A stretch of 64,000 bases of DNA from Candidatus Magasanikiibacteriota bacterium (lineage in GTDB: Bacteria > Patescibacteriota > Patescibacteriia > Magasanikbacterales > GWA2-37-8): assembly GCA_963802255.1 (NCBI GenBank), contig CAWDHY010000001.1, positions 491,842-555,841 of the forward strand, in the 5' to 3' direction. The position numbers and the translations under genes were made by a program. Positions 1 through 64,000 of the stretch are shown piece after piece. How positions within the stretch are numbered: position 1 is the first letter of the stretch; each line of letters opens with the position of its first letter. The notes beneath the pieces were generated by a model. The model was not told the DNA's origin and did not search any database. It was given only the letters and a program-made list of their open reading frames with translations.

Positions 1-362
1 CGTATAAGCAGCCAGGCATCTGTTTGGGTGAGTAATTTAAAATGATTCGGTAGGCCGATATTTAGGCCGTATTGTTCAAGAAGCCGCTGACAAAAAGCGT
101 GAAATGTTGAAATGTGCATATCCAGATAACCGACATCCATTATCTCATCAACTCTATCCTGCATTTCCGCTGCCGCTTTTTCGTTAAACGTCAATGCCAA
201 TATTTCATCCGGCTTTGCCAATTTATTATCAATTAAATATTTGATTTTTTGCGTAATAACCGTTGTCTTTCCTGTGCCAGCACCGGCGACAATAATAAGA
301 GGCCCATTGATATATTCAATAGCTTTTTTTTGATTGGCATTTAACATTATTTTTTCAGACAT
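1..362 (-). CDS. UvrD/PcrA-like superfamily I DNA helicase, N-terminal fragment (runs off window start)
   Basis: Reverse-strand translation from ATG at 360-362 reads 'MSEKIMLNANQKKAIEYINGPLIIVAGAGTGKTTVITQKIKYLI...'. It has a Walker A motif 'GAGTGKT' and 'ALTFNEKAA', typical of the UvrD/Rep/PcrA N-terminus. Confidence 0.7.
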   Translation of the reverse strand, partial: MSEKIMLNANQKKAIEYINGPLIIVAGAGTGKTTVITQKIKYLIDNKLAKPDEILALTFNEKAAAEMQDRVDEIMDVGYLDMHISTFHAFCQRLLEQYGLNIGLPNHFKLLTQTDAWLLI

Positions 363-964
363 ATTTTTTGATGGCCGTCTTTGCCGCTGGCGACAATTAA
401 TGCGTGATATTCCTGAAATAATTTTGTTGATTTCCGCAGTTTTGACTGAAAATATTTTTGGTAATCTTCATATGAAGAAAAACTGCAATTCATTCGTTCG
501 CAAAGACGTTTTGTGTAAGCGTCAATGACAAATATAGGCATATTACCGGCGTATAGAAGAATTGAATCGGCGGTTTCCGGTCCTATCCCCCAGACCGATA
601 ATAATTTTTCACGGGCATTAGCAAGTTGTTTACTGAATAAATTTTCAATACGGCCATTTAAGTCAGTGTCAATCCATTTACAAAAAAATTTTAGTTTTTT
701 GGATTTTTGCCTGTAATAACCAGTCGGACGAAGACACTTTTGAAGTTTAGATTCCGGACATTTAATAATTGCTTTAGCGCTCAGCAATTTATTTTCGTTA
801 AGACAAGCCAGCGCCTTTTCCACATTTTTCCACGATGTATTTTGGGTTAGTATGGCACCGACTGAAATTTCAAAGGCGGAATTATCCTTGCTATATTTAA
901 CAGGCCACCATTTTTGCGTTCCATAAATTTGATGCAGTTTCTTGTAAATACCAAAAATATCCAT
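347..964 (-). CDS. HhH-GPD superfamily base-excision DNA glycosylase (endonuclease III-like, no C-terminal 4Cys Fe-S motif)
   Basis: 205 aa. It has a helix-hairpin-helix motif 'LLSVWGIGPETADSILLYA' followed by a catalytic Asp region. The C-terminus lacks the Cx6Cx2Cx5C cluster of canonical Nth. Confidence 0.6.
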   Translation of the reverse strand: MDIFGIYKKLHQIYGTQKWWPVKYSKDNSAFEISVGAILTQNTSWKNVEKALACLNENKLLSAKAIIKCPESKLQKCLRPTGYYRQKSKKLKFFCKWIDTDLNGRIENLFSKQLANAREKLLSVWGIGPETADSILLYAGNMPIFVIDAYTKRLCERMNCSFSSYEDYQKYFQSKLRKSTKLFQEYHALIVASGKDGHQKICLKK

Positions 965-1000
965 ATAAATGGATTACCAATCTAATTGATATAAAAAATG

Positions 1001-1141
1001 CTATACAATTTCTTCCTCAGCGTCATTCTTGTTACAGCCGCATTCGCAGGCTTCGTCGCAGTTGCACCCGTCAGTACATTTGCATTCAGGGCCGCAATCG
1101 CAGCCTGGTCCGCAGTCGCACTGTTTTGTTTCTTCGTCCAT
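1001..1141 (-). CDS. small Cys-rich protein, metallothionein-like (46 aa; not in supplied ORF track because <60 aa)
   Basis: Reverse strand ATG at 1141..1139 to TAG at 1003..1001 gives 'MDEETKQCDCGPGCDCGPECKCTDGCNCDEACECGCNKNDAEEEIV', with 12 Cys in 46 aa arranged as CxC/CxxxC repeats. It lies between the atpC terminator and the glycosylase gene. Confidence 0.35.
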   Translation of the reverse strand: MDEETKQCDCGPGCDCGPECKCTDGCNCDEACECGCNKNDAEEEIV

Positions 1142-1195
1142 AAATAATTATCAGGTCCATAAAATTGGACTATGCTTAACAGTATATCAAAAAGA

Positions 1196-1223
1196 AAAAC
1201 CCGGGACAATACCCGGGTTTTTC
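1196..1223. terminator. bidirectional rho-independent terminator downstream of atpC
   Basis: 'aaaaaCCCGGGacaataCCCGGGttttt': perfect 6-bp GC stem with an A-run upstream and a T-run downstream. Confidence 0.7.
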
Positions 1224-1229
1224 TTGTAT

Positions 1230-1652
1230 TTAAGACCGTATTTTTCTGTATTTATTTCCAACTTTTAGACGAAGTAATGCCCTATTCAGTGTCGCCTGCA
1301 AAGCGGCATATTCCACACCATCCAACTTGCGCTCTTCATTCATGGTTTTTAGAGCAAGTTCTTTGGCTGCTTCAGCTTCATCAATATTAATCTCTTCGGC
1401 GCGTTCAGCTGCGTCGGCCAATATGACAATTGAATTATCCGAACGAATTTCCGCAAAACCGCCGGACACGGCCATTGAAAATTCCTGGTCATTTTTTTTA
1501 CAGGTTAATTCACCCGGTTCAAGGATAGATACCAATGGAATATGGTGTGGCAAAATTGTAATTTCTCCCTCTTTTGTATTCATTGTCACCTGGTCAATTT
1601 CATCGGAAAAAATTACTCTTTCAGGTGTAATAATTTGAAATTTTAATGGCAT
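1230..1652 (-). CDS. atpC: F0F1 ATP synthase subunit epsilon
   Basis: 140 aa, last gene of the atp operon. N-terminal beta-sandwich and C-terminal helical region typical of epsilon. Confidence 0.85.
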   Translation of the reverse strand: MPLKFQIITPERVIFSDEIDQVTMNTKEGEITILPHHIPLVSILEPGELTCKKNDQEFSMAVSGGFAEIRSDNSIVILADAAERAEEINIDEAEAAKELALKTMNEERKLDGVEYAALQATLNRALLRLKVGNKYRKIRS

Positions 1653-1657
1653 ATTTA

Positions 1658-3938
<2,281 letters not shown>

Positions 3939-3943
3939 AGCAA

Positions 3944-5434
3944 TTATTTTTTAGAAAACTCCCCACAGGCCTCTTTCAGCTCTTTTTCAATTTCTTTATC
4001 CCAGCTACCACCACTAATTTTTCCGAGTAGCAGGGATTTTGTGCGGTCAATAAATTCATGAAATTTTGTCTCCCAATCACGCATATTTTTAATATCAATG
4101 CCGTCGGCAAAACCGTTTGAAACGGCAAAAATAACCGCCACCTGATTGGCGACCGGCATAGGCTGGTATTGGGGCTGTTTTAGAATTTCAACTAAACGCT
4201 GACCAAGACTGATTTGTTTTTTTGTTTCGGGATCAAGGTCACTGGCGAACTGCGCAAACGCCTCCAATTCACGAAATTGAGCCATTGATAGTTTTAGTTT
4301 TCCGGCAACTTTTTTCATCGGCTTTATCTGAGCGGCTGAACCGACTCTTGAAACCGATAGCCCGACATTTAAAGCCGGCCTGATACCGCGATAAAAAAGG
4401 TCTGATTCAAGATAAATTTGTCCATCGGTAATTGATATGACATTCGTCGGGATATATGCGGTCACATCTCCGGACTGCGTTTCAATGATTGGAAGAGCGG
4501 TAATTGACCCACCCCCGGCTTCCTTATTGCGTCTGCAGGCCCTCTCTAAAAGTCGTGAGTGAAGATAAAACACATCGCCGGGATATGCTTCACGACCGGG
4601 TGGACGGCGAAGAAGCAGTGATATTTCGCGATATGCCCACGCCTGTTTGGAAAGATCGTCATAGATGCAAAGCACATCTTTTCCTTTATCCATAAAATAT
4701 TCCGCCATGGCAACGCCAGCATAAGGCGCAATATACAAAGTTGAAGCCGGATCAGAAGCCCCGGCGACAACAACAATCGTATAATCCATCGCCCCGGTTT
4801 CTTTTAATTTTGCTACTATGCGGGCTATTTTAGATTCCTTTTGGCCAATTGCGACGTAAACGCAAATCATATCATGGCCTTTTTGATTAATAATGGTATC
4901 AATCGCCAGTGCTGTCTTACCGGTCTGCCGGTCGCCGATTATAAGTTCGCGCTGTCCCCGGCCTATTGGGATCATCGCATCAATCGGCTTGATTCCCGTT
5001 TGTACCGGTTGTGAAACTGGCTCTCTGGTCATAACACCGGGCGCAATTTTTTCAATCGGATAAAATGTTTTGGTTTTAATGTCAGCACCGCCGTCAATCG
5101 GTTGTCCTAGAGGATTAACGACCCGCCCGATAAGTTCTTCGCCAACCGGTACGGATAAAATTCTTCCGGTTCGTTTAACCGTATCCCCTTCTTTTAAATG
5201 CTTGTATTCGCTCAGCAAAACAGCACCGATTGTTTCGTCTTCCAAATTTAAGGCAACGCCAAAGGTATCGCCGGGAAATTCAAGCATTTCGTTTGATTGA
5301 CATTTTGTCAGGCCTGACATGCGCGCGATACCGTCTCCCACCTCTACGATGGTGCCCGTCTCAACGGTTTCGACCTGTTTTTCATATGCAGAAATATTTT
5401 TTCGAAGCTCCTCAACAATTGAGTTTATAGACAT
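3944..5434 (-). CDS. atpA: F0F1 ATP synthase subunit alpha
   Basis: 496 aa. Walker A 'GDRQTGKTA'. Conserved alpha-subunit core. Confidence 0.9.
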
Positions 5435-5438
5435 AAAT

Positions 5439-5825
5439 TTACACTAAAGATTGTTCAAATTTATTTAGCTGAGTTTTTAAACTTGCATCCATGATTTTGT
5501 CCTGCGTTTTAATTATTATTCCACCGATTAAAGAAGAATTGATTTTCGTTTTTAGTTCCACTTTATCACCAAAAAGTTTTTTAACTGATTCAATTGTTTT
5601 TTCAGAAAGAGGGCGCGCTGAAATTACTTCTAAAAATTCAACACCCTGCTGCTGTTTTGAATATTTGACGAAATTTTCAATAATCAGCCCTGTTTTCTTT
5701 AACATTCTTTTGCGAGCGAGCAACGCGGAAAAATTTTTAATAATTATACTCAGGTCATCTCCTTTTTTATCCTTCGTTGCCTGCCATAGTGCGACAGACA
5801 GTTGTTTTGGTGTTAATTTTGCCAT
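5439..5825 (-). CDS. atpH: F0F1 ATP synthase subunit delta (OSCP)
   Basis: 128 aa, immediately upstream of atpA. Typical short CPR-like delta. Confidence 0.7.
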
Positions 5826-5827
5826 AA

Positions 5828-6397
5828 CTATTTGTTCAGTTGAGACAAGGCGTCGGTAATCAATTTTTTATCTTTATTGTCATCAATTTTTTCATCAAGA
5901 ATTTTTTCCAGTGCGGCGGTGACCAAAGTTGCCGTTTCCTTTTTCAATTCTGAAATCATTTCACTTTTTTCAGCCGCAATATTATTTTTAGCCTGTTCAA
6001 CCAAAACATTGACGTCGTTTTTTGTTTTTATTTTTGCTTCGTCCGCGATTATGTCAGCTTCAATTTTTGTTTTTTCCAGTAAAGCATTTGCTTCAGCTTT
6101 TGCCACTTCCATGCGGTCCTGATAATTTTTTTCACCCAATTTTAACATCTCCTCAATTTTTTTTGAGTTATCAATGCTTTCATTGATAATATTCTGCCTT
6201 TCCGCCAATTTTTTACTGAGTGGTTTGAGAATTAAAAACCATAGAATCAAAAATACAATGGCAAAATTCATCAGCTGAAAAGCAAACAATGTTCCGTTGA
6301 TGCCCAGGGAGCTGAGGATTCCTCCGTCAACAGATGAAGATGTCTCCGTCACCTCATCATGCGTTTCAACGGCATAAGCCGCTTCTAATATTTGCAT
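5828..6397 (-). CDS. atpF: F0F1 ATP synthase subunit b
   Basis: 189 aa. Single N-terminal TM helix then a long charged coiled-coil ('...KKLAERQNIINESIDNSKKIEEMLKLGEKNYQDRMEVAKAEANALLEK'). Confidence 0.8.
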   Translation of the reverse strand: MQILEAAYAVETHDEVTETSSSVDGGILSSLGINGTLFAFQLMNFAIVFLILWFLILKPLSKKLAERQNIINESIDNSKKIEEMLKLGEKNYQDRMEVAKAEANALLEKTKIEADIIADEAKIKTKNDVNVLVEQAKNNIAAEKSEMISELKKETATLVTAALEKILDEKIDDNKDKKLITDALSQLNK

Positions 6398-6423
6398 AAA
6401 TAATATTTAAAAAAATTTTAGTC

Positions 6424-6446
6424 AACCGGCCGGAAAATCGGCCGGT
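6424..6446 (-). promoter_or_regulatory. intra-operon stem-loop between atpE and atpF
   Basis: 'ACCGGCCGgaaaatCGGCCGGT', an 8-bp GC stem in the 57-nt atpE-atpF spacer. Plausibly a processing/stability or partial attenuator element that uncouples c-subunit from b-subunit expression. Confidence 0.4.
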
Positions 6447-6454
6447 CTCAAAAA

Positions 6455-6691
<237 letters not shown>

Positions 6692-6715
6692 TTAGTTAAT
6701 CTAAATTAAATTATT

Positions 6716-7492
6716 TTAATGTTCTTCGGCGACATGTGGTTTGGTTGTTGCGATAGTAAGGTATACCAATGTTAAAATCGCGAATACGCCCGCCTGAATC
6801 AAACCAACCAATATTTCCAGAAACATAAATGGCGTCGGCACCAAAAAAGCCACCAGACTGCTCATAACCGTAATCAGGATTTCGCCGGCAAATATATTGC
6901 CAAATAGCCGGAAAGAAAGCGATAGGACTTTCGCCAATTCTGATATTACTTCCAATAATCCCACAAATAATTCTATTATCGCTGAAAAAATAGCCAGCGG
7001 ACCTTTTTTTATACTGAAAATCAACTGTTTAATTTGAATAAATTTGCCGATGTAGGTAAAAAATCCAACCGCAATTAGGCCCCATACGTGCGATGTTATC
7101 AGCGCGACAAGTGTCATACCAAAAACCAGATTCAGGTCTGTATTTGCCGGACGAAGAAGCATTTTATGTTCATAAGTAATACTCCCTGTTCCCGGTAGCA
7201 GGCCAAGCCAATTTGATAGTAGTATGAAAAAAAATGCTGAACCGACTAACGGCAAGAATTTTAGCGTTTTTTTTCTGTCTCCGGTCACTTGGTCAAAAAA
7301 ACCCAGCAACGTTTCAAGAATAAATTCAAAAGTATTCTGAAACTTACCGGGACGCAATGAAATTTTGCGTTTTATGATAATGCCAATAATAAGAAAAATA
7401 ATTATTGCAAGCCATGCATTGATTACAGTATTTGTTATGGGTAATGGCCCCAGATAAAAGAGAATATCCGGCGCTATCGTTGGTATGTGCAT
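6716..7492 (-). CDS. atpB: F0F1 ATP synthase subunit a
   Basis: 258 aa polytopic membrane protein. Has the conserved Arg-containing helix ('...LSLSFRLFGNIFAGE'). Confidence 0.85.
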   Translation of the reverse strand: MHIPTIAPDILFYLGPLPITNTVINAWLAIIIFLIIGIIIKRKISLRPGKFQNTFEFILETLLGFFDQVTGDRKKTLKFLPLVGSAFFFILLSNWLGLLPGTGSITYEHKMLLRPANTDLNLVFGMTLVALITSHVWGLIAVGFFTYIGKFIQIKQLIFSIKKGPLAIFSAIIELFVGLLEVISELAKVLSLSFRLFGNIFAGEILITVMSSLVAFLVPTPFMFLEILVGLIQAGVFAILTLVYLTIATTKPHVAEEH

Positions 7493-7494
7493 AA

Positions 7495-7827
7495 TTATTT
7501 ATCCATATCGTCGTATTCTTTTCCGTATCGTTTCGCTTTTTCAATGATAATTTTGACGGATATAAGAAATGCGTTTAAAAGAAACAAAATTATAAATAAA
7601 GGATTTGTTCCGTACTTTTCATCGACATACTGACCCGCCAATGCGGCTAAAACCGCCGGAACCGCAATGCTAAAACCCATGTCAAGCATGATCTTTACGC
7701 CGAGCGCGTAGTAGCTATTATTGCTGGATTGTTTTTTTGGCTTATCTTGCATATAAATTGACGCCAATATTTTATACAAATACCCTTGCAAAGTCAAGGG
7801 TATTTTTAATTTTTTTGGGGATAACAC
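7495..7827 (-). CDS. putative ATP synthase protein I / AtpZ-like small membrane protein
   Basis: Small two-TM protein directly upstream of atpB, the usual position of atpI/atpZ. The true start may be the internal Met 'MQDKPKK'. Confidence 0.35.
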   Translation of the reverse strand: MLSPKKLKIPLTLQGYLYKILASIYMQDKPKKQSSNNSYYALGVKIMLDMGFSIAVPAVLAALAGQYVDEKYGTNPLFIILFLLNAFLISVKIIIEKAKRYGKEYDDMDK

Positions 7828-7881
7828 CGGTTATCGAGACGATAATTCTCAGTGAAGTAAGGTTTTGTAGGGAAATTTTGG

Positions 7882-8727
7882 TTAGATTTCGATTTTATTA
7901 AATAATTTAAGAGCGTTTCGGCCGGTTTGGTCGACAACTTCTTCAACTGCCATACCCTTTAGTTCAGCCACCTTTTTTGCCACCTCTTCAACCATCCAAG
8001 GTTCGCAGCGTTTTCCGCGATATGCCTGTGGTGCCAGATATGGCGCGTCTGTCTCGATTAAAATCCTATCAATAGGGCAATTTTTTACCACTTCAATAAG
8101 GTCATCCTGAGTTTTGGGGTCGGTTTTTTTTGGTGGAAAGGTAATTACACCGGTAAACCCCAGATATAACCCTGCATCCAGATATTCTTTGGCATAATCC
8201 CAGCCGGAAGTGTAGCAATGGACCACTCCGCGCGGGGTGGGTTTAAGCGACCGCAACAGGTCAATCATTTGTCTGTGCGCGTCGCGCACATGGATTACCA
8301 TCGGCAGGTTGAGTTTTTGTGCCAGCTTATATTGTCCGATAAAAGCATCTGTTTGAATTGCCAACGCCTCTGTTTCATCTACACCTTCCGGCAAATGATA
8401 TAATTCAAGCCCGCACTCCCCTATTGCTATAACTTTCGGGTGGGATGCAAGTTTTTCATAAAATTCAAAATTAAATTTTTCTTCACGCGATTTAAATTGA
8501 ATTTCTTCTTCATCAACTTCAGCTGATATCAGATGTATTGGGTGTAAGCCGACCGTAGCGTATGCTTTTTCATATTTTTTGGCGTAGTCCAAAGCACGCT
8601 CACTGGTGTCGCGCTGTGAACCTACAATATTTATAAGCATTCCTTTATCAGCGCATTTATTATAAATAATTTCAGCGTCATCTTTGTAGGCATTGAATTG
8701 CAGATGGCAATGAGTGTCAAATAACAT
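7882..8727 (-). CDS. tatD: TatD family metal-dependent hydrolase (DNase)
   Basis: N-terminus 'MLFDTHCHLQF' (HxH) and later 'VIAIGECGLE', 'IHVRDAH', 'ILIETDAPYLAP' match TatD motifs. Confidence 0.85.
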   Translation of the reverse strand: MLFDTHCHLQFNAYKDDAEIIYNKCADKGMLINIVGSQRDTSERALDYAKKYEKAYATVGLHPIHLISAEVDEEEIQFKSREEKFNFEFYEKLASHPKVIAIGECGLELYHLPEGVDETEALAIQTDAFIGQYKLAQKLNLPMVIHVRDAHRQMIDLLRSLKPTPRGVVHCYTSGWDYAKEYLDAGLYLGFTGVITFPPKKTDPKTQDDLIEVVKNCPIDRILIETDAPYLAPQAYRGKRCEPWMVEEVAKKVAELKGMAVEEVVDQTGRNALKLFNKIEI

Positions 8728-8732
8728 AATAT

Positions 8733-10559
8733 TTATAAATTTATCGTTAGACTTAAATTACTGAATATATTATCACTTAGACGGCAGTCTATTATCCAGT
8801 TGTCAAAGTATTTCATTCTTTCCGCATACGTCATTTGCCGCGGCTGGCTTTTTTCCTGTTGCAGAGGAAATACATATGTCGAAATTGATTTTTCTTTTAA
8901 TACCAGTCCAACCGCCAATCCTTGTTGCGTCGGTAAGGAAAAATATTGATCAAAAATAAAATTTCCGAGTGAATAAAAAATGGGCCTATTGTTGTAGATT
9001 TCCATTTCCTGAACTACGTGAGGGTGGTGCCCGATTATTGCGTCACCGCCGGCGTCAATAAGTTCATGCGCCAGAAAACGCTGTCTGGAATTTGAAATCT
9101 CTTTGTATTCCTGTCCCCAATGAATATTAATCAGCACAAAATCAGCATTGTCATCCCCCTTCTTGATTAAACTTTTTAAGGCCGGCAAATCAACCGGTGA
9201 ATTTGTGTCATTTATGCCGATAAAAGCAATGTTAAAATTGCCGACGTGTTTAATGATGAGTGAATTATTGTCAATTATATATTGGTTACCGTAAACATCA
9301 AATCCTGCGTTTTTTAAATTTTCTGAAGATTCTGCAAATCCGGCTGTTCCCATATCAAAGCTATGGTTATTTGCCTGGCTAAATATTCCAAAATTATATT
9401 TTTTAAGAATCGGAATTAATAATGGGTCAAAGCGAAAAGCAATCTCTTTGCTTGTCGCTCTTCGCGAATTTGCGAATGGTCCTTCCAAATTTGCATGTAT
9501 AAGATCCGCTCCCTTAAAAAACCTATCCTCTTCGCCGGCCAATTTTTCAAATACAAAATCCGCGCCATTTTTGTCGATTTGATTTTTAACGCTTCTGTCG
9601 AGCATTAAATCTCCAAAAAATAATATTGAAGCCGACTTCTCTTCTATGGGATTGCCATCGGCAAAATATGGAGAGTAATAGCTGGTTGTTTCTTCAAACT
9701 CCGGATTGTTCAGTTGCAAATCCGAACTTCCGGTCATTTCATAAACAATCTTACGGGCATTAATTTTTTCCAATGATTTCCAAAGACAATATAAACTTGG
9801 AATGGAATCTATTTCCATTTTATCCAGTCTGGCATAATCAAAATTTCTAACGACTGACCGGTTTAGTTCATCGTGAAATGAGGCAACTGCAGGATTTTGA
9901 TAGTGTGAAAAATCAATTGAAGAAATAAATACTCCATCGTCCGGCACTATTTCTAATAATGTATCAAGCATCTTATCCAAAGATGAAGTCGGAGCATTAT
10001 AAGGGAAAATCAAAGGTACAATTTTTGTTTCCGGCAGATAATTTGCAATAAAACTCACGAGCGCTCCAATTGAATATTCACCCGCCATGGTATTCAGGTC
10101 GTCTTTAGCTGAATTATTCTGATAAAGAGTTGTTAAAATATCTCTTTCGGTTTTTACTCTGCCATATGGTGTATTCCAATCACTAATTGCGGAAATTACC
10201 GATGAATCGCCTTTCTGCAAATGGTTTGGGCCGAAAATGACAATGGTTGAAGGTTTTTGCTTTGATAAATATTTAAAAAGAGTTGCCGGTATATTACCGC
10301 CAACCATATGGTGCGGAACAATTGCTCCGCGAATTTTGCCCAAGTCCTTGTTGATATCAATCGCCTGAATGAATAGTTCATCGTAGAAATTTCTGTCAAA
10401 TGGTATAGCCTGAATTACCGGTTCGTTCGTAAGCACGAATTCGGTTTGTGAAGAAGATGGTGATCCCAACTCTTTATAAGTTGTATTTTCCGGCAACTGA
10501 CTAAATTTACACCCAGGCAGTAAAATAAAGCAGACTGATATCAGTATTAATACGCGCAT
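8733..10559 (-). CDS. fusion lipoprotein: N-terminal Memo-like (AmmeMemoRadiSam system protein B family) domain + C-terminal CapA/PgsA-like metallophosphoesterase domain
   Basis: Signal peptide with lipobox 'ILLPGC'. N-terminal half has 'AIVPHHMVGG...VIFGPNH', 'EYSIGALVSF...IVPLIF', 'SSIDFSHY' (Memo family motifs). C-terminal half has 'ANLEGPF', 'ANNHSFDMG', 'HWGQEY', 'GGDAIIGHHPHV' (CapA/PGA_cap motifs). Confidence 0.6.
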   Translation of the reverse strand: MRVLILISVCFILLPGCKFSQLPENTTYKELGSPSSSQTEFVLTNEPVIQAIPFDRNFYDELFIQAIDINKDLGKIRGAIVPHHMVGGNIPATLFKYLSKQKPSTIVIFGPNHLQKGDSSVISAISDWNTPYGRVKTERDILTTLYQNNSAKDDLNTMAGEYSIGALVSFIANYLPETKIVPLIFPYNAPTSSLDKMLDTLLEIVPDDGVFISSIDFSHYQNPAVASFHDELNRSVVRNFDYARLDKMEIDSIPSLYCLWKSLEKINARKIVYEMTGSSDLQLNNPEFEETTSYYSPYFADGNPIEEKSASILFFGDLMLDRSVKNQIDKNGADFVFEKLAGEEDRFFKGADLIHANLEGPFANSRRATSKEIAFRFDPLLIPILKKYNFGIFSQANNHSFDMGTAGFAESSENLKNAGFDVYGNQYIIDNNSLIIKHVGNFNIAFIGINDTNSPVDLPALKSLIKKGDDNADFVLINIHWGQEYKEISNSRQRFLAHELIDAGGDAIIGHHPHVVQEMEIYNNRPIFYSLGNFIFDQYFSLPTQQGLAVGLVLKEKSISTYVFPLQQEKSQPRQMTYAERMKYFDNWIIDCRLSDNIFSNLSLTINL

Positions 10560-10562
10560 AAT

Positions 10563-11084
10563 TTAAAATAGGCCGATCGTACTTTTAATAATCTTTACTG
10601 CATCGGGAATAAAAGGTTTTAAAATAGAGATTAAACTGTCAAGATGCGGTGCAACTTTTGACGTATCAAGAGCGGACATAAATTTTGCACCCAAAGGAAA
10701 TCTGGAAATAAAATATAATATGATGCCTAAAACCAGCGCGCCCTCAATCAATCCGAAAATAAGACCGAGCATTTTGTTGGCTGAATTAATGAAAGGAAGT
10801 TTAGTAAATATTCCGAGAAATTTATTAATAAGCCAGAAAATAAGACCGACCAGCCTGTTAATGAGAACAAATGAAATAATAAAAACCACGATTTTTGTCA
10901 TATTACTCTCCCAGCCGGTGGCATTCATAATCCATGCGGCCACTGGCGCGTAGAACCTGAAGGCTAGATATACGCCAAGCACAGTGCCGATAAGTGAACC
11001 TATCGTTTGCACTAAACCAAACCATAGTCCGGCTAAGCCGAAACCCGCGATAATCAGTATGAGCGCTATATCAAATAATGACAT
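10563..11084 (-). CDS. cvpA: CvpA family membrane protein (colicin V production protein-like)
   Basis: 173 aa, four TM segments. 'MSLFDIALILIIAGFGLAGLWFGLVQTIGSL' is a typical CvpA N-terminus. Confidence 0.7.
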   Translation of the reverse strand: MSLFDIALILIIAGFGLAGLWFGLVQTIGSLIGTVLGVYLAFRFYAPVAAWIMNATGWESNMTKIVVFIISFVLINRLVGLIFWLINKFLGIFTKLPFINSANKMLGLIFGLIEGALVLGIILYFISRFPLGAKFMSALDTSKVAPHLDSLISILKPFIPDAVKIIKSTIGLF

Positions 11085-11093
11085 AAGAGATAT

Positions 11094-12626
11094 TTATGTT
11101 AGGCGCGGAAAAAGCGCCTCGGGCTTATTGATTTTTTTTCCAACAGTTAATTCCGCCCAGCCATTTAACAGGTTTAGCGGTTTTGCGAATTCTTCTCCGG
11201 CATCAACGCCCAGCTGATTCAGTATTTTTACCGCAGTTTCAGGCATGACCGGCCAAATCATTACCGCTATCTGACGCAGTGATTCCGCTAAATGGTAGAG
11301 CAAGTCATTTACTTCATCCATTTTTCCGGCCTTGGCCATAGCCCAGGGCTGGAGGTCAGAAATTTTTTGGTCGCAGTGAGTAATGAATGTCCACACCGAC
11401 TCCAGGGCGCGGTCAAATCTAAATTTAGACATATTTTCCTCATATGACGGCCAAATAACGTCCTTCAGATAATCAACCATATCGTGGTCTATATTCTTTA
11501 CCTTTGGCACTGTACCATCGCAATACTTTTCAATCATTACTAAAATGCGGTTGGTTAAGTTTCCTATTCCATTTGCCAAATCGCCATTGTAACGGGCAAT
11601 AAGTTTATCAACCGAATAGTCGCCATCGCTGTTGAATGGCATTTCACGCATAAAAAAATGACGGATAGCGTCGAGCGGATAATCGGAAGACAGTTTTAAT
11701 GGGTCAATAACATTGCCGATAGTTTTGCTCATTTTTTGGCCATCAATTGTAATCCAGCCATGCGCCGCTATCATTCTTGGCAATTCAATTCCGGCCGACA
11801 TTAACATGGCTGGCCAAAGTAAAGAGTGAAAACGGTTAATTTCTTTTCCAATTACATGGGCATCGGCGGGCCAGTATTTTTTAAAAGCCGAATCGTCATC
11901 CGAACCATATCCCAAAGCGGTAATGTAGTTCGTCAGTGCGTCAAACCAGACGTACATTACCTGTGTCTCGTCGTTTGGAACGGGTATGCCCCAGGTAAGT
12001 TTGTCCGTTGACCGTGAAACGCTGATATCCTCAAGTCCGTTTTTCAAAATATTCAGCATTTCATTATAACGATTTTCCGGATATACGAAAGTCGGATTTT
12101 GTTCAAATAACAATTCAAGCGGTTCCTGATATTTTGATAAGCGGAAAAAATAATTTTCTTCTTCCAGTACTTCCGGCTCCTTCAGATGGTCCGGACATTT
12201 TCCGTCAACCAAATCTTTCTCGGTTTTGTAAGCTTCACAACCAACGCAATAAAGGCCTGAATATTTTTTCTTGTAAATATCTCCGCTCTCCACCGCGGCC
12301 AGCCAAAATTTTTGTGCCGCCTTCATATGACGCTCTTCGGTTGTGCGGATAAAATCGTCATTTGAAATGTTCCATTGGTCGGCTAAATTTAAAAATACCG
12401 CTGATTTCTCACTGCAATACTCTTCAACCGGTTTGCCTTTTTCTTTGGCCGCTTTATACATTTTTTGTCCGTGCTCATCTGTTCCAATCAGAAAAAATAC
12501 GTCTTTTCCGGTTAAACGCTGATATCTGGCCATTACATCGGCGTACAAAAATAAAAAAGCGTGGCCAATATGGGGATTATCATTAGCATACGGAATGGCT
12601 GTAGTTATGTAATATTTATTTGTCAT
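11094..12626 (-). CDS. metG: methionine--tRNA ligase
   Basis: Class I 'HIGH' motif ('PYANDNPHIGHAF') and 'KMSKT'. Zn-knuckle cysteines 'CVGCEAY...CPDH'. Confidence 0.9.
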   Translation of the reverse strand: MTNKYYITTAIPYANDNPHIGHAFLFLYADVMARYQRLTGKDVFFLIGTDEHGQKMYKAAKEKGKPVEEYCSEKSAVFLNLADQWNISNDDFIRTTEERHMKAAQKFWLAAVESGDIYKKKYSGLYCVGCEAYKTEKDLVDGKCPDHLKEPEVLEEENYFFRLSKYQEPLELLFEQNPTFVYPENRYNEMLNILKNGLEDISVSRSTDKLTWGIPVPNDETQVMYVWFDALTNYITALGYGSDDDSAFKKYWPADAHVIGKEINRFHSLLWPAMLMSAGIELPRMIAAHGWITIDGQKMSKTIGNVIDPLKLSSDYPLDAIRHFFMREMPFNSDGDYSVDKLIARYNGDLANGIGNLTNRILVMIEKYCDGTVPKVKNIDHDMVDYLKDVIWPSYEENMSKFRFDRALESVWTFITHCDQKISDLQPWAMAKAGKMDEVNDLLYHLAESLRQIAVMIWPVMPETAVKILNQLGVDAGEEFAKPLNLLNGWAELTVGKKINKPEALFPRLT

Positions 12627-12628
12627 AT

Positions 12629-13318
12629 TTACTTTTTAATTACAATTACAAATTCCCCTCTTTCTTCTTTCATATTATTTATGACTTCGCTTATTGTACC
12701 GCGGTATATTGTTTCATGAATTTTAGATATTTCCCGGCAAACAATGATTTCACGTTTGGAATTCAGGACACCCTCAAGTTCCTTAAGGCATTTCATAATC
12801 CGGTGGCCTGACTCATAAAAAACAACGGTTTGCTGTTCCCGGGCTAGATCGCTGAAAAATTTTTGACGCTTATTTTTCAGCGGCGGAAAACCGAGAAAAA
12901 TAAATTTGTCTGTGGGAAATCCGGATACGGATAACGCGCAGATAGCCGCACAAGGTCCCGGAATGGGGATAATTTCCGTAATACCGGATTTAACCAAGTC
13001 GCTAATTAGCAGATTGCCCGGATCGGATATTCCCGGCGTTCCGGCATCGGTTACCAACGCCAGATTTTTGCCGTCTTTGAGTTTTTCCGATATTTCTTTA
13101 ATTTTTTTTAAATCGCTGTGCTGATGATAGCTTATCAGGGATTTTGAAATGTTGTAGTGCAGTAGCAAGTTTTTTGTAACTCTGGTGTCTTCGCATAAAA
13201 TAAAATCTACGCTTTTTAATGTTTCAAGCGCGCGGAGGGTGATGTCTCCAAGATTGCCGATAGGAGTGGCTACAATGTAGATCTTTCCCTGATTCATATT
13301 AGATACATTGTACGTCAA
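12629..13318 (-). CDS. rsmI: 16S rRNA (cytidine1402-2'-O)-methyltransferase
   Basis: 'GKIYIVATPIGNLGDITLRALETLKSVDFILCEDTR' is the RsmI/tetrapyrrole-methylase-fold signature. Confidence 0.85.
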   Translation of the reverse strand: MTYNVSNMNQGKIYIVATPIGNLGDITLRALETLKSVDFILCEDTRVTKNLLLHYNISKSLISYHQHSDLKKIKEISEKLKDGKNLALVTDAGTPGISDPGNLLISDLVKSGITEIIPIPGPCAAICALSVSGFPTDKFIFLGFPPLKNKRQKFFSDLAREQQTVVFYESGHRIMKCLKELEGVLNSKREIIVCREISKIHETIYRGTISEVINNMKEERGEFVIVIKK

Positions 13319-13371
13319 ATTACGGCTGAAATCAAGAAAGCCGGGTTTTTATCATAGACAATTAGTTGAAA

Positions 13372-13400
13372 TAAAAAACCCGCTGTTAAGCGGGAATTTT
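13372..13400 (-). terminator. rho-independent terminator after ferredoxin gene
   Basis: 'aaaaaaCCCGCtgttaaGCGGGaatttt' hairpin between the fdx stop and the rsmI start. Confidence 0.55.
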
Positions 13401-13401
13401 A

Positions 13402-13584
13402 CTACTCAAGAGTAATCGCTTGCACCGGACATCCGTCGGATGCCTGTTTAATCGTTTCTTCCGGGTCGCCTGCAGGATTCATCACCTCTGACTTTCCATC
13501 CTCGCCCATCTTAAATGTATTGGACGCTACCGCGACGCAAGCACCGCAACCGATGCATTTTTCCTTGTCTACTTTTGGTGTCAT
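13402..13584 (-). CDS. 4Fe-4S single-cluster ferredoxin
   Basis: 60 aa. 'CIGCGACVAV...C' plus distal 'CP' is the single [4Fe-4S]/[3Fe-4S] ferredoxin pattern. It is the last gene of the isc cluster. Confidence 0.8.
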   Translation of the reverse strand: MTPKVDKEKCIGCGACVAVASNTFKMGEDGKSEVMNPAGDPEETIKQASDGCPVQAITLE

Positions 13585-13601
13585 AAGACAAAAATATTAA
13601 A

Positions 13602-14279
13602 TTAACCAAAATATTTTTCCCAATAATATCTGACCAGTTCCTCAATTGCTTCTCTTGATTCCGGTTTGGCTACGCCAACTTTTAATTTTTTCTGTACGTC
13701 TTCGACTGATAGTGCGCCTTCCAAAACTGCCTCCTCAATATCATGATCGGTAATGTTAAGGTCCCTGTCAATAATTTTTTTACCGGCTGTTATAACGCGC
13801 GAATGTTGTTTTGTTTTGCGGAAATAGTCATTAATGGCGGCTTGAAGAGCTTTATCCCCAAGTACCGAACAATGAATTTTTCGGTCGGGCAACCCTCCCA
13901 GACGTTTAAGAATATCGCTCGGTGTAATTAATAAGGCTTTATCAAGCGTCATTCCGCCTTTTTCTTTTATCATCTCGCTTAATACTGATGTTGAGGCAAT
14001 AGCGGAACCACAACCAAATGTACGCCAGCGGCAGTCCTTAATCTTTTCATTTTTTGGGTCAATTTTTAGCCAAAGAACCATCTCATCTCCGCAAGCCGGC
14101 GACCCGACTCTTCCCATAGCGTTGAATTTAAATTTCTTTTCTTCCTCATAGCGCATGAAATTGCGGGGATTAAAAAAATGATCCTTGACGATGTCGGAAT
14201 AAAGCCATTCACTGCCGTCTTTGGCGCGTACATCGCCTTTTCTTTTAATAACACTTTTTTTAGTCGCTTTTTTTGGCAT
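13602..14279 (-). CDS. NifU/IscU-type Fe-S cluster scaffold with a C-terminal extension
   Basis: IscU core motifs 'GSPACGDEMVLWLKI', 'RTFGCGSAIASTSVL', 'IHCSVLGDKALQAAI'. A roughly 70-aa C-terminal tail resembles a BFD-like domain but lacks its cysteines. Confidence 0.8.
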   Translation of the reverse strand: MPKKATKKSVIKRKGDVRAKDGSEWLYSDIVKDHFFNPRNFMRYEEEKKFKFNAMGRVGSPACGDEMVLWLKIDPKNEKIKDCRWRTFGCGSAIASTSVLSEMIKEKGGMTLDKALLITPSDILKRLGGLPDRKIHCSVLGDKALQAAINDYFRKTKQHSRVITAGKKIIDRDLNITDHDIEEAVLEGALSVEDVQKKLKVGVAKPESREAIEELVRYYWEKYFG

Positions 14280-14282
14280 ATA

Positions 14283-15518
14283 TTATTTGAACCTAGCGTG
14301 CAATTTTTCGCTCATTTTTACCGGACTGATTTCTCGTAATTGCGCGACGATGGCCGGCAAATATTTCATTATGTAATCAATATCAGCTTTACCGTTACTT
14401 TTTCCAAAAGTAAACCTCAAACTGCCGTGCGCCATTTCGTAAGGCATGCCCATTGCGCGCAAAACATGTGAAGGTTCCAACGATTCCGAGGTGCAGGCTG
14501 ATCCGGTGGAACACATTATACCATATTCATCCAGGTATAAAAGCATTGCTTCGCCTTCAATATTCATAAAAGTAATGTTCAAATTATTCGGCAAGCGGTT
14601 CTCTCCGATTTCCGGGCCATTGATTTTAATATCAGGTATTTTTTCACTGACTTTTTTCCAGAAGTATTCTGTCAGCCGGCGTAATCTGAGAGACTCAGCT
14701 TCCCGATCCTTTTGGGCAAAATACAGCGCTCTAGAAAGACCAATAATGGCCGGTACATTTTCCGTTCCGGCCCGACGGCCTTTTTCCTGTCCACCGCCTA
14801 AAATTACCGGCTTGATTTTCACTCCTCTGCGCAAATACAACATGCCGGCTCCTTTTGGCCCGTACACCTTGCTTCCGTTTAGTGTCATTAAATCAACATG
14901 CAGTTTTTCAACATCCAAATTTAAATAGCCTGATGCCTGGCAGGCGTCGCTATGAAAATAAGGATAAGGTGTATTATTATTTTTTCGGTATTTTAAAATC
15001 TCACGCCCGATTTCGGCAATCGGCTGAATCGCGCCCATTTCGTTGTTTGCGTACATGATGGAAATTAGAATGGTGTCCGGACGAATAGCCTTGATGACAG
15101 CAGCAACATTAACGATTCCATTTTTATCAACAGGGATGTAGGTTGTTTCAAAACCATTTTTTGCTAAGTCCTCAAGCGGTTTAAGTACGGCATGATGTTC
15201 AATGCCCAAAGAAATAATATGCTTTCCCCTGTTTTTGTGTGCGTTTGCAATGCCATAAATGGCCAGATTGTCCGATTCTGAGCCACTGCCGGTAAAAATA
15301 ATATTCTCAGGTAAAGCGTGAATTAACCCGGCAATGTTTTTTCTGGCTTCAGTTATTGCTTTTTGAGCGCTTCTGCCGATGTTGTACAGGGCCGAAGGAT
15401 TACCAAATTCCTTTGTAAAATAAGGTTTCATGGAATTAAAAACACGCTCGTCCAATGGTGTCGTAGCCGCGTGGTCCAAATATATTTTTTTGATTTTTTT
15501 GGGTTTTGGCAACATAAA
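14283..15518 (-). CDS. iscS: cysteine desulfurase (NifS/IscS)
   Basis: 'HAATTP', 'SGSESDNLAI', PLP-lysine region 'LNGSKVYGPKGAGMLY', active-site 'GSACTS'. The likely start is 'MLPKPKK' at 15518, because the ORF-track start at 15557 overlaps iscR. Confidence 0.85.
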   Translation of the reverse strand, partial: FMLPKPKKIKKIYLDHAATTPLDERVFNSMKPYFTKEFGNPSALYNIGRSAQKAITEARKNIAGLIHALPENIIFTGSGSESDNLAIYGIANAHKNRGKHIISLGIEHHAVLKPLEDLAKNGFETTYIPVDKNGIVNVAAVIKAIRPDTILISIMYANNEMGAIQPIAEIGREILKYRKNNNTPYPYFHSDACQASGYLNLDVEKLHVDLMTLNGSKVYGPKGAGMLYLRRGVKIKPVILGGGQEKGRRAGTENVPAIIGLSRALYFAQKDREAESLRLRRLTEYFWKKVSEKIPDIKINGPEIGENRLPNNLNITFMNIEGEAMLLYLDEYGIMCSTGSACTSESLEPSHVLRAMGMPYEMAHGSLRFTFGKSNGKADIDYIMKYLPAIVAQLREISPVKMSEKLHARFK

Positions 15519-15519
15519 A

Positions 15520-15921
15520 TTATAAATCGGAAAGTTTTGTCTTATCAAGAATATCACCGATTTTTTTATTCATTTTCGTCAGCTTGATTTTTAGGCTGCA
15601 TTTTTTGGTATTTCCTTTGCATTTTGCCACTCCCTTGGTACAAAGACATGGTAAAATGGCACTGTCGCCTTCAATTGACTCAATAATCTTTTTTAACGAG
15701 ATTCGTTTATCCGGAATATTTAAACAGTATCCGCCTGATACACCGGCTCCGGCCTTGATAATTCTAGCCTGACGAAGTTTTCTGGCAATTTTTTGGAGAA
15801 ATAAAAAAGAAATATCGGTATCTCTGGAAATTTCACGCAGACTGATAAATCCGGCTTTTTGTTTGGCCAGATATTTCAGCATGTGAATCGCGTAATCGGT
15901 CTCCCTTCGCATTGTCATCAT
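15520..15921 (-). CDS. iscR: Rrf2 family transcriptional regulator (IscR-like, with Cys ligands)
   Basis: N-terminal wHTH 'TDYAIHMLKYLAKQKAGFISLREIS'. Cys cluster 'CLCTKGVAKCKGNTKKC'. Leads the nifS-nifU-fdx cluster. Confidence 0.75.
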   Translation of the reverse strand: MMTMRRETDYAIHMLKYLAKQKAGFISLREISRDTDISFLFLQKIARKLRQARIIKAGAGVSGGYCLNIPDKRISLKKIIESIEGDSAILPCLCTKGVAKCKGNTKKCSLKIKLTKMNKKIGDILDKTKLSDL

Positions 15922-15925
15922 ACAA

Positions 15926-16510
15926 TTATATGGGTAGCGTTAAATTAATATTTGTTTTGTTTGAATCAATATTTTTTTCAGAAAAATCAACTGCGAACGG
16001 GATTGTTTCACCGGTCAGGTTTTTGTAAAACAATTGTCTGTTATCTCTGCCAAATTCGTACAATTGTTTTGTCACATTAACATCCTGTTCGCAATATTTT
16101 TTTATTTCATCAATTTTTCCTTCGCGGTACCATTTTATCGCCTGCAAACCGTCGGCGCTCTTTTGAATATTATCAAGTGTTGCTTCAGCCAAATCGGCCA
16201 GCTTAAGACGAATGCCCAAACTCTCCTTCACTATTTTCATCAGATCTAAATGAGGAATTTTTGTCAGATCGCCCAGATAATAGTTCATAAGAATGGGTAA
16301 ATCAAAATGCTCGCTATTATACCCGATAATCCGGTCCGCCTTTTCCAGTATGGGCCACAACTTGCTCAATTCGTTTTCTGTGAAGCTTTCAAACTTATCC
16401 GTATCGTAACGGTAAATGGAAACGACCGAAATTTTAAATTTTTTCATGTCATTTTCCACTTCGGCAAAGGAATTTTGCGTTTCAATGTCAAACACTATTT
16501 CATTCTTCAT
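15926..16510 (-). CDS. DEDD-family 3'-5' exonuclease (RNase H-like fold)
   Basis: Exo I 'VFDIETQN', Exo II 'GYNSEHFDLPIL', Exo III 'YCEQDVNVTKQLY'. Confidence 0.5.
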   Translation of the reverse strand: MKNEIVFDIETQNSFAEVENDMKKFKISVVSIYRYDTDKFESFTENELSKLWPILEKADRIIGYNSEHFDLPILMNYYLGDLTKIPHLDLMKIVKESLGIRLKLADLAEATLDNIQKSADGLQAIKWYREGKIDEIKKYCEQDVNVTKQLYEFGRDNRQLFYKNLTGETIPFAVDFSEKNIDSNKTNINLTLPI

Positions 16511-17649
16511 AATTTGCTTGATAAATTCATACTAATATAATATGATATTGGCGTAATTTTGTCAAGACCGCAGAAATCAACCGATTTTTCCATCTTTTCA
16601 ATAGTATTAAGGTCAGACTTTATTTTCGGGTGCTTTGCCACAAAAAGTGAACAGCAATCCTCATACGGACGGACCGAAATGCCGAACGTGCCCAAGCGCC
16701 TGGCGGTTTTAACTATATCCGATTTATTGGCACCTATTAAGGGTGTCAATTTAAGCATTTCCGTTGATTTATAAATAACATCCATGTTGTCCAGAGTTTG
16801 GGAGGCGACCTGGCCGAGCGAATCACCGGTGGCAAGAGCCAGTATTTTTTCTTTTTTTGCGATGATCTCGGACAGTTTAAACATCATCCTTCTGGAAACA
16901 ATCATGCGGGAATCGGCCGGAATTTTCATCACGATTTCTTTCTGATATGAGGCAAAAGGAACAATAATCAATTTTATCTCGGGCTGATAACCCGAAAGAT
17001 TTTTCGTCAAATCAATTATTTTTTCCGATACTTCTTCGGTTACGTCCGTTTGATTTTGAAAATGAACCAGCATTATCTCCCCTCCCCTTTTCATAATTTC
17101 ATAGGCGGCGACAGGACTGTCTATACCGCCGGATAAAAGACATAAAACTCGTCCTGAAGTTCCCGTCGGCAAGCCACCGGCACCGTCGGAAAGATTGCCA
17201 TAAATGATGGATTTTGACCGCCCGATATCCACGTGAAATACCAAATCCGGATTTTTCAGATTTACTTTTAATCCTGATTCATCAGCCATAATTTTCCCCA
17301 GTTTAATATTCAAATCTTCCGATGTGTGTTCGTAGCTTTTATCTGACCTTGAAGTAAGAATTCTGAAAGATTTATCATTTTTGCCGACAGGAATTTCCAT
17401 TAGCGCTTCGGTAATTTTTTTTATGTCACGCCGGCAAACAAGAGCCGGGGCAAACTTGGCGATGCCTGGTGTAAGTGAAAGCCTTTCTAAATCGGTATGT
17501 TCAACATTTTCCAATAACAGCCCACCCTCTACACGACGCGCCCGGATGCCCTTAAAAAGCCGGCCGATATTATCTGCCAGCTTTTTTACAAACATTCCTT
17601 TGTTATTCCCTTTGAGAAATATTTCGTCAAAGTGTACAATTACGTCCAT
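16507..17649 (-). CDS. thiI: tRNA 4-thiouridine(8) synthase
   Basis: N-terminal THUMP-like region and PP-loop 'LLSGGIDSPVAAY'. Sits next to the cysteine desulfurase gene. Confidence 0.8.
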   Translation of the reverse strand: MDVIVHFDEIFLKGNNKGMFVKKLADNIGRLFKGIRARRVEGGLLLENVEHTDLERLSLTPGIAKFAPALVCRRDIKKITEALMEIPVGKNDKSFRILTSRSDKSYEHTSEDLNIKLGKIMADESGLKVNLKNPDLVFHVDIGRSKSIIYGNLSDGAGGLPTGTSGRVLCLLSGGIDSPVAAYEIMKRGGEIMLVHFQNQTDVTEEVSEKIIDLTKNLSGYQPEIKLIIVPFASYQKEIVMKIPADSRMIVSRRMMFKLSEIIAKKEKILALATGDSLGQVASQTLDNMDVIYKSTEMLKLTPLIGANKSDIVKTARRLGTFGISVRPYEDCCSLFVAKHPKIKSDLNTIEKMEKSVDFCGLDKITPISYYISMNLSSKL

Positions 17650-17655
17650 TTCAGT

Positions 17656-18897
17656 TTACATTAATTCTTTGACTATTGATTTTAATTGCACCAATTTCAC
17701 TTCAGCCTCATTTCGCTTCTTTAACTCAACGGATTTTTTTTCAAGAGTTTTTCCTGATACAATAATTCTGTAAGGAAGACCGATTAAGTCCGCGTCTGAT
17801 AATTTCTCTCCGGCTGATGCTTTGTCGCGGTCATCAAACAAAACTTCAACTCCTGATTTAAGCAATTGCTGATATATCTCATCGGCGCTTTCGCGGGTTG
17901 CGTCATCTTTTCCGATGCGCGCCAGATATACTTTGTATGGTGCGATTGCTTCCGGCCAGATAATACCTGTTTCATCGTGAAATACCTCCACTACCGCTCC
18001 CATAATTCTTGACGGTCCCATACCATAACACCCCATCGGAATTTCTTTTTCTTTTCCTTCTGCATCCGCGTATTTAAAATTAAACGCGCCTGAAAACTTA
18101 TTTTTTAATTTAAAGATATTACCCACCTCAATACCGGTTTTTTCCACCAACTTTTCCGAACCGCACTCGGGGCATGATTTTTGGTCCCCGATAATTTCCT
18201 TATTTACGGCAATATTGCATTTTTCACATAAAAATATCGTATCTTCACCGGATTCGGCTAGAGTTTGGTATTCGTGTGAATATTTGCTGAACGCCCCGCC
18301 TGACGCGTAGGTTAAGACTGTTTTTCCGCCCCCAAGCCCCAGTCGTTCAAAAATTCTGAAATATGCTTCCTTCACCACTTCGTAATAGTTATCCAGGTCC
18401 TGTTCGTCGGGATGGAATGAATACAAATCTTTCATATTGAATTCCCTTCCCCGCAGAAGTCCGGATTTTGCCCGTGGTTCATTTCTGAACTTGTTCTGTA
18501 TCTGATACACGGCGACCGGCAAATCCTGATAAGAAAAAACAAATTTTTGCGCCAAAGGAGTAACCACCTCTTCATGCGTCGGGTTAAGCACAAGCTTTGT
18601 ACCACCTTGTCCCTCAAATTTAAATAAAATATCCATCTTCGAACGTCCTGTCATCTCATAACTTTCTTCCTGCGTCATGGCAGGCATTAAAATCTCATTT
18701 GCCCCGATGGCATTCATTTCTTCACGTATAATATTCTGAATTTTTCCCAGAACACGAAGACCAAGCGGTAGATAATTGTACACGCCGGCGATTTGCTTGG
18801 AAATAAAACCTCCGCGAACCAGTAATTTAGCGTTTATGCTTTCTTCGTCTGCGGAAATTGATTTTGATGTTTTACCGAATAATTGTGATACGCGCAT
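17656..18897 (-). CDS. proS: proline--tRNA ligase (short form without INS editing domain)
   Basis: 'MRVSQLFGKT...' ProRS N-terminus, class II motifs 2 and 3 ('FRNEPRAKSGLLRGREFNMKDLYSFH', 'GCYGMGPSRIMGAVVE'), Zn-binding 'CEKC...CPECG'. At 413 aa it lacks an insertion domain. Confidence 0.7.
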   Translation of the reverse strand: MRVSQLFGKTSKSISADEESINAKLLVRGGFISKQIAGVYNYLPLGLRVLGKIQNIIREEMNAIGANEILMPAMTQEESYEMTGRSKMDILFKFEGQGGTKLVLNPTHEEVVTPLAQKFVFSYQDLPVAVYQIQNKFRNEPRAKSGLLRGREFNMKDLYSFHPDEQDLDNYYEVVKEAYFRIFERLGLGGGKTVLTYASGGAFSKYSHEYQTLAESGEDTIFLCEKCNIAVNKEIIGDQKSCPECGSEKLVEKTGIEVGNIFKLKNKFSGAFNFKYADAEGKEKEIPMGCYGMGPSRIMGAVVEVFHDETGIIWPEAIAPYKVYLARIGKDDATRESADEIYQQLLKSGVEVLFDDRDKASAGEKLSDADLIGLPYRIIVSGKTLEKKSVELKKRNEAEVKLVQLKSIVKELM

Positions 18898-18904
18898 AAT
18901 AATT

Positions 18905-19357
18905 CTATTCTTCTTTTAACAGTTTTCGTTTTAAAATTGTCTTATAAATATCTCTGCGCCATATCATACCGACTAGTTTTCCATTTTCAACTACCGGCAG
19001 ACGACTGACATGTTTTGCCAGCATCAACGCTCCGGCGCGAAGAACTGGATCATCAGGATGAACATAAACAAAATCACGGCTCATAAATACCTCAACTTTG
19101 TGATCCTTTATTTCATCAATCTTATTCTCCCTCTCTTCATAATCAACATACAACTCAGGATTATTGTAATAGCTTGTGTAATAGGGAAAAAGCACCCGAA
19201 AAAGGTCTTTTTCAGAAACAATGCCGACAATTCTGTCATTATCCACTATCGGCCCCCCGCTGATGTTATTTTCATCTAAAATTTTAAAAACTTGCTCATA
19301 GGTTGAGCCGCTCGGAATAGCAATGTATTCTTTGTCCATTAATTCTTTGACTTTCAT
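18905..19357 (-). CDS. CBS domain pair protein
   Basis: Two CBS motifs ('GGPIVDNDRIVGIVSEKDL' and 'RLPVVENGKLVGMIWRRDI'). Confidence 0.75.
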   Translation of the reverse strand: MKVKELMDKEYIAIPSGSTYEQVFKILDENNISGGPIVDNDRIVGIVSEKDLFRVLFPYYTSYYNNPELYVDYEERENKIDEIKDHKVEVFMSRDFVYVHPDDPVLRAGALMLAKHVSRLPVVENGKLVGMIWRRDIYKTILKRKLLKEE

Positions 19358-19406
19358 ATATTTTGGTTAATATTTATATTTCAATAATAACGCAAAAATA
19401 ATTTTT

Positions 19407-20177
19407 TTACAATAGGATTAGCCAAAATAACAGAGCCACAACTATTCTGTATATTCCAAATGCCACAAAAGAGTGATTCTGAACATATTTTATTAGCCAT
19501 TTAACTACAAACCATGCGACAATAAATGCTGTTACAAAACCAATTGCCAACAATAACCATTCTTGTCCGGCAAATGACGCGCCCGTTTTAAAAAGGTCTA
19601 AAAAAGTTGCCGCCAGCATGGTTGGAATTGCCAATAAAAAAGAAAATTCTACGATAGCCTTTCGCTTGATTCCCATGGACAAACCGCCGATTATTGTAGC
19701 CGCCGCGCGCGAAACACCCGGTATCATGGCGAAGCATTGGAAAAAACCGATAATAAGCGCCTGCTTGGAAGTGATTTGTTCAACTTCTTGAATGGTGGCC
19801 ACTTTTTCTTTATGAAAATATTCAAAAATTATTAACAATATGCCGCCAACCAGCAAAGACCATAGTACAATTTGAGAGTTATTGAGAAGGTATGCTTTTA
19901 TGAATTTATAGGCGAATAAGCCGATTACCGCTGCAGGCAGGAATGCGATAAAGACTGTTTTAAAAAGAATTTTTTGAGCAAAAACTCTTTTAAAATAAAA
20001 TAAAATTACGGCGCAAATGGCGCCAAGTTGTATCCCAATTTCAAAACTAGATAAAAACGCCGTTTTGGCAATTTTTAGAAGGTCGGAAACAAGAATAAGG
20101 TGGCCGGTTGATGAAATAGGTAAAAATTCCGTAATTCCTTCAACAATTCCCAAAATTAGGGCATGAAATATCGTCAT
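19407..20177 (-). CDS. uppP: undecaprenyl-diphosphate phosphatase
   Basis: 'GIVEGITEFLPISSTGHLIL' and 'PGVSRAAATIIGG' are BacA/UppP signatures. Eight TM helices. Confidence 0.85.
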   Translation of the reverse strand: MTIFHALILGIVEGITEFLPISSTGHLILVSDLLKIAKTAFLSSFEIGIQLGAICAVILFYFKRVFAQKILFKTVFIAFLPAAVIGLFAYKFIKAYLLNNSQIVLWSLLVGGILLIIFEYFHKEKVATIQEVEQITSKQALIIGFFQCFAMIPGVSRAAATIIGGLSMGIKRKAIVEFSFLLAIPTMLAATFLDLFKTGASFAGQEWLLLAIGFVTAFIVAWFVVKWLIKYVQNHSFVAFGIYRIVVALLFWLILL

Positions 20178-20289
20178 ATGTGGATAATTATATCATAACA
20201 CTAAAAAATATGCACAGATATTTATGTTTTTTGCTATACCTTGCAAAATATATATGTTATAATATCACAAGTGATTACTAATAATTTTT

Positions 20290-22791
20290 ATGCAAAAAAG
20301 GAAAATTAGCTATTTTGTTATAGCAATATTTTGTTTATTTTTCATTGCCTTACCCGTAATGGCAGGTTCACCAAGCGGAAATGATTGGTTCCAATTGTTG
20401 GCCTCTCCTTACACGGGCGCTGATAATACGGGTGATGGAGGGTCTGGTTCGGGAGATGACCTCAATTATTACTATGTCGGTCAAACTTGGACGCAGGCAA
20501 TACAAATTCGATCAGACAACACTGACGCGGCAAATATTTGGCTGGAACATGACGCTCTCTATACTACTTCCTCAAATCTTCTCACCGGTACATATTTTCC
20601 CAACTGGTCAGGCCAAACTGTTAGCGTGATTTCCGGCACGAATTTCAGAATCAAATCAACGGGATATCGTACAAGTGGGGTGTCTTCAGGCCTTGGTAAT
20701 TTCGGTTCAGTACAATTTACCGCAATTCGTCCTGCTACTGCAAATTATGGCACAAGTTCTCCTGCGGTCATAAATATCAACATCGGCACTGTAGGAAATA
20801 CTACTGAATCAAACATATCGTATCTTGGAACTGATATTTTAGACGACGCAGAAGATTTTAGTTTTCAAGTATGGGCTGACACGAAAAAGCCCTATGCTTT
20901 GAATCCGTCTCCCGGAAATGGCACATCCGGTATAGATGTGGACGCGCTTTACACATTTGACCTGCGCGATTCAAAAAATGGCGAGGGCGACAACTCCGGC
21001 GTTGGCACTGGCGTAGATACAGCCACACCACCGGGAATAATCACTTTTGACGACGGTGGCGGAGCAGTAAGTTACACCTCTTTTGATTCTTACAGCTGTT
21101 CCGGTATCTGGGGAACAAATTTATGCAATGTATCAATAAACCCAACCAGTCCGTCCGGAATAGCCGGAGATTCAAGAAATTGGGAATATAATACTTCATA
21201 CACTATAAATATTGGCGGTTTTCAAGATTACGCTTCTACAAATCAAGACCAGTTAGGCGACGCGAATGGTCCGAATACAGCGGACACAAAAACCTGGACA
21301 TTTATCACAGAAGCGGATACTGTCGCTCCTCGCGTTCAATCAGAAACACCGGCCAGGGGCTCATCGGGTAATAGCGTTTCCACAAATGTTACAGTTGAAA
21401 TAGTTGATAAAAAAACATATCCTGGGAATATTTCCGGCACTGGCGTCGCGCCAAGCACATGCCGGATAAGAATATCATCCCCATCTTTTTCTGCCACTGT
21501 TTACCAGCAAGGTTCAGGCGGTGTTACGGTAACGCCAATTGATTATGGTTATAGTTTTGTCATCAATCCGGCCAGCGATTTTGCCCAAAATGAAACCGTC
21601 TCTGTTAGTGTATATGATTGTCAGGATCTGGCATCAAATACTATGGTTACAGACAATTACACTTTTTCAACCGCTGATTCTGATAGGCCTTATGTTGACA
21701 CTTTGAATCCGGCTAACGACGCGACTATTTCAGAAACAGACAATATTTCATTTCATATTAAAGACGATGGCACAGGAGTTGATATAACCAAGACCGTCGT
21801 CTATCTAAACGGCATTTATTATACCAACAGCGGTGGAGCCGGACAGGTTACGGTTAATGATACGAGAATAACCTTTGCATCCAGTTTAAATTTTAATGGC
21901 GGTAATTATGGAGGCGATACGACCGCTCGTACCGGCTCGGCAAACGATTACGCCATTACTATTGATCCGCAAGCCAATTTTGCTACCGGCGAGGCGGTGC
22001 CGATTATAATATATTCCGAAGATACCACGGGTAATCTTATGGAGAGATTTGTCTATGCCGTTGCCACAACCGGTGGAAGTTGTCCTTCAGGCTCAACATA
22101 CTGCGGGGCAAATACTTCCTGGGATGCGGGATTGCTTCAATGCACCGGAACTGGCGGAGGAGGTGGGAGCTGTGGTGGAACAGGCGGAGGAACGACTCCC
22201 CTGTCTATCAACCCGTTAAATGTTACTGCCACGCAAGTTGACGAAGATACAGTGCTCGTCGTTTGGTACACGAGCAAACCGGCAAGCGGAAGAGTGATTT
22301 ATGGGTTAAACTCCCCCGCTGAATATGGAACTTCGCCAAATTATAATTATCCTTATTCAACAGCGGAAAACAGCGAAGAGACCATCTATCATTCAATGAT
22401 GGTAAACGGGTTGTCACCGGGCCAAATTTATTATTTCAGACCGGTCAGTAAAAGCGGGAGTGAAGAATTGAGGGGTCCGGAAGTGCAAATGGCGGTTCGT
22501 TTTGGAACTGAGCAGATTACGGTTCCTTGTGAAGAAAAGACAATCACCTGTCCGACTTGCCCTGTCTGCCAGAAAACAACAGTTCCGACAACTCGCCCGC
22601 CAGCGACAACGCCCGTGACACCGGTACAGCCACCGTCAGTGATTTCACCGCCAGTGGTTGATACAATTACTAAATCACTTATTAAAATATTGAATATTCA
22701 AATTCAGGGTGCCGAACAAACAGAAACCGATAAAATTTGGATAAATGGAAGCAGTATTCCTTCAATTAAAATAAAGATGATTATATATTAG
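20290..22791 (+). CDS. large secreted surface protein: signal peptide, multiple bacterial Ig-like (SbsA-type) repeats, C-terminal FN3 domain and Pro/Thr-rich tail
   Basis: Signal peptide 'MQKRKISYFVIAIFCLFFIALPVMAGS'. Repeated modules such as 'DRPYVDTLNPANDATISETDNISFHIKDDGTGVDITKTVVYLNG'. FN3 module 'VTATQVDEDTVLVVWYTSKPASGRVIYG...GLSPGQIYYFRPVS'. Then 'TTRPPATTPVTPVQPP'. Confidence 0.6.
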   Translation: MQKRKISYFVIAIFCLFFIALPVMAGSPSGNDWFQLLASPYTGADNTGDGGSGSGDDLNYYYVGQTWTQAIQIRSDNTDAANIWLEHDALYTTSSNLLTGTYFPNWSGQTVSVISGTNFRIKSTGYRTSGVSSGLGNFGSVQFTAIRPATANYGTSSPAVININIGTVGNTTESNISYLGTDILDDAEDFSFQVWADTKKPYALNPSPGNGTSGIDVDALYTFDLRDSKNGEGDNSGVGTGVDTATPPGIITFDDGGGAVSYTSFDSYSCSGIWGTNLCNVSINPTSPSGIAGDSRNWEYNTSYTINIGGFQDYASTNQDQLGDANGPNTADTKTWTFITEADTVAPRVQSETPARGSSGNSVSTNVTVEIVDKKTYPGNISGTGVAPSTCRIRISSPSFSATVYQQGSGGVTVTPIDYGYSFVINPASDFAQNETVSVSVYDCQDLASNTMVTDNYTFSTADSDRPYVDTLNPANDATISETDNISFHIKDDGTGVDITKTVVYLNGIYYTNSGGAGQVTVNDTRITFASSLNFNGGNYGGDTTARTGSANDYAITIDPQANFATGEAVPIIIYSEDTTGNLMERFVYAVATTGGSCPSGSTYCGANTSWDAGLLQCTGTGGGGGSCGGTGGGTTPLSINPLNVTATQVDEDTVLVVWYTSKPASGRVIYGLNSPAEYGTSPNYNYPYSTAENSEETIYHSMMVNGLSPGQIYYFRPVSKSGSEELRGPEVQMAVRFGTEQITVPCEEKTITCPTCPVCQKTTVPTTRPPATTPVTPVQPPSVISPPVVDTITKSLIKILNIQIQGAEQTETDKIWINGSSIPSIKIKMIIY

Positions 22792-22792
22792 T

Positions 22793-23830
22793 ATGAGTCA
22801 AACAGAAAATACATCTCAACCTCAAGAATATCAACTTCAAAGCGACCCGGAAGGAAATTGGCTGATTAAAATTGATAATAATTTATCCGCCGGAGCACAT
22901 GTTGTTTCTGTTGAAGATGAAAATGGAAACACCGACCAGGCGATGATGTATGTGGTAAAAGAAGCCGGCACAGTGCAAAAAGAAGTATCGGTAATAGATA
23001 GAGTTACGGAAACTGTTCCCGGATTTTTTTGGTGGATATTGTGGCTCTTGGTTCTTGCTATCGCTCTATTATCCGCATATCTTTTGCGCGTTTCCAGGAA
23101 GGCGGACAATTTGGAAAATATCATGCCTCAGGAAACGAAACACAATTATGCGATAAAAGCGCTTATTCTCACGATTTTGGCCTTTATCTGTGTCCTGATT
23201 ACGGGCATATACATCAACCGTCAGACAAATTTCCTTTCTCGTTTTATGTCAAAAAATCAGGAACCGGTGGTGATTAATGAATTATCAGGTCAGATAGTCG
23301 CTCCATTTACCGGCATCGGTGTCGGCGGGGTTGATGTATCAAGCGGAGAAACATCCATAAGGACTTCCGGCTCGGGCTCGTTTATCTTCAGCAATGTCGC
23401 TCAGGAAACAGGCGTTAAAATTACATATTCTTCATTATTGCGTCCGATTGTCTTTATCCCTTCGGTCGGTCAGGATAAACAGCATTTGAATATATATTTT
23501 GACGCTGAGATGTATAACATCCTCTTTAGAGTGATGGACGCCGAGGCGCGCGGACAGATTAGAGATGTTTATACCAAATATGCTTCAAAACAAATCAAGG
23601 AATTAAATAACGAAAATCTTTTCACCACAAACTACAATACCGCTCTGACACCGGAAAATGTTAACGATCAGGAGCTTGTGGTTGTGAAGAATGAAATTGT
23701 GGATAACTACTCGGTGGATAGGTATGATATTGATTTTTCTAAGGTTGTACTGATAACTGTAAATATTCACGGTAAAAACGAGGTCTACGCGCTCGCGCTT
23801 GAGGACAATGAATGGAAGCTGGTGAAATAA
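22793..23830 (+). CDS. membrane protein of unknown function, translationally coupled to the large surface protein
   Basis: Its start is 1 nt after the stop of the upstream gene. Two hydrophobic helices ('FFWWILWLLVLAIALLSAYLL', 'ALILTILAFICVLITGIYI'). No recognisable family. Confidence 0.5.
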   Translation: MSQTENTSQPQEYQLQSDPEGNWLIKIDNNLSAGAHVVSVEDENGNTDQAMMYVVKEAGTVQKEVSVIDRVTETVPGFFWWILWLLVLAIALLSAYLLRVSRKADNLENIMPQETKHNYAIKALILTILAFICVLITGIYINRQTNFLSRFMSKNQEPVVINELSGQIVAPFTGIGVGGVDVSSGETSIRTSGSGSFIFSNVAQETGVKITYSSLLRPIVFIPSVGQDKQHLNIYFDAEMYNILFRVMDAEARGQIRDVYTKYASKQIKELNNENLFTTNYNTALTPENVNDQELVVVKNEIVDNYSVDRYDIDFSKVVLITVNIHGKNEVYALALEDNEWKLVK

Positions 23831-23844
23831 TAAAAAATCAAAAT

Positions 23845-23875
23845 AAAAAACGGCCACATGTGGCCGTTTTTTTAA
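23845..23875. terminator. bidirectional rho-independent terminator
   Basis: 'aaaaaacGGCCACatgtGGCCGttttttt' between convergent genes. Confidence 0.7.
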
Positions 23876-23890
23876 TAATATAAAAATTTA

Positions 23891-24550
23891 TTACCTATCA
23901 CCTTCTACATCAAGATTCTTCATGAGCAAACTCAAATCAACTGAATTAACAACAGTATCCTGATTCAAATTTTCTCTAACATCATTACCAGTCGCGTCAT
24001 CTTGATCTAGGTGACGCAATAAGAGGGATAAATCTACTGAATTAACCACATCATCGCCTAAAGTAGTGGTAGAATTGCCTATATCATTAATATCGCCGGC
24101 TAACAGGCGTATGGGACCAAATGATGATGAATTATCCGCCTGGGTAAAATTTAGTGTGTTTGTCGCGTTATCAACCAGCGTTATATCATTTAATTTTCGT
24201 GATAAATGCTGCCAGCCCTTAATACAGACATCGTATGTACCGGATGCGACATTAAAAGGAATTAATGTCAGATATTCACCGGCAACCGTGGTTGTGGCCA
24301 GCTCATCCATTGAATCAAGTATCACATCATCCCCGTCCGTAGCAGTACGGACTGTAATATAAAAATTTGTTTCCCAATTAGTGCTGGACGCACCGGATCG
24401 CCCTTCCGGAATTGCCCATTGGACTACTGCCGAAGTGGAACTGTCTACATAAAGATAAACATCATATTCAGCGGCAATAACATTAGCCGTTCCGGCTATA
24501 AGGAGCAGTGTTAAAGCGATAATAAGTGATTTATTGCTTCCGATTCCCAT
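23891..24550 (-). CDS. secreted protein with C-terminal dockerin-like (EF-hand-type Ca-binding) repeat pair
   Basis: Probable signal peptide from 'MGIGSNKSLIIALTLLLIAGTANVIAAEY'. The C-terminus has two dockerin-type segments, 'GDINDIGNSTTTLGDDVVNSVDLSLLLRHL' and 'GNDVRENLNQDTVVNSVDLSLLMKNL'. Confidence 0.5.
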   Translation of the reverse strand: MGIGSNKSLIIALTLLLIAGTANVIAAEYDVYLYVDSSTSAVVQWAIPEGRSGASSTNWETNFYITVRTATDGDDVILDSMDELATTTVAGEYLTLIPFNVASGTYDVCIKGWQHLSRKLNDITLVDNATNTLNFTQADNSSSFGPIRLLAGDINDIGNSTTTLGDDVVNSVDLSLLLRHLDQDDATGNDVRENLNQDTVVNSVDLSLLMKNLDVEGDR

Positions 24551-24551
24551 A

Positions 24552-25328
24552 TTAGTTGACGTAAGCAGTGATGATAAAATGACCATGATAAACACCTGAC
24601 GGTTGATTATAGTCAGGATTTACTTCGGCTTTCAAATTAATCGTAGTAGTAACAAAACTTACATTAGCGGCACTGGATCGGCTTAATGTTAAAGCTGAAG
24701 TGGTAAATTTATCCCAGCATTTTCCGGGTGTATCAACACCACCCGAATAATTACAGGTGTCAGAACCATTATCCAGGAAACGTTGGATTATATCATCTCC
24801 TTCGGGGGAAAAACCAAAACCAGCGCTAGTCGTGGTGAAGGCCCAGTCAAAGTCCGGGTCCGAGCCAACGGAGGAATAATCCGGAAAAGTAGTAGATGCA
24901 TCAATCTGGAGAGAGGGCGAAGTTGATGCAGTAATTTGTAATGAATAGCCGGTTGTGTTATCTGTTAAAACAGCTAAATTTACAGAGCCCGTAGCAGTAC
25001 CACCTGTCATCCCGGGAATATTCATTAAAATTGTTGAAGTTGTATCAATAGAAAGTGTGATTTGTGCCTCCTGATCCATTTGCTGATAACCGGCACTTAA
25101 ACTGAATATATCGCTGTATGACCAACCGGTTGCTATTTCTCCCAGAGTATCCTCTTCAATAAAACTATCGCTTGTTCCTAATCCACCGCCAAAATTAACA
25201 GAGTCCCTTTCAATTTTCCAGCTATCACTCTCCATTACAGACCCAAAAACCGGCGTTACAAAAACGCCGGTTAGAAGTATCATTGCTACAACAAAACAAA
25301 TTTTTATAGGTCTATTATACCGCATCAT
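24552..25328 (-). CDS. secreted WxL-like domain protein (paralog of 26465..27079)
   Basis: Probable start 'MMRYNRPIKICFVVAMILLTGVFVTPVFG' (ORF-track start 25397 is an out-of-frame read-through). Shares 'GMTGGTATG', a mid motif 'TGYSLQITAS' and C-terminal 'QPSGVYHGHFIITAYVN' with the paralog. These resemble WxL motifs 1 and 2. Confidence 0.4.
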   Translation of the reverse strand: MMRYNRPIKICFVVAMILLTGVFVTPVFGSVMESDSWKIERDSVNFGGGLGTSDSFIEEDTLGEIATGWSYSDIFSLSAGYQQMDQEAQITLSIDTTSTILMNIPGMTGGTATGSVNLAVLTDNTTGYSLQITASTSPSLQIDASTTFPDYSSVGSDPDFDWAFTTTSAGFGFSPEGDDIIQRFLDNGSDTCNYSGGVDTPGKCWDKFTTSALTLSRSSAANVSFVTTTINLKAEVNPDYNQPSGVYHGHFIITAYVN

Positions 25329-25334
25329 AACACT

Positions 25335-26383
25335 ATGATTGCGGCGGCGTATCATTAGTTGATGTATTATTCTTTTTTTTGCCGCCTTTATATTCAAAGT
25401 TTTTCTTAAACCATTTTCTGATACCTCTGATAATTACTAACAATAGGAATAATCCGCCAAGAATTATGGCAATTACTTTCCAAGGTAGCACCCAAAAGGC
25501 AACAGTTTTTGTATCAATTTGGTTTCCATATCCGCGATTTAAAGATATTTTGGCTTTATATCGCCCTATTGTTAATTCCCGGTCCCATGTTTTTGTCTCT
25601 GACTCTTTCAGAGTTAGGCATTACATAATATGGGTCAATTGAAATCTGTTCAACCATCATGCCATAGAGATTTGTTATTTCAACAACTCCATAAGGGGTA
25701 TTATATACATTTCCACTATTTTCGTATGACCAATTAAAATTAACCGGAGCACTCCTATACCACCTATTATCGGACTTAAAAGATTTTAAGACACCTTCTT
25801 CTTTTACATCGCCCGGAATGCGGATAAAAAATAAGTTAGCAATACGGGTTTCATAACTGACGCCACCCCTTACTTCTTCTTCCTTAAGGCGTTCTTCTTC
25901 AAGCGGGTCCATTGACTCATAGGAAAACATTATAGCGCCATAAAGACCGCCCGGCTGGGCATCCATCGGAATAGAAATAACGACCGGTATATTTGCTCTA
26001 TCGCCTGGTTGAAGTACGATTTCATAAGTATCTAAAGTGATATAATCCTTTAATGAATACGGACCTTTTTCATCGCCTAAAAATTTAATAAGCTCACCCA
26101 GTTTATCAGGTGATGTAAAATCTTCAACCTTGAGAATAAACCTCATTTGTTGTTGAAAACGATTAGTAATCGTAACATTCTTAACTGATGTTTCGCCTGG
26201 TTTAATTACCATCTCGGTTTTTCCCGGACTCACCACAAAATCATCTTTAATGGGAGTATCCTTAATCTGATCTATTGTGTAAATTCGTTCAATCGTCGTA
26301 GCTTTCGCTACCGGAATTATTGAAGGAAGCGCAAACACACATACAGTGATAAATAATCCTAATATTCTTTTACTCTTACTCAT
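25335..26383 (-). pseudogene. DUF916-like (WxL-cluster associated) cell-surface protein; C-terminal TM anchor displaced into another frame by a frameshift near 25556-25580
   Basis: Signal peptide 'MSKSKRILGLFITVCVFALPSIIPVAKA'. The body 'FVVSPGKTEMVIKPGETSVKNVTITNR...MRFILKVEDF' is chaperone/MSP-like. The annotated frame stops at 25556 ('...NNRAI*'). The adjacent frame continues with '...ISLNRGYGNQIDTKTVAFWVLPWKVIAIILGGLFLLLVIIRGIRKWFKKNFEYKGGKKKNNTSTNDTPPQS*', a textbook TM anchor plus basic tail. Confidence 0.45.
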
Positions 26384-26464
26384 ATTGATTGAATATTATA
26401 TAAATAATTTATTTAATTACCCAGATGCCCCAATTTTGGGGCATCCGGATAGTAAATAAATATA

Positions 26465-27079
26465 CTATTTCATTGCTGCTGTTAATGTGACATGAGCCGT
26501 ATAAGGCCCGGATGGTTGGTCGCCATCAGCAGCCACTACAGCTTGGTAATACATGGTCGTTGACGTCCCTCCCCCTGGGCCAGGAATAGTAGCGTTATGA
26601 TCTGATCCCTCGTTAACCAAAGCATCAGATGTTGTTAACGGGAAATAGTAAGAACTATTGGTAGTGGCACCAAAGCAAGCACCTGACGCACAAGCCCATG
26701 CTCCCGCACTGATATTCGCGAAAGAATGCCCTGCCGCGATACCAGTTCCTTGCATTGCAGTATCATTTCCTGCTTTTGCGTTTAATGTCCAACCAGTACT
26801 ATTGTTTGTATATACGGTACAAGCTCTATTGCCTGTAGCTGTTCCGCCGGTCATACCTAAGATGTTCGGCGTCATATAAAGGGTTGATGTTGTGCAATCC
26901 AAAGCAATTTCACCATCAACACCTAACGTTACATCATATTCGCAACTTGGTGGATAACCAACGGATGACGTTGAATACGGTCCGTAGTCATAAGCTTTAG
27001 ATGTCGCACCCTCAAGTAACATAAATCCATTGAATGCAACAATCGCAAATCCTACAACGATTCCTAAAATTTTCTTCAT
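26465..27079 (-). CDS. secreted WxL-like domain protein (paralog of 24552..25328)
   Basis: Signal peptide 'MKKILGIVVGFAIVAFNGFMLL'. Has 'GMTGGTATG', 'STGWTLNAKAG' (WxL-like motif) and C-terminal 'QPSGPYTAHVTLTAAMK'. Confidence 0.4.
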   Translation of the reverse strand: MKKILGIVVGFAIVAFNGFMLLEGATSKAYDYGPYSTSSVGYPPSCEYDVTLGVDGEIALDCTTSTLYMTPNILGMTGGTATGNRACTVYTNNSTGWTLNAKAGNDTAMQGTGIAAGHSFANISAGAWACASGACFGATTNSSYYFPLTTSDALVNEGSDHNATIPGPGGGTSTTMYYQAVVAADGDQPSGPYTAHVTLTAAMK

Positions 27080-27287
27080 ATATAATTTATAATTTATTCG
27101 TTAAGCTGGCGTTAATTAACTGTCGACGGTTTAACTATGCCAGCACTTATTTTTTGGCCTCGACCTTTATATGTGACCATATTTTATATGCTTATATTAT
27201 AGCATTTTTTGACGTTTTATATAAGATTTTATCAAGAGCCTACATGTGGATAACTAAACATAATATTTATTCAAAAATAACTCCCCC

Positions 27288-27319
27288 TTGATTTAATAAA
27301 ACAAATGTGTTATTATAAT
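27288..27319 (+). promoter_or_regulatory. sigma70-type promoter (TTGATT-17-TATTAT with TGn extended -10)
   Basis: 'TTGATTtaataaaacaaatgTGtTATTATaat', about 30 nt upstream of the small basic ORF. Confidence 0.45.
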
Positions 27320-27350
27320 ATCCAGTTAAAAAATTCAAGCAAAACTCATT

Positions 27351-27464
27351 ATGAATAGCGCGCTTAAATCCCGCATAAAACATGCCCGAAAAAACACAAA
27401 AATGGGTAAAAAACTGCGGTCACAAACCAAAAAATTGAGAGAAAAACGCAAAGTCAACTATTAA
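27351..27464 (+). CDS. 37-aa highly basic small protein (ribosomal-protein-like or nucleic-acid-binding composition), own promoter and terminator
   Basis: 'MNSALKSRIKHARKNTKMGKKLRSQTKKLREKRKVNY', with 16 of 37 residues K or R. The stop is immediately followed by a strong terminator. Confidence 0.35.
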   Translation: MNSALKSRIKHARKNTKMGKKLRSQTKKLREKRKVNY

Positions 27465-27497
27465 AAAATACCCTGTAAATACAGGGTATTTTTATTA
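27464..27497. terminator. bidirectional rho-independent terminator
   Basis: 'aaaaaaTACCCTGTAaaTACAGGGTAttttt'. Also terminates the minus-strand gene that ends at 27506. Confidence 0.7.
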
Positions 27498-27505
27498 TTT
27501 TTGCC

Positions 27506-28033
27506 TTATTCAACCTCAATTTTTGCCGTATTTATCCCGTCGCACATAATATAATTGGTACCCGCCGTTTTTGCTGTGGCGATTACGAAACCATAGGCGC
27601 CGATATGATATGACGCTGTACCGACTTTTATGGTATGGGCTTTTCCATCCCGGTTGTCCAACATAAACGAACTTCCCTTTTTAATTATCATTGTCCCTGG
27701 AGTTGCTCGTCCGTTAATAAATTGAAAACGGTATCCTGAAGCGCTGTAAATCTTTAATGCGTTTGTGTATGAGAGCGTAGCTGCTCCCGGCGCCTTTACA
27801 GCGGGTTGGGTAGTCGTTTTGGTGGTCTTTGTCGTTGTCGCAACTGTCGAGGTTGTTGATGTCGCCATGTCTTCTGTTGTGGAAGTTGTGTCTGATGTTT
27901 CTTCCCCCATTTGCTCAGTCTGTGTGTTATCATTTGATGCGGGCGCGTTTTTTCTTGATGTGAAGGCAAATACACCTAGTACTAACACTGCCACAGCTAT
28001 AGCAACAATCGCAATGATTTTATTTTTTTCCAT
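27506..28033 (-). CDS. membrane-anchored Thr-rich secreted protein of unknown function
   Basis: N-terminal TM 'IIAIVAIAVAVLVLGVFAF', Thr-rich linker 'TSTTSTVATTTKTTKTTTQP', about 100-aa C-terminal globular domain. Confidence 0.5.
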   Translation of the reverse strand: MEKNKIIAIVAIAVAVLVLGVFAFTSRKNAPASNDNTQTEQMGEETSDTTSTTEDMATSTTSTVATTTKTTKTTTQPAVKAPGAATLSYTNALKIYSASGYRFQFINGRATPGTMIIKKGSSFMLDNRDGKAHTIKVGTASYHIGAYGFVIATAKTAGTNYIMCDGINTAKIEVE

Positions 28034-28046
28034 AATTATAGGCTAT

Positions 28047-29417
28047 TTAAAGTGATACTTGAATTTCGTTTGAATATACCCCGCATTTACCTCCGAGATA
28101 TTCACAAACTCTTACATAGTATAGCCCATCACCATCAAAAGCGTCAATTGTGGCAGAGGTTGCGTTCGGGTCAGTCAAGTACTGATATTTATCACCATCA
28201 CGGCAGGGATATGTCGGGTGGGTATTTTTAGAATAGACCACTTTAAAGCCCTGGTCTGAATATCCACTCACCCGCCATAATACTTGACCACTGCCCAGAG
28301 ATGAAACGCTGATTGAGCTTACCGCGTCACTTTTTTCTGTGACTGCCTCTTTTTCCGCAGTAGGCGCTGTAACTTTGATATTATTGCTATATACGCCACA
28401 TTTACCGCCTAAATACTGGCATACGCGGAAATAATAGGTTTTACCATCGGTTATAGCCCATTTGTACGATCTGACACCGCTTTCGGACAGATAAATATAG
28501 TCATTACCCGGATAAACTGGATTTATTGAGGTGCTTTTAACGAGTTTAAAGCCATTCGGTGAACTGACATTTTTTACCGACCAGCTCAAACTTACCCCAC
28601 CGGCAACCGCTTTGGCTGATAATGTGATACCACTCGCCACTGTTTCAACCGGTTTTTCAGTGGATACAGGTTTTTCTTCTTCTGCTATTTTTTCTGTGGA
28701 TGTTTCAGCAGTGTCTTCTGTAGCTGAAATTTCTTCTGTCATTTTTGCGTCTTCAGCTTCGTTCCATTTAACAAACGCATCCTTGTCAGCAGTGGCAATC
28801 TTTACAAATACTTTTTCAGCCTTCTTGTTATCGGAGTTAAGCACATAATATTTATTGCCCTGTTCAACAAGTATTTCTCCCTCCCCTACTCCGATAATTT
28901 TTACTTTGTTTTCATAAACTTCAACGCCTTTAATTTTTTCCTCGTTGATTGTCTTGTAAGCAGTGCCAACCGACTGATAGGTAGCGCCTGCAGACGCCAC
29001 TTCAAAAATACGTTCTGATTTAACAACGCGGGTATATGCCTGGCCTTTATTATTTGTAATCACAAAATGATCCGGGTCCAAACTGGTGAGCGTGACGGAC
29101 GAGTTGCTATTCAAGCGGATAGCACTGCCGTCGTCCAGATTGATAATTGCCTTGCCCGCCCCGATTATTTCCACTGAATCGCCTTCTTTTAGACTGGTAT
29201 CAGCGCTTGCGCGAGTCCACGCTCCATCGCCAGACTTGTATTCTACCGAGCCTTCAACAAATATGATTTGTGCGCCTACGGTTGTCGCCATCTGGTTTTC
29301 AGTCGGTGCCTGCACTTTTTCCGGCCTGGTATAGTAATAAAATACGCCCAGAACAGCCGCCAGAAATACAAAAAATATTATCCGGCCGGTTGTCCCGTTT
29401 GTTTGTGTTTTGTCCAT
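28047..29417 (-). CDS. membrane-anchored protein with FecR-like domain and two tandem approx. 85-aa Cys-containing C-terminal repeats
   Basis: N-terminal TM. The FecR-like segment is 'IIGAGKAIINLDDGSAIRLNSNSSVTLTS'. The two repeats each end with 'YYFRVCQYLGGKCGVYSNNIKVT' / 'YYVRVCEYLGGKCGVYSNEIQVS'. Confidence 0.45.
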   Translation of the reverse strand: MDKTQTNGTTGRIIFFVFLAAVLGVFYYYTRPEKVQAPTENQMATTVGAQIIFVEGSVEYKSGDGAWTRASADTSLKEGDSVEIIGAGKAIINLDDGSAIRLNSNSSVTLTSLDPDHFVITNNKGQAYTRVVKSERIFEVASAGATYQSVGTAYKTINEEKIKGVEVYENKVKIIGVGEGEILVEQGNKYYVLNSDNKKAEKVFVKIATADKDAFVKWNEAEDAKMTEEISATEDTAETSTEKIAEEEKPVSTEKPVETVASGITLSAKAVAGGVSLSWSVKNVSSPNGFKLVKSTSINPVYPGNDYIYLSESGVRSYKWAITDGKTYYFRVCQYLGGKCGVYSNNIKVTAPTAEKEAVTEKSDAVSSISVSSLGSGQVLWRVSGYSDQGFKVVYSKNTHPTYPCRDGDKYQYLTDPNATSATIDAFDGDGLYYVRVCEYLGGKCGVYSNEIQVSL

Positions 29418-29495
29418 ACGGGTTAAATTAATAAATTATTCACTATTTTAGGATATCATAAATTTTAGCGATGTCCAAGCATATCTTGACTGCCG

Positions 29496-29524
29496 GGAGA
29501 TTTTGTACTATGATATTTACGATT
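29496..29524 (+). promoter_or_regulatory. near-consensus sigma70 promoter for tRNA-Asn (TTGACT-17-TATGAT)
   Basis: 'TTGACTgccgggagattttgtacTATGAT'. The tRNA starts about 15 nt downstream. Confidence 0.6.
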
Positions 29525-29572
29525 CTTTCACAATTTATTCCGGGGTAGCGCAGCGGTAGCGCAGTTGACTGT

Positions 29573-30176
29573 GGGCACGTTCTCGCCCCATAATAATTTT
29601 TTTATGGGAAGGGAAAAAAGGAGATATGCTGATCGTGCCGCCTATATGATAAAAGCGGTTGATAAAAGACGGAAACTAATCCGAAAAATGTCAGTCGAAT
29701 ATATGGGTGGTCGCTGTGCAATTTGTGGCTATAATAAATGTAATTATGCGCTTGAATTCCATCATAAGAATTCTGACGCGAAAGATTTCGGCATTTCAGC
29801 TAAAGGATATACCAGGAGCTGGGAGAAAGTTAAAGCCGAGCTTGATAAGTGCGTTTTATTGTGCGCAAATTGCCACAGAGAAATACACGAAGGCATGACG
29901 CAGCTTCCTTGAGTAATCAAGGTCGTAAACGAGGTGAATTGTCCCGATAAGCAATCGGGATCTCGCAAATATATAATTTTAGTGAAGCGGGACTGGGAGC
30001 CTAAACTGTGAAAACAGTATGGTAATCAGCAGCCGAGCCCGCAAAGGCGGGAAGGTTCAGAGACTATCCTTTTACAGGAGTACATCAATTTTTTTGATGG
30101 AAGCGCCTCGCTCCTTCGATTTATATGCGAAGGATGATGATATAGTCCACCCTATTTGGAAACAGATAGACAAGTG
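29573..30176 (+). mobile_element. group I self-splicing intron with internal HNH homing-endonuclease ORF
   Basis: Recognisable group I core elements: P-like 'GCGGGA' (29986-29991), Q-like 'CCCGC' (30037-30041), R 'GUUCAGAGACUA' (30055-30066), S 'GAUAUAGUCC' (30139-30148), P2-like hairpin 'UCCCGAUaagcaAUCGGGA', terminal G at 30176. The ORF occupies a 5' peripheral loop. Confidence 0.7.
29604..29912 (+). CDS. HNH homing endonuclease (intron-encoded)
   Basis: '...CAICGYNKCNYALEFHHKNSDAKDFGIS...LLCANCHREIH': CxxC...HH...N...CxxCH, the HNH motif. The start could be ATG 29604 (MGREK...) or 29690 (MSVEY...). The ORF-track TTG start at 29565 lies inside the tRNA exon and is rejected. Confidence 0.7.
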   Translation: MGREKRRYADRAAYMIKAVDKRRKLIRKMSVEYMGGRCAICGYNKCNYALEFHHKNSDAKDFGISAKGYTRSWEKVKAELDKCVLLCANCHREIHEGMTQLP

Positions 30177-30222
30177 TAATCAATTGGTCGTGGGTTCGAA
30201 TCCCACCCCCGGAGCGAAAGAG

Positions 30223-30247
30223 AAAAAATCCCGATAGGGATTTTTTT
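30223..30247 (+). terminator. rho-independent terminator after tRNA-Asn
   Basis: 'aaaaaATCCCgataGGGATttttttt'. Confidence 0.65.
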
Positions 30248-30250
30248 ATT

Positions 30251-30440
30251 GAACGACGGGGAGCAACCAAATAGTTTTGGTTGCGTGTGGGGTGAGAACG
30301 CCGGAGCGATGTTTGGCGAGCTTGCTGGCGAGACAAACCGCGAGGCGGTGGCCAGACAAAATTTTCGGAAGAAAATTTTAGTCGAAGCCGAATCCCACCC
30401 CCGGTGCAAAATTAAAACAAGGCCTGAACGGCCTTGTTTT
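30251..30440 (+). repeat. tRNA-linked GC-rich structured element, copy A (candidate ncRNA / miniature integrative element)
   Basis: Hairpin 1 'GCAACCAAAtagtTTTGGTTGC'. Core 'ACGCCGGAGCGATG'. Hairpin 2 'GTTTG...CAAAC'. Core 'CGCGAGGCGGTGGC'. GGAA-tetraloop hairpin 'AAAATTTTCggaaGAAAATTTT'. 'GTCGAAGCC', then 'CGAATCCCACCCCCGG', which duplicates the tRNA-Asn 3' end. Own terminator 'aaaacAAGGCCtgaacGGCCTTgtttt'. Homologous copies at 41817..42027 and 56558..56770. Confidence 0.6.
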
Positions 30441-30455
30441 AATTTGATAATTAAT

Positions 30456-31271
30456 TTACTCGTTTATCCCCACAAACGGTGTCGCTTCACCCCAATAAGT
30501 CGGCACTTTTCCATCCCACTTTTCTATCCAGCGTAATTCCACGACCTTCGGGTTTAAAATAAGGGCCTGAGCTTCAGTTTTGATAGCTTTTGCCTTTCCT
30601 TCTGCTTCTATCACTTTTTGGTCCGCTTCAATCCGGATTCTCTCCAAATCCCGCTCTGCCTTGAGTTTAAGTTGTTCAGCCGTTACCTTGGCTTCAATCG
30701 CTTCATTAAACGATTTGGAAAAATCAAAAGCTGTAATATTTATTTCGTCTACGACAATATGATTTTTTATCAATCTCTCCGCTAAATTAATTTTAATCTG
30801 GTCTTTAACATCTTCACGCCTGATTATCAGCTCCTCAGCCGTAAATTTTGCCGTGACCGCTTTAACCGCCTCCTGGATTGATGGCGCGATTATGCGTGAG
30901 TTATAATCTTTCCCCACATCCCGCCAAATAACATTCACATTAGCCGGCGACAGATGGTAATTTATAGCAATTTTTGATGTGACTATCTGCAAATCTTTGG
31001 AAGACGCGCTTGCAGGCACTTCATCTTTTTGCATTTTAACATCCATTTTTACTACCCTTTGTATTAAAGGAATTTTAAAATAAAGACCTTCACCAAATAC
31101 CTTGTCCTTAACAGCTCCAAATTGTAACAGCACTCCTCTTTCACCCGCTCCCACAGTTCCTACTGAACCAAATATTAACGATGCGACAACAACCACAAGC
31201 GCTGAAAGCAATATGCTTTTTTTTATTTTCTTAATATTTTCTATCTGCTGTGGATCAAATACATTGTTCAT
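30456..31271 (-). CDS. SPFH/band-7 (prohibitin/HflC-like) membrane protein
   Basis: N-terminal TM then SPFH domain ('ERGVLLQFGAVKDKVFGEGLYFKIPLIQRVVKMDV') and C-terminal coiled coil. Confidence 0.8.
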   Translation of the reverse strand: MNNVFDPQQIENIKKIKKSILLSALVVVVASLIFGSVGTVGAGERGVLLQFGAVKDKVFGEGLYFKIPLIQRVVKMDVKMQKDEVPASASSKDLQIVTSKIAINYHLSPANVNVIWRDVGKDYNSRIIAPSIQEAVKAVTAKFTAEELIIRREDVKDQIKINLAERLIKNHIVVDEINITAFDFSKSFNEAIEAKVTAEQLKLKAERDLERIRIEADQKVIEAEGKAKAIKTEAQALILNPKVVELRWIEKWDGKVPTYWGEATPFVGINE

Positions 31272-31290
31272 ATTTCGCGATTATATTAAA

Positions 31291-31875
31291 TTAACGGCTC
31301 CTTAATGTCTTAATAATTTTTTTCAACTCAACCATTTTAATTTCTCTCCCGACCATAAGCTTAGTCAATGTTTCCAATTCCTTAATTTTAGTGAGTAATT
31401 TTTTCGTCCGCTCGCCAACCTTCGCTTCAAGTCCTTTCATATAATCGGCCATTTTTTCATCCAGCTTTCTTCTTGTTGTTATATCCTCCATAGCCAGGAC
31501 AATCAATTGTAATGAGTCAATTCGTTTAGCATTAATTAAAATGAATTTTTCTCCGATTTTTTGAAATTTATGCCTAACTTCGTAGTTTGTGACAATTTTG
31601 TTTTTTGGCAGTATTTCCTCGAGCAGTTTTTTTAGAACTTCAATATTCCACTGTCCATTACCTAAATCATAAAAAAACTTGTTAACCGTATCTTTTGGTT
31701 TAACGCGAAAATAATCATAAAAAATAGGATTAGCCGTGATAATGCGTAAATCGCAATCTAAAATTATAAAAGGTTCTCGGGCCACATCAACAAGCATTTT
31801 CATGTAATGTACCGCATTTTTACGCAAATCTTGATTTATTTTTGATTTTATTTTGTTTACAGCCATATTAAACAA
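31291..31875 (-). CDS. PAS domain protein with C-terminal coiled coil (no output domain)
   Basis: PAS core 'MLVDVAREPFIILDCDLRIITANPIFYDYF...'. The C-terminal roughly 60 aa are a predicted coiled coil. Confidence 0.55.
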   Translation of the reverse strand: MFNMAVNKIKSKINQDLRKNAVHYMKMLVDVAREPFIILDCDLRIITANPIFYDYFRVKPKDTVNKFFYDLGNGQWNIEVLKKLLEEILPKNKIVTNYEVRHKFQKIGEKFILINAKRIDSLQLIVLAMEDITTRRKLDEKMADYMKGLEAKVGERTKKLLTKIKELETLTKLMVGREIKMVELKKIIKTLRSR

Positions 31876-31954
31876 AAATACTTAATAAATACTTTTTTTA
31901 TTGTACCATTTACTAACGATAAGCTCAAACTGCTTATATAAAAAGGTAAATTTG

Positions 31955-33160
31955 TTAATCAATCTCCTGCGACAATAATATCCTAGCCTTTTCCTGCCAA
32001 ATCAACTCTCCCCTATTTTCCATTTCAAGAAGGTAGTCCGCGATAATTGCTTCCCGTTCTTGTTTTTCGGGCAATAATTTTATGTAAGCGAGTAATAAAT
32101 CGTATTGTGCCACCAGCCGTTTATCGTTATCTTCAATTTGAAGCCATAAATTGTTCTGATAAGCCCAAGATATAAATTCCGGGTTCTCAATATTTTCTTC
32201 AATCACGCCCAACAATTTTGCCTGTACTGTCTCTTCTTCTACTCCGGAATAATCATTTTTATTGAGCAAATGTTTTATCGGCCCCAAAGTTATGTCAAGG
32301 TATTCTTCTATTCGTTCCGGTTCATAAGGGATATCCTGAACAGGATACAGAGGGCGCATGGTCAAATGAATTTTTTCCGGATGATTGGCCACATCCATAG
32401 CGGATACCGCTTCAATCAATTTTTGAGCTTGATTAAAAGACAAATCGGTTTTGATCGTTTTGTAGACAATATATTGTAAAGCAGTATCCAATTTTGATAT
32501 TTCCGTCGGGATAAACTGAACCATCATTTGTTTGATGAAGGTGGAATGATTATGAGCGCGCTGAGGCTCGCCGATGGCATAACCCTGGCGTTGTCTTAGC
32601 CACTGAAGAGTTTCAGTGGTTGGCAGATTCAAGTTGCGCAGAATTCCAAGCACTTCGGAAAAACCGACAACTGCTAAATAATCGGCTTTAACCCCGAGAA
32701 TTTTTTCAATCTGCTTTATGCCATATTCCAAACCGCCCAGACCGCAGGCATTTGATACATAATAATCGGAAGATGTTGAGCCTTTTCCGGGTGGCAGAGG
32801 TGAATATGTACCGCGAGGCACGGCTGTAATCGTGACGTTGTCGGAATTCTTATCTATTGTGACAAGTTGGATCGCATCACAATGTCCGTTCTCCTGACCG
32901 ATGCGTGAATCAAGACCGATAAAAAGCAACCGCACCATATTATCTTCGCCAAAAATATCTTCAATTCCCTCTTCAGAACTATTTACACGGCGGGAATCAA
33001 TAATACTATCAATCGCCTGATTTCTAGCTTTTTCAACCGCACGTTCTGCCGCTACGGCTCGCAACCAAAATACTCCCCTGATTAACAACCAGATAGACAA
33101 CCCTGAAATTAGGATAATTAAAAAAATGGTAATTTTCCTTTTTATTTTCATAAAATTCAT
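31955..33160 (-). CDS. LytR-CpsA-Psr (LCP) family cell-envelope phosphotransferase
   Basis: N-terminal TM. 'LFIGLDSR...GHCDAIQLVTIDKNSDNVTITAVPRGT' matches the LCP core (conserved Asp/Arg, 'PRD/G'-type motif). Confidence 0.65.
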   Translation of the reverse strand: MNFMKIKRKITIFLIILISGLSIWLLIRGVFWLRAVAAERAVEKARNQAIDSIIDSRRVNSSEEGIEDIFGEDNMVRLLFIGLDSRIGQENGHCDAIQLVTIDKNSDNVTITAVPRGTYSPLPPGKGSTSSDYYVSNACGLGGLEYGIKQIEKILGVKADYLAVVGFSEVLGILRNLNLPTTETLQWLRQRQGYAIGEPQRAHNHSTFIKQMMVQFIPTEISKLDTALQYIVYKTIKTDLSFNQAQKLIEAVSAMDVANHPEKIHLTMRPLYPVQDIPYEPERIEEYLDITLGPIKHLLNKNDYSGVEEETVQAKLLGVIEENIENPEFISWAYQNNLWLQIEDNDKRLVAQYDLLLAYIKLLPEKQEREAIIADYLLEMENRGELIWQEKARILLSQEID

Positions 33161-33369
33161 TTTACTCCTCCTGCCAAAAAAGGCAATATATACGGCGTTT
33201 ATTTACTAAAATATCGTACTCATCCGATATTGTGCACAAATCAATATATATTGACTTTTTAGTATATTTATGCTACACTAATATTCACAAAAATATCCCA
33301 GGTAGGAACATAGTCGAATTTTACCCGTGATCAATTTTTGTAAATTATTCACAATGTTTCTATCTACCT

Positions 33370-33570
33370 ATGACAGGTACTATCAAGACTCTGATTGCAG
33401 ATAAGAACTTTGGCTTTATCACCCCTGAAGATGGCTCAAAAGATTTATTCTTTCACGCCACTTCTTTAAACGGTATTGATTTTACCGCTTTAAAGCAGGG
33501 TGATGCAGTCACTTTCGAAGTCGAGCAGTCGGAAAAAGGTCCGAGAGCAGTCAATGTCGCTCGCGCCTAA
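33370..33570 (+). CDS. cold-shock protein (CSD)
   Basis: 'GTIKTLIADKNFGFITPEDGSKDLFFHATSL' carries RNP1/RNP2-like motifs of CspA. Preceded by a roughly 100-nt leader. Confidence 0.85.
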   Translation: MTGTIKTLIADKNFGFITPEDGSKDLFFHATSLNGIDFTALKQGDAVTFEVEQSEKGPRAVNVARA

Positions 33571-33580
33571 TACCTCTTAA

Positions 33581-33612
33581 AAAAAGCCCTCCTGAAAATG
33601 GAGGGTTTTTTA
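33581..33612. terminator. bidirectional rho-independent terminator
   Basis: 'aaaaaaGCCCTCCtgaaaatGGAGGGttttttaat'. Confidence 0.65.
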
Positions 33613-33625
33613 ATATATAAAATTT

Positions 33626-34957
33626 TTAAAATTCGGTCAGTTTATCGTCTTCATCCGGACGCTTTACACCGTGAAAAACAGCATCAATAATATTTTGCAC
33701 GCCAAATTGCCGGCCATCCAAAAAACCTGACATAGCCGCTTCCGCAAGCCAGCCTGATTCAACCCAGTCAAAAAGCCATTCATTGGTATAGCGCGGATTA
33801 TCCTGGAATATTCCGGCTCCGATCGTCTTTAACCATGTTTTATTAAACACTTCCTGTGAACCGATCGGAGGGGCAGTGACGATCGGCAGGCCCAAGGCGC
33901 TATAAAACACCAATTCGCTCGGTTTAGTCCAAAGAACATCGGTTTCACGCAGGCATTCATTAAACCGCCTGAAATAATCTTCTTTGTGAATATCAAATAA
34001 AATATGCAAGTTTCGCTCATACGCTTTGCTGAGCCCTGTTTTTTTTATTCTCTCGTGAAAATAACGATAGACATCATTTCTCGTGCCGGCAACCAGATTA
34101 AAATTAATTTCATTATTTAATATTTTCTTTTTTAAACTGATTAATATATCATCTGCTAATACCTTTTGTGCGCCGGCGCCTCCGACTGCGAATGTTACGG
34201 TTAATGGATGATTATGTTTTGCCTCAATCTTTATATCCTTCAAAAAATGTCTAATCGTTTCCGCATATTTTTTTCTATAACGTTTTTCCGGGTCAAGATT
34301 TATCAGTCTTTCCGCAACATCAGATTTTAATTTTCCTAAATTTGCGCCACCCAAGTTTTCTTCCGGTAAGGGAAACCCAGTCAGAAATATGTTTCCTTCC
34401 TTTACGCCATATGATTTTAGCCTTTCAACCACCCGCCGGCACGGTGCTAAATATTTAATGCGACTATGAGCCGGATTTAGAGCCACCCATGTGCGGCTGA
34501 TATCCGAGTCGCAGATAATGGTGTAAATTTCATTTTTAAAACCATGCTCTTCAGCAAAAAAAGCAACCGTAAAAAAAGAAGTGATTAGAGGGACATCTTC
34601 CTGATTCAGATAATCAATCAAATCCTTCCCCCATCCGCCCCTTATCCAGTTGTACATCTCTCTAATTTGAAGCGTGGGCTTGGATAAATCACGTCGGGGA
34701 TAAAACTGCGGTATCGCCTGAAGTTTGTCATATTGATTGAAAAGCCAGTTTCCAACAACCGGTATATTAGTCAATCGTGAAACGAATTCATAAAAAGACC
34801 GCGTTCTTTTCCATATTTTAAGATCGTGGCTTGGGATACCCCGGTAATTATTAGCATTGATGACTTGGCCCGTCGGCGACAAATGCCGAAGAGGATGAGC
34901 GGCGCGCTGATGGCCATAACCCATATCCACAGCTACAATCCATGCTTTGTAATCCAT
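33626..34957 (-). CDS. putative GT-B fold glycosyltransferase (MurG/MGDG-synthase-like N-terminal G-x-G-H motif)
   Basis: 'AVDMGYGHQRAAHPL' near the N-terminus and 'VTFAVGGAGAQKVLADDIL' mid-protein resemble GT28-type nucleotide-sugar transferases. Exact family not resolved. Confidence 0.4.
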   Translation of the reverse strand: MDYKAWIVAVDMGYGHQRAAHPLRHLSPTGQVINANNYRGIPSHDLKIWKRTRSFYEFVSRLTNIPVVGNWLFNQYDKLQAIPQFYPRRDLSKPTLQIREMYNWIRGGWGKDLIDYLNQEDVPLITSFFTVAFFAEEHGFKNEIYTIICDSDISRTWVALNPAHSRIKYLAPCRRVVERLKSYGVKEGNIFLTGFPLPEENLGGANLGKLKSDVAERLINLDPEKRYRKKYAETIRHFLKDIKIEAKHNHPLTVTFAVGGAGAQKVLADDILISLKKKILNNEINFNLVAGTRNDVYRYFHERIKKTGLSKAYERNLHILFDIHKEDYFRRFNECLRETDVLWTKPSELVFYSALGLPIVTAPPIGSQEVFNKTWLKTIGAGIFQDNPRYTNEWLFDWVESGWLAEAAMSGFLDGRQFGVQNIIDAVFHGVKRPDEDDKLTEF

Positions 34958-34958
34958 A

Positions 34959-35663
34959 TTACTTCCTCCTTAATAATTTATTTTTCGCGAAAATAAAACC
35001 CATTTTTTTATCAAATTTTGACGGAAAAACCTGAACGCCAAAATGATTTTCCCGTAATATTTGCTCTAAAACTTTATGATTTTTTGAGCCGAAATTATGA
35101 TATTCAAAAATAAAAAAATTGATTATCAAAAAATCTTTGGCGGATAAATTTGAAATGACATCATATTCTCCGCCTTCAATATCCATCTTTACCAAATCAA
35201 TACATTTCAGTTTATATTTTTTTGCTAAATCCGGCAGAGCGCAGGTATTCACCTTAACTGCTTTTTCGCTAGTGAGAAACCCCGCGTTTTTTAAGGAATG
35301 ATTCTGACTGTCATCTGAAATTAGCAGCTCAGCATCCCCACTTTCTCCCGTTAATGCCGCAGATAATGGCTCTACATTTTTGACATTATTTAATCTGAAA
35401 TTCTCGAGCATAAAAGCATAATTCCTTTCCTCTGGTTCAAGCGCCAAAATTTTGACTTTTGAATTTAGAATTCTGCAATAAATTGTAAAATAGCCCGCGT
35501 GCGCACCAGCGTCTATAATTGCTGTTTTGGCATTGATAATTACGTCTTCCGCGCTCCTATATTCTCTATATTTGAATATTTCTCCTGCGACACTATCATC
35601 CACATCATCACGCAATTGAAGTTCAATTTGTTTGCCTGATAATTTTACTCTTCTAGTTTTCAT
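34959..35663 (-). CDS. FkbM family SAM-dependent methyltransferase
   Basis: 'AIIDAGAHAGYFTIYC' (FkbM motif) and 'LEPEERNYAFMLENF'. Confidence 0.7.
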   Translation of the reverse strand: MKTRRVKLSGKQIELQLRDDVDDSVAGEIFKYREYRSAEDVIINAKTAIIDAGAHAGYFTIYCRILNSKVKILALEPEERNYAFMLENFRLNNVKNVEPLSAALTGESGDAELLISDDSQNHSLKNAGFLTSEKAVKVNTCALPDLAKKYKLKCIDLVKMDIEGGEYDVISNLSAKDFLIINFFIFEYHNFGSKNHKVLEQILRENHFGVQVFPSKFDKKMGFIFAKNKLLRRK

Positions 35664-35734
35664 ATGGTTAATTATACATCAAATATCAACGAAAAACAAA
35701 AAAGCCACGCCAATAGCGTGCTATATTTCACTCG

Positions 35735-35805
35735 TTCCGGGGCTTGGAATCGAACCAAGATAGACAGCTTCAAAGGCTGTTGTCCTACCTTTAGACGACC
35801 CCGGA
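35735..35805 (-). tRNA. tRNA-Gln(UUG)
   Basis: Minus strand reads 'UCCGGGGUCGUCUAAAGGUAGGACAACAGCCUUUGAAGCUGUCUAUCUUGGUUCGAUUCCAAGCCCCGGAA', 71 nt, with U1-A72, anticodon loop CUUUGAA and discriminator A. Confidence 0.8.
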
Positions 35806-35807
35806 AA

Positions 35808-36716
35808 TTAAACCTTTAACTGTCGTCTCATTGCCAAGAAGCTTGACGCAATAGTCAATATGAGTACAGCTAAAGCCTGAATACCAAACAGGTAGAAGAT
35901 ATGCGAATTATAGTAATTTGTCAAGCTGAAACTATTGGGAAAAACGATCTGAACATAAGGATCAATCCAGCGCAAGGCCATATATATGAGACCGCCGGTC
36001 AGACCCACGCTAAGAATTGTATAAATAACTGATTCAATGACATACGGCCCTTTAATGAACCAGCTGGAAGCCCCAACCAGGCGTTTGATGCTGATTTCAA
36101 TCCGGTGCGTATAAATCGCCACCCTTACCGTATTAAAAATAATCAAAAATGAAATTACGGCAAAAAGCACAGACAGGCCAAAACCAAGACGCTCAATCCG
36201 GTTAGTTATATTTTGAATCTTTTCAATCCCCTCTTCATGACCTTCAAAACTTTTTGTTTCAATTAAGTTTTCATATTCCGGCACATCAAGCGCCGACAAA
36301 ACTTTTTTATAATCTTCAGGTTCCCGGGTTTTAATAATTAGGGTCGGGCCAAAAGGATTTTCGCCCAATTCTGTTAATCCAGCCAATACATCCTCACTGA
36401 GTTTATGACGCTCTTCAAAAGACTTCAAAACATCTTCGCGGGTCATCAATTGGGCATCTATCACTTCGGGAAATTGCGCTAAATATTTTTGAACATCAGT
36501 CACTTCTTTATCCAGCGCTTCCGCTTTGAAATACAAGCTAACATTAATTTGATTTTTAACCAATTTAACCGCTTCTTTTGTTACAACATCTACCGACCAT
36601 AAAACATTGACGGATAAAAGCATCAACACAAGAATAAAAACCGTCATGAAAGACAGGCCAATATTGCGTCCAAGGTCCTGAAAAGCGAATTTTAGTAATC
36701 TCCAAAATGCGGTCAT
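35808..36716 (-). CDS. ftsX: cell division ABC transporter permease FtsX
   Basis: 302 aa. N-terminal TM, large extracytoplasmic loop, three C-terminal TM helices. Directly downstream of ftsE. Confidence 0.8.
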   Translation of the reverse strand: MTAFWRLLKFAFQDLGRNIGLSFMTVFILVLMLLSVNVLWSVDVVTKEAVKLVKNQINVSLYFKAEALDKEVTDVQKYLAQFPEVIDAQLMTREDVLKSFEERHKLSEDVLAGLTELGENPFGPTLIIKTREPEDYKKVLSALDVPEYENLIETKSFEGHEEGIEKIQNITNRIERLGFGLSVLFAVISFLIIFNTVRVAIYTHRIEISIKRLVGASSWFIKGPYVIESVIYTILSVGLTGGLIYMALRWIDPYVQIVFPNSFSLTNYYNSHIFYLFGIQALAVLILTIASSFLAMRRQLKV

Positions 36717-37393
36717 AAACGATATTTACCTTCGCGTTCGTCAGATGAAATTTCACCGCCTCGCAAAGTTATTACCCGCCGTCGCAAGCTGTTTACAATC
36801 TCGCGATTATGCGTCGCGAGCAAAACGGTTGTACCGAATTCATTAATTTTTTTTAAAATTTCAATTATTTCAACCGTATTTATAGAATCGAGATTTCCGG
36901 TCGGTTCGTCCGCAATCATTATTTTTGGACGATGCACCAGTGATCTGGCTATTGCTACACGCTGTTGCTCGCCTCCGGAGAGTTGTTGGGGATAACGATG
37001 ATATTTATCGCTAAGCCCCACAATATCCAAGACCTGCGGTACTACTTTATGAATTCGCTCCCCTGTTTCACCGGCAACTTCAAGAGCAAAAGCTACGTTT
37101 TCATATACAGTTTTTTTCGGCAATAATTTGAAATCCTGAAAAATAACGCCTATCTGACGCCTTAGAAATGGTATATCAACCGGACTGATACTGGTAATGT
37201 CCCAATCCCCGATAAAAATTTGCCCCTTTGTCGGTTTTTCCTCGGCAATTAATATTTTTACCAATGTTGATTTTCCCGTTCCGCTCTGTCCGACAATAGA
37301 AACTAACTCGCCGGCGCCTATGTGCAAGTTGATATCGCGAAGCCCGATAGATTCTTCGCTGTAAATTTTGCTTACTCCATTTAACCGAATCAT
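36713..37393 (-). CDS. ftsE: cell division ATP-binding protein FtsE
   Basis: Walker A 'GQSGTGKST', signature 'LSGGEQQRVAIARSL', Walker B '[12 protein letters not shown]'. The likely start is 'MIRLNGVSK' at 37393, preceded by 'TGgTATAAT' 10 nt upstream. Confidence 0.85.
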   Translation of the reverse strand: MIRLNGVSKIYSEESIGLRDINLHIGAGELVSIVGQSGTGKSTLVKILIAEEKPTKGQIFIGDWDITSISPVDIPFLRRQIGVIFQDFKLLPKKTVYENVAFALEVAGETGERIHKVVPQVLDIVGLSDKYHRYPQQLSGGEQQRVAIARSLVHRPKIMIADEPTGNLDSINTVEIIEILKKINEFGTTVLLATHNREIVNSLRRRVITLRGGEISSDEREGKYRL

Positions 37394-37465
37394 AACAATA
37401 TAAATTATACCATATTTTTTTGTAAGCAGACAATCACAAAATGATACGCATTTTTGACTCAATTG

Positions 37466-37537
37466 AGCCGACCGCGGGATTTGAACCCGCAACCTACGGT
37501 TTACGATACCGTTGCTCTACCGTTGAGCTAGGTCGGC
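37466..37537 (-). tRNA. tRNA-Thr(CGU)
   Basis: Minus strand 'GCCGACCUAGCUCAACGGUAGAGCAACGGUAUCGUAAACCGUAGGUUGCGGGUUCAAAUCCCGCGGUCGGCU', with G1-C72, C2-G71 and U73. Confidence 0.85.
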
Positions 37538-37571
37538 GTCGAAAGCAAAGTAATCTTTGCTCCGTACTCCG

Positions 37572-37642
37572 AGCGGGATACGAGAATCGAACTCGCATCT
37601 CTTGCTTGGGAAGCAAGCATACTACCACTGTACTAATCCCGC
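37572..37642 (-). tRNA. tRNA-Gly(CCC)
   Basis: Minus strand 'GCGGGAUUAGUACAGUGGUAGUAUGCUUGCUUCCCAAGCAAGAGAUGCGAGUUCGAUUCUCGUAUCCCGCU', with anticodon loop UUCCCAA and U73. Confidence 0.85.
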
Positions 37643-37646
37643 TTTA

Positions 37647-37672
37647 GAAAAGGCGGGGAATTACCCCGCCTT
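37647..37672 (-). terminator. rho-independent terminator after the PPIase gene
   Basis: 'aaaGGCGGGGaattaCCCCGCCttt' hairpin 5 nt upstream of the tRNA-Gly 5' end. Confidence 0.55.
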
Positions 37673-37682
37673 TATGGGCAAA

Positions 37683-38714
37683 TTATTCAACATCCAGCGG
37701 ATTGTGTATTTTTGATATATACCAATTCACATCAGCTTTTCGGCGCTCAGCATCGATCATCACTGCGTATTTTGGCAGGCTGAAAAATATATGTCTTGCT
37801 TTAACTTTTTCTACATCAACCATTTTTCCGTTCGCGTCCGCTTCTTTTTCAGTCGTTTTATCCTCTAACAAAATAATGTGATAGCCCTCGGGTGATTCTA
37901 CAAGCTCCTGACTAATTTCACCTTTTTCCATTGAGAAAACCGCCTGTTCAAATTGCGGCACCATCTCTCCTTTTGCGAACCAGCCGAGATCACCACCCTT
38001 CAGGGCGGTCGCGTCTTCTCCATATTTCGTGGCCATTTCTTCAAAATTGGCACCAGCCAAAATCTGGGCCAGTACCGATTCGGCTAAAGCAATTTTTTCT
38101 TCACGCAATTTGGTTCCCATTTCAATATATTCATACAATTTCCCCTGTATGATATACGGTCTGATGACATTATTTTCATACTCTTGGAAAGTCCAGCCGT
38201 AGCGGGCCAATATTTCCTGTTCGGCTGTCGCCTGATCCGCAAAATTCGAAAGCAACTGCTCTTTAATATTCGCCACATCAGTTTCCAAAACGGATAAATT
38301 ATATTTCTTTGCCAAATCATCCACAATTACATTATCTATCAGCCGGTTGACTACATTATCTGACAATTCAACCTCGGTTAATCCGGCCATATCGCCCCCA
38401 TATTGTTTATCATAATCTTGCAACAGATGGATCGCTCTCATGTCACCGATGTAAGATGAATAAGAAATCACATGGCCATTGACCTTTGCGAGGGGCAATC
38501 TTAACACCGAAGATACTATCTTTGTGGCATTATCAGTAGCTCCCTGAAAATAAACCCGTATTACCCCATAACCGGCAAAAACAATCACGATCAAGCCAAT
38601 TAAACCGAATAAACCATACAGAAATAAGTCGCGATTTTTTCTGCCTTTGTCCGATAATTTACTCCGCTCATTTTTTGGCGCTTCAGTCTGCTCCGTTGTT
38701 GATATATTATCCAT
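37683..38714 (-). CDS. membrane-anchored parvulin-type peptidyl-prolyl isomerase (PrsA/SurA-like)
   Basis: N-terminal TM 'LYGLFGLIGLIVIVFAG'. PpiC domain 'ILAGANFEEMATKYGEDATALKGGDLGWFAKGEMVPQFEQAVFSMEKGEISQELVESPEGYHII'. Confidence 0.75.
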   Translation of the reverse strand: MDNISTTEQTEAPKNERSKLSDKGRKNRDLFLYGLFGLIGLIVIVFAGYGVIRVYFQGATDNATKIVSSVLRLPLAKVNGHVISYSSYIGDMRAIHLLQDYDKQYGGDMAGLTEVELSDNVVNRLIDNVIVDDLAKKYNLSVLETDVANIKEQLLSNFADQATAEQEILARYGWTFQEYENNVIRPYIIQGKLYEYIEMGTKLREEKIALAESVLAQILAGANFEEMATKYGEDATALKGGDLGWFAKGEMVPQFEQAVFSMEKGEISQELVESPEGYHIILLEDKTTEKEADANGKMVDVEKVKARHIFFSLPKYAVMIDAERRKADVNWYISKIHNPLDVE

Positions 38715-38720
38715 ACTAAA

Positions 38721-39119
38721 TTAATTTGCGGTGAAAAAATTCCACCATTTAATAATATTTGAAATGCTGGTTGATTCTACCATTTTGTCATTTTCTTGTC
38801 TACTGTCCGCCAAGCTATCCCCTGAGCCGCTGATAATAGCCACCTGTTCACCCGGTTTAACCATATTAAACTCCATTCGCGCTTTTTTTTCGGCGAAATC
38901 TGAAGATTGAACAAACTTCAGAATCTCCAATGTTTCTATTTTTTTCGTTTCCAAATTGCCGGCTTCCAATTTTAGACGTCCGATTTCCTGTTCTATCTGA
39001 TAATCCTGATAGTATGACCTGATGAAGGCAAAACCGACAAAAAAAATACCTGCCAATAAAATAAATAGGAAAAATTTTGAGTAGAAAAATTGTGACCAGC
39101 CACTATTTCTTTTACTCAT
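38721..39119 (-). CDS. FtsB/DivIC-like septum formation initiator
   Basis: Single TM followed by a coiled coil ('YQIEQEIGRLKLEAGNLETKKIETLEILKF'). Confidence 0.55.
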   Translation of the reverse strand: MSKRNSGWSQFFYSKFFLFILLAGIFFVGFAFIRSYYQDYQIEQEIGRLKLEAGNLETKKIETLEILKFVQSSDFAEKKARMEFNMVKPGEQVAIISGSGDSLADSRQENDKMVESTSISNIIKWWNFFTAN

Positions 39120-39121
39120 AG

Positions 39122-39748
39122 CTATTTACCGTTTTCAAAATTATCAATTTGATTATCAACACGGTTTTTAATTTCAGTTAACTCATTTATACCAAGCGAA
39201 GACAAAACGCGGTAAAAATTATTGATTGCCAGTTGATTGCCGGCCACTTGTCTGCGTTTCATAACCCTTCCGGATATTTCCGTTAATTGATCGGCGAAAA
39301 ATTGCGCTTGGTGCACTCCATGTAGAGTCAGGGCATAAGAATCGCTGAATACATCAATTGTAATGTCGCCATAATCAAAAAAACGAGCGCCAAATCCTTT
39401 TTTATGTACAAAAATATCTTTGATTTCACTAAGAGCGGTGGCAGTGATGGTTTCGTCAAGCAAACCGTGCTTCTCAACATCCACAAGCCGGCGCGTAGTG
39501 ATTACCCAAAAGTTTTTTTTACTGGCGGACCATGCCCTGAAAATTACAATCAAACCAATAAAACCGATTGCTGTAAGCACGATATTTCCGACAACACCAT
39601 TTGCCAGGAGCCAAAAACTGAAAAAGGCTCCTAAAACTAATACGAAAATACCGGTAAAAAAATGCCAAAAATGAAAAAGGGGTGAAGAGTGAATTAATTC
39701 TATTATATCTTCCCCTTCCACTAAACTAATTTTTTTTCTGAGTGACAT
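39122..39748 (-). CDS. membrane protein with bacterial PH (YdbS/YdbT-like) domain
   Basis: Two TM helices then 'NFWVITTRRLVDVEKHGLLDETITATALSEIKDIFVHKKGFGARFFDYGDITI'. The start was moved to 'MSLRKK' (39748) to avoid overlap with the upstream gene. Confidence 0.45.
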   Translation of the reverse strand: MSLRKKISLVEGEDIIELIHSSPLFHFWHFFTGIFVLVLGAFFSFWLLANGVVGNIVLTAIGFIGLIVIFRAWSASKKNFWVITTRRLVDVEKHGLLDETITATALSEIKDIFVHKKGFGARFFDYGDITIDVFSDSYALTLHGVHQAQFFADQLTEISGRVMKRRQVAGNQLAINNFYRVLSSLGINELTEIKNRVDNQIDNFENGK

Positions 39749-41021
39749 ATTTAATTGCTTCGCGGGCGGCCTGCCGGTCGTCCCATGAAATTTTTTTACC
39801 ATTTGATATAGCAATAAACGGTTCCGTACCCTTTGCGGTAATTGCTACCATATCACCCGGCTCGGCAATTTCCATGGCTTTTTGAATGGCGAATTTTCTA
39901 TCGGTTTGAACCAGCAAATTAACACCGTCTTTTTTACCGGTTTTTCTTGCCCCGGACGCAACCATTTCTGCGATATCTGACGGATTCTCATCATAACAAT
40001 TTACGTCAGTAACGATAACTACATCAGCCATTTCACCGGCTATACGGCCCATCTCCTCTCTTTTTTGTATATCCCGCCCTCCACCGTCCGATCCTATAAC
40101 AGAAATGATTTTCCCCTTATCACTGACAAAACGCCTTAAGTTAGAAAATAATTCAGCCAGACTCATTGGTTCATGAGCATAATCAACCACAACTTTGTAC
40201 GGCTGTCCTTCATCCAAAAATTCCATTCTTCCGGCAATACCCCGCACTGACGCGAGCCCGGAAAATATTTTGTCGCTTGTGATTCCCTGCGATTGTGCCA
40301 CAGCTACTGACGCAAGCGCATTATAGACATTGAAGGCTCCGGGAACATTTATTTCATACCTCACACCATCGACCGTAAAAACGGACCGGCCGATAGTAGA
40401 TTCAAGAATTTGTCCCTGTATATTGGCACCTGGTATCTTTATTCCATAAGTAAACTTCTTATCGGCGGAAAATCGTAAGAAATAATCTGAGTTCGCGTCA
40501 TCTGTGTTGGCGATAATAATTTTTTCTATTATTTTACCGTTTATTTCTTTACGACTCTGTTGCATCAGGCGGGCAAAAATTTTACCCTTATCGCGCTTCA
40601 AATTTTCAAACCCCCCATGACGTTCCGAATGTTCAGTGCCCAAATTTGTAAATACTGCAATGTCATAATTCAAACCCACATGCCGGTACTGCAATATCCC
40701 CTCAGATGAAGTTTCAACGACCGCATATTGACATCCTGCTTTCACCATTTCGCGCAGCATTTTTTGTATCTGGCCGCGGCCAAGCATCGTCATTTTTTTA
40801 TCATTAGACCACCTTTTGTCACCAATTTGGAATTCAACGGTGGAAAGCATACCAACTTTGTAACCGGCAGCTTCCAAAACCGAGGAAATAAAACGAGAGG
40901 CGGAAGATTTGCCTTTCGTGCCGGTTACACCGATAATAATCATTTTTTTAGACGGTCTTCCGTATAAGAAATATGAAAACCAGGCAAGTTTCCAATGGTA
41001 TAGTTTCTTAAACCAATTCAT
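39726..41021 (-). CDS. Mur ligase family protein lacking an N-terminal substrate domain (MurT/CapB/FolC-like)
   Basis: P-loop 'IGVTGTKGKSS' near the N-terminus. Central and C-terminal Mur-ligase domains ('DYAHEPMSLAELFSNL', 'ISVIGSDGGGRD'). Confidence 0.5.
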   Translation of the reverse strand: MNWFKKLYHWKLAWFSYFLYGRPSKKMIIIGVTGTKGKSSASRFISSVLEAAGYKVGMLSTVEFQIGDKRWSNDKKMTMLGRGQIQKMLREMVKAGCQYAVVETSSEGILQYRHVGLNYDIAVFTNLGTEHSERHGGFENLKRDKGKIFARLMQQSRKEINGKIIEKIIIANTDDANSDYFLRFSADKKFTYGIKIPGANIQGQILESTIGRSVFTVDGVRYEINVPGAFNVYNALASVAVAQSQGITSDKIFSGLASVRGIAGRMEFLDEGQPYKVVVDYAHEPMSLAELFSNLRRFVSDKGKIISVIGSDGGGRDIQKREEMGRIAGEMADVVIVTDVNCYDENPSDIAEMVASGARKTGKKDGVNLLVQTDRKFAIQKAMEIAEPGDMVAITAKGTEPFIAISNGKKISWDDRQAAREAIKYVTQKKN

Positions 41022-41025
41022 AATT

Positions 41026-41631
41026 TTATTGCCTTTTTAAACTTACCTCGTAAACAACTTGCTCCAATTTATGCAATGCCTGTTTGGCTTGATCAAATTT
41101 CTGACGGTTATAGCCAGTCAGATCCATGTCTACAAGCTCTGTAATTATTTGTTCTGCGATTTCATAGCAATCTGTTACTCGTTCAAATTTTTTCTCGGTA
41201 GCGCATTTTATCGCATAACGATATAATTCTCCAGGCACATCACAAAGACCACTGATATACATATCGGCGGCAACATCCATTCCTGTAACTTCACCAAGCA
41301 GGTCTTTGTCTAATGCTTGCCTGACTAAATCAGCTTCAACAAACTCTTCAAGCGCCGCTTTATATGATCCTTCACCGGACAACCTTTCATCAGATTTGAT
41401 GATTTCATCGGCTTCAGAAAGTTTTATTCTGGCCTGAGACAGTAAACCCTCAGCAGCCGTCATATCATCTCTGACAAGGGCAAAAATCGCCTTCTTGGAC
41501 TGCTGCTGGGCATCCCCCGATATTTTAATAATTTCCCGCCTTTTTTCCGCATAATTTAGCAATACAGAGCGTATATTTGAAAAATATTTTTTGTCTAACA
41601 TAAAATAAAATAATAATGATTTATCCACCAT
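41026..41631 (-). CDS. translin-like all-helical protein (tentative)
   Basis: 'DMYISGLCDVPGELYRYAI' resembles the translin 'G-x-x-D-x-x-GEL-x-R-x-A' motif. About 200 aa. Confidence 0.3.
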   Translation of the reverse strand: MVDKSLLFYFMLDKKYFSNIRSVLLNYAEKRREIIKISGDAQQQSKKAIFALVRDDMTAAEGLLSQARIKLSEADEIIKSDERLSGEGSYKAALEEFVEADLVRQALDKDLLGEVTGMDVAADMYISGLCDVPGELYRYAIKCATEKKFERVTDCYEIAEQIITELVDMDLTGYNRQKFDQAKQALHKLEQVVYEVSLKRQ

Positions 41632-41702
41632 TTTCAGATCCCCCCTTGATTTTTTTGTAAATATATTATATCATTTGCCAAGTGTTATGTCTATTGGCCC
41701 GG

Positions 41703-41777
<75 letters not shown>

Positions 41778-41816
41778 AATCCCTCTTTATGGGGGTATTT
41801 TTGTTTTTGGCTCGGA

Positions 41817-42027
41817 GCGACCAAACTGCTTTGGTCGCAACTGGGATGAGGACGCCGGAGCGATGTCGCGCGACGCAGGATGGCGAACGCGACCGCGAGG
41901 CGGTGGCTAGACAAAATTTTCGGAAGAAAATTTTAGTCGAAGCCGAATCTTTACCCGCTTTGAGTGGCCAGCCGGGTCACAACACTAAAAATTGCCCTTT
42001 TAGGGCTCTTTTTTTATGTTTAAATTC
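41817..42027 (+). repeat. tRNA-linked GC-rich structured element, copy B
   Basis: Same architecture as copy A. Hairpin 1 'GCGACCAAActgcTTTGGTCGC' with compensatory changes. Cores 'ACGCCGGAGCGATG' and 'CGCGAGGCGGTGGC'. Hairpin 2 'GTCGCG...CGCGAC'. Identical GGAA hairpin and 'GTCGAAGCCGAATC'. Ends with 'CCAGCCGGGTCACA', a duplicate of the tRNA-Lys 3' end, plus terminator 'GCCCTttttaGGGCtcttttttt'. Confidence 0.6.
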
Positions 42028-42100
42028 TGTATTGCAATATTCCATGAATCTGTTAGTATAGCCACGGTTCATTTTACATAAATAAAAGGGGGCGACAATT

Positions 42101-42907
42101 TTGGAAAACTCACATGATAAATTGCAACTGGAAGAATTGACAAAATCATTGTCTCGGCGTGCCAGTTCGGGCGACGTAAAAGCCAGAAAGGAATTGATTG
42201 AATTTCATCTGTCATTGGCAAGGTATTATGGCAATAAATACGCCCGTTTTCATCCGCATGAACGCGCCGATATTGAACAATGCGCATATGTCGGACTTTG
42301 TCGGGCGGTAGACGGATACGACCCTGAAGCCAACAACGCCTTTAGTACATACGCCGTTTGGTTGATAAAAAGTGAAATTCGCGCATATTTAAGAGGGTTG
42401 TCGGTCGTCCGTGTTAATCAGGGAGACAGAACTAAATTAAACGTAATAGAACGCTACGTTAGAAATTATCGGCAAAAAAATCATGATAATCCTTCGGATA
42501 ACGAAATCGCTATCGGGACCGGCATTAAAGTAAGTCTGATTCCTGAAATCCTTGCAGTCCGCGAGGCTTCTGCGGAATGTTCGCGTATTCCGCTTGATAA
42601 TCCGGATTTGCCATCTAAGCTGTCACCTCTGCATGACTGTGAAAATGCGATATATTCCGAAGCTAACGCCATTGCCAGACGAGTACTCAAAATTACTCAG
42701 GTACTGCTTATATTAAATGATAATGAGCGTAGAGTAATTATTGAACGATTTGAACTGGCCGGGCATCATAATTGCTCGCGGCGTCAACTAGCCAAAGAAT
42801 TCGGATGCAGTCAGAAACATATTGAGGCAATTGAGCAAAGAGCTCTCCAAAAAATACGAAAGTTCATTACACATATTAATCGTGAACGAGAGAAAAATTA
42901 CTTCTAA
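42101..42907 (+). CDS. sigma-70 family RNA polymerase sigma factor (alternative, group 3-like)
   Basis: Region 2 'LARYYGNKYARFHPHERADIEQCAYVGLCRAVDGYDP...FSTYAVWLIKSEI'. Region 4 HTH 'RRQLAKEFGCSQKHIEAIEQRALQKIRKF'. Confidence 0.7.
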   Translation: MENSHDKLQLEELTKSLSRRASSGDVKARKELIEFHLSLARYYGNKYARFHPHERADIEQCAYVGLCRAVDGYDPEANNAFSTYAVWLIKSEIRAYLRGLSVVRVNQGDRTKLNVIERYVRNYRQKNHDNPSDNEIAIGTGIKVSLIPEILAVREASAECSRIPLDNPDLPSKLSPLHDCENAIYSEANAIARRVLKITQVLLILNDNERRVIIERFELAGHHNCSRRQLAKEFGCSQKHIEAIEQRALQKIRKFITHINREREKNYF

Positions 42908-42985
42908 CGCGCTTACCGGCATGTTCCGCTAGGCGCGTTTTTTTATCTTGTAATAATTCTCGGCCTCTGTTAAAATCCGTTTATT

Positions 42986-44186
42986 ATGAAATTTTCAATT
43001 GTTACACTCGGATGCAAACTGAACCAAGCGGAATCTGACGAAATTAAAAATGAATTGATTAAGCTTGGCCATATATTTGTACCGTTTCACACGACTGCGG
43101 ATATTGTAATTATCCGCGCCTGTGCGGTTACAATGAATGCAAGCCAGACAGCGCGCGAACTGATACGCCAAGCTAAAAAGCAAGGCTCTTTTGTGATCGT
43201 CGGCGGATGTCTGGAAAACCGTGATTTACCGGAAATTGATTATATTGCGCAAACGGCCGGTGATATTGTGAAAAAAATCGATTTGCTGGATTACCGCCTG
43301 CGCGGGAATGATAATAGGGCCGCCAAAAGTCAATACCCGAATGCACTTGTGCCAAACCGCACCCGCGCTCTTATAAAAATTCAAACTGGATGTAATTTTA
43401 ATTGCGCCTATTGTATCATCCCCTTTTTCCGCGGAAAATCGAAAAGTGTTCCGGTAAAAAATATTATTAAAAAAATCATAAAAGCCGAAAAAGAAAATTT
43501 TAAAGAGATTACCCTGACTGGTGTAAATATTTGCCTATATCGATCGGGGAAAACAAATTTAGCCGGACTTTTAAAAAAAATACTGAGCCATACAAAAATA
43601 GAGCGCATTCGTATCGGCTCTCTGGATCCCCGCCTTATACCATCCGACCTTATTTCAATATTTGATAACTCCGAGATTAATGCCGCATTGGCATCTGTCA
43701 TTGCAGTCCGGATCTGACGGTGTATTGACGCGTATGAAGCGGGGCTATACGACGAAAAATTTTTTTAGCTTGATTAAAATTGCACGCGCACATTACCCGT
43801 TATTTTCTTTTACAACCGATATTATTACGGGCTTTCCCGGCGAGACTGAAAAGGAATTCAATGAGACATTTTTATTTGTAAAAAAGGTGGGTTTTACGAA
43901 AGTTCATGTCTTTCCTTATTCCAAACGACCAAATACAATGGCTGAGCAATTGAAGGAACAGGTACAGGATAAAATAAAAAAAGAGCGCGTAAAGCGTCTG
44001 ATAAGACTGTCTGAATCAATAGCCAAAAAATACGAATCAAAACTAAAAGGTAAAATACGTCCTGTATTATTTGAACAAAAAAAAGACGGTTATTGGATCG
44101 GCTTCACACCTGAATATACCAGAGCAAGGTATCGTTCGGATAAAAATTTAAAAAATAAAATAATTAAAATAAAAATAGACCCCTAG
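42986..44186 (+). pseudogene. MiaB/MtaB-family radical-SAM tRNA methylthiotransferase, split by a +1 frameshift near 43670-43690
   Basis: Frame A (42986..43717) has the MTTase N-domain 'TLGCKLNQAESDEI' and 'TGCNFNCAYCIIP'. Frame B (43662..44186) continues 'LMPHWHLSLQSGSDGVLTRMKRGYT' plus a TRAM-like end. Neither piece is a complete enzyme. Confidence 0.7.
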
Positions 44187-44194
44187 TAATGGGC

Positions 44195-45268
44195 CTATTT
44201 TTTTACAGTCATTTTGATTATTTCAACAATTTTTTCCGGTTGAGCCGCCGGTAATGAATTGTGTAAAACCCGGCCGATTGCTTCACGTTTTATCGGATCG
44301 TGCGCCAAATCATTTATTTTTACGGCTAATTCAGCGCCACCGGCACAACGTTCATCAATCAGGAGCACAGCCCCGGCTTTTGCCAGAGGTTCGGCATTTT
44401 TTTCCTGATGTGTATCAGAAATAGGCATTAATATTACAGCTTTTGACAAATATGCAAGTTCTGTAAGCGTAGCAAATCCGGCGCGGGAAAATACTATATC
44501 CGCGGCATTTAACGCGTAAATCATTTCTTCATTTAAAAAACGATACGTCTTGTAATTCGGATAATTTTTTGTTGCCTTTTCATTTTTTTCAGCGCTGCGT
44601 TCCGGACCGACGATGTGGATAATATGCCAAGACCGGTTAATATCAGGTAGCATGTCAAAAACCATTTCGTTCAATTTATACGCTCCCGTACCGCCTCCTA
44701 CGGCAAGGATCACCGGCTCGTTATCATAAATAGCAAAAAATTCTTTTGATTTTCCGATATCCGCCCAAACATCCCGGCAAGGATTGCCGATCCACTCTGT
44801 TTTATTTTCATCAAAATATTTAATACTATCTTCAAGAGCCACTGTTATTTTTAAGGCCGTTCTGGCCATCAATTTGTTGGCTAATCCGGGCAATACATCT
44901 TGCTGGTGCACCCACGTTGGAATACCCAAAAACCAGGCCGCCCAATGAAGAGGAACGCTGACAAATCCACCAGCTGATATGAGCAAATCCGGCGCTTCCT
45001 TTTTTAAAATGGATATTGATTCAAAAAAAGCCAGAATTATTCTGAATATATCAAACAAATTGACAAACGAAAAATATCTGCGGAATTTACCCGACCTAAT
45101 CGGCATAAACTTAATTCCGGCCGACTCCACCACCCGCTTCTCCGGTCCGCTTTTTGTGCCTATCCATAAAAATTCGCAATGAAAATTGCGAATTTTACAT
45201 GCATTAGCAACCGCTAAAAGAGTTGTAACCGGCCCAAGCGTTCCGCCGCCTGATAAAATAATTTTCAT
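44195..45268 (-). CDS. murG: undecaprenyldiphospho-muramoylpentapeptide beta-N-acetylglucosaminyltransferase
   Basis: 'GGFVSVPLHWAAWFLGIPTWVHQQDVLPGLANKL' and the N-terminal G-rich loop 'LSGGGTLGPV'. GT28 MurG architecture. Confidence 0.75.
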   Translation of the reverse strand: MKIILSGGGTLGPVTTLLAVANACKIRNFHCEFLWIGTKSGPEKRVVESAGIKFMPIRSGKFRRYFSFVNLFDIFRIILAFFESISILKKEAPDLLISAGGFVSVPLHWAAWFLGIPTWVHQQDVLPGLANKLMARTALKITVALEDSIKYFDENKTEWIGNPCRDVWADIGKSKEFFAIYDNEPVILAVGGGTGAYKLNEMVFDMLPDINRSWHIIHIVGPERSAEKNEKATKNYPNYKTYRFLNEEMIYALNAADIVFSRAGFATLTELAYLSKAVILMPISDTHQEKNAEPLAKAGAVLLIDERCAGGAELAVKINDLAHDPIKREAIGRVLHNSLPAAQPEKIVEIIKMTVKK

Positions 45269-45269
45269 T

Positions 45270-46589
45270 TTAATAATCTCTCAGCTTTTGAACTATATTC
45301 ATGTCCTTAATTTTTTCCAGCGCTTTCGCCTCGATCTGGCGAATGCGCTCACGCGTCACGCCAAATTCTTGTCCAACTTCTTCAAGAGTATGTGTTACAC
45401 CATCGGTTAGGCCAAAACGCATTTCCAGAATTTTTTGTTCACGAGCCGACAAATCTTTAATTGCTTCCTTCACATAGTCACGTAAAATCTGCAAACCTGC
45501 CGCACGGTCCGGAGAAACATTTTTTACGTCTTCGATGAAATCCTGAAGCGACGAATCATCATCATCGTCGCCGACTGACACTTCCAACGATACAGTATCC
45601 TGAGAAATTTTTATAATGTGATTGATTTTGTCCACTTCCTCGCCCATCTCAGCCGCCAATTCTTCAGGCGTCGGGTCTCTTCCCAAATCCTGCAATAGCC
45701 GGCGCTGAATCTGCTGGAAGCGATTTATTGTTTCAACCATATGCACAGGAATACGGATGGTCCGAGATTGGTCGGCCAGAGCTCTGGTTATCGCCTGGCG
45801 AATCCACCATGTGGCATAGGTGGAAAACTTATAACCCTTTCTATAGTCAAATTTTTTAACCGCCCTAAATAAACCAATATTGCCTTCCTGTATCAAATCC
45901 AGAAGAGATAATGTTTTTCCGACGAATTTTTTAGCAATTGAAACGACCAGGCGCAGATTGGCCTCAATCAGTTTACATTCAGCGGCCCGGTCGCCTTTTT
46001 CTTTTCGTTTTGCCAGTGAGACTTCTTCTTCTCCTTTTAGCAATGGAATTTTACCAATTTCCCGCAAATACATTTGGATTGAATCGGATGAAATCTGCCC
46101 CAAATCAAAAGGCACATCCATATCCGGCTGTTCACCCTGGAAACCTTTTAATACTTCTTTCCTCTCGGCATGGGAACCAAGCAATCCGTTTTGGCTTTCA
46201 ACCAATGTCACTCCGTTTTTTTCAAGTAAATCAAGAAAGCCCTCGTAAAGATCCAAGTATCTTTCAGGACGGTTAAAAATGCTCAACATTTCAATTTCAG
46301 TAATAAACCCTCTTACGCGCCCTTTATCTATTAAATGCCAAACTCGGTCATCGGACGGTTCAACGACCTCTTCAATGATAATGGCTTGTTTAATTTTTTT
46401 TAAATGTTTTTTTGGTTTAGCGGTGACTTTCGATTTCTTCACGACTTTCTTTTTAACCGGTTTTTTAACTGATTTTTTTACCTGTTTTTTTAAAATTCTT
46501 TTTTTGGCTGATTTGCCTTTCTTCAAAACGGCCTTCTGGGACGTTTTGCGGGCAGTCGCCTTCTTGATTGTCCTCTTTTTCTGGGACAT
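45270..46589 (-). CDS. rpoD: primary RNA polymerase sigma factor RpoD with Lys-rich N-terminal extension
   Basis: Region 1.2 '[16 protein letters not shown]'. Region 2.4 '[13 protein letters not shown]'. Region 4.2 '[24 protein letters not shown]'. The N-terminal roughly 75 aa are '[12 protein letters not shown]...[11 protein letters not shown]'. Confidence 0.9.
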
Positions 46590-46595
46590 AAATTA

Positions 46596-48401
46596 TTATT
46601 TTGTTAAATCCATTATTTGTTTAAGCAGTTCATTTTCCCGCTTGCCATCTCCTAAATTTTGAACTGCCTTTAATTCGCGCGCCAGTTCATCGCGCCGATT
46701 TTTAATTCGCATTTTTTCGATTTCGCCGATAATCAATACCGCTTCTTTTTCACAGTCTTCGTCGCTCAAATCCGCATAATCTTTTTGCGACTGCATATAA
46801 AGAATGTCCACGATATTTTCTCCTGATGCATTATTTAACTTAAAATCACCAAGCGACAGCCGGATGTTACTATTATATTGCTTTTCCATAAAATCGTAAA
46901 GGGTGCTATAGATGGTGTCTGCAAAATATTCCGGTTTTATATACGCATGCAAAGCAGTAAAAATTGCAGGATGGCCGACTAACAAAGCGCAAATTTTTTG
47001 ACGCAAAAGGTCTGTCCGTTGTCCTCCAACGAAGCTCACTTCCTGATTTTTTGGCATTATCACCGCAGATGACGAAACCGGTTCGCGTATATTTCTCTTT
47101 ATTTTCCGCAATTCTTCCAGTAATATCGCGGTATCAGCGCCAAGAATCTCCGACATTTTTTTAATCCACGCCTCGCGCTCAACTGCAAAAGGAATCTTTG
47201 CGATTTCAGTTAAAAGAGCATCGGCCGATCTCTGTTTAATTTTTGGGTCGCTGAGATTAGCATCTTTCAAAATATTAGAAAAATACCATTCCATTATTCC
47301 GGTCGCTTCATTTACTGATTTAAACCAGACATCAGGATTCTTCTTAAGACATTCGTCAGCATCTTTTCCCGCGCCTTCCGGTATATTTATGACTTTTATG
47401 TTTAACCCGGCTAACAACGCCACATCAATCCCTCTCTTGGCGGCATTTTGACCGGCGCTATCCGCATCAAAAGCCATAGCAATATTATTTGTATATCGTT
47501 TTATCAGGTGAACCTGTTCATCAGTCAAAGCAGTGCCGGAGGCGGCGATCACATTTTTCATTCCCGCTTCATGACAGGCAATCACGTCCATTTGTCCTTC
47601 CACAAGTACAGCCAGATCTTTCATCTTAATTTCCTGCTTGGCTTTATTTAGACCATATATTAGCCTGGACTTATCATAAACTATGGTTTGCGGAGTATTC
47701 ACATATTTACCCCCTGAATTTTCGGTTTCAACGAGAATTCTCCCTGTAAAACCGGCGATATTACCATGGACATCATGTATTGGAAACATTATTCTTCCAC
47801 GAAATCTGTCATAATAACTTTTTCGCTCGTCATTTTTAACGGTTAATCCGGATGCTACTAAGTCATCAATACCAAAACCCTTCTTGATAAGATACTGGGT
47901 TAGAAGTTCCCATTGGTCCGGAATAAAGCCAATCTGCCAATCTATTAGTGCTTCATTTTTTAGTGCCCGTTCTTTCAATAAATACTCTCTTGCCTGGGCA
48001 GCCGAAGACATCTCCGTTAAAAAGTGATGAAAAAAATACGCGGCTTTTGAATTTATTTCGTAAATTCTATTTTTTTGACTCTTGTTAATCTCATTATACT
48101 GGCTTGATTCAATTTTAATTCCTGCCCGGTCCGCCAATAATTTCAATGTTTCCGAAAAATCAAGCCCTTCCATTTCCTGAACAAATGTAAAAATATCTCC
48201 ACCCTTGCCACAACCAAAACAATGCCAGATTTGCTTTTCCGGATGCACCATAAATGATGGTGTTTTCTCATGATGGAACGGGCACGGCGCCTTCCAATTT
48301 GCACCCGCTTTTTTTAGGGGAAGATATTCCTGAATCAACTGAACTATATCAACCCGGTCTTTGATTGCCTGTGTATCCGCCATAACAATTAAAACAGCCA
48401 A
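46596..48401 (-). CDS. dnaG: DNA primase
   Basis: Zn ribbon 'CPFHHEKTPSFMVHPEKQIWHCFGCGKGGD' and TOPRIM 'LVEGQMDVIACHEAG'. Confidence 0.9.
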   Translation of the reverse strand: MAVLIVMADTQAIKDRVDIVQLIQEYLPLKKAGANWKAPCPFHHEKTPSFMVHPEKQIWHCFGCGKGGDIFTFVQEMEGLDFSETLKLLADRAGIKIESSQYNEINKSQKNRIYEINSKAAYFFHHFLTEMSSAAQAREYLLKERALKNEALIDWQIGFIPDQWELLTQYLIKKGFGIDDLVASGLTVKNDERKSYYDRFRGRIMFPIHDVHGNIAGFTGRILVETENSGGKYVNTPQTIVYDKSRLIYGLNKAKQEIKMKDLAVLVEGQMDVIACHEAGMKNVIAASGTALTDEQVHLIKRYTNNIAMAFDADSAGQNAAKRGIDVALLAGLNIKVINIPEGAGKDADECLKKNPDVWFKSVNEATGIMEWYFSNILKDANLSDPKIKQRSADALLTEIAKIPFAVEREAWIKKMSEILGADTAILLEELRKIKRNIREPVSSSAVIMPKNQEVSFVGGQRTDLLRQKICALLVGHPAIFTALHAYIKPEYFADTIYSTLYDFMEKQYNSNIRLSLGDFKLNNASGENIVDILYMQSQKDYADLSDEDCEKEAVLIIGEIEKMRIKNRRDELARELKAVQNLGDGKRENELLKQIMDLTK

Positions 48402-48471
48402 GCAACTGGCTTTTTAAGTAAGTTTGTACGGTTGAATATTATCATTGCGACGCTTTGTTTGCAAGCTGGGT

Positions 48472-49725
48472 TTATTCACGACGCAGTGCTTCAATCGGGT
48501 TTAGCGCAGCCGCTTTTTTAGCCGGATATATTCCAAAAATCAATCCAATTGCCGCAGAAAAACCAATAGCAAGAAATATTGACGATGCCGGAATAACGTA
48601 GACCCAGGCAAGATTACTTGAAACAGCACTCCAATATATTAGCAGAGCAAATAAAGAACCGAGTATTATTCCTACAATGCTTCCGGCTAAAGTCAAAATA
48701 ACCGCTTCGGCTAAAAATTGAAATAGAATATCCCGGCGTGTCGCTCCCAGTGATTTACGCAAACCAATTTCAAATACTCTTTCAGTGACGGACACATACA
48801 TAATATTCATTATCCCTACTCCGCCGACAACAAGTGAAACGCAAACTAATGCCACTAAAAGTAAAATAATTCCGTCGACAATAGTTTTTAACATATTAAT
48901 CCCTTCCTCCATGGTATTAACTGCAAAATCATCTTTGTCCGGATCGGTAATATCATGATTTTCCCGGATAATTTCTTCAAGATCAGCTACCGTTTGGTCG
49001 CTCATCGACATGTCTTTCATCTTGGCGATAATAGCCGTGTAATAATCAACACCCATTAAACGTTTCTGAAGAGTTTTAACCGGCACATAAAGAAAATTAT
49101 CCATATCAATAAAAGTATAAGACCCGCGAGCAGCAGCGGTGCCGATTACTCTAAACGGTTTCCCGCGGACATGAACGATTTTTCCTTCAGCCGGTTCATC
49201 GCCAAAAAATTTTTCTTTTACGGTTTGGCCGAGTACAACGACCTGTGCCAAGGAATCGTCTTCGTCTTTTGTATACATGCGTCCTGTCGCCATTACAAAT
49301 TTTTCAACTTCAGCCATCTGATAGCCTTCTCCGGCCAACATAATTTTTTGCGTTTGACCTCCGTAACTGACAACTTCCTGGCCGAACATATATCCATAGG
49401 CCGCTTCAATATTCGGATGTTTTTCAATATCGATTCTATCCCTTTCTTTTAATGTTGTAATTGTTATCCCTTGAGCCAACCCCATCGCATTTTCACTGGA
49501 TGTTTTTTTGGTACTTGGAACTTTTACTTCAATACTCATGGTATTTGGTCCGAATGTTTCCAATTCTCCCATTATCATGGCGTTCAGGCCTTCCCCGGCA
49601 GCCATAATAGAAATAACCACGGCAATGCCTATACTTATTCCGAGTATCGTTAAGATTGAGCGCATTTTTTTTGCGCGCAAGGCAACCAAAGCGAGTTTTA
49701 CTGCGGTTTTTACAGTATTAAACAT
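48472..49725 (-). CDS. ABC transporter permease (MacB/FtsX-like, with periplasmic domain)
   Basis: N-terminal TM, large periplasmic domain, C-terminal FtsX-type 3-TM bundle. Confidence 0.7.
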   Translation of the reverse strand: MFNTVKTAVKLALVALRAKKMRSILTILGISIGIAVVISIMAAGEGLNAMIMGELETFGPNTMSIEVKVPSTKKTSSENAMGLAQGITITTLKERDRIDIEKHPNIEAAYGYMFGQEVVSYGGQTQKIMLAGEGYQMAEVEKFVMATGRMYTKDEDDSLAQVVVLGQTVKEKFFGDEPAEGKIVHVRGKPFRVIGTAAARGSYTFIDMDNFLYVPVKTLQKRLMGVDYYTAIIAKMKDMSMSDQTVADLEEIIRENHDITDPDKDDFAVNTMEEGINMLKTIVDGIILLLVALVCVSLVVGGVGIMNIMYVSVTERVFEIGLRKSLGATRRDILFQFLAEAVILTLAGSIVGIILGSLFALLIYWSAVSSNLAWVYVIPASSIFLAIGFSAAIGLIFGIYPAKKAAALNPIEALRRE

Positions 49726-49727
49726 AT

Positions 49728-50966
49728 TTATTCATAACGCAGGGCCTCAATCGGATCAAGACGGCTCGCTCGACGAGCCGGAACAAGACCGAATAACAAT
49801 CCTAATCCGATAGATACAGTGCAAGCGATTACGATCGATGAAGGAGCGATAATAAAATCCCAATTATATCCAAGACTGTTGGCAATGCTGGCCACAGAAA
49901 AAGAAATTATGACACCTAAAACTATTCCGATTAATCCTCCGATCAAAGTTATCATAACCGTTTCCACTAAAAATTGCGTGGTAATATGAATATTTTTTGC
50001 CCCAACCGCTTTTCGTAGACCAATTTCCTTAGTTCTCTCTTCAACAGCGGCGAGCATGATATTCATTATACCGATACCGCCAACCAAAAGAGCGATAGCA
50101 GCCACAAATGTCAGAAACATTCGTAACGCATTTGTGATATTGGTTATTGATTCAACTCCCTGAGCCATTGATTGAACGGTAAAATCATCGTCTTCAGGCT
50201 TTTCAATATCATGTCTCTCGCGCAAAACAGATTCAACGAACAATACCGCCCCATCAACGTTTTCCGCACTATCTACTTTGAACCTCGCCATGCTTAAATA
50301 ATCTATGCCTAATAATAGTTTCTGAGCGGTAGTGACAGGAACATATATCTGATTATCCTGATTTTGAAAACCGCTTGACCCGCGTTTACGCATTACTCCT
50401 ATAACCGTAAAATTAGTTTTTTTAATCTTAATTTGCCGGCCGATCGGATTTTCATCATCAAATAAGTCTTTCGCCGTTTGGTCCCCCAAAACCGCCACGC
50501 GGGCTGATCCGCGCTCTTCCTCCTGCCCAAAAAATCTTCCTGTGGCGACATCAGTATTTTCCACTGATGGCAGTTCCGCTGATGTACCTACAAAAGCAAC
50601 GTCTGTTTTTCGGTCACCGGCCGTAATTGTATCCTGGCCCCGCACATAAACTGCGGCAGCGACCAGATGCGGATAATTATTCGCCATTATTTTAGTTACA
50701 TCCTCATATTTTAGTGTGGTGATAATAATTCCATAAACAGAAGCAGGCGGTCCCTTTTCATCTGATTTACCCGGCAACACGCCGATTAAATCGGTGCCCA
50801 TGCTTTTTACCTGATTAAGTATCAGACTTTGAGCGCCGGCACCGACGGACATAATAACAACGACCGCCATAATGCCGATAATAATTCCTAGCATCGTCAA
50901 AAACGACCGCATTTTGTTGCGGCCAATCAGATGCCAGACGGCATGGGTTGTTTCAAGAATATTCAT
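49728..50966 (-). CDS. ABC transporter permease (MacB/FtsX-like), paralog of upstream gene
   Basis: Same architecture and clear sequence similarity to 48472..49725 ('IGLRKAVGAKN' vs 'IGLRKSLGATR'). Confidence 0.7.
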   Translation of the reverse strand: MNILETTHAVWHLIGRNKMRSFLTMLGIIIGIMAVVVIMSVGAGAQSLILNQVKSMGTDLIGVLPGKSDEKGPPASVYGIIITTLKYEDVTKIMANNYPHLVAAAVYVRGQDTITAGDRKTDVAFVGTSAELPSVENTDVATGRFFGQEEERGSARVAVLGDQTAKDLFDDENPIGRQIKIKKTNFTVIGVMRKRGSSGFQNQDNQIYVPVTTAQKLLLGIDYLSMARFKVDSAENVDGAVLFVESVLRERHDIEKPEDDDFTVQSMAQGVESITNITNALRMFLTFVAAIALLVGGIGIMNIMLAAVEERTKEIGLRKAVGAKNIHITTQFLVETVMITLIGGLIGIVLGVIISFSVASIANSLGYNWDFIIAPSSIVIACTVSIGLGLLFGLVPARRASRLDPIEALRYE

Positions 50967-50967
50967 A

Positions 50968-51687
50968 CTACTTTACCAACTCAGACGCTCCATTTGCCAG
51001 CTGTCTGTTATTTACTTTTTCATCAACCACAATTTCACCATCTTTAATTCGTAATATTCTCTTTGCATGCTCCGCCGTATATCTTTCATGGGTAACAAGA
51101 ATAATTGTATGCCCTTCTTCATTTAGATTTTGAAGGATACGCATAACCTGCAGACCAGATTTTGAATCCAAATTACCCGTCGGCTCGTCGGCAAAAATTA
51201 CGGCCGGTTCATTAACCAGAGCCCGGGCAATTGCCACTCTTTGTTTTTCACCACCGGAAAGTTGACTGGGAACAAACTGCAGACGATGATCTAATCCGAC
51301 TGAAGACAGCGCGGCTTTTGATTTTGCCAGTCGTTCTTTTTCCGGCATTTTCGTATAAATGAGAGGAAGCATTACATTTTCCATCACTGTCGTACGCGGT
51401 AATAAGTTAAAAGCCTGAAAAACAAAACCAACCGACTGGCTTCGCATCACCGCCAATTCATCGTCGGTGAGAGTGCTGACATCGCGCCCGTTAAACACAT
51501 ATTTCCCTTTTGAAAGCTTATCCAAAAAACCAAGAATATGCATAAGCGTTGATTTGCCGGAACCGGATGGCCCCATAATTGCCACAAACTCGCCTTTTTC
51601 AATTTTAAAATTCAAATCATGAAGAACCGGCGTAACTACCTCTTCATTAACATATTCTTTATCTAAGCTTATAATTTCAATTAATGC
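50968..51687 (-). CDS. ABC transporter ATP-binding protein (MacB/LolD-type)
   Basis: Walker A 'GPSGSGKST', '[15 protein letters not shown]', '[11 protein letters not shown]'. The likely start is 'MALIEIISL'. Confidence 0.85.
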
Positions 51688-51691
51688 CATA

Positions 51692-53434
51692 CTATTTTGC
51701 CTCAATAACGCTAATAATTATTTCATCACCTTCATTAATGCCCTCAAGAATTTCGACTTGTCCATCATCTGCGCGCAAACCAAGTTTAACCGGCACGTCT
51801 ACTGACTCACCATTTACTAAAACTCTAACATATTTTCCATTTCCATTATTCGTCCTTATTGTTCTTAACGGAACATAAAGCGCGTTCTCCCGTGAAGCGG
51901 TGCTAACCGTAACATTAGCCGTCATTCCCGGCTTAATTTCTTTTTCCGAGTCATCAAGCGTTACTTTAACTTTATAATAAACAACATCCTGCACGTCTGT
52001 TGAAGCCGGGTCAATTGATAAAACCTTACCATTAAACTTTACGTCATCGCCGTACGCGTCCAGAGTAACCGCAACATTATCCTGCAGATTTAGCTTAATT
52101 ACATCGGTTTCAGGAATATCCACTTCAATCTCAAAGTGCGGCGATAATAAATCCAGCGAAACTTCGCTCATTGAAGCGAATTCACCCTTCTTTTTGTATA
52201 TCTTTGTGACTACGCCATCAATCGGGGCTCTCATTATCGCCTTATTACGATTGGCTATAGCTTGTGAAAGCGCCGCTCTGTAAGCTGCGACATCAACTTC
52301 CCGGGGCGGATTAATTTTAGAATCAAGATTAGCCTGCGCCTGTTTATATGAAGCATCTTTGATGTCAATATTGCTCTGCGCCGTTTTTTTCGTATTATCC
52401 AAATCCGAAAGCGCCTTATTGTAAGCTATTAAATAGGTACTGTAACTATTTTTCGCAGTGCTAATTTGTTGGCGCTGGGAAATAATGGAATTGTATTGCG
52501 CGCTTGCGGCCGACCGGGCTGATTCTATTGTCGTTTTTTTTAAGTCTAAAGCCGTCTGGGTAACAGAACCGGACGGTGAAGTCGCAACCAATACATCTTT
52601 AACGCTGGTTAACAACTGAGTACAACCACTCAAAGCAATTTCAGTTAAATTCAAAGCCTCATCGATTAATACCCTTTGACTCTCCGTCGTCAACCCGACA
52701 ATTAATGATCGGGCTGAAGATATTTTTAATTTAGCATCTGAATACATTAAATTTGCAGTCGCTAATTTCGAAGTATCTTTAATGGATAAATATTGTTCAA
52801 AGTCATCATTTGCCAAAGGATTATCAATGCCTAAAATATTATCAGCCTGAGTCAGGCTATTATCCATTGTTGAAAGGCTCGATTGAAGTGCTGCAACGGC
52901 ATTTTCATAAGCATTTGAAACAATCTCGCTATTATCCCCTCCCTCGGCCAATTTCAAATTATTTTTCGCCGTTTCAACAGACGATTCCGCGGTTGAAACA
53001 GTATGAAGTGCATCGGCACGCGCCTGGTCCAAGGAAGCCTTAGCCAAATCAACAGCCGATTGATAATATGAAATATCCTCTTTGGTGGCGCCCGCTAGCT
53101 TCTGATTTAAATTTGCACTCGCCTGAGCAACTGCCGCATCAAGGTCAGAAGATTTTAAACGCATTAATATATCATTGGCTTTAACTGCGGACCCCTCAAT
53201 AGCTTTGACCTCCGAAACAGTGCCGGAAATTTCAAAACGTAAAGACAGGTCGTTGGCTGATTGAATCTTGCCAGTTGCCTCAACCGTCTGCTTAATCGTA
53301 CCAACTGCGGCCTTTACCGTTTCATACTCAACCGGCGCATTGGCCTTCTTATATTGATTATATGAATAGAGGCCTATCAGTAGGGCAAAAATTGAGGCGG
53401 TAATTATAAACTTTTTTGATTTAAAAAAAGACAT
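51692..53434 (-). CDS. HlyD/MacA-type periplasmic adaptor with very long coiled-coil hairpin
   Basis: N-terminal TM, barrel-sandwich/lipoyl motifs, roughly 300-aa alpha-helical repeat region, C-terminal beta-barrel. Confidence 0.65.
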   Translation of the reverse strand: MSFFKSKKFIITASIFALLIGLYSYNQYKKANAPVEYETVKAAVGTIKQTVEATGKIQSANDLSLRFEISGTVSEVKAIEGSAVKANDILMRLKSSDLDAAVAQASANLNQKLAGATKEDISYYQSAVDLAKASLDQARADALHTVSTAESSVETAKNNLKLAEGGDNSEIVSNAYENAVAALQSSLSTMDNSLTQADNILGIDNPLANDDFEQYLSIKDTSKLATANLMYSDAKLKISSARSLIVGLTTESQRVLIDEALNLTEIALSGCTQLLTSVKDVLVATSPSGSVTQTALDLKKTTIESARSAASAQYNSIISQRQQISTAKNSYSTYLIAYNKALSDLDNTKKTAQSNIDIKDASYKQAQANLDSKINPPREVDVAAYRAALSQAIANRNKAIMRAPIDGVVTKIYKKKGEFASMSEVSLDLLSPHFEIEVDIPETDVIKLNLQDNVAVTLDAYGDDVKFNGKVLSIDPASTDVQDVVYYKVKVTLDDSEKEIKPGMTANVTVSTASRENALYVPLRTIRTNNGNGKYVRVLVNGESVDVPVKLGLRADDGQVEILEGINEGDEIIISVIEAK

Positions 53435-53444
53435 AAGTAAAAAA

Positions 53445-53666
53445 TTATTTTTTATTTAGATGTAAAGTTACTTCATTAATAATATGACGCATTTGTTCCT
53501 CGGGTACCAAAATAATTTTGCCCATGTGTTCAATTACTAAAAATCTCTCCCCTTCTTTTAACTTTAAACGCTCCCTTGCTTCTTTCGGGATAACAAGTTG
53601 ACCCCTTGAACCCAGGCTGGTAGCCCCGCATATAGAACCTGGCAAAAAACTTGCATTTTTCTTCAT
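53445..53666 (-). CDS. AbrB/MazE-fold (SpoVT/AbrB domain) DNA-binding protein
   Basis: 'RGQLVIPKEARERLKLKEGERFLVIEHMGKIILVPEE' is the swapped-hairpin AbrB/MazE signature. No cognate toxin gene is adjacent. Confidence 0.55.
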   Translation of the reverse strand: MKKNASFLPGSICGATSLGSRGQLVIPKEARERLKLKEGERFLVIEHMGKIILVPEEQMRHIINEVTLHLNKK

Positions 53667-53727
53667 ATAATATGATGAATATAATAAATCATACTTATCA
53701 TACTTTTAAGCACTAAATCTGTCAAGT

Positions 53728-55188
53728 TTACTTCTCCACTTCCCTTGCTTCCGCTTTACTGAGAAATTCCTTCTTAATCTTATCAAAATATTTCATTGCC
53801 GCCTCGTATTCATTTGGAATAACACCGTCGAGTATTGCCTCTTCAATCGCCTTCTTAATTTTTCCGACTGTTCGTCCCGGTTTTAAGCCGCATAATTTCA
53901 TTATTTCATCCCCGCGAAGTGGCGATTGAAACTCACGCAATTTATCTTTTTCCATCACCTCAATAATTCGTTTTTCAAGCCGGTCATAATTTTTTAAACG
54001 CTTTTCTTTCTTTAAGGGATTACCCGTAGTTATATCGGACCGTCCTAATTTCAATAAATCATCCAGCTCAATATTTAAATTAACGATTAATCGTCTTACC
54101 GCGGAATCCGTTATGCCTTCATCCATCAACGAAATAGGCTGTTGATGCCACCGAACAAGCTTCGCAAGATATTCATTATTATCATTTGACATATGAAGCC
54201 GCTTGCCAATCTGTTTGGCGAGTTTGCGTCCGACATGCTCATGTTGATAAAAAGTCCAGCCAATTTTAGGCACGAATTTTTTTGTTTGCGGCTTCCCGAT
54301 ATCGTGAAGAAGAGCCGCAAAACGCAACAACGTATTATCGGTCTTTTCCGCGATATTATCCACAACCTTAAAAGTATGTACCAAATTATTTTTATGCTGA
54401 TGGCCAAAAACTTCCTCAACTCCATCCAGTTTAGCAACTTCAGGAAGAATAATGTCTAATAAACCGGTCTGGAACATCAGTATTAAACCAACTGAAGGAA
54501 TTTTACAGGACAGCAAACGCATAAGCTCCTCCTGTATTCTTTCCGCAGAAACTATCTTAAGACGGGAGCCATTTTTATGAATTGATTTTAAGGTGTCTTG
54601 GTCAATACCAAAATTTAACTGCGCGGCGAAACGAATGGCACGCATCATGCGAAGAGGGTCATCACTAAAAGTATCGTCCGGATCTAATGGTGTTTTGAGC
54701 AAGCGGTTTTTTATGTCTTTAATTCCGAAGCATGGATCAATTATTGATTTTTTAAAAATTACAGACGAAGGTTTTGCCGTTTTGGTGAAAACACTCACCG
54801 GTATCGCCATCGCATTCACGGTAAAGTCTCTCCGTAATAAATCCTCAGCCAATGTTGATTCAGTCACTACCGGTTTGCGTGAATTTTTTTTGTACTTTTC
54901 TGTCCTTGCTCCGGCAAATTCCAGAACTAAAGCATCTTCGTCTTCTTCCAACAAATATCTGGCTGTATCAAAATCCGCAAATTCAACCAGGCTTCCTGTC
55001 TTTTCTATTTCATCATCAAACGCTCTCGCAAATTCTATACCGCTGCCTTCAACTACAAAATCAATATCTTTTTTTTGATCTATGCCAATTAAAAAATCAC
55101 GCACAAATCCGCCGACTATAAAAACCGGCGTATTAGTTTTTTTTGAAACCGAATGAATTACCTTAAATACATCCGAATTTTTTGACAT
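53728..55188 (-). CDS. cca: CCA tRNA nucleotidyltransferase (poly(A) polymerase head + HD domain)
   Basis: 'FIVGGFVRDFLIG...DIDFV' nucleotidyltransferase motif. HD domain 'HTFKVVD...LLHDIGKP'. Confidence 0.8.
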   Translation of the reverse strand: MSKNSDVFKVIHSVSKKTNTPVFIVGGFVRDFLIGIDQKKDIDFVVEGSGIEFARAFDDEIEKTGSLVEFADFDTARYLLEEDEDALVLEFAGARTEKYKKNSRKPVVTESTLAEDLLRRDFTVNAMAIPVSVFTKTAKPSSVIFKKSIIDPCFGIKDIKNRLLKTPLDPDDTFSDDPLRMMRAIRFAAQLNFGIDQDTLKSIHKNGSRLKIVSAERIQEELMRLLSCKIPSVGLILMFQTGLLDIILPEVAKLDGVEEVFGHQHKNNLVHTFKVVDNIAEKTDNTLLRFAALLHDIGKPQTKKFVPKIGWTFYQHEHVGRKLAKQIGKRLHMSNDNNEYLAKLVRWHQQPISLMDEGITDSAVRRLIVNLNIELDDLLKLGRSDITTGNPLKKEKRLKNYDRLEKRIIEVMEKDKLREFQSPLRGDEIMKLCGLKPGRTVGKIKKAIEEAILDGVIPNEYEAAMKYFDKIKKEFLSKAEAREVEK

Positions 55189-55190
55189 AA

Positions 55191-56249
55191 CTATACTTTT
55201 TTATTCGAACCGATGCGTTTTAAAGCTACATCTTTCTCAATAAGATTTTGATCAAGTAATTCCTTTACAGAATTCTCCATGGTCACCATACCTTCTTTTA
55301 CGCCGGTTTGAATCATCGACTTAATCTGATTTACGTTATTTTCTCTGATTAAATTGGCTACTGCCGGAGTATTAATTAGAATTTCCCGCGCCGGAACCCG
55401 GCCACCATTTTTTGCGGGTATCAGATGCTGTGCAACAACAGCCCGCAAAACTGATGACAATTGAGTCAGTACCTGTTTCTGTTTTGAGCCCTCAAATACA
55501 TCTACAATTCGTTCAACCGCTTCTGCGGCGCTGGGTGTATGTAAAGTGGAAAAAACCAAGTGCCCGGTTTCAGCGGCAGTAAGAACGGTCGCTATTGTTT
55601 CCGGGTCACGCATCTCTCCGACGAATATAACATTCGGATCCTGACGCAATACATGTTTCAACGCATTCGCGAAAGTCAGAGTGTCTTTACCAACTTCCCG
55701 TTGCTCAATTAGACTCATTTTATCTTTAAAAACAAACTCAATCGGATCTTCAATTGTAACAATGTGAGCCTTGCGTTGCTTGTTAATTTCTTCAATCATT
55801 GACGCGATAGTCGTAGATTTACCGCAACCAGTCGGTCCGGTAACCAAAACCAATCCATCCAACAACCCGCTCAAACCTCTTAAAGTGTCGTTAAAACGAA
55901 GATCGTCCGGAGTTGGAACCTCCGTCGGAATTAGTCGTGCGGCCAAGCCAATCTTCTCATCTTGCTGGTGAATATTAACGCGGAACCTGACTCCGCTCAC
56001 TTCATAGGCAAAATCCAACTCCTTTTCTGATTCGTATTGTTCACGTTGGCCCGGCAACAATAACGCCGCTATCGCCCGGTTCAATGCGCCATTTTCAAGA
56101 ACATTACTGTCTAATTCCACCAAATCGCCATGCAGACGCATCATCGGTTTTTCCGCTCCGACAAGATGCACATCAGAGGCGCCATTTTTAATTGCCTGTT
56201 TAAAATATGTATTTATATCAAGCATAAAATATATGTTATATTGTAACAT
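55191..56249 (-). CDS. pilT: type IV pilus retraction ATPase PilT
   Basis: Walker A 'GPTGCGKST', Walker B and His box 'GHLVFSTLHT'. PilT-type N-terminus 'ASDVHL'. The start may be the internal 'MLDINTY'. Confidence 0.8.
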   Translation of the reverse strand: MLQYNIYFMLDINTYFKQAIKNGASDVHLVGAEKPMMRLHGDLVELDSNVLENGALNRAIAALLLPGQREQYESEKELDFAYEVSGVRFRVNIHQQDEKIGLAARLIPTEVPTPDDLRFNDTLRGLSGLLDGLVLVTGPTGCGKSTTIASMIEEINKQRKAHIVTIEDPIEFVFKDKMSLIEQREVGKDTLTFANALKHVLRQDPNVIFVGEMRDPETIATVLTAAETGHLVFSTLHTPSAAEAVERIVDVFEGSKQKQVLTQLSSVLRAVVAQHLIPAKNGGRVPAREILINTPAVANLIRENNVNQIKSMIQTGVKEGMVTMENSVKELLDQNLIEKDVALKRIGSNKKV

Positions 56250-56260
56250 TATAGCACAAT

Positions 56261-56300
56261 TTGACTCTATTGAAAAGAAACATTAAATGTGATAAAATTT
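56261..56300 (+). promoter_or_regulatory. candidate promoter for the tRNA-Pro pair (TTGACT ... A/T-rich -10)
   Basis: 'TTGACTctattgaaaagaaacattaaatgtgataaaatt' ends about 8 nt before tRNA-Pro(GGG). The -10 element is degenerate ('TAAATG'/'GATAAA'). Confidence 0.3.
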
Positions 56301-56307
56301 TGCAATT

Positions 56308-56381
56308 CGGGGTATAGCTCAGTTGGCTAGAGCGCATGCATGGGGTGCATGAGGCCGCAGGTTCAAGTCCTGTTACCCCGA
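56308..56381 (+). tRNA. tRNA-Pro(GGG)
   Basis: 'CGGGGUAUAGCUCAGUUGGCUAGAGCGCAUGCAUGGGGUGCAUGAGGCCGCAGGUUCAAGUCCUGUUACCCCGA', with C1-G72 and A73 (bacterial Pro signature). Confidence 0.85.
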
Positions 56382-56453
56382 CAAGTTTATGTAAATTAAA
56401 AAGTTGACAATGCGAGTTAATTAACGTATTATTTATTCGCTTTTCGGGGTGTA

Positions 56454-56527
56454 GCTCAGTTGGCTAGAGCGCATCGTTCGGGACGATGAGGCCGCAGGTT
56501 CAAGTCCTGTCACCCCGACTAAACAAA
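56454..56527 (+). tRNA. tRNA-Pro(CGG)
   Basis: 'CGGGGUGUAGCUCAGUUGGCUAGAGCGCAUCGUUCGGGACGAUGAGGCCGCAGGUUCAAGUCCUGUCACCCCGA'. Confidence 0.85.
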
Positions 56528-56557
56528 ATACCGCCTTGGCGGTTTTTTGTTTTTGAG

Positions 56558-56770
56558 GGGTGTGGCGAGCAAATAGTTTTGCTCGCCAAAGGACTTGAAC
56601 GCCGGAGCGATGCCGCGCGACGCATGCGAGCGAGCGCGGCCGCGAGGCGGTGGCTAACCCGAGCCGGCGGAAGCCGATGAGAGGCGAAGCCAAGTCCTGT
56701 CACCCCGACTAAACAGAAATACCGCGTGAGCGGTTTTTTGTGTTTTGAGGGGTGTGGCGAGTAGCAAAAG
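56558..56770 (+). repeat. tRNA-linked GC-rich structured element, copy C, with approx. 75-bp duplication of tRNA-Pro(CGG) 3' end + terminator
   Basis: Hairpin 1 'GGCGAGCAAAtagtTTTGCTCGCC'. Cores 'ACGCCGGAGCGATG' and 'CGCGAGGCGGTGGC'. Hairpin 2 'CCGCGC...GCGCGG'. 'CGGCggaaGCCG' GGAA hairpin. 'GGCGAAGCC'. Then 'AAGTCCTGTCACCCCGACTAAACAgAAATACCGCgtgaGCGGTTTTTTGTgTTTTGAGGGGTGTGGCGAG', which duplicates 56511-56577 with a compensated loop change in the terminator. Confidence 0.6.
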
Positions 56771-56925
56771 TCCTCATTTACCCGATACAACCTTGACGAA
56801 TCAGCTAAACTATGCTATGAATATCTGTCGTGAATATTATAGGATATTAAATTCTCGCTCGTTCAACAACGGCCCTTCAGGACTGTTCTCAAAAAAGCCC
56901 ACCTTATAAGTGGCAAGGAGGTCGC

Positions 56926-57663
56926 GTGCAGATAGAAGAGGTCAAGATAACCGATCATATCTGGAGCTACGTTTCCGAAAAGTATCTCGAGGCCGGACTT
57001 GCTGACGAGCTGATCCACGGCATGAGGCACATGCGCCACGTACGCGAGGTCTGCAACAACATCTGCGACGTGCAGATCTTGGACTCGCGGGTCATCAGGT
57101 GCCTGCACGCAGCGGTCGACATCCACGACATCGGTCGGGCCGTCGACAAGACGCGCGATCACGCCATGGTGTCCTCGGAGGTGTTCCGGCAGATGGCTCT
57201 CGATGATCTGGCAACGGACGAGTACGAGGCGGTGCACTTCGCCGTCATACACCACAGCCGCGGCCTGCGCGCCATCGGCATCAACGAGGCGAAAGACCTG
57301 AAGGAGGTCCTGCTCGGCCTGCTGTGCGTCTGCGACCACGCGGATGCCGCAAGCCCCGACGGTGCGGCCCGAGCCGCGCTCGCACTGAAGAACAAACCGA
57401 TCCTGTCGGACAACTACACGGCCGAACATCTGCGCGAGCTGATGACCAACGGTTGCGCGCCGGAGCTGATGAACGTCTACAAGAACGACAGCCTGGCGGC
57501 TCACCTGGCCTACAACTACTGCGCCACCGCGCACATCATCGCGCCGGTCCGGCACCTGCTCAACGGCCGCTACATGAAGGACTGGAGCGATCCGCGCCTC
57601 GCCATGTTCCGCGTCATCGTCGAGACCTACCTGAATCTGCAGGAGAAGAAGAACCTCCTGTAG
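56926..57663 (+). CDS. HD-domain phosphohydrolase encoded in a GC-rich foreign insert
   Basis: GTG start 5 nt after a perfect SD 'AAGGAGG'. 'HGMRHMRHVREV...VDIHDIGR' is the H...HD motif. Third-position-GC-rich codon usage contrasts with the rest of the window. Confidence 0.6.
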   Translation: MQIEEVKITDHIWSYVSEKYLEAGLADELIHGMRHMRHVREVCNNICDVQILDSRVIRCLHAAVDIHDIGRAVDKTRDHAMVSSEVFRQMALDDLATDEYEAVHFAVIHHSRGLRAIGINEAKDLKEVLLGLLCVCDHADAASPDGAARAALALKNKPILSDNYTAEHLRELMTNGCAPELMNVYKNDSLAAHLAYNYCATAHIIAPVRHLLNGRYMKDWSDPRLAMFRVIVETYLNLQEKKNLL

Positions 57664-57700
57664 CCCGCGTTTCCACCGACTTCGGAATAGAAGTTCCTTA

Positions 57701-57727
57701 GCCCCCACTCCTGGGGGCATTTTTTTA
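57701..57727 (+). terminator. rho-independent terminator after HD-domain gene
   Basis: 'GCCCCCActccTGGGGGCattttttt'. Confidence 0.7.
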
Positions 57728-57743
57728 TGAATAATTCAATTAA

Positions 57744-57769
57744 AAAATCGCCTCATGGCGATTTTTTTC
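57744..57769 (-). terminator. rho-independent terminator after the cupin PGI gene
   Basis: 'aaaaaATCGCCtcatGGCGATttttttt'. Confidence 0.6.
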
Positions 57770-57774
57770 TATTA

Positions 57775-58380
57775 TCATACAATTTCCAATCCGCCCAAGT
57801 CCTCAATCTTAATCTCTGTATACAATTTATTTTTTACCAGCGCGGGAACTCCGTTATGTTCTATCACGTAATAAGCAAACCCTCTCATCTGTTTTACCAA
57901 TTCATAATCAGCGTGCCCTGGCAAACTAACCGGGTCGCGCTCTTCAAAATCAACCGGGCTATCATCAGCGGTAACTAAGTAGGTTGTGCCAATATTTGCA
58001 ACTAGGTGCCCAAAACCGGTGGGCATGTAGACGCTATCCCCTTGCTTCACTTTGATTGCTTTAAACTCATCAACAACATCCGCTATCGGGCTCCCCTTTT
58101 CATCAATAGCCAATTTTTGCGTTATCACCACTCCCTCTCCGAATAAAATCCAATATGTTTCATCAAGATCCCCGACATGATAATGGCCATAAGTTTTTAC
58201 ATATTCGCCACCTATTGTTCCGGGTTCCCAAATTGTAATATTCTTCTGCTCTTTTCCACCCCGAATCATATAGTAGTGGACATCTGGAGCGCTAACACCT
58301 GAATCCATTAGCACCTCCTTCATTTTTTCATTTGTTCTGGCCGCGTAATGCTTACCTACATTTCTAAAATCAATATTCAT
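57775..58380 (-). CDS. cupin-type glucose-6-phosphate isomerase (archaeal cPGI-like)
   Basis: Cupin motif 1 'TYGHYHVGDLDETYWILFGEG' and motif 2 'PTGFGHLVANIG' match the Pyrococcus cPGI pattern ('TKGHFHAKLDRAEVYVALKGKG', 'PPYWAHRTVNIG'). About 200 aa. Confidence 0.5.
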   Translation of the reverse strand: MNIDFRNVGKHYAARTNEKMKEVLMDSGVSAPDVHYYMIRGGKEQKNITIWEPGTIGGEYVKTYGHYHVGDLDETYWILFGEGVVITQKLAIDEKGSPIADVVDEFKAIKVKQGDSVYMPTGFGHLVANIGTTYLVTADDSPVDFEERDPVSLPGHADYELVKQMRGFAYYVIEHNGVPALVKNKLYTEIKIEDLGGLEIV

Positions 58381-58401
58381 AAAATTATATTAAAAAAATA
58401 T

Positions 58402-59262
58402 TTAAGTTGATAACGCTTCCTGTAAAAATTCTTCTAACGCATCTCGCCACGGTCTCTGCGGCTTTGTTTTAGATGTTAAAAGGGTTGAATCCGCCGGGCG
58501 TTTTGCCGGATTATTTAATTCCGACGAGGAAATGGGAATTAATTTAGGCATTTTTCTCGTTAATTTGAATATCTCTTCCGCCCATTCAAACCAACTGCAT
58601 GAACCGGAGTTTGCGCCATGATATATTCCTGAATCGGCATTATTTTTTATTAACGCCAATGTATATTCCGCTAAATCCGGAGCGTAGGTAATACTTCCAC
58701 GCTCATCGTTTACCACTCTTATTTCCGGTAAATTACTTTTTTCCAGCATTATTTCAACAAAACTTTTTTTACTTTCACCGCTTCCTCGCTTCCCAAAAAT
58801 TCTCGCCGGACGAATAATATGGTATTTCCCCCCTACTTCTTGAATATTTTTTTCTCCCAGATATTTTGATCTTCCATAGACGCTCAGCGGGTTCGGCGTA
58901 TCTCCTTCCAAATAACCGCCTTTTTTTGTTCCATCAAAAACATAATCTGTTGAATAATTAACAAAAAAAGAGCCCATCTCTTTTGCTGTCTCAGCCAAAA
59001 TTTTGGGCGCGTTTGAATTGACCGCATAGGCTAAAACGCTTTCATGCTCATCCATTTCCGCTAAATCTACTTTATTATAACCGGAAGCATTTATTAATAT
59101 TGCGGGATTTAAAACAAAAATTTTTTCTGAAAAATTGTTTTGCGACAAATCGAGATTCTCTTTATCCCATGCGACAACATCAAAATCGTTATCAGAAAAT
59201 ATTCTGACTAATTCCTGACCGAGCATGCCTTTTGATCCGAGAATCAAAACCTTTTCCTGCAT
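58402..59262 (-). CDS. rfbD: dTDP-4-dehydrorhamnose reductase
   Basis: Rossmann 'VLILGSKGMLGQEL' and 'YxxxK'-type SDR active site. The start was set at 'MQEKVLILG' because the ORF-track start overlaps the upstream gene. Confidence 0.7.
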   Translation of the reverse strand: MQEKVLILGSKGMLGQELVRIFSDNDFDVVAWDKENLDLSQNNFSEKIFVLNPAILINASGYNKVDLAEMDEHESVLAYAVNSNAPKILAETAKEMGSFFVNYSTDYVFDGTKKGGYLEGDTPNPLSVYGRSKYLGEKNIQEVGGKYHIIRPARIFGKRGSGESKKSFVEIMLEKSNLPEIRVVNDERGSITYAPDLAEYTLALIKNNADSGIYHGANSGSCSWFEWAEEIFKLTRKMPKLIPISSSELNNPAKRPADSTLLTSKTKPQRPWRDALEEFLQEALST

Positions 59263-59266
59263 AAAA

Positions 59267-59671
59267 TTATACTGCAATAACTTTTCTATACTCTTCGTAA
59301 TCTTCAATATAGTCGCTTCTATCCTCACTATAATTTGTTGAAGATATTGCGAGAAGCACTGCATCTTCGCTAAAATCCTTAAATCCATGCCAAACATAAT
59401 TTCCAACATAAAAAGCGTCCCCAGGTCCTGCAAACGGTATTTCTTCTTTTCCGTTCCCACGGTCTATAATTGCGGTGGATGTGCCCTTAATCATAACAAA
59501 TAATTCCTTCTCCTCTTTGTGACAATGCTGTCCGGTAGCCGATTTACAATCCTGAATAAAATAGATACGTTTAACATCGAAGTCAATATAATCCTTCAAC
59601 TCCGCGATGCTATATGTAGCTTTCTCATTTACTACTACTTTCAGAACTAATTTCTTATAATCTAATTGCAT
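59267..59671 (-). CDS. cupin sugar isomerase/epimerase (FdtA/WxcM-like 3,4-ketoisomerase or short RmlC-like)
   Basis: 134 aa. 'ATGQHCHKEEKELFVMIKGTSTAIIDRG' His-containing cupin core. Sits between rfbB and rfbD. Confidence 0.45.
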   Translation of the reverse strand: MQLDYKKLVLKVVVNEKATYSIAELKDYIDFDVKRIYFIQDCKSATGQHCHKEEKELFVMIKGTSTAIIDRGNGKEEIPFAGPGDAFYVGNYVWHGFKDFSEDAVLLAISSTNYSEDRSDYIEDYEEYRKVIAV

Positions 59672-59701
59672 AAAATATTTTTTTCAATTTTACAAAATAA
59701 T

Positions 59702-60793
59702 TTAAACAGCTTCTTCGCCTGAAGCAATTTTTTCGTCGTGTAATTTTTCACGCTTTGTTCTCGTGGGGGCGTGATTTATCTGGTAGGCATCGTCATGCAT
59801 GGACCATAGATTCTCCACCCAATCACGGTGTGTTAAATACCAATTAATTGTCTCCGACATCCCAATTTCAAATTGACCGCGGTCATACACCGGCTTCCAG
59901 CCCAATGACATTAATTTCGACGCATCAATAGCATAGCGCAAATCATTTCCCGGACGGTCTTCAACAAACTCAATCATACTCTCCGGCTTATTCATCAATG
60001 ACAATATCATTTTTGAAACTTCCAAATTATTACGCTCATTGTCTACGCCAACATTATAGATTTCACCGGCTTTTCCATCGTGCAGCATTAAATCAAGGGC
60101 GGCGCAGTGGTCAGTAACATATATCCAGTCACGCACATTAACACCTGAACCATGAATTAATATCGGCTTATTTTTCAATAACCGGAATATTGAGGAAGGT
60201 ATCAGTTTTTCCGGATACTGATAAGGGCCATAATTATTTGAACAATGCGTCACCACAACCGGTATCTTATGCGTTACGAAATACGACCGGCAAACCATAT
60301 CGCCGCCCGCTTTTGCCGCGGCATAGGGCATGTTCGGCTCAATCGGGGTTGATTCGGTGAAACGACGCTCATCATCGAGCGCAAGCGTGCCATAAACCTC
60401 ATCGGTTGAAACATTAACAAATTTTTGCAGACCAAAATAACGCACCAGATTACAAAGCATCAGTACGCCATAAGTGTTTGTCATGACAAAATCAGAACAA
60501 TCTCCAAAAATGGAGCGGTCGACATGTGTTTCAGCGGCAAAATTGATTACGTGGCTAATTTTATATTTTTCGACAACTTCAGCCAAAAGTTTATAATCAC
60601 AAATATCGCCCTTGATAAATGTATAGCGACTTGAATATTCCAATTTTTCCTCAACATCTTTAAGGTTGTCGAGGTTACCGGCATAGGTCAGCTTATCATA
60701 ATTCACCACCTCATAATGAGGATGCTTCTTCAGAATATAGTGAATAAAATTTGAGCCTATAAACCCTGCACCGCCGCAAACTAATATCTTCAT
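59702..60793 (-). CDS. rfbB: dTDP-glucose 4,6-dehydratase
   Basis: 'MKILVCGGAGFIGSNFIHYIL', 'YAAAKAGGDMVCRSY' (YxxxK). Extended SDR. Confidence 0.85.
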   Translation of the reverse strand: MKILVCGGAGFIGSNFIHYILKKHPHYEVVNYDKLTYAGNLDNLKDVEEKLEYSSRYTFIKGDICDYKLLAEVVEKYKISHVINFAAETHVDRSIFGDCSDFVMTNTYGVLMLCNLVRYFGLQKFVNVSTDEVYGTLALDDERRFTESTPIEPNMPYAAAKAGGDMVCRSYFVTHKIPVVVTHCSNNYGPYQYPEKLIPSSIFRLLKNKPILIHGSGVNVRDWIYVTDHCAALDLMLHDGKAGEIYNVGVDNERNNLEVSKMILSLMNKPESMIEFVEDRPGNDLRYAIDASKLMSLGWKPVYDRGQFEIGMSETINWYLTHRDWVENLWSMHDDAYQINHAPTRTKREKLHDEKIASGEEAV

Positions 60794-60815
60794 AAGCAAA
60801 TGTTTCATTCTGGTG

Positions 60816-61910
60816 CTACCACCAGACTAATATTTTAAGTAAATACCAATAAATTGTAAAGATTGTGTTTACTCCCGCGCGGATTATTACCGGCAAACGT
60901 AAGTCCGCTGTACCCACTCTAACTGCGGCGCCTGATAAAATTTTACGGTCAGAAATAGTTCTTTGCTTCTGTATAATTTTTCTATCAGCCAGCCAAATTT
61001 TCCAATTGGCGGGTCTCAGCCAGTAGCTATAAACCTTCATCAGTTCGGAAAACCATCCGTTTGCGATTGCCAAGAGTATCAACCCGGCATTATACAAAAT
61101 TTCCAACGGAAAAAGTATTAACAGAGTCGGCCATTTATAAAATAATAATTTTAAAGCATGGCGGTTTCTTTCAATCCAGAAAAATTTGTTCGGTTTATTC
61201 AAGAACTCATACTGATGATAAAATACAGCTCTGCCCGCCAAACCAATTTTATAACCGCGGCTTTTCAGGCGCAGAGAATACTCGGTGTCTTCGTGATAAA
61301 GAAAAAATTTATCGCTCCAATAGCCGGCTTTTTCAAGAAGGTCAGTTCGTAAAAAAGCGGCCGCTCCGCTGACATAACCAGTTTCAGAAAAATCCGGATA
61401 AATATCCTTTGCCGCCTCGCGATAATTGGAACAAAATCCGATGCCTAAATAATGAAATTCATTGCCTGAAGAATTAACAAGATGTTTTTCCGGATAAAGA
61501 AGTATTAACGGTTGGCATTCGCCAATTTCCTTATCTTTTTCCATCACTACTACCATCTCGCTTATGGCAGAATTTTTTAAATTGCCGTCGGCATTGTGTA
61601 AAAATATATATTGAGCGCCGTGTTCGGCCGCATAACGTGAGCCGAAATTATTACCCGCCGAAAAACCGATGTTTTCCCCCGGTTCAAGAATAACCGTTTC
61701 AGGTAAAAACTGACGCCTATTATTAACCTCAAAATTAATATAATCCAATTGCGATTCCTCACCCGAACGCGGACCATTATACACAATTATAAGCATTAAA
61801 TTTGTTTTTTGGTATGTCTGCTGAGTGATTGCTTCCAACGCCATGACCAAATATTTTTTCGGTTCATCAGCCCAGCACAAATAGACGATTGCCGTTTTAG
61901 GGCTATTCAT
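60816..61910 (-). CDS. family 2 glycosyltransferase with C-terminal membrane region
   Basis: GT-A core with 'FSAGNNFG', 'LHNADG', 'YHEDTEYSLR' (DxD/ED motifs). Two C-terminal TM helices. Confidence 0.65.
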   Translation of the reverse strand: MNSPKTAIVYLCWADEPKKYLVMALEAITQQTYQKTNLMLIIVYNGPRSGEESQLDYINFEVNNRRQFLPETVILEPGENIGFSAGNNFGSRYAAEHGAQYIFLHNADGNLKNSAISEMVVVMEKDKEIGECQPLILLYPEKHLVNSSGNEFHYLGIGFCSNYREAAKDIYPDFSETGYVSGAAAFLRTDLLEKAGYWSDKFFLYHEDTEYSLRLKSRGYKIGLAGRAVFYHQYEFLNKPNKFFWIERNRHALKLLFYKWPTLLILFPLEILYNAGLILLAIANGWFSELMKVYSYWLRPANWKIWLADRKIIQKQRTISDRKILSGAAVRVGTADLRLPVIIRAGVNTIFTIYWYLLKILVWW

Positions 61911-62737
61911 AATTCGTGCGGATAATAACGGCGGTTATTCCGCCATTTAAAAAAATACTTCAGCCAGCTGATAATGTGAACGCGGGTAAATGGATTCGTA
62001 ATAAGTGCGCGCAATACACCGGGCACTTTTGCCGAAGCGCGTCCATGAGTATGCCTCAAATATATGTCGTGTACATAATAAACCGCCCATCCGGCTTCCC
62101 AGAGACGACGGCATAAATCACTATCTTCGGCATACATAAAATATCGTTCATCAAAACCTCCGACCTGTTCATATGCTTCTCTGCGAAAAAACATGGCCGA
62201 ACCCATAACCCAGTCAACCGGCATGGTACGATTGTGATCAAAATCCTTCATTAAGTATCTGCTTGTAGATTTTTTTCCGGTCTCCGTCTGACCGATGCTT
62301 GTTCTCGAAAAAACCGGCTGAAAAAAAGACGGAAAACGATAACAAGAGAATTGAAGGGATCCATCCGGATAAAATATTTTCGGTCCTGCCATTCCGATTT
62401 TTGGATTTTCATCCATAAATCTTTTCATACGCGACAAAAAATTCTGGCCGGAAGGAAATTCAGTATCCGGATTTAACATAAAATAATACTTCGCCTGTAT
62501 GGCTTCAAAGGCGCGGTTGTGCGAATAACCGAAGCCCATATTATTTTCTTGTTTTATCACTTTGAGATTGGTATATTTTTTTTCCAGATCCTCGACATTT
62601 TCACCGGACGCGTTGTCTATAATAACAACACCAAAATTCAGTTCGGAACCGACTGAATCGCCATAAAGCGTATCAAGAGATTTTTCTATCTCCGCTCGTT
62701 CTTTCGTATTTACCATTGTTACACAAATATCAAACAT
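61907..62737 (-). CDS. family 2 glycosyltransferase
   Basis: 'VVIIDNASGENV' and 'MYAEDSDLCRR' are typical GT2 motifs. Confidence 0.7.
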   Translation of the reverse strand: MFDICVTMVNTKERAEIEKSLDTLYGDSVGSELNFGVVIIDNASGENVEDLEKKYTNLKVIKQENNMGFGYSHNRAFEAIQAKYYFMLNPDTEFPSGQNFLSRMKRFMDENPKIGMAGPKIFYPDGSLQFSCYRFPSFFQPVFSRTSIGQTETGKKSTSRYLMKDFDHNRTMPVDWVMGSAMFFRREAYEQVGGFDERYFMYAEDSDLCRRLWEAGWAVYYVHDIYLRHTHGRASAKVPGVLRALITNPFTRVHIISWLKYFFKWRNNRRYYPHEL

Positions 62738-62743
62738 ACGGCA

Positions 62744-63868
62744 CTAAAGCCACCAACGCCTTAAACCTTTCCAGTAAAGACGTCTTGATTTAATTATCGA
62801 TTTTCTGGCCTCACGGGTGTATTTGCGAGATTTGACAATCTCCGCCAATCCTTTGAATACAACTTTCGGATCTGAAAATAATAAATAAAAAAACTTCTTC
62901 ATCTCATACCAAAAAATAAACGGAAAATCGATCAAAAAATTCTGCCAGCACTCATTTTTATATAACGTCCTTAAATGATTTTTATAAGAATGATATCTGA
63001 CAAAAAACGACTGACCGGCCTTATTCTTTAAAGCTGACCAATCACTCATTTTTTTCGGCCCGGCTCCCGTGCGGTCATGATAAACGGCTGTATCCAGAAT
63101 TACATAGGAAACATACCCGGCGTTGCGCAATCTATAAGCCAAGTCAAGATCTTCTTTATACGAATGATAAGTCGGATCAAATATATTGCCGCCCGGCAAT
63201 AAAACAGCGTCTATAACGCTTTTTCGGTAGACGGAAAACGCACCGGAAACGCCGAATACTTCAAGGGCGGTTTTGTCGAATATTTTTTGCACATCAAGAG
63301 AAGAACTGTCTTTAGCCCATTCCTGGCGAGTAAGCCATTCCACGGCTCGCCTGTTGCGGAATAGCCGGATGCCAACCGCGTCAATCTGTGATGTTAGTCC
63401 GTTTTGAATTGCCAATGTAATATCAGCGCCGTCCTGTGAACCGGCATTGGAACGCTCAAAATCCCATCGCATCAGTCGCGGCGCGACCGCGGCAGTATTT
63501 TCATGCGCATCCAAAAAAAATACTGATTTTTCCAAAACATCCGGCATCAGATATGTATCCACATTCAATAAAACAAAATAAGGCGTGTGGGTCTCCCGGT
63601 AAGCCTGATTATGCCCGGACGCAAAACCAAGGTTCTCATTATTCCATAAAAAACGAGCTTCAATCCCCGACCCTTCCAGTGCGCTTTTAATCAAATCCGA
63701 AGTATTATCTGTTGACGCATTGTCGACAATTATCAACTCGAAATCTTTAAACGTTTGATTTCTTAATGAAGCTAATAAATATGGAATATAACGCGCGCCA
63801 TTATGAACGACTAAATTGACGCTTAACTTATGCATAACATTATTTATTAATAACGAAAGTAATGGCAA
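62744..63868 (-). CDS. family 2 glycosyltransferase
   Basis: 'LIIVDNASTDNT' and 'SYKEDLDLAYR'. Confidence 0.7.
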   Translation of the reverse strand: MPLLSLLINNVMHKLSVNLVVHNGARYIPYLLASLRNQTFKDFELIIVDNASTDNTSDLIKSALEGSGIEARFLWNNENLGFASGHNQAYRETHTPYFVLLNVDTYLMPDVLEKSVFFLDAHENTAAVAPRLMRWDFERSNAGSQDGADITLAIQNGLTSQIDAVGIRLFRNRRAVEWLTRQEWAKDSSSLDVQKIFDKTALEVFGVSGAFSVYRKSVIDAVLLPGGNIFDPTYHSYKEDLDLAYRLRNAGYVSYVILDTAVYHDRTGAGPKKMSDWSALKNKAGQSFFVRYHSYKNHLRTLYKNECWQNFLIDFPFIFWYEMKKFFYLLFSDPKVVFKGLAEIVKSRKYTREARKSIIKSRRLYWKGLRRWWL

Positions 63869-63872
63869 TGGC

Positions 63873-64000
63873 TACCGGCCGAAAGATGGCAATCCAGATC
63901 CACTTATACCACGGTTCCCATTTCATAAAATATTGCAGCATGCTTTTGGTAAAATTTTTCTGCTTCCACAGCACCGGCATTTTTTTAAAACTTTGACCGA
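63873..64000 (-). CDS. C-terminal fragment of a membrane protein (runs off window end)
   Basis: Reverse frame '...MPVLWKQKNFTKSMLQYFMKWEPWYKWIWIAIFRPVAIAITFVINK*', stop 4 nt before the next ATG. Confidence 0.35.

Follow-up and report, generated by a model that had tools for sequence, protein, structure and literature searches.

A family of tRNA-tailed structured RNAs in Patescibacteria and a partial tandem re-duplication proposed behind tRNA-Pro(CGG)

The window, by which we mean the whole 64,000-nucleotide stretch of Candidatus Magasanikiibacteriota DNA analysed here, carries a tRNA-Pro(CGG) gene at 56445-56519 (called by ARAGORN; 67.3 bits with the Rfam tRNA model), preceded by a promoter-like site, TTGACA-17-TATTAT, at 56404-56432. 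All features of this locus lie on the forward strand. The end of the gene, from T-loop position C56 to the 3' end (X, 56501-56519), opens a direct repeat whose first copy spans 56501-56569, as delimited by a repeat finder, alignment and a terminator scan. X is followed by a terminator, S (56520-56554, stem at 56530-56543), and by GAGGGGTGTGGCGAG (56555-56569), the first 15 nt of an element that we call copy C. This block contains GGGGTG (56557-56562), the 5' strand of helix P1, which by minimum free energy (MFE) folds and reading of the sequence pairs with CACCCC of a downstream tRNA-end copy in a mimic of the acceptor stem. Hairpin P2, GGCGAGCAAA-TAGT-TTTGCTCGCC, occupies 56564-56587 and is found upstream of the core in many family members. 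The 5' strand of helix P3, a GAAC and the conserved core lie at 56588-56690, as defined by a match to covariance model R1 (56588-56709, 87.6 bits, E=5.5e-23), the consensus structure and covariation. The P3 strand, GGACTTG (56591-56597), is complementary to positions 56-62 of the T-loop and T-stem, and the core comprises P4 (CGCC/GGCG), P5 (GCG/CGC), hairpin P6, P7 and hairpin P8 with a GGAA loop. The RNA ends with X' (56691-56709), a second copy of the tRNA-Pro 3' end from C56 onward, which forms P3 and P1 with the 5' arm. Beyond it stand a second terminator copy, S' (56710-56746; stem 56721-56734, loop GTGA, T-run), and the start of a truncated second unit (56747-56761), in which GAGGGGTGTGGCGAG again supplies a P1 5' strand (P1') and the 5' half of P2 (P2'). 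Homology and synteny with relatives both stop at the end of this block.

In a global alignment of 56501-56569 with 56691-56761, 66 of 71 positions are identical. A preliminary description had reported a direct repeat of about 75 bp covering the tRNA-Pro 3' end, the terminator and 15 nt of the element, and the alignment upholds it; the bounds given there, 56511-56577 and 56701-56770, are corrected, the true start lying 10 nt earlier. The copies differ by two 1-nt indels and by three substitutions, which all fall in the terminator loop or its closing pair, changing CTTG to GTGA as had been noticed; the stem ACCGC/GCGGT is kept in both copies. Identity is 100% over the 19-nt tRNA end and again over the 15-nt GAGGGGTGTGGCGAG block. 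The local alignment score of 60 is far above chance (8.2 +/- 1.2 in 300 shuffles). On the left the repeat is bounded by C56 in the T-loop of tRNA-Pro(CGG) (56501 and 56691), and on the right it ends after GGCGAG (56569 and 56761), in the 5' half of the element's first hairpin; its precise anchoring in the tRNA and terminator region, and its passage across the terminator into the 5' arm of that hairpin, were therefore described correctly. The second copy lies 190 nt downstream, separated from the first by some 121 nt (56570-56690), close to the 125 nt of unique sequence originally estimated, and this interval is non-coding RNA. No third copy of the tRNA-Pro end occurs in the window except in the neighbouring tRNA-Pro(GGG).

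Copy C is one of three homologous copies in the window, each behind a tRNA and each on the forward strand, and a covariance model built from the alignment matches exactly these three, at 88-96 bits. Copy A (30257-30406) lies behind an intron-containing tRNA that ends near 30215 and consists of a P1 5' strand (30257-30261), P2 (30263-30284), a core match (30287-30407, 96 bits) and X' (30389-30406). Copy B (41809-41981) follows tRNA-Lys(TTT) (41696-41769), with a P1 5' strand at 41809-41815, P2 at 41817-41838 and a core match at 41841-41962 (89.4 bits); its X' is split by an 18-nt insert (41951-41968), the tRNA-end copy occupying 41968-41981. As the preliminary description implied, only the tRNA end is duplicated in these two copies, over 18 nt in A and 14 nt in B according to the repeat finder. 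What copy C has in addition is solely a second terminator and 15 nt, with which a second unit begins and is then truncated.

The element of copy C (56.55-56.71 kb) is the gene for a structured RNA of about 160 nt that belongs to a large, Patescibacteria-wide family. A two-part pattern was derived from the invariant core of the three window copies and run on species-representative genome contigs. It matches the window three times and shuffled sequence not at all, and it retrieves more than 118 loci, nearly all of them from contigs with Patescibacteria or CPR titles or from MAGs with generic or improbable labels; two matches in GC-rich coding DNA (L002, L021) are evident false positives. Viral contigs searched with the same pattern gave no match. 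At the gathering score, no Rfam 15 family covers the elements of the window or of 14 loci with other cargo classes, the only matches in these sequences being tRNAs, group I introns and one group II fragment. At E<=10 the cores of copies C and A are likewise uncovered, with weak matches confined to tRNA and terminator parts. Literature searches found no description of these RNAs, and the family, widespread and uncatalogued, is apparently undescribed.

An alignment of 70 copies describes the element as a three-way junction of about 115 nt closed by P3. One arm of the junction is built from P4 (CGCC/GGCG), P5 (GCG/CGC) and the variable hairpin P6, and the other from P7 and hairpin P8, whose loop is GGAA or GCGACGGC. 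Compensatory double changes occur in 22 of the 31 consensus pairs. Paired cells amount to 92.5%, as against 35-46% when the partners are slid, and the covariation score of 0.489 compares with 0.06-0.135 for slid partners and was reached by none of 500 shuffles. P4 and P5 are invariant in the alignment because the search pattern fixed both; variants found off the pattern exchange P4 as CGGC/GCCG, TGCC/GGCA or TGGC/GCCA. The element is therefore a conserved structured RNA, with helices that carry compensatory changes beyond those of the controls. G-U pairs outnumber A-C mismatches by 52 to 28 overall and by 26 to 8 in the core, which indicates an RNA read from the tRNA strand. The core also contains strongly conserved unpaired nucleotides, tandem G-A alternatives and G-U pairs.

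Several established identities were considered for this RNA and rejected. It is called neither by ARAGORN nor by the Rfam tRNA and tmRNA models. A small ORF that begins at the conserved GGAGCGATG does not keep its frame across copies as P6 is not of constant length (26-27 nt in the window copies and about 18 nt elsewhere, as read from the sequences), and in copy C a stop follows after 15 codons. By-eye comparison showed that the defining motifs of the hammerhead, group II domain V, K-turn, T-box, C/D box, SRP, 5S rRNA and attC are absent, as are the omega-G and the U-G at a P1 expected of group I.

A tRNA on the same strand precedes the core, at a distance of 28-250 nt, in 94 of 119 pattern matches. 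These tRNAs are of the isotypes Ser, Pro, Leu, Asp, Gly, Arg, Ala, Val and Lys, and further of Glu, Tyr, His, Cys, Met, Phe, Asn, Gln and Thr. In 72 of the 94 loci the core is followed directly by a copy of the tRNA's final 16 nt with no more than one mismatch, and X' begins at T-loop position 56 or 57 and runs to the discriminator. The reverse complement of T-arm positions 53-65 always stands just 5' of the core and pairs with X' to form P3; for instance, GGACTTGAAC is found opposite TTCAAGT loops and GGAATCGAAC opposite TTCGATT loops. Reading this left arm as a sense copy of the T-stem and T-loop is refuted by the non-palindromic loops, in which TTCAAGT is answered by ACTTGAA, and the arm must therefore be the reverse complement. 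A P1 5' strand complementary to the 3' strand of the acceptor, discriminator included, is clear in about one third of the loci; it may represent a complement of X' or a sequence copied from the tRNA's 5' strand. The family layout is accordingly tRNA, spacer (often the tRNA terminator), anti(66-73), P2, anti(53-65) with GAAC, a two-armed core of about 100 nt, sense(56-73) and a second spacer. By pairing back on the 5' arm, X' closes the RNA with a helix like that of an acceptor and T-stem. Since the tRNA end recurs after the core and is paired with the 5' arm throughout the family, it is a built-in part of the RNA and not an accident of copy C. In L013, X' has diverged from its tRNA and still pairs with its own arm.

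The treatment of CCA differs with the tRNA gene. Where the gene encodes CCA, X' shares it in 12 of 13 loci. Where the gene lacks it, 52 of 60 X' copies have no added CCA and usually run on into a copy of the trailer; the remaining eight encode CCA, roughly twice the number expected by chance.

Promoter-like sites in the copy C region occur only 5' of the two tRNA-Pro genes, and S and S' both resemble intrinsic terminators in the terminator scan. With no promoter of its own and a position between two weak terminators, the element would probably be transcribed by read-through from the tRNA promoter. A minihelix made of acceptor and T-stem is a type of substrate accepted by RNase P, by 3' trimming and by the CCA enzyme, and by analogy the RNA is probably matured by these tRNA end enzymes (RNase P, 3' trimming, CCA addition), which the closing helix would imitate. 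The window itself encodes a CCA-adding enzyme, at 53728-55188. As for the conserved core, protein binding and catalysis are guesses.

L011 (MAG STC_31) is syntenic with the window over 54.3-56.76 kb and has the same tRNA-Pro(GGG), tRNA-Pro(CGG), element and extended repeat. There the two repeats match at every position (100%) for about 66 nt and stop within the P2 loop (CAAATAG), a point with which the end of the window repeat coincides if a loss of 4 nt is allowed. This shared right boundary could reflect either a mechanism tied to the site or a single ancient event with later conversion. At six or more positions where the window and L011 differ by substitution, both repeats of a genome carry that genome's own base, which implies that the repeats have undergone gene conversion or have been re-duplicated more than once. 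The partial unit ends exactly where synteny with L011 and L022 is lost. Synteny is regained near 61.1 kb, and a search on that far side of the variable region found neither the remainder of the truncated unit nor a third tRNA-end copy. Orthologs of copy C are present in L011, L022, L053 and L119. In L119 the element follows a second copy of tRNA-Pro(CGG) at another place in the locus and has no 15-nt block. Among relatives recovered by way of the neighbouring PilT gene, most show an 'empty' tRNA-Pro(CGG) with nothing but the terminator after it, and L157 and L169 carry an element there; the empty arrangement is that of distant relatives, and no close pair of empty and filled loci was found. 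Element A is 84.5% identical to that of L045, as against 74-76% in the flanks, and in L045 it persists although the body of the tRNA is missing. This persistence, together with conservation above that of the flanking genes, argues for a cellular function.

Other members of the family also extend the repeat past the tRNA end, in about 15 loci beside copy C out of roughly 90. When sequence after the tRNA was anchored against sequence after X', a clear continuation was seen in 12 of 73 loci, with more cases outside that set. Complete tandem units occur in L078 and L047, and in L118 and the third unit of L078 the additional unit enters the core and then jumps to another tRNA-end copy. Second units end in or at P2 in window copy C and in L011, L157, L065, L083, L067, L073, L044 and L017, so that P2, about 14% of the unit length, accounts for more than half of the extended-repeat end points and is the preferred one. 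In L083, P2' is followed by a T-run and looks terminator-like, and in L073 the P2' hairpin is kept through a compensatory change. In L119, L036, L059 and L079 only the tRNA end and terminator are duplicated, and the terminator stems of the L059 and L079 duplicates show compensatory changes. The right end of the extended repeat thus varies by locus, lying after the terminator, in P1, in P2 or in the core, and the duplicated segment ranges from 14 to more than 90 nt. Variable right ends and full tandem units point to misalignment driven by homology and not to a fixed crossover site. Whole and partial units and copies that evolve in concert, as tandem duplication by repeat misalignment would leave them, are all observed.

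We therefore read the copy C repeat as a partial tandem re-duplication, produced by misaligned recombination or a template switch between tRNA-end copies and then homogenised by gene conversion, and assign this reading a probability of roughly 0.55. Each unit contains two direct tRNA-end copies, X and X' (18-20 nt). Misaligned homologous recombination, or a switch of template during replication, between X and X' would re-copy X, S and the start of the element 3' of X', and a second tandem unit would begin there. In copy C this unit would have been cut off in P2, a hairpin at which stalling or breakage is likely; the loss would date from the event itself or from a later deletion or illegitimate joining to unrelated DNA. 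Gene conversion would since have kept the two repeats alike. The clustering of truncation points in P2 could alternatively mark a specific nick or recombination site. The duplication passes the mature tRNA end into the trailer, which, with the lack of added CCA in most X' copies, points to an origin at the level of DNA or of the precursor. Against the misalignment proposal, it gives no account of how a first unit with matched arms arises at a new tRNA.

The preliminary description held that the repeat does not resemble a transposase-type target-site duplication, and it was right in this, the arms being tRNA-specific and the duplicated segment variable. Insertion of an IS or MITE is rejected on like grounds, since there are no element-defined terminal inverted repeats and the duplicated length is not constant. 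Of the two mechanisms then suggested, template switching is the better half and a good candidate. Site-specific recombination is unsupported: no recombinase is consistently linked, the right repeat ends vary and the interval is a non-coding RNA. When ORFs within 2.5 kb of 118 loci were clustered, no recombinase, reverse transcriptase or other consistently linked protein recurred. The recurrent clusters were spurious ORFs over the RNA itself and a CCA-adding enzyme and a YraN-like gene, the latter two belonging to a conserved tRNA-Gly/tRNA-Arg neighbourhood, and a single serine recombinase was seen, near L032 only. One trait of tRNA-targeting integrative elements is present, namely direct tRNA 3' repeats at both ends, in 72 of 94 loci and in the three window copies. 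By gene content such an element is rejected, given an interval of 120-190 nt with no gene and no recurrent recombinase at the 118 loci.

The main rival, which we consider unlikely, is an integrative cassette composed of tRNA-end copy, terminator, 5' arm and core, inserted between the T-loop and the 3' end of tRNA genes by a recombinase acting in trans. Insertion might proceed, as for integron attC sites or CTX phage, by way of a folded single strand, and the repeats would be attL and attR; in the folded form the duplex of 5' arm and tRNA end would recreate positions 56-73 of the tRNA gene, and the partial unit of copy C would be what is left of a second cassette that had accreted there. A single strand exchange between a folded circle and a tRNA gene predicts the order tRNA, S, anti(73->53), cargo, sense(56->73), S', which is the order of parts observed and makes mobility of the cassette type conceivable. 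The direct repeats begin in the T-loop, as is reportedly the case for a T-loop class of integrases. Moreover, at least four further cargo classes share the type 1 ends, for at least five unrelated cargo RNAs in all, and type 1 and type 2 occur in tandem at tRNA-Glu, each closed by a tRNA-end copy. Presence at orthologous tRNA-Pro(CGG) loci is patchy. Core similarity is uncoupled from tRNA identity, as illustrated by window copy A and the tRNA-Ser copy of L032 (97.9%), a Pro and Val pair (93%) and an Asp and Ser pair within one genome (91%), and cores must therefore move or be exchanged between tRNA loci. Nevertheless, no integrase or other protein is consistently nearby, the viral contigs scanned lack the elements, and transfer to a different tRNA would yield chimeric, broken tRNAs, of which none were seen. 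The extended-repeat end points vary, the core is conserved like a functional RNA whereas attC sites conserve mainly their shape, and X' may, as in L013, part from its tRNA and keep pairing with its own arm. The lack of a linked protein and of chimeric tRNAs leaves the cassette as the main rival and not as the best explanation.

A broader version of the same idea, which we regard as doubtful, is a new cassette system in which diverse structured RNAs, held between inverted and direct tRNA 3' copies, insert or are exchanged at the T-loop through a folded single strand of DNA or RNA, with the further possibility that the RNA acts on tRNAs. To illustrate, X' could serve as a spare 3' piece held on a splint, with the unpaired GAA(C) pairing to the 5' side of the T-loop (UUC) of a cleaved tRNA.

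Copying at the level of RNA is improbable. A reverse transcriptase would act on the read-through transcript, switch between tRNA-end copies by homology and yield a cDNA that recombines into the locus, a process resembling rolling-circle reverse transcription in which truncation would mark the cDNA start or the transcript end, for example at P2. The repeat-flanked unit, the tandem and partial units, the end points clustered at a hairpin, the terminator-like P2' of L083 and the excess of CCA encoded in X' copies whose tRNA genes lack it are all compatible with such a process. It nevertheless lacks a linked reverse transcriptase, the un-matured trailer and terminator are included in the duplication, and the large majority of X' copies have no added CCA; nor is RNA needed, slippage of DNA giving the same pattern with fewer assumptions.

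That the partial unit is a selected module is given a similarly low probability. The downstream GAGGGGTG would pair with CACCCC of X' across S' as an alternative to P1, tuning termination or folding, and the block would persist by virtue of this function. The 15-nt GAGGGGTGTGGCGAG block has remained unchanged while the intervening terminator loop changed, which hints that the partial unit is itself under selection, and the block is also present in the ortholog L011. The MFE fold of 56553-56790 joins X' to the downstream block around the terminator, and the compensatory change in the P2' hairpin of L073 fits such a role. However, extension is limited to the minority of loci noted above and the duplicated content differs among them, the close relative L119 has no block, and gene conversion alone explains the identity. 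Finally, although short-read contigs with an identical PilT stop about 222 nt past the PilT gene start, a point that in the window lies inside tRNA-Pro(CGG) and indicates that assemblers struggle at this locus, a tandem duplication created by assembly is very unlikely, since the repeat copies differ by three substitutions and two indels and the same kind of arrangement is present in the independent assemblies L011, L119 and L157.

Patescibacteria make up a large share of bacterial diversity and have tiny genomes, yet many of their tRNA genes are accompanied by an extra conserved structured RNA. A downstream repeat of the 3' end is seen for 86 of the 202 tRNA genes in loci picked for type-1 elements, a figure to which a few neighbouring isoacceptor tRNAs contribute, and for 6 of the 67 in loci picked solely by a neighbouring PilT gene. 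Several RNA classes share one common architecture built from the tRNA's own 3' end, and none is in Rfam. If processed like tRNAs, they would form a new group of tRNA-coupled RNAs in Patescibacteria; if mobile, a new kind of RNA-gene cassette. Through the short tandem repeats to which they give rise, the elements also interrupt short-read assemblies at tRNA loci, and they are open to misreading as integration scars.

Four kinds of known system resemble the family in part. With tRNA-targeting integrative elements (attL/attR, T-loop tyrosine integrases) it shares a direct repeat of the tRNA 3' end that opens in the T-loop, with the tRNA whole on the left side and represented by a 3' fragment on the other; tandem accretion and patchy presence are further points in common. 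It differs in having only 120-190 bp between the repeats, with no integrase or other gene, in the nature of the interval, which is a conserved RNA with a 5' arm complementary to the repeat, and in the variable ends of the extended repeats. Like integron attC and the attP(+) of CTX phage, the element is an imperfect inverted repeat around a variable centre, with a topology that fits single strand exchange. By eye, however, it lacks the RYYYAAC/GTTRRRY boxes of attC, its ends being ...TCGAAC and CGAAT..., its centre is an RNA-like domain conserved in sequence, and no link to IntI or Xer was found.

The t-elements of plant mitochondria, the mascRNA of MALAT1, viral 3' tRNA-like structures (TLS) and the tRNA-like domain of tmRNA likewise have a helix like that of acceptor and T-stem and a 3' end of tRNA type. 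As with those handles, the position by a tRNA or in its transcript suggests, by analogy, release by RNase P, RNase Z and the CCA enzyme. Here, in contrast, the handle is a literal copy of the 3' 18-20 nt of the neighbouring tRNA together with a complementary strand, and it has no T-loop or anticodon arm and goes undetected by tRNA and tmRNA models. Lastly, as in repeat-mediated duplication, slippage and gene conversion, the left bound is a pre-existing direct repeat, whole and partial units occur side by side, right ends are variable, end points are associated with a hairpin and copies evolve in concert. Nothing essential differs in this last comparison, and it is from repeat-mediated duplication that we propose the extra 50 nt of copy C to have come.

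The tRNA preceding copy A, the first of three type 1 elements in the window (small structured RNAs that lie 3' of a tRNA gene and end in a copy of the tRNA 3' end), spans 29538-30215 and is interrupted in its anticodon loop by a group I intron (Rfam match at 29845-30169, 56.8 bits), with an HNH-like ORF within the intron region. ARAGORN makes no call for this split tRNA, whose 5' exon starts at 29539 with TCCGGGGTAGCGCAG and whose anticodon region reads CTGTGGG, with GTG as a putatively His-like anticodon. Among the loci from other genomes (L-numbers, carrying elements or chosen by a neighbouring PilT gene), L045 (JAPLWQ010000003.1, approximately 7126-7332) is the positional ortholog of copy A. 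Compared with window 29561-30210, it is missing both the tRNA body and the intron, and the junction reads ...TCCGGGGTAGCGCAGC followed directly by GGAGCG.... The element is nevertheless kept, at 84.5% identity to copy A.

In copy B, behind tRNA-Lys(TTT), an 18-nt insert, TTTACCCGCTTTGAGTGG (41951-41968), splits the tRNA-end copy between its T-stem and acceptor parts, and small hairpins occupy the same junction in L011, L009, L012, L016, L048 and the second element of L079. The sequence TTTACCCG is also found at 56776-56783, just 3' of the truncated second unit of copy C, the element behind tRNA-Pro(CGG). Elsewhere, a CA after the tRNA-end copy produces an encoded N73-CCA in the element, while the tRNA gene encodes N73-C only (L025, L054, L055, L058, L064, L076, L095, L101 and L119); this arrangement was counted at 8 of 60 loci, roughly double the number expected by chance.

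A gene for a CCA-adding enzyme (53728-55188, minus strand, PolyA_pol and HD domains) lies 1.2 kb away from the tRNA-Pro pair of the window. In Paceibacteria-type loci, genes for the CCA enzyme and a YraN-like protein flank an element-bearing tRNA-Gly(GCC)/tRNA-Arg(TCG) pair. CCA-enzyme neighbourhoods outside the window comprise L006, L024, L029, L033, L048, L056, L089 and L092. The proximity of this gene to elements probably reflects conserved synteny rather than functional linkage.

Beyond copy C (56860-57700), the window contains a plus-strand ORF of 245 aa (56926-57663) with no Pfam match and a G+C content of approximately 56%, versus 40% for the genome. Approximately 165 nt separate its start from the end of the truncated unit, the point at which the window ceases to be syntenic with L011 and L022; the relatives carry other DNA there. 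Two public short-read contigs encoding a PilT identical to that of the window stop approximately 222 nt past the gene start (window 56249-56471), an end point that maps inside tRNA-Pro(CGG); this repeat-rich locus breaks assemblies. Typical elements also occur in MAGs titled 'uncultured Gammaproteobacteria' or 'Bdellovibrionales' (L001, L030, L047, L050, L051, L057, L062, L073, L083, L103, L104, L107, L109 and L114), and in some, such as L083, the locus is syntenic with the window. These bins appear to have been given the wrong taxonomic labels.

The tRNA 3' end is repeated downstream of 86 of the 202 tRNA genes in type 1 loci and of 6/67 in PilT-chosen loci. At least four additional classes of cargo RNA, none with an Rfam match, share the element ends, namely a 5' anti-T-arm (the reverse complement of the tRNA T-arm, ...TCGAA...) and a 3' copy of the tRNA 3' end. 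By group of loci, these are L007, L079 and L019 (type 2); L059, L069 and L108; L018, L060, L080 and L105; and L127, L159, L057 and L055. Where the terminator is absent, a spacer motif, GAACGAAGTGAG, or a variant of it, recurs immediately 3' of the tRNA, between its end and P1/P2, the 5' strand and hairpin of the element, in many loci, including L010, L013, L017, L020, L022, L032, L044, L064, L093, L103 and L118. This spacer resembles the start of the type 2 core (GAACGGGCAGAAGTGAGCGG).
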